NCBI GenBank assembly: GCA_043732485.1
Contig: JAYTHP010000179.1
Span: 1-10,568, forward strand
Length of the DNA stretch: 10,568 nucleotides
Origin: Oligoflexia bacterium
Lineage (GTDB): Bacteria; Bdellovibrionota; UBA1018
Reading direction: 5' to 3'
A program made the position numbers and the translations under genes. Shown piece by piece: positions 1 through 10,568 of this stretch (positions are counted from its first letter, which is position 1; each line of letters opens with the position of its first letter). The notes below the pieces were generated by a model. It made no database searches. It had not been told where the DNA came from and saw only the letters and a list, made by a program, of their open reading frames with translations.

Positions 1-501
1 ATAAAGTCGACCGATCCAGTCAGTCTTTGAGGTAACGTTTTTTGACCTAGTTTTGAAGTTCCGCAAAAATCGAATCGTTTCTTCGCTCTTGCAGTATGGC
101 TGGCGTTACCTACTCCCATACTACCGACAAGTACTGGAATCTTAATCACAAACTAGAGCCTATAGGGCTTGGTATAGGTTTGACCCAGCTTTTGAAAGTA
201 GGGGTTCCCTAAGGGCCAAAAACAATACCCGACTAGCTTAGTAAAAAATTAACGCCCCTCTTTTTAGTTCTCACGCGGAACCGCCTCAAAGCTTCTATTT
301 CGACAGCCTAGAGCCTTCCTACCAGTCAGCTTCTGATTTGGAGGGACTATCGGTACAGGGGTGCGCTTTTTTTTTGGTTTGGTGAAAAACCGACTTTTGG
401 GCGCTCCTGCTTTTTTTTCTTTGTCTTGCTCTCTTTTAGGGTGCCTCGAGCCCCGGGGATACCGCAAAAAGCTATTGGGGTGTCAATCTCAAGAGCATGA
501 C

Positions 502-1287
502 TCAAAAACTCCAGCCTAAGCGCACGAGATGCAGGCTGGGGAGCGGATAATGGGCAAAATAGGTCAGCGCATCGCGTGACGCTTGCACCAGACTATCGCC
601 TGCTGGGGTGGCGGGTTGCATGCTGATCGACCCTGACGCCGCGCAGGGAAAGTTAAGCCCGAGATCAAAGCCTAGAAAAAAATGCTCACTCAACTGCCAC
701 ATCGCACCCAAGCCCACCCCAAGATACAGGCTTTCTAGGCGCAATTGGCTGTTAATGGGGCCTGCCCCTTGCGCTAGTGAGCCTAAAGAGAGCTTGGCTT
801 GCCACTGGATCAGCTGGTAGCCGAGCTGAGCAGAGAGAAAAAAAGCATTGGCAAACGGATGATAGTGACCCGCCAGCTCGATTTGCCCGGCACTGAAGGT
901 GCCTTTAGGGCCCAGCGGCACAGGCAGGTAGCCTGCCGCGGCTAAGACACTCCAGGAGGGGGTGAGTTGCGATTGCAAGCCCAGGGTAGCCGGAATGGGT
1001 AAGCCTAAGTTGAGTAGGACTTGCCAGGGCGGCCAGTCTTGGGCGGTCGGTGTCGGCGTCGCTGGGAGTGGGGAGGGAAAGCTGGTCAGCGGGGGAGTGG
1101 GAGTCAGCGTGGGAGTCGGCTGAGCGTGAGACTGAGCCTGCAAGAAGACGGCGGGGGTGGATTGGGAGGAGAGGAAGGAGGCGTCACTTGTCGTGGCTGA
1201 GACGGCGGGCGTGGCAAGTCCACTGGCACCAAGCAGAGTGATGAAAATCAGAATTATTGCAGATAAATAGGATTGGAAATCAGCCAT
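502..1287 (-). CDS. Putative outer-membrane beta-barrel protein with signal peptide and Pro/Thr-rich linker
   Basis: 261-aa ORF. It has a hydrophobic N-terminus ending in AVSA (likely SPase I site) and a P/T-rich linker at aa 57-81. Amphipathic strands follow (FFLSAQLGYQ, LYLGVGLGAMWQ, FFLGFDLGLNF), and the C-terminus ...LVRLGWSF has the terminal Phe typical of BAM substrates. Confidence 0.7.
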   Translation of the reverse strand: MADFQSYLSAIILIFITLLGASGLATPAVSATTSDASFLSSQSTPAVFLQAQSHAQPTPTLTPTPPLTSFPSPLPATPTPTAQDWPPWQVLLNLGLPIPATLGLQSQLTPSWSVLAAAGYLPVPLGPKGTFSAGQIELAGHYHPFANAFFLSAQLGYQLIQWQAKLSLGSLAQGAGPINSQLRLESLYLGVGLGAMWQLSEHFFLGFDLGLNFPCAASGSISMQPATPAGDSLVQASRDALTYFAHYPLPSLHLVRLGWSF

Positions 1288-2822
1288 GGAAATTCCTCTG
1301 CAGCCAGTGATTTTTTATAAGCCAAGAAGGGCATGAGATGGAGCGGAATGATGTCAAACTCCACGCGGTAGGCGCCCGCCTGAGTGACCTTGAATTGTAA
1401 GCTTTGGGTGGCGTTCTGGCCGCTTAAGACAATCTCTTGTTGTCCTTGGCCATCAAAAGCAATCCTGAGCAGGCGGAAGTTGACCTGCGGCGCGCGGGAG
1501 GACACGTAACCTGGAGAATCGGGGTGTAAAGAAGGGGGGGTGACGGTGAGCAGGGTCTCCCCTGGGATCAGCGCGAGCGATCCTCCCATTTCTGTGGTGG
1601 TGTGGACGTCGAGCGGATTGCTGGCGAAGAAATCCTCGCCTTGCGGGGTTCCTAAGCCTTCAAAAACCGCCCATCCCTGGCCTGCGGCGACTGCGGCCTT
1701 GAGGGTTGCAAGCGGAAAGGCCCCATCGAGCGGGGGTAAGAGCGTGTGGTTCAGGATCCAGCGGGTGAGTCTGCGGTGGGAGTCGACGCGCTCGTCATCG
1801 CTTGCGAGCCCTGAGAAGAAGTTTTGATGCGAGTCGTTGCCCGCTAGTCCGACAATTTTTTGCCCCTGCGAGAGTAAGGCATCCCATTTTTGCGAGTAAA
1901 CGGGGCTTCGCTTGAGGAAGGGCAAAAAAGCCAGGTCGGGTAGATGCCGACGAAAGGGATCAAACCAGTAAGGGGCAAGATCCGCTAAGCCTGAAAAGTG
2001 ATCAAAACCCAAAAATTGGGTTCTCATTTCGGGATGAATGTTGGCGTGGAGGTTGTAAATCTCAATGCCCGTGACTTGCAGTGAGCTTAACAGCTCTAAG
2101 CTGCGGCTTTCGGTATGGGGAATAAAAACGAGGGCAGCAGTTTCTTGTTGCAACCGCGCCACTAAGGCCGGTGAGACTGTGGTGTAAAGCTCAAGATTAG
2201 CTTGAAAGTCGGCGCTAAGATGATTTTCCATGGCAAGCGGCATGAGCTGATCTTCATATCCTGCCATTACCCGGACGGAATGTCCGTTGGCGCAGTCAAA
2301 GTGATTGCCAATCACCTGCCCTGCGGCGTTTGCTAGGCTGAGGTCTTGCGGATCATGCAAGTGTAACTGATTAAACGGGGTGGTGGCCATGTGGCGGGGG
2401 TGATCGCTTAAGAGGGCAAAATCAATGCGATTTTGGCATAAAGCATCACGTAAGTCTTGTCGGCAATGGGTGTTCCCCGTATCGCAGGCGTCGTAGGAGA
2501 GTTCAGAGTGCAGGTGAGTGATCAAGCGATAGGTGGTCAAACCGCGCCGGAGCTTGAGCAGTTTCAAGTCAGGCAGGGTTTTATTCCAAGCCTGCCCTTG
2601 ACAGCCGGCAAGCAACAACGGCAGAAAAACCACCCGCGGTAACCAAGTTAACCAGGAAAAAAACCAACAAGGGGTCTGACCACCGCCGTTGCCAACACTT
2701 GCGTGAGAGTCGCGGGGTCGGTGGGAAGCGTCGGGTCGCAGGGAGCGGTTTTTGAGGGGTTGGGTGTCGTGGCAGGTCATGATGTTGAGTGCAAAAGGGT
2801 TGAGTTTGCGCGGCTCACTCAT
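1254..2822 (-). CDS. PHP-domain (CehA/McbA-like) metallohydrolase, probable lipoprotein; true start uncertain
   Basis: 522-aa ORF with PHP metal-ligand motifs in canonical order: HLHSELSYD (HxH), LSDH, IPH, EIYN, GNDSH. The lipobox LLLAGC has its Cys at 2603-2601. The C-terminal beta-rich segment reads GAYRVEF...PWLISNPIY. It overlaps the downstream gene by 34 bp. Confidence 0.8.
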   Translation of the reverse strand: MSEPRKLNPFALNIMTCHDTQPLKNRSLRPDASHRPRDSHASVGNGGGQTPCWFFSWLTWLPRVVFLPLLLAGCQGQAWNKTLPDLKLLKLRRGLTTYRLITHLHSELSYDACDTGNTHCRQDLRDALCQNRIDFALLSDHPRHMATTPFNQLHLHDPQDLSLANAAGQVIGNHFDCANGHSVRVMAGYEDQLMPLAMENHLSADFQANLELYTTVSPALVARLQQETAALVFIPHTESRSLELLSSLQVTGIEIYNLHANIHPEMRTQFLGFDHFSGLADLAPYWFDPFRRHLPDLAFLPFLKRSPVYSQKWDALLSQGQKIVGLAGNDSHQNFFSGLASDDERVDSHRRLTRWILNHTLLPPLDGAFPLATLKAAVAAGQGWAVFEGLGTPQGEDFFASNPLDVHTTTEMGGSLALIPGETLLTVTPPSLHPDSPGYVSSRAPQVNFRLLRIAFDGQGQQEIVLSGQNATQSLQFKVTQAGAYRVEFDIIPLHLMPFLAYKKSLAAEEFPWLISNPIYLQ

Positions 2823-2961
2823 TTTTTGCGGAAGTCTTTTTTGTTGAATTCAGTGATAACCGGAGTGGGGGAAAAGAGCGAGCACTATTTTGTGAGCCGC
2901 CAGGACTCAAGCGGGGGCGGTAGGCGGTTGCCTGCGGCTTGAAAAGTGCTGAAGGCGTAAA

Positions 2962-3843
2962 ATGCGCTTGTTATTTGGCAGGCTCTTTTCTAGTGTCAAA
3001 AGTATGGGGTCGGATCCATTCGCTCACACCTTAGCAGTCGGTGGTCAAGTGCGCCAGCTTTCAGTGGCGGCGCCGGCTTTTAATGAAGCCCTAGGGATTG
3101 AAAAAGAAGTCTCAAGCTGGCTGGATTATTTAGCAGCTTGCCCATTTCTTGAGCAATTTGAAGTGATTATTTGTGATGATGGCAGCCAGGATCAGACCGT
3201 ACCAATACTCACCCGTCTGGCGCACGCTCGTCCTGAGCTGAAAGTCGTGCGCCACCTGCAAAACCAGGGGGCCGCAGCGGCACTGGCCACGGCCATTGCA
3301 AGCACCCAGTACGAGTGGGTTTTGCTCAACGATTGCGATGGCCAGTTTGCCATTGAAGACTTGGCTAAGCTGGTAGCGGCGATCGAGGGCAACCGCTCAA
3401 GGCTACTAGCGGCTGAGGTGCGAGCTGCGAGCGGCATAAGGCTGCAAAAGAGTGATCAGCGCTTTTACCGTGCCGGGAGCTGGCTCAGTGGGGCGGTGTG
3501 TAATTTTATTTTTGGGGTGGCTTACCGCGACTTTAATTGTGCTTTCAAGCTGATTGAGGGCCGCTTGCTGCGCTCGTTGTGTTTGGAGACCAGAGGCATG
3601 AATTACTCCACTGAGGTGACCGCCAAGCTATTGGAGCGAGGCGTGGTGCAAGCCGAGGTGGTCTTGACCTCGCGCCTGATGATGACACCCGTTACATCAG
3701 GGCCAGGCCGCAGCCCGCGGCCGCATCTCAAGCGGGCCTGGGGCAGGGCACTTTTTGTCTTTTACTTGCTGGTGCGCCGCCTTCTGCTCAAGCACGAGGT
3801 GATTAGGCCTTGTGGGACGGGCAGGGCACTTGTTGAGGAATAG
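2962..3843 (+). CDS. Glycosyltransferase family 2, Dpm1/GtrB-like (polyprenol-phosphate glycosyltransferase type); start may be ATG 3004
   Basis: Motifs PAFNE, CDDGSQD, NQG, NDCDGQF (DxD), DFNCAFKL, and a C-terminal amphipathic/hydrophobic helix. Confidence 0.9.
   Translation: MRLLFGRLFSSVKSMGSDPFAHTLAVGGQVRQLSVAAPAFNEALGIEKEVSSWLDYLAACPFLEQFEVIICDDGSQDQTVPILTRLAHARPELKVVRHLQNQGAAAALATAIASTQYEWVLLNDCDGQFAIEDLAKLVAAIEGNRSRLLAAEVRAASGIRLQKSDQRFYRAGSWLSGAVCNFIFGVAYRDFNCAFKLIEGRLLRSLCLETRGMNYSTEVTAKLLERGVVQAEVVLTSRLMMTPVTSGPGRSPRPHLKRAWGRALFVFYLLVRRLLLKHEVIRPCGTGRALVEE
2968..2996 (+). promoter_or_regulatory. Candidate sigma70 promoter for the sugar cluster
   Basis: TTGTTA (2968-2973), a 17-nt spacer, then TAGTGT (2991-2996). 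The predicted +1 falls at about 3003-3004, on the in-frame ATG at 3004. Confidence 0.3.
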
Positions 3844-5836
3844 AGCCGCTGAGGCGGCGTTGTCGGCAGGCGCTGCGTCACTCAAGGTGACGCTGTTTTG
3901 CGGTGGGCGGGGCAGCGCTGCGGTGATCCGGGAATTTCTTAGGCGCGATTACATCGATTTGACGCTCCTGGTAAATGCCTATGATGATGGGTTGTCCACA
4001 GGCTTGCTGCGCGATTTGATCCCAGGGCTGCTCGGGCCTTCAGATTTTCGTAAGAATTTAGCCCATTTAATTGAGTTTCATTCCTTGCATCAATACGCCA
4101 TTGCCGCTCTCTTAGAGCTGCGGCTACCGGATTCCACGACTGTTGCTGAGGAGTTAGGTCAGCTTGAGGCGTTTGCGCGTGGCAGGCTAGAGTTACGAAA
4201 AATGCCAGGCTACTTGCGGGAGCTTTTTCAGGCGATTGATCCCCTGATGGGCGAGCATCTCAAGCATTACCTGGTCTCTTTTTTTGATTTCTATCACCAA
4301 AGCGGGCGCAACTTTGATTTTCGTGATTGCTCGTTGGGTAATCTCATTTTTGCGGGAGCTTTTTTACAGCATGGACAGACCTTCAATCAAGCGGTGGTGG
4401 AGTTATCGCGCTTGTTGCAAACCCGGGCGCATTTGATTGATGTGACGGAAGGGGGGAATCGGGTTTTAGCGGCCTTAAAAGCAAACGGTGAGGTGCTGGA
4501 GTGTGAAGCGAAAATTGTCGCTCCGCAAAGCCCGTCACCGATCATCGGCTTGTATTTATTAGAAAAAAAACTCACAGCTTCAGAGCTTGCAGTCTTAGCG
4601 GGGCTTGAGCTTGCACAAAAGAAAGCCTCCTTGGAGGCGCTGGATCGCCCGGATCGGCTGTCGGCCAGGGCGCGGGCGGCGATTTTGGCCTCCGATTTGG
4701 TGGTGTATGGAGCCGGCACGCAGCATTCTTCGCTTTTCCCTAGTTACCGGACGATCGGGCTACGGGAGGCGCTGGAGCAAAGTCCGGCGAGACTGAAAGC
4801 CTTTATGGCGAATCTGCAAGAGGATCACGACATTCAGGGGCTGGGGGTGCAAGCAGTCGTCGAGCGCGCCTTAGGTTATCTCGGTGACACGACGCAGGAG
4901 CAGCAGTTGATCACGCATGTCTTCACGTCACCCGGCGGTTTGCCTGCCGATCAAGCGGGCTGGCTGTCTGGTCACGGGGCGCCTGATACTTTCCCTTCTC
5001 CTTTTTCTTCTTGGATCTGGCGGCCTGCTCAGATTGCCAACCCCACGCATCCTGAGTTTCACTCAGGCGAGCGGGTGGTGAGTCTCCTGCTTGATGAGTG
5101 GAATGACTTGCAAGGGGGCGAACGCAAGTCGGGGCGTGAGCTCACGATTTATATTGATTTGCACCAACGGTCGATGGCGCTGCGGCAATTGATTGATGAG
5201 TTCCTAGAAATTCCCTGGCAAACCCACTTCTCGCGCACCCGTCTGATTGTCAATCACGCCAAGGTCGCACCGCAAGTCTGGCCCAACGGCTTGAGTCTTG
5301 AGAGTGCCCAAGAAGAGCGGCTTTTTTCTGATGTGGGGGTCTTTCGCAGGTGGCTTGAGCAGGGCGACAGTCCCTATTTAGTCACGCTCACGGGCGATGG
5401 CGCCTACCATTTGCGGGACATCTTAAAAAGTATCACGTTCATGCGCCAGGGGTATTTCGGGGCGGTGTTTGGCTCGCGTAACCAGAGTCGTAGGCAACGC
5501 AGGCAATCGCTCCAGGCAGCTTACGGCGAGGCGGGCTATTTGCATGTGCTGGGGGCCTTCGCAGGCGTGCTCTCGACGCTTGCCTTTTGGTTGCGCTTTG
5601 ATTTAATTTTCTCTGACCCGTTTACGGGCTTTCGGGTGTACAGTCGAGCGCACTTAAGCGGGCTGAAGCTCGCGCCAGCGAGGAGGGAGTCCTCCTCGCT
5701 GCTCACGCGCGCCTTGCTCGCCCACGGCGTGACAATCATCGAATTGCCGATCAATTACACCACTTTTCAGGGGTTTACCCAGCTGGGTTGGCGCATCAAG
5801 CGAGGGATCATCAATATGATCACCATTTTTGGTTAG
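3812..5836 (+). CDS. Fusion protein: CofD/YvcK (UPF0052) family domain plus degenerate C-terminal GT2-like domain
   Basis: The N-domain has FCGGRG, NAYDDGLSTG, GPSDFRKN, SLGNL, GAGTQHSSLFPS and a terminal FHSG, matching the CofD/YvcK signatures GGxG, DDGxSxG, GNL and GPGS..TS. The C-domain (from ~5138) has TGDGAY, VFGSR, SDPFTGFRVY and ELPINY, typical of Dpm1-like GT2. The exact start (GTG 3812, TTG 3830/3833 or GTG 3887) is uncertain. Confidence 0.85.
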   Translation: MGRAGHLLRNRAAEAALSAGAASLKVTLFCGGRGSAAVIREFLRRDYIDLTLLVNAYDDGLSTGLLRDLIPGLLGPSDFRKNLAHLIEFHSLHQYAIAALLELRLPDSTTVAEELGQLEAFARGRLELRKMPGYLRELFQAIDPLMGEHLKHYLVSFFDFYHQSGRNFDFRDCSLGNLIFAGAFLQHGQTFNQAVVELSRLLQTRAHLIDVTEGGNRVLAALKANGEVLECEAKIVAPQSPSPIIGLYLLEKKLTASELAVLAGLELAQKKASLEALDRPDRLSARARAAILASDLVVYGAGTQHSSLFPSYRTIGLREALEQSPARLKAFMANLQEDHDIQGLGVQAVVERALGYLGDTTQEQQLITHVFTSPGGLPADQAGWLSGHGAPDTFPSPFSSWIWRPAQIANPTHPEFHSGERVVSLLLDEWNDLQGGERKSGRELTIYIDLHQRSMALRQLIDEFLEIPWQTHFSRTRLIVNHAKVAPQVWPNGLSLESAQEERLFSDVGVFRRWLEQGDSPYLVTLTGDGAYHLRDILKSITFMRQGYFGAVFGSRNQSRRQRRQSLQAAYGEAGYLHVLGAFAGVLSTLAFWLRFDLIFSDPFTGFRVYSRAHLSGLKLAPARRESSSLLTRALLAHGVTIIELPINYTTFQGFTQLGWRIKRGIINMITIFG

Positions 5837-5910
5837 CAGTGTGGCAGCTGAAGCAGCAAGAGGAGTAGCAGGAGTCTCCAAGAGGAGCAACACGAGGGGG
5901 GGTAAGTCCA

Positions 5911-6801
5911 ATGTCCCTGAGCGCTAAGCCAAATTCAGAGCCGCAGCCAGGTATTTGTGTGGTGATTCCGGCAGCGGGTCATGGCAAGCGGCTAGGCAGC
6001 CGGCTGCCTAAGGTGTTTACGGTGATTGCGGCGGTAGATAGCCACCGCGAGGTCGTGGTTTTGGATCTCTTACTTGCGCAGTTGCCAGTAGACGAGGCCA
6101 TTGCCCAGGTGATTTTGATTCTCTCACCGGCAGGTCAGGCTCATTTTGCCACGTACCAGGCGCCAGCCTATTGGCAAAAAAAAATCGAAGTCGTCGTGCA
6201 AGTGGAGCAAACAGGCACCGGCGACGCGGTGTTTTGTGCGGCAGCAAGCTGGGAGAGGTGGACGCACCTGCTTGTGATCTGGGGTGATCAAGTGCAGGTG
6301 AAGCGCGAGACGCTCAGGCGTGTGGTGCAAGCCTTGCAGGTCAAAGAAGCCCCGCCTCGACGGTGGGTGCTGCCGTTAGTCTGGGTAAGCAAGCCTTATG
6401 TGCAGTATTGCCTGGCCAATGCAGGTCCTGGCGGTGACTTACCCGCGGCACCGCAGCGCCTAGTGGCAGTGCGCTTATCGCGTGAGGGCGACAGGGTTGA
6501 TCCCTGCGGCTGGTCGGATGTTGGGGTGTTTGGTTTTAAAACGTCGCAGTTAGCCGAGAGTTGGCGCAGGTACGTCGTGAGTCCGCGGCTTGGGGGGGCG
6601 ACCGGGGAAGTGAACTTTTTGTGCTGGCTTGAGTACCTGAGTCAGCTGGCTGAGTCGCCGGTGCAGTGTCTTGAGGTGCAAGATCCGGTGGAGTGTCGGG
6701 GGCTAAATAGCCCGGAGGATTTGCGGTGGTTTCAGGAGTACTGGCAGTTAGCAAGAAAAAATCAGGAGGAGGAGGAGGATGCCTCGTTGCAAATTCCTTG
6801 A
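5911..6801 (+). CDS. Nucleotidyltransferase (NTP_transferase fold, GlmU N-terminal-like, no acetyltransferase domain)
   Basis: Motifs IPAAGHGKRLGSRLPK (GxGxR..PK), QVEQTGTGDAV (GTG.AV), WGDQ, GEVNFL and GLNSPEDL. The ORF ends without hexapeptide repeats. A purine-rich RBS lies upstream. Confidence 0.88.
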   Translation: MSLSAKPNSEPQPGICVVIPAAGHGKRLGSRLPKVFTVIAAVDSHREVVVLDLLLAQLPVDEAIAQVILILSPAGQAHFATYQAPAYWQKKIEVVVQVEQTGTGDAVFCAAASWERWTHLLVIWGDQVQVKRETLRRVVQALQVKEAPPRRWVLPLVWVSKPYVQYCLANAGPGGDLPAAPQRLVAVRLSREGDRVDPCGWSDVGVFGFKTSQLAESWRRYVVSPRLGGATGEVNFLCWLEYLSQLAESPVQCLEVQDPVECRGLNSPEDLRWFQEYWQLARKNQEEEEDASLQIP

Positions 6802-6928
6802 AGGTCTTGCGTGAAGCTCGCGCTAGAAAAATCCTTTGAGAGCAAGTCTTCAGGAAAGCACGACGGTCCTTGCAAAGTCCCCTCCTCAGCCCTGAGGCGT
6901 AACCGTTAGAGAAAGGAAATCTTGCCCT

Positions 6929-7876
6929 ATGAAGCAAGTCGAAGCTGGATCTAAGAGTCACGTGGCCAGTCAGCAGTTGGGTCCGTTGAAGCGGGTGCTT
7001 GTCACAGGCGGCGCCGGGTTTATTGGCAGCCATCTTGTGGCCTCCTTACTCGAGCAGGGCTATGACACTGTACGGGTCTTGGATAACTTCTCGCAAGGCA
7101 AGCGCGCATGGCTCCCGCCCGCAGTCGAAGTGCTTGAGGGTGATATCGTATGCCCTGAGGATTGTGCGCGGGCGTGCAGGGAGGTCGACGGGGTCGTGCA
7201 CTTGGCTGCCATGAGCAAATCGGGGCCATCTTTTGATTTGTTTGAGTTTTGTATGACCCAAAACGCGGTGGGCACGCAAAATATCCTGGCAGCAGCGGTT
7301 GCAGCGGGGGTAAAGAAGCTGGTTTATGCCGCCTCCTCGACCTGTTACGGCAATGCGCCGGCCCCACAACAGGAAACCTCGCCGCTTGAGTTTTTGAACC
7401 CTTACGCGCTGTCCAAGTACGTTGGTGAGCAATCAGCCTTACTCTTTAACCGTATTTATCAGTTGCCGGTCATTTCACTCAGGCTTTTTAATGTCTATGG
7501 ACCAAGACAGCCTGATCAAGGGGCTTATGCCTTAGTCTTAGGGCGTTTTCTCGAGCGGCACAAAAGGGGGCTTGCTTTGCAGATCCACGGTTCAGGTCGC
7601 CAGCAACGCGATTTCATTCATGTGCGGGATGTGGCAAACGCCATGATCCTGGCGCTCGAGAGCCTTGAGCGGGGGCACGTCTTGAATGTCGGCAGTGGCA
7701 GTAACGTCTCGGTGCAAGAGATTGCGGATCTAATTGCGCCTCAGCACCAGGTACGCGAGCCGCGCAGGCTGGGTGACGCCGAAGTCACGCTGGCTGAGAT
7801 CAGCGAGATTCAGAGGGTTTTGGGCTGGGAACCTAGTGTTTCTTTCTCCGAGGGCTTGAAAGAGTTGATGGGGTGA
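6929..7876 (+). CDS. NAD-dependent nucleotide-sugar epimerase/dehydratase (extended SDR, GalE/WbpP-like)
   Basis: Motifs VLVTGGAGFIG (Rossmann), HLAA, ASSTCYG, YALSK (YxxxK), RLFNVYGPRQ and RDFIHVRDVA. AAGGA lies upstream of the ATG. Confidence 0.95.
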   Translation: MKQVEAGSKSHVASQQLGPLKRVLVTGGAGFIGSHLVASLLEQGYDTVRVLDNFSQGKRAWLPPAVEVLEGDIVCPEDCARACREVDGVVHLAAMSKSGPSFDLFEFCMTQNAVGTQNILAAAVAAGVKKLVYAASSTCYGNAPAPQQETSPLEFLNPYALSKYVGEQSALLFNRIYQLPVISLRLFNVYGPRQPDQGAYALVLGRFLERHKRGLALQIHGSGRQQRDFIHVRDVANAMILALESLERGHVLNVGSGSNVSVQEIADLIAPQHQVREPRRLGDAEVTLAEISEIQRVLGWEPSVSFSEGLKELMG

Positions 7877-7908
7877 GTGTCTGAGACTGTCTTTCACTAT
7901 CTGAGACG

Positions 7909-7925
7909 AAAAGTGGTTCACTTTT
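7909..7925. terminator. Weak hairpin between convergent genes (possible terminator)
   Basis: AAAAGTG-gtt-CACTTTT runs into a T tract in the 68-bp gap between convergent stops. The stem is AT-rich and weak. Confidence 0.2.
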
Positions 7926-7944
7926 TTCCGATTTGCTTGTCCGA

Positions 7945-8870
7945 TTAAACGTCAAACTCTCCCTCGGCAAGCCTGAGGAGAAAGGTTTCGATGAAATAAT
8001 ACTCGATGCCGCTTTCCCAGCGATGAATCAAGCGATCAAATGAAACCATGATTAAGCGCTTGACTCTGTTTTCCTCCTGGCGGGTCTTGAGCCCATGAAA
8101 GTGGCAATCGGTCAAGCGGCTGGCGCTGGTCACTTTGCTGGCGATCTGATCGCCTAAGCAAAAATCAACTTCATGGTGGGCTTTCAATCTCTAAAAAGTC
8201 AGTGGCGTGTGGATGCGTCGATAGCTAAGGTGGGCGCGCAGTTCATGCAAAACCCAGGTTTCAAGAGCTCGAGCGAATACTGCCGACTCTCGCTCAAGAG
8301 CGATATTTTCGGCCAAGCAAAGTCCGCTGAACGCCTGAGTCAACGAGGTAGTACTTGACCGTACGAATGGCCCTTCGCTTTTTTGACTCCCGCCAAGGCT
8401 CAAGCGCGTAGCCGATCAGGGTATCCCTTACAATAGCAAGGTAGGCTCGCACGGTGGTCTCGCTCACGCCTGTGTCGCTTGCAACGGCCGCGTAATTGAG
8501 CAGCTCTCCTGACTGCCGGGCTGCGACTTTCAGGAAGCGGATACATTGCCCCAAGTCTCGCACGGCTGCTTGCTCTTGGATTTCTTCTTTATAAGTAGGT
8601 GTCGGCGTAAGCGTGAAGGGCCTGCCAGGGATCTTGGCTCAGGAGAACTGCGGGAAGTGCGCCCCACTGAAGTTTTTTCTCAAGCGCGGAGGGGTGATCA
8701 GTCAGCCTGAGAAGCGTGTTGAGGCTGAGCAGCGAGAGCACCTGGTCGTCAGGAGTCGCAGAGGTCAGAGTCTCTTGAATGAGGATAGTTTTTCCTGCCC
8801 CTTTGGGCTCAAGCAGTCAGTGAGACTGGAGTGTCAAGCGGCTGTTGAGATCGAGTCGTCGGGTGAATAC
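7945..8870 (-). pseudogene. AAA_14 ATPase + DUF4143 protein pseudogene
   Basis: Manual translation gives VFTRRLDL...SH*LLEPKGAGKT (degenerate Walker A at 8810-8787, TGA at 8819-8817) ...WGALPAV...AYADTYL. After a frameshift at 8591 it reads KEEIQEQAAVR...SGELLNYAAVASDTGVSETTVRAYLAIVRDTLIG...KYYLVDSGV. After a second frameshift at ~8310 it reads ALETWVLHEL...LTF*RLKAHHEVDF (TAG 8193-8191 at the usual Trp). The Walker B region is absent. Confidence 0.9.
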
Positions 8871-8995
8871 ACTCGTGTGTGGCAAGACGAGTAGGGTAGA
8901 GCGAAGAGCGAGAGAGAGGGCTTCTCTTCTGCTTCACGCAAAACACCGTCCTCATCGGGGACACGGGCGCTTAGGGTAAAATTAGTTTTACCTGA

Positions 8996-9024
8996 TGAAA
9001 AACAATATCTTAGGTTGTTTTTCA
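8996..9024. promoter_or_regulatory. Perfect 10-bp inverted repeat, possible operator or hairpin
   Basis: TGAAAAACAA (8996-9005), 9 nt, then TTGTTTTTCA (9015-9024). It sits in an AT-rich patch ~130-150 bp upstream of the ATPase pseudogene. Confidence 0.4.
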
Positions 9025-9154
9025 GGTTTTCAGCAGGAGCGTGGAGGATGATCATGGATAATTCTCAGGAGTGGAGTGGTTTAAAGTATGGGTGGCAGCG
9101 AAGCTGTAAGGGCCCAGAAAAGCTTGGTTTTACTGCTTTTTGATTGCTCTCTGG

Positions 9155-9183
9155 TCATTTCGCCGTTCATTGCGCCGTTCATT
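9155..9183. repeat. Short tandem repeat, 12-bp unit, ~2.4 copies
   Basis: TCATTTCGCCGT TCATTGCGCCGT TCATT. Confidence 0.6.
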
Positions 9184-9288
9184 CTTTTACGGTTTGCTTT
9201 CTTCGTGCGGCCGCTGCCTACCCGCGCAATTTTCTCGCCCCTTGCTTTGGCAACAAAGGAGGCTTTTGGGTGTAGGGGGGGGAGGCTA

Positions 9289-10248
9289 TTTGGGAATACT
9301 AAAGAGAGTGCCGAAGTTCGTAGGACCACCGTTGACGGTGATCCTATAGAACGTGAAGCCGTCGGCTGAGAGCAGTAGATTGCCATGTGGTTGCGCGCCG
9401 TCTGTGCTGCCACCGGTAAAAAAGTGCAAGTAGGTGGGGCTACCGCCGCTCATGGGGATGCTAAAAGCCGTGCCGTAATTGTCAGGCCCACCCGCTGACG
9501 TCATACCGTAGAGGGTGGAATCGGCGCCAGAAATCACCGTGCCGTAAGATGTCGCGCCGTCCGTGCTGCTGCCGGTAAAGAAGTGGAGGTAGGTGGGACT
9601 GCCACCAGAGGTGGGGATGCTAAAGACGGCGCCTAGATTGGAGGGTCCCCCTTGCAAGGTAAAACCGTAGAGGGTCGAGCCATCTTTTGAGAGCGCCAGT
9701 TCCCCGACCGGAAACGCCCCCGCGCTGGAGTCTCCGCTAAAAAAGTGTAAATAGGTCAGGCTTCCACCCCGAGTGGCGACACTAAAGACCGAGCCACTGC
9801 CGGTGGGACCGCTGCTGCTGGTCACCCCGTAAAGGGTCGTGCCGTCGCTAGAAAAGGTGAGATCGCCGTAGGGTACGCGCGCCATCCCTACTGCCACCTG
9901 CAAAAAAATACAGATAACTCGGACTGCCGCCACTTACGGGGATGCTCAAAAGCGTGCTGTTATCGGTGGGGCCGCCGTTTTTGGTCATGCTAGAGAGGGT
10001 CGAGCCATCGTTTGAGACTAATAACGCTTCATTAGCCCCTGCGCCATAGTTACTGCCTGAGGGGAAAAAATGCAGATAACGCACGCTGCTGCTGCTTGCC
10101 GTACCAAGCGGCAGGCTAAATAGCGAGCCACGATTAGCAGAACCGCCTAAAAACGTCATGCCGTAGAGCATGGCGCCGTCTTCCGAGAGGCTAGGCGTAC
10201 CATAGGGGGGGGTTGAGCCGTCGCTGCTGCCACCTTGAAAAAATGCAA
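9289..10248 (-). repeat. Six ~162-bp (54-aa) coding repeats
   Basis: L[HY]FF motifs start at 10248, 10075, 9913, 9750, 9588 and 9429, giving spacings of 173, 162, 163, 162 and 159 nt. Confidence 0.9.
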
Positions 10249-10556
10249 CACAGTGTAAAGCGCTACCCCTGTCAGGGAGTGGGTGGCTGGTGAGTGACGA
10301 TCCATTGACGCTAGCACTGATCACGCAAGCCCCAGGCGTGGTGCCCGTGAAGGTGGAGGTAAAAACGCCGTTGCCCAGACTCGTGAGGGTGCCAAAGGTG
10401 CCTTTTCCCGTGCCTGAGGAAAGCGTCAACGCTTCGGTAGTGATGCCGGTGGGGTTGGCGTTGCTATAAGAGTCATAAGTCGTGAGCGTGGCGCTGACTG
10501 AATGGCCTTTCACCACGCTAGGTGAGGCCACACTGAGCGTGCTTTTGCTTGCTGCA

Positions 10557-10568
10557 CCCCCCCCCCCC
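10557..10568. repeat. Homopolymer of at least 12 C (poly-G on the coding strand)
   Basis: Twelve consecutive C end the window, inside the open frame of the surface-protein gene. Confidence 0.9.

Follow-up and report, generated by a model that had tools for sequence, protein, structure and literature searches.

The known reactions of the CofD/YvcK fold are an NMP-releasing transfer (CofD) and a uridylyl transfer (GlmR). ADP- and GDP-heptose synthesis follows a kinase-HAD-nucleotidyltransferase donor route, and GtrABV and ArnCEFT are three-component extracytoplasmic glycosylation systems. The overall design of a donor route, a lipid carrier and a GT-C enzyme is already known. Pentofuranose systems are also three-component extracytoplasmic glycosylation systems (PMC11127046). 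For heptose-hmC in the phage "contig 53" cluster, an HAD::kinase, a nucleotidyltransferase and a T4-βGT-like enzyme are all required (10.1101/2023.12.21.572611), and an isomerase, a kinase, an HAD and a nucleotidyltransferase are described as the makers of the NDP-arabinose of RB69, DLP3 and HY126 (PMC13326640). YvcK/GlmR-fold catalysis outside F420 synthesis is unsettled, since GlmR converts GlcNAc-1-P and UTP to UDP-GlcNAc in vitro (PMC10128056) while this activity has been questioned in cells (10.64898/2026.06.23.733835). No report of a CofD/YvcK protein acting as a kinase was found in the literature examined.

The window, by which we mean the whole stretch of 10,568 nucleotides analysed, carries a cassette in which a CofD/YvcK-fold domain is placed among sugar-nucleotide enzymes:

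2962..3843, + strand, stand-alone Dpm1-like GT2, 293 aa, PF00535 at 80 bits
3812-5836, + strand, fusion ORF (CofD/YvcK-fold plus GT-A), 674 aa
3812..5113, + strand, CofD/YvcK-fold domain, residues 21-434 of the fusion, PF01933 at 68.7 bits over residues 26-358
5120..5836, + strand, fused GT-A domain, residues 437-674 of the fusion, structure match, TGD in place of DxD
5911..6801, + strand, GlmU-N-like nucleotidyltransferase, 296 aa, PF12804 at 26.7 bits
6929..7876, + strand, extended SDR, predicted NDP-sugar epimerase, 315 aa, PF01370 at 202 bits
5837..5910, no strand, 74-bp gap between fusion and nucleotidyltransferase, the site of an HAD-IA gene in most homologous cassettes, with no HAD gene here

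The initial annotation had described four intact, co-oriented genes with a 32-bp overlap and gaps of 74 and 127 bp, and both points were borne out, with all four ORFs unbroken on the + strand and the spacing as measured. The overlap is conditional on the start codon of the fusion, as an in-frame TTG at 3860 with an upstream GAGG would abolish it. Residues 1-20 of the fusion are modeled by AlphaFold at a pLDDT below 50, and the leader ahead of the F-x-GG motif is 28 aa long here against a median of 14 aa in 116 homologues. For the stand-alone GT2, GTG at 3049 may be the true start. A promoter and terminator scan stayed at chance level (1 versus 2.0 expected and 11 versus 8.0 expected).

With a PF01933 score of 68.7 bits (cut-off 30), the first domain of the fusion belongs to the CofD/YvcK superfamily, and a search of the Atlas with this domain returned solely PF01933 clusters. 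In the AlphaFold model of the fusion (pLDDT 85.9), residues 21-434 match YvcK (2q7x) with a Z score of 28.1, FbiA with 21.8 and CofD with 21.2, YvcK being the closest solved fold (Foldseek E 4e-14). Family-level models were not reached: the domain scores 63.7 bits where TIGR01826 (YvcK/GlmR) requires 196 and 81.7 bits where TIGR04357 (GAK CofD-like), the best NCBIfam match, requires 340, and it has no match to TIGR01819 (F420 CofD/FbiA) at E 0.01. TIGR01819 was passed by its own references at 284-288 bits, and the GAK references scored 449-556 bits. In the phylogeny, the F420 CofD references form their own clade (100/100), the YvcK clade (96/97) leaves out the cassette domain and the GAK clade stands apart from it (100/100), so that the domain lies outside all three, as the initial proposal needed. 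Its statement that F420 and rapZ genes are missing extends from the window to the 89%-complete host genome, which holds no match to CofC (PF01983), CofE (PF01996) or rapZ (PF03668) and has the fusion as its sole PF01933 gene; the cassette neighbors are glycan genes. Scores, tree and genome content thereby rule out the F420 pathway, housekeeping YvcK and the GAK system; no GAK partners occur in the annotated neighbor clusters.

Asp58 and Asp78 are present in 64/64 aligned rows and align in sequence with the FbiA metal ligands D45/D57. Across 32 bacterial and 16 phage rows, no substitution occurs at D58, D78, R67, R80, K81, E232, N334 or D338. The family signature reads N-x-YD, LGxSDxRKN, GT and DxD. 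The domain resembles YvcK/GlmR in its GGxG loop, in D58/D59 (D38/D39) and in R67, D78, R80 and N177, and the catalytic D40/D41 of Listeria monocytogenes GlmR are kept as D58/D59. It differs in a longer helical insert, in the lack of rapZ in the genome and at the position of GlmR N198, which is S311 in the bacterial copies and Thr in phages, Asn being found there in only 3/9 YvcK references. It shares with CofC/CofD and FbiD/FbiA the fold, the metal ligands and a tight nucleotidyltransferase pairing, but its partner is GlmU-like and its neighbors are glycosyltransferases. The GAK CofD-like protein has a helical insert at a similar position but lacks N55, Y57, K81 and N82 of the cassette domain. 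The domain thus belongs to a subfamily of its own within the fold and is predicted to act as a phosphotransferase of the donor route.

In the stand-alone GT2, D124-C-D126, D73 and D190 are invariant in 38 homologues, and the DxD is intact in 70/73 locus copies; matches to ArnC, AglJ and PpgS are weak. It is likely the polyprenyl-phosphate glycosyltransferase that is active in the cassette. The fused domain has no Pfam match, and residues 437-674 of the AlphaFold model match DPM synthase (5mlz, Z 15.0) and ArnC (14.2). The initial annotation had treated it as a GT2, but TGD stands where active GT2s have DxD, and the first Asp is lost in all 76 motif-bearing loci of 80 (xGD; the motif was not located in the other 4). 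In a distant branch the first Asp is also missing, in 61/63 fusions. The C-terminal motifs GSR, D602, GFR and E644 are retained. The fused GT-A domain is therefore likely an inactive Dpm1/ArnC-type GT2, which may serve as a membrane anchor for the enzyme and nothing more. A complex prediction for the fused and stand-alone GT2 domains scored 0.00 in two runs made without folded controls.

An inactive GT2 would also suit a fusion that is wholly non-catalytic, a UDP-sugar sensor or scaffold regulating the nucleotidyltransferase and the GT2 much as GlmR, which binds UDP-GlcNAc, is described as regulating GlmS (PMC13046274). We consider this very improbable, as the eight invariant residues of the CofD-like domain argue against it and lytic phages keep the domain fused to an HAD that has a DxD-type motif.

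The nucleotidyltransferase falls just short of PF12804 (26.7 bits, cut-off 27), and its best NCBIfam model is GlmU (E 2.8e-11). Its K34, Q97 and D126 align with K25, Q76 and D105 of Haemophilus influenzae GlmU, which are UTP ligands (PMC10128056), and WGD, PYV, GxxD-xxx-F, ExxxL and N266 are common to the cassette and phage enzymes. It belongs to a cassette-specific family and is predicted to make a UDP-sugar, though the motifs gave no assignment of the sugar. In the SDR, GxxGxxG, SST and YxxxK are conserved in 60 aligned copies; its gene occurs in 59/80 genome loci, near 6/80 distant-branch loci and in 0 phage loci, and it is predicted to be an accessory NDP-sugar epimerase restricted to this family branch. 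In most homologous cassettes, an HAD-IA phosphatase gene sits between the fusion and the nucleotidyltransferase. No HAD remnant was found in the 74-bp gap or elsewhere in the window, which likewise holds no GT-C or flippase gene; elsewhere, the host genome encodes two generic HAD-IA proteins (∼98 bits) and two PMT_2 genes.

The neighborhood check showed a conserved cassette. The nucleotidyltransferase is present in 56/56 full-flank genome loci, the GT2 in 53/56, the epimerase in 49/56 and the HAD in 40/56, and the 80 genome loci span 13 named phyla. Among 40 scanned proteins we found fusions of the types HAD::NTase::CofD::GT2 (1), NTase::CofD::GT2 (5), NTase::CofD (1) and CofD::HAD (3). The initial annotation had expected a GT-C membrane transferase nearby, and many homologues do have GT-C transferases and flippases in their neighborhood: GT-C-type families scored above cut-off in 17/76 scanned membrane neighbors (76 of 110), with 5 further matches to LPG_synthase_TM in the same set, although an ORF with at least six predicted membrane helices was seen in only 36/80 genome loci. 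The cassette GT2 is missing from four related loci, whose genomes yield matches of only 134-142 bits. No kinase family recurs in the annotated neighbor clusters, apart from phage nucleotide kinases and protein kinases (3 loci).

In phages, members of this CofD-like subfamily are joined to an HAD, and a nucleotidyltransferase of the cassette family comes next; it is present in 24 of the 27 loci of distinct phage CofD-like proteins. Eighteen of these 27 loci lie near a gene of the T4 BGT family and five near TAGT; the remaining four have an unassigned neighbor gene, not counted as a glycosyltransferase because it shows no similarity to TAGT and no Pfam match. In the reverse test, a CofD-like gene was found within 8 kb in 39/39 loci of one β-glucosyltransferase (BGT) subclade (including 19 contigs new to the analysis, ∼13 of them distinct) and the nucleotidyltransferase in 35/39; searches of three of the four remaining, incomplete records were also negative. 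In GenBank, 122 phage records contain a homologue of BGT. Of the 40 listed, two reach 45% identity, and it is these two that have a full-length CofD::HAD match; the remaining 38, T4 included, are at most 31% identical. A phage-only CofD-like HMM scored bacterial cassette domains at 120-194 bits, YvcK at 42-87, GAK at 42-55 and CofD at 25-32, and its nucleotidyltransferase counterpart ranked the cassette gene first of 8516 genome ORFs (59 bits, with a GlmU-like ORF at 26). The phage and bacterial copies group as sisters with only 87/78 support in a careful tree and with 93 in one quick tree, the grouping not being resolved in another. That this BGT was never found without the CofD-like gene, unlike T4-type BGTs, suggests that the subclade relies on the module for donor supply, and the phage and bacterial copies together suggest a portable sugar-donor module.

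We consider the four linked genes to be probably a donor module; the same enzyme pair serving unrelated phage DNA glycosyltransferases fits this better than a CofD-like step after the nucleotidyltransferase. Like kinase-HAD-nucleotidyltransferase routes, the family combines an HAD and a sugar-1-phosphate nucleotidyltransferase with a glycosyltransferase, an arrangement found family-wide with the HAD missing in the window, and, as in the heptose-hmC cluster, phage copies fuse the HAD to the first enzyme beside a T4-βGT-like transferase. Unlike those routes, a CofD/YvcK fold stands in place of an APH-like kinase, no isomerase recurs and the nucleotidyltransferase forms a GlmU-like family of its own. 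The CofD-like domain occupies the published kinase position and so likely acts before the nucleotidyltransferase; by this analogy, the chances that it fills the kinase slot within the module are about even. The same even balance applies to the route as a whole, in which the cassette would make an unusual UDP-sugar and load polyprenyl phosphate for envelope glycosylation. The CofD-like domain would use its two conserved Asp residues and a metal to transfer a phosphate, or else a pyrophosphate, group from a nucleotide to a central sugar phosphate at its anomeric hydroxyl; the HAD, here necessarily encoded elsewhere, would trim the product to a sugar 1-phosphate; the GlmU-like enzyme would form the UDP-sugar, which the SDR would epimerize; and the stand-alone GT2 would pass the sugar to the lipid carrier for a GT-C enzyme outside the window. 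Unlike three-component glycosylation, with which it shares the lipid-carrier synthase, the cassette carries its own donor route and a second, likely inactive GT2. Against this explanation, 16/56 full loci have no HAD, and enzymes acting after the glycosyltransferase would fit the co-inheritance too.

The initial annotation had the CofD-like domain act after the nucleotidyltransferase, in CofC/CofD order, to form a phosphodiester-linked unit. Extended to the family, the nucleotidyltransferase would make NDP-X and the domain would move X-phosphate to the hydroxyl of a lipid- or DNA-bound sugar, releasing NMP, with the inactive GT2 presenting the lipid-linked acceptor and the HAD trimming phosphate or serving as a mutase. 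Such transfer is chemistry already proven for the fold, and both metal ligands are retained. In full bacterial loci the domain and the nucleotidyltransferase never come apart, and fusions of the two are frequent; the C-terminal motifs of the fused GT2 persist although its DxD is lost. We nevertheless judge this order unlikely, because the nucleotidyltransferase has no CofC match, one subfamily would need both lipid-linked and DNA-linked sugar acceptors, the BGT subclade suggests donor dependence, and the HAD genes and phage CofD::HAD copies fit a donor-making module better.

Both HAD types fall in subfamilies that include mutases (the β-PGM family is the top NCBIfam match, with HAD-IIB also ranked), so the HAD and nucleotidyltransferase could make a donor alone. 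Within a donor module, the CofD-like step could also be something other than a kinase: an isomerase or epimerase working on a sugar phosphate before an HAD mutase, an additional nucleotidyltransferase or pyrophosphorylase resembling GlmR, or a modification of the finished NDP-sugar. Such a non-kinase step fits all linkage evidence equally and has a precedent in GlmR in vitro, with D58/D59 shared. It seems to us a poor prospect all the same, given the changed third catalytic residue (N198), the doubt over GlmR in cells, the apparent redundancy of another nucleotidyltransferase where a dedicated enzyme is already present, and the 16/56 loci without an HAD, from which a mutase should not be absent if it were the only source of the sugar 1-phosphate.

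Returning to the kinase reading, the data suggest a YvcK/CofD fold with a predicted new job, as one of three enzymes in a module whose output is defined. More tentatively, this fourth CofD/YvcK branch could be a new class of kinase or pyrophosphokinase for the anomeric position of sugars, working with the HAD and the GlmU-like enzyme in a portable module to make an unrecognized nucleotide sugar that bacteria place on surfaces via a lipid carrier and phages on DNA bases via GT-B and GT-A transferases. If true, this would bring new kinase chemistry and a new nucleotide-sugar donor and would link envelope glycosylation to phage DNA protection; in the phage version, the mass gained by hydroxymethylcytosine would serve as a simple readout. 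As the initial annotation supposed, no account of the pathway appeared in the literature searched; Iyer et al. 2013 (PMC3763556), beyond that search, may list the module.

An actinobacterial-type CofD::HAD protein found no match among plasmids, and six matches in 301 Acidobacteriota-phylum genomes, where a stand-alone form was sought, all lie within long frames. GT41, upstream in 29 loci, was rejected as a fourth transferase type, as 27/29 are from Alphaproteobacteria and probably reflect one event. In contrast to YvcK/GlmR, the distribution is sporadic, with any PF01933 match in 5/151 genomes of the host's own phylum.

The four genes of the cassette are intact and co-oriented, and the initial annotation was right about their unbroken reading frames, plus-strand coordinates, overlap (32 bp) and intergenic gaps (74 and 127 bp). 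The window is one entire contig (10,568 bases) of a 2.58-Mb assembly that is 89% complete, and carries the following:

502-1287, minus strand: protein of 261 aa that looks secreted, with a Pro/Thr linker, Phe as the C-terminal residue and no Pfam/NCBIfam match
1254-2822, minus strand: 522-aa probable lipoprotein, weak CehA/McbA metallohydrolase match (E 3e-5)
2962-3843, plus strand: stand-alone GT2
3812-5836, plus strand: CofD-like::GT2 fusion
5911-6801, plus strand: nucleotidyltransferase
6929-7876, plus strand: epimerase
7945-8563, minus strand: broken DUF4143 gene, PF13635 match at 8294-8563
9286-10568, minus strand: choice-of-anchor GloVer repeat protein with an invasin/Big domain (TIGR03803, 132 bits)

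The probable lipoprotein gene is oriented away from the cassette, and two short ORFs in other frames downstream of the PF13635 match may be its continuation. The GloVer repeat gene lies in two frames, split near 9850-9930, and continues past the contig end; paralogues of its product are encoded on two other contigs of the genome, C12 and C175. Pfam and NCBIfam assign the cassette products to GT2, CofD (aa 26-358 of the fusion), GlmU-like nucleotidyltransferase (scoring slightly below the PF12804 cut-off) and SDR epimerase. The overlap may be a start-codon artefact, since a TTG at 3860 suits the homologues better (the leader has a median of 14 aa in 116 homologues of the fusion) and residues 1-20 have a pLDDT below 50 in the AlphaFold model. 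This model consists of two domains, aa 21-434, resembling YvcK (Z 28.1), FbiA (Z 21.8) and CofD (Z 21.2), and aa 437-674, resembling DPM synthase (Z 15.0) and ArnC (Z 14.2).

The cassette is real and widespread. Full-length relatives of the fusion are numerous: among 7999 candidates scored, 934 matched it, the best 120 at 40-46% identity (self excluded), and 297 representatives matched at E ≤ 1e-30. A relative is encoded in 463 stretches of GTDB genomes; the top 80 of these span 13 named phyla and carry GT2 (73), nucleotidyltransferase (72), epimerase (59) and HAD (51, including one with a generic score) genes. The neighbourhood that the initial annotation had proposed as a pathway proved conserved: in the 56 of these 80 loci with at least 2.5 kb on either side, the nucleotidyltransferase is present in 56, GT2 in 53, the epimerase in 49 and HAD in 40. 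Its distribution is patchy, with any PF01933 match in only 5 of 151 genomes of the source's own phylum and the fusion in 1 of 40 close relatives, where GT2, HAD and nucleotidyltransferase genes accompany it and no epimerase was found in the fetched regions.

In 80 metagenome loci of a distant branch, the nucleotidyltransferase (64), a second GT2 (54) and a stand-alone HAD (28) recur and the epimerase is rare; a class I SAM methyltransferase is found in 27 and a B12-binding radical SAM enzyme in 14 (L179:5524-7011 and 13 other loci), and the sugar of these cassettes may be methylated. Among 40 distant proteins scanned, the domains are joined as HAD::NTase::CofD::GT2 (1), NTase::CofD::GT2 (5), NTase::CofD (1) and CofD::HAD (3), where NTase stands for nucleotidyltransferase. 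The four-domain protein, P0184, has an intact DAD and is recorded from a Nanoarchaeota assembly.

In a careful tree (42 of 64 rows; 12 references were scanned to verify their labels), the proteins of the bacterial cassettes group together (96/93), separate from F420 CofD (100/100), GAK (100/100) and YvcK (96/97), the last represented only by Pseudomonadota, one cyanobacterium and one acidobacterium. The lack of F420 or RapZ partners noted in the initial annotation extends to the whole 89%-complete genome, in which profile searches gave no match for CofC, CofE or RapZ. The same annotation had followed CofC/CofD logic in placing the CofD-like step after the nucleotidyltransferase, an order that we consider unlikely; D58 and D78 of the fusion occupy the alignment positions of D45 and D57, the metal-binding residues of FbiA (PMC8498797). 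A non-catalytic role of the CofD-like fusion seems highly improbable. D58/D59 correspond to D38/D39 of GlmR (PMC13046274), and the position of N198 in Listeria monocytogenes GlmR (PMC10128056) is Ser in the window's protein and also varies among the YvcK reference rows.

The domain also occurs in phages. Viral scans returned 5 and then 29 CofD-like loci, and two GenBank phages matched, one of them the cultured Ralstonia phage RsoM2USA (a third match was weak and partial, at 21.8%). The phage proteins that were aligned and scanned are fusions of the CofD-like domain with a HAD-IIB-like one. There are 27 distinct phage proteins: 18 are encoded near a gene of the T4 β-glucosyltransferase family (BGT), 5 near the other DNA glycosyltransferase type (TAGT) and 4 near a gene without assignment; 24 have a nucleotidyltransferase within the locus, and that of RsoM2USA lies on the other side of the record end. 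The entries consulted in the published RsoM2USA table give β-glucosyltransferase for ORF2 and a GlmU-like protein for ORF486, and no function for ORF1 (PMC8504454). Thymidylate-synthase-like and nucleotide kinase genes are common nearby. A reverse search from the BGT subclade gave 39 loci, 19 on contigs new to the analysis, with the CofD-like gene in all 39 and the nucleotidyltransferase in 35. BGT homologues occur in 122 GenBank records; the two at 45% identity are exactly the two with the module, and the other 38 among the matches listed (40 of the 122) are T4-type at ≤31% identity. Reciprocal HMMs score phage against bacterial CofD-like domains at 120-194 bits, versus at most 94 against YvcK, GAK and CofD, and both share the family-specific Y57, L74, G75, S77, K81, N82, T303 and D340. 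They group at 87/78 in the careful tree and at 93 in one other, and are unresolved in another.

The CofD-like fold carries out metal-dependent phosphoryl transfer from nucleotides. Since the CofD-like and nucleotidyltransferase pair, with HAD, accompanies at least three unrelated glycosyltransferase types with lipid or DNA targets, donor supply is the simplest shared role of the module. In the heptose-hmC system, a HAD::kinase, a cytidylyltransferase and a T4-βGT-like enzyme are described as all required (10.1101/2023.12.21.572611), and the NDP-arabinose route is described with an isomerase, kinase, HAD and nucleotidyltransferase (PMC13326640; PMC6024577). Whereas these kinase-HAD-nucleotidyltransferase routes use a kinase, the present module has the CofD-like domain in that slot. 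A HAD that is missing from 16 of the 56 full-flank loci would fit a trimming phosphatase for which host enzymes can stand in; the source genome encodes two generic HAD-IA proteins.

Because the CofD-like domain fills the kinase slot, its fold transfers phosphoryl groups and the absence of the HAD from some loci fits a phosphatase, we favour, with roughly even confidence, an order in which the CofD-like domain would act first as a kinase, the HAD second as a phosphatase for which host enzymes may substitute, the nucleotidyltransferase third as a uridylyltransferase and the SDR fourth as an epimerase, with lipid loading of the sugar last. Against this order stand the four BGT loci of 39 without a nucleotidyltransferase, the ranking of the HADs with mutase-containing families, and the window itself, within which no HAD, flippase or GT-C was found (the genome has two PMT_2 genes outside the window). 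So do four related loci (L002, L003, L004 and L024) without the cassette GT2; these have a second SDR upstream of the cassette and luciferase-like monooxygenase genes around it. Gene linkage cannot establish reaction order. The CofD-like domain could also perform another step within the donor route, a reading that we consider unlikely. Pyrophosphate transfer from an NTP would also release NMP, so NMP release alone cannot discriminate; substrate order can.

The nucleotidyltransferase retains K34, Q97 and D126, three UTP ligands of GlmU (PMC10128056), which suggests a UDP-sugar product. The epimerase retains SST and YxxxK and ranks as close to heptose epimerase as to C4-epimerases. The nucleotidyltransferase has its own motifs (WGD, PYV, GxxD-xxx-F and ExNxL) in place of GlmU residues in what we take to be the GlcNAc pocket, so GlcNAc is probably not the sugar. 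The stand-alone GT2 keeps DxD in 70 of 73 copies. Its fused counterpart has xGD in 76 of 80 loci, and in the distant branch 61 of 63 fusions have likewise lost the first Asp of DxD; from these motifs we infer that the fused GT2 domain is inactive. Membrane neighbours with at least 6 predicted helices number 110, and of the 76 scanned for families, 17 scored above cut-off for PMT_2, GT87, YfhO or DUF2298 (the last two presumably GT-C folds), 5 matched LPG_synthase_TM and 37 had no family; one unassigned neighbour is similar to Atlas clusters of YfhO and AftD.

Full-text searches, judged by titles and the starts of abstracts, gave no published description of the cassette, and supplementary gene tables could hold the module; the term CofD is absent from the main texts of PMC7824862, PMC13326640 and 10.1101/2023.12.21.572611. 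The overall plan, a donor route with lipid-carrier glycosylation, is already known and the enzyme chemistry possibly new, and such chemistry in the CofD-like domain is open to direct test.

In four phage loci (L097:3653-6987, L091, L113 and L115), the genes ahead of CofD::HAD encode a Vut_1 transporter, a protein with a DSGAFS motif (which we take to be TGT-like), a short SDR and an unassigned 298-aa protein, and the sugar is possibly added there to a deazaguanine base. In 29 loci (for example, L016:6976-9249), the gene directly upstream of the bacterial cassette is a TPR-GT41 gene (O-GlcNAc transferase family); all but two of these loci (27) are alphaproteobacterial, and the gene's product could be a further user of the donor.
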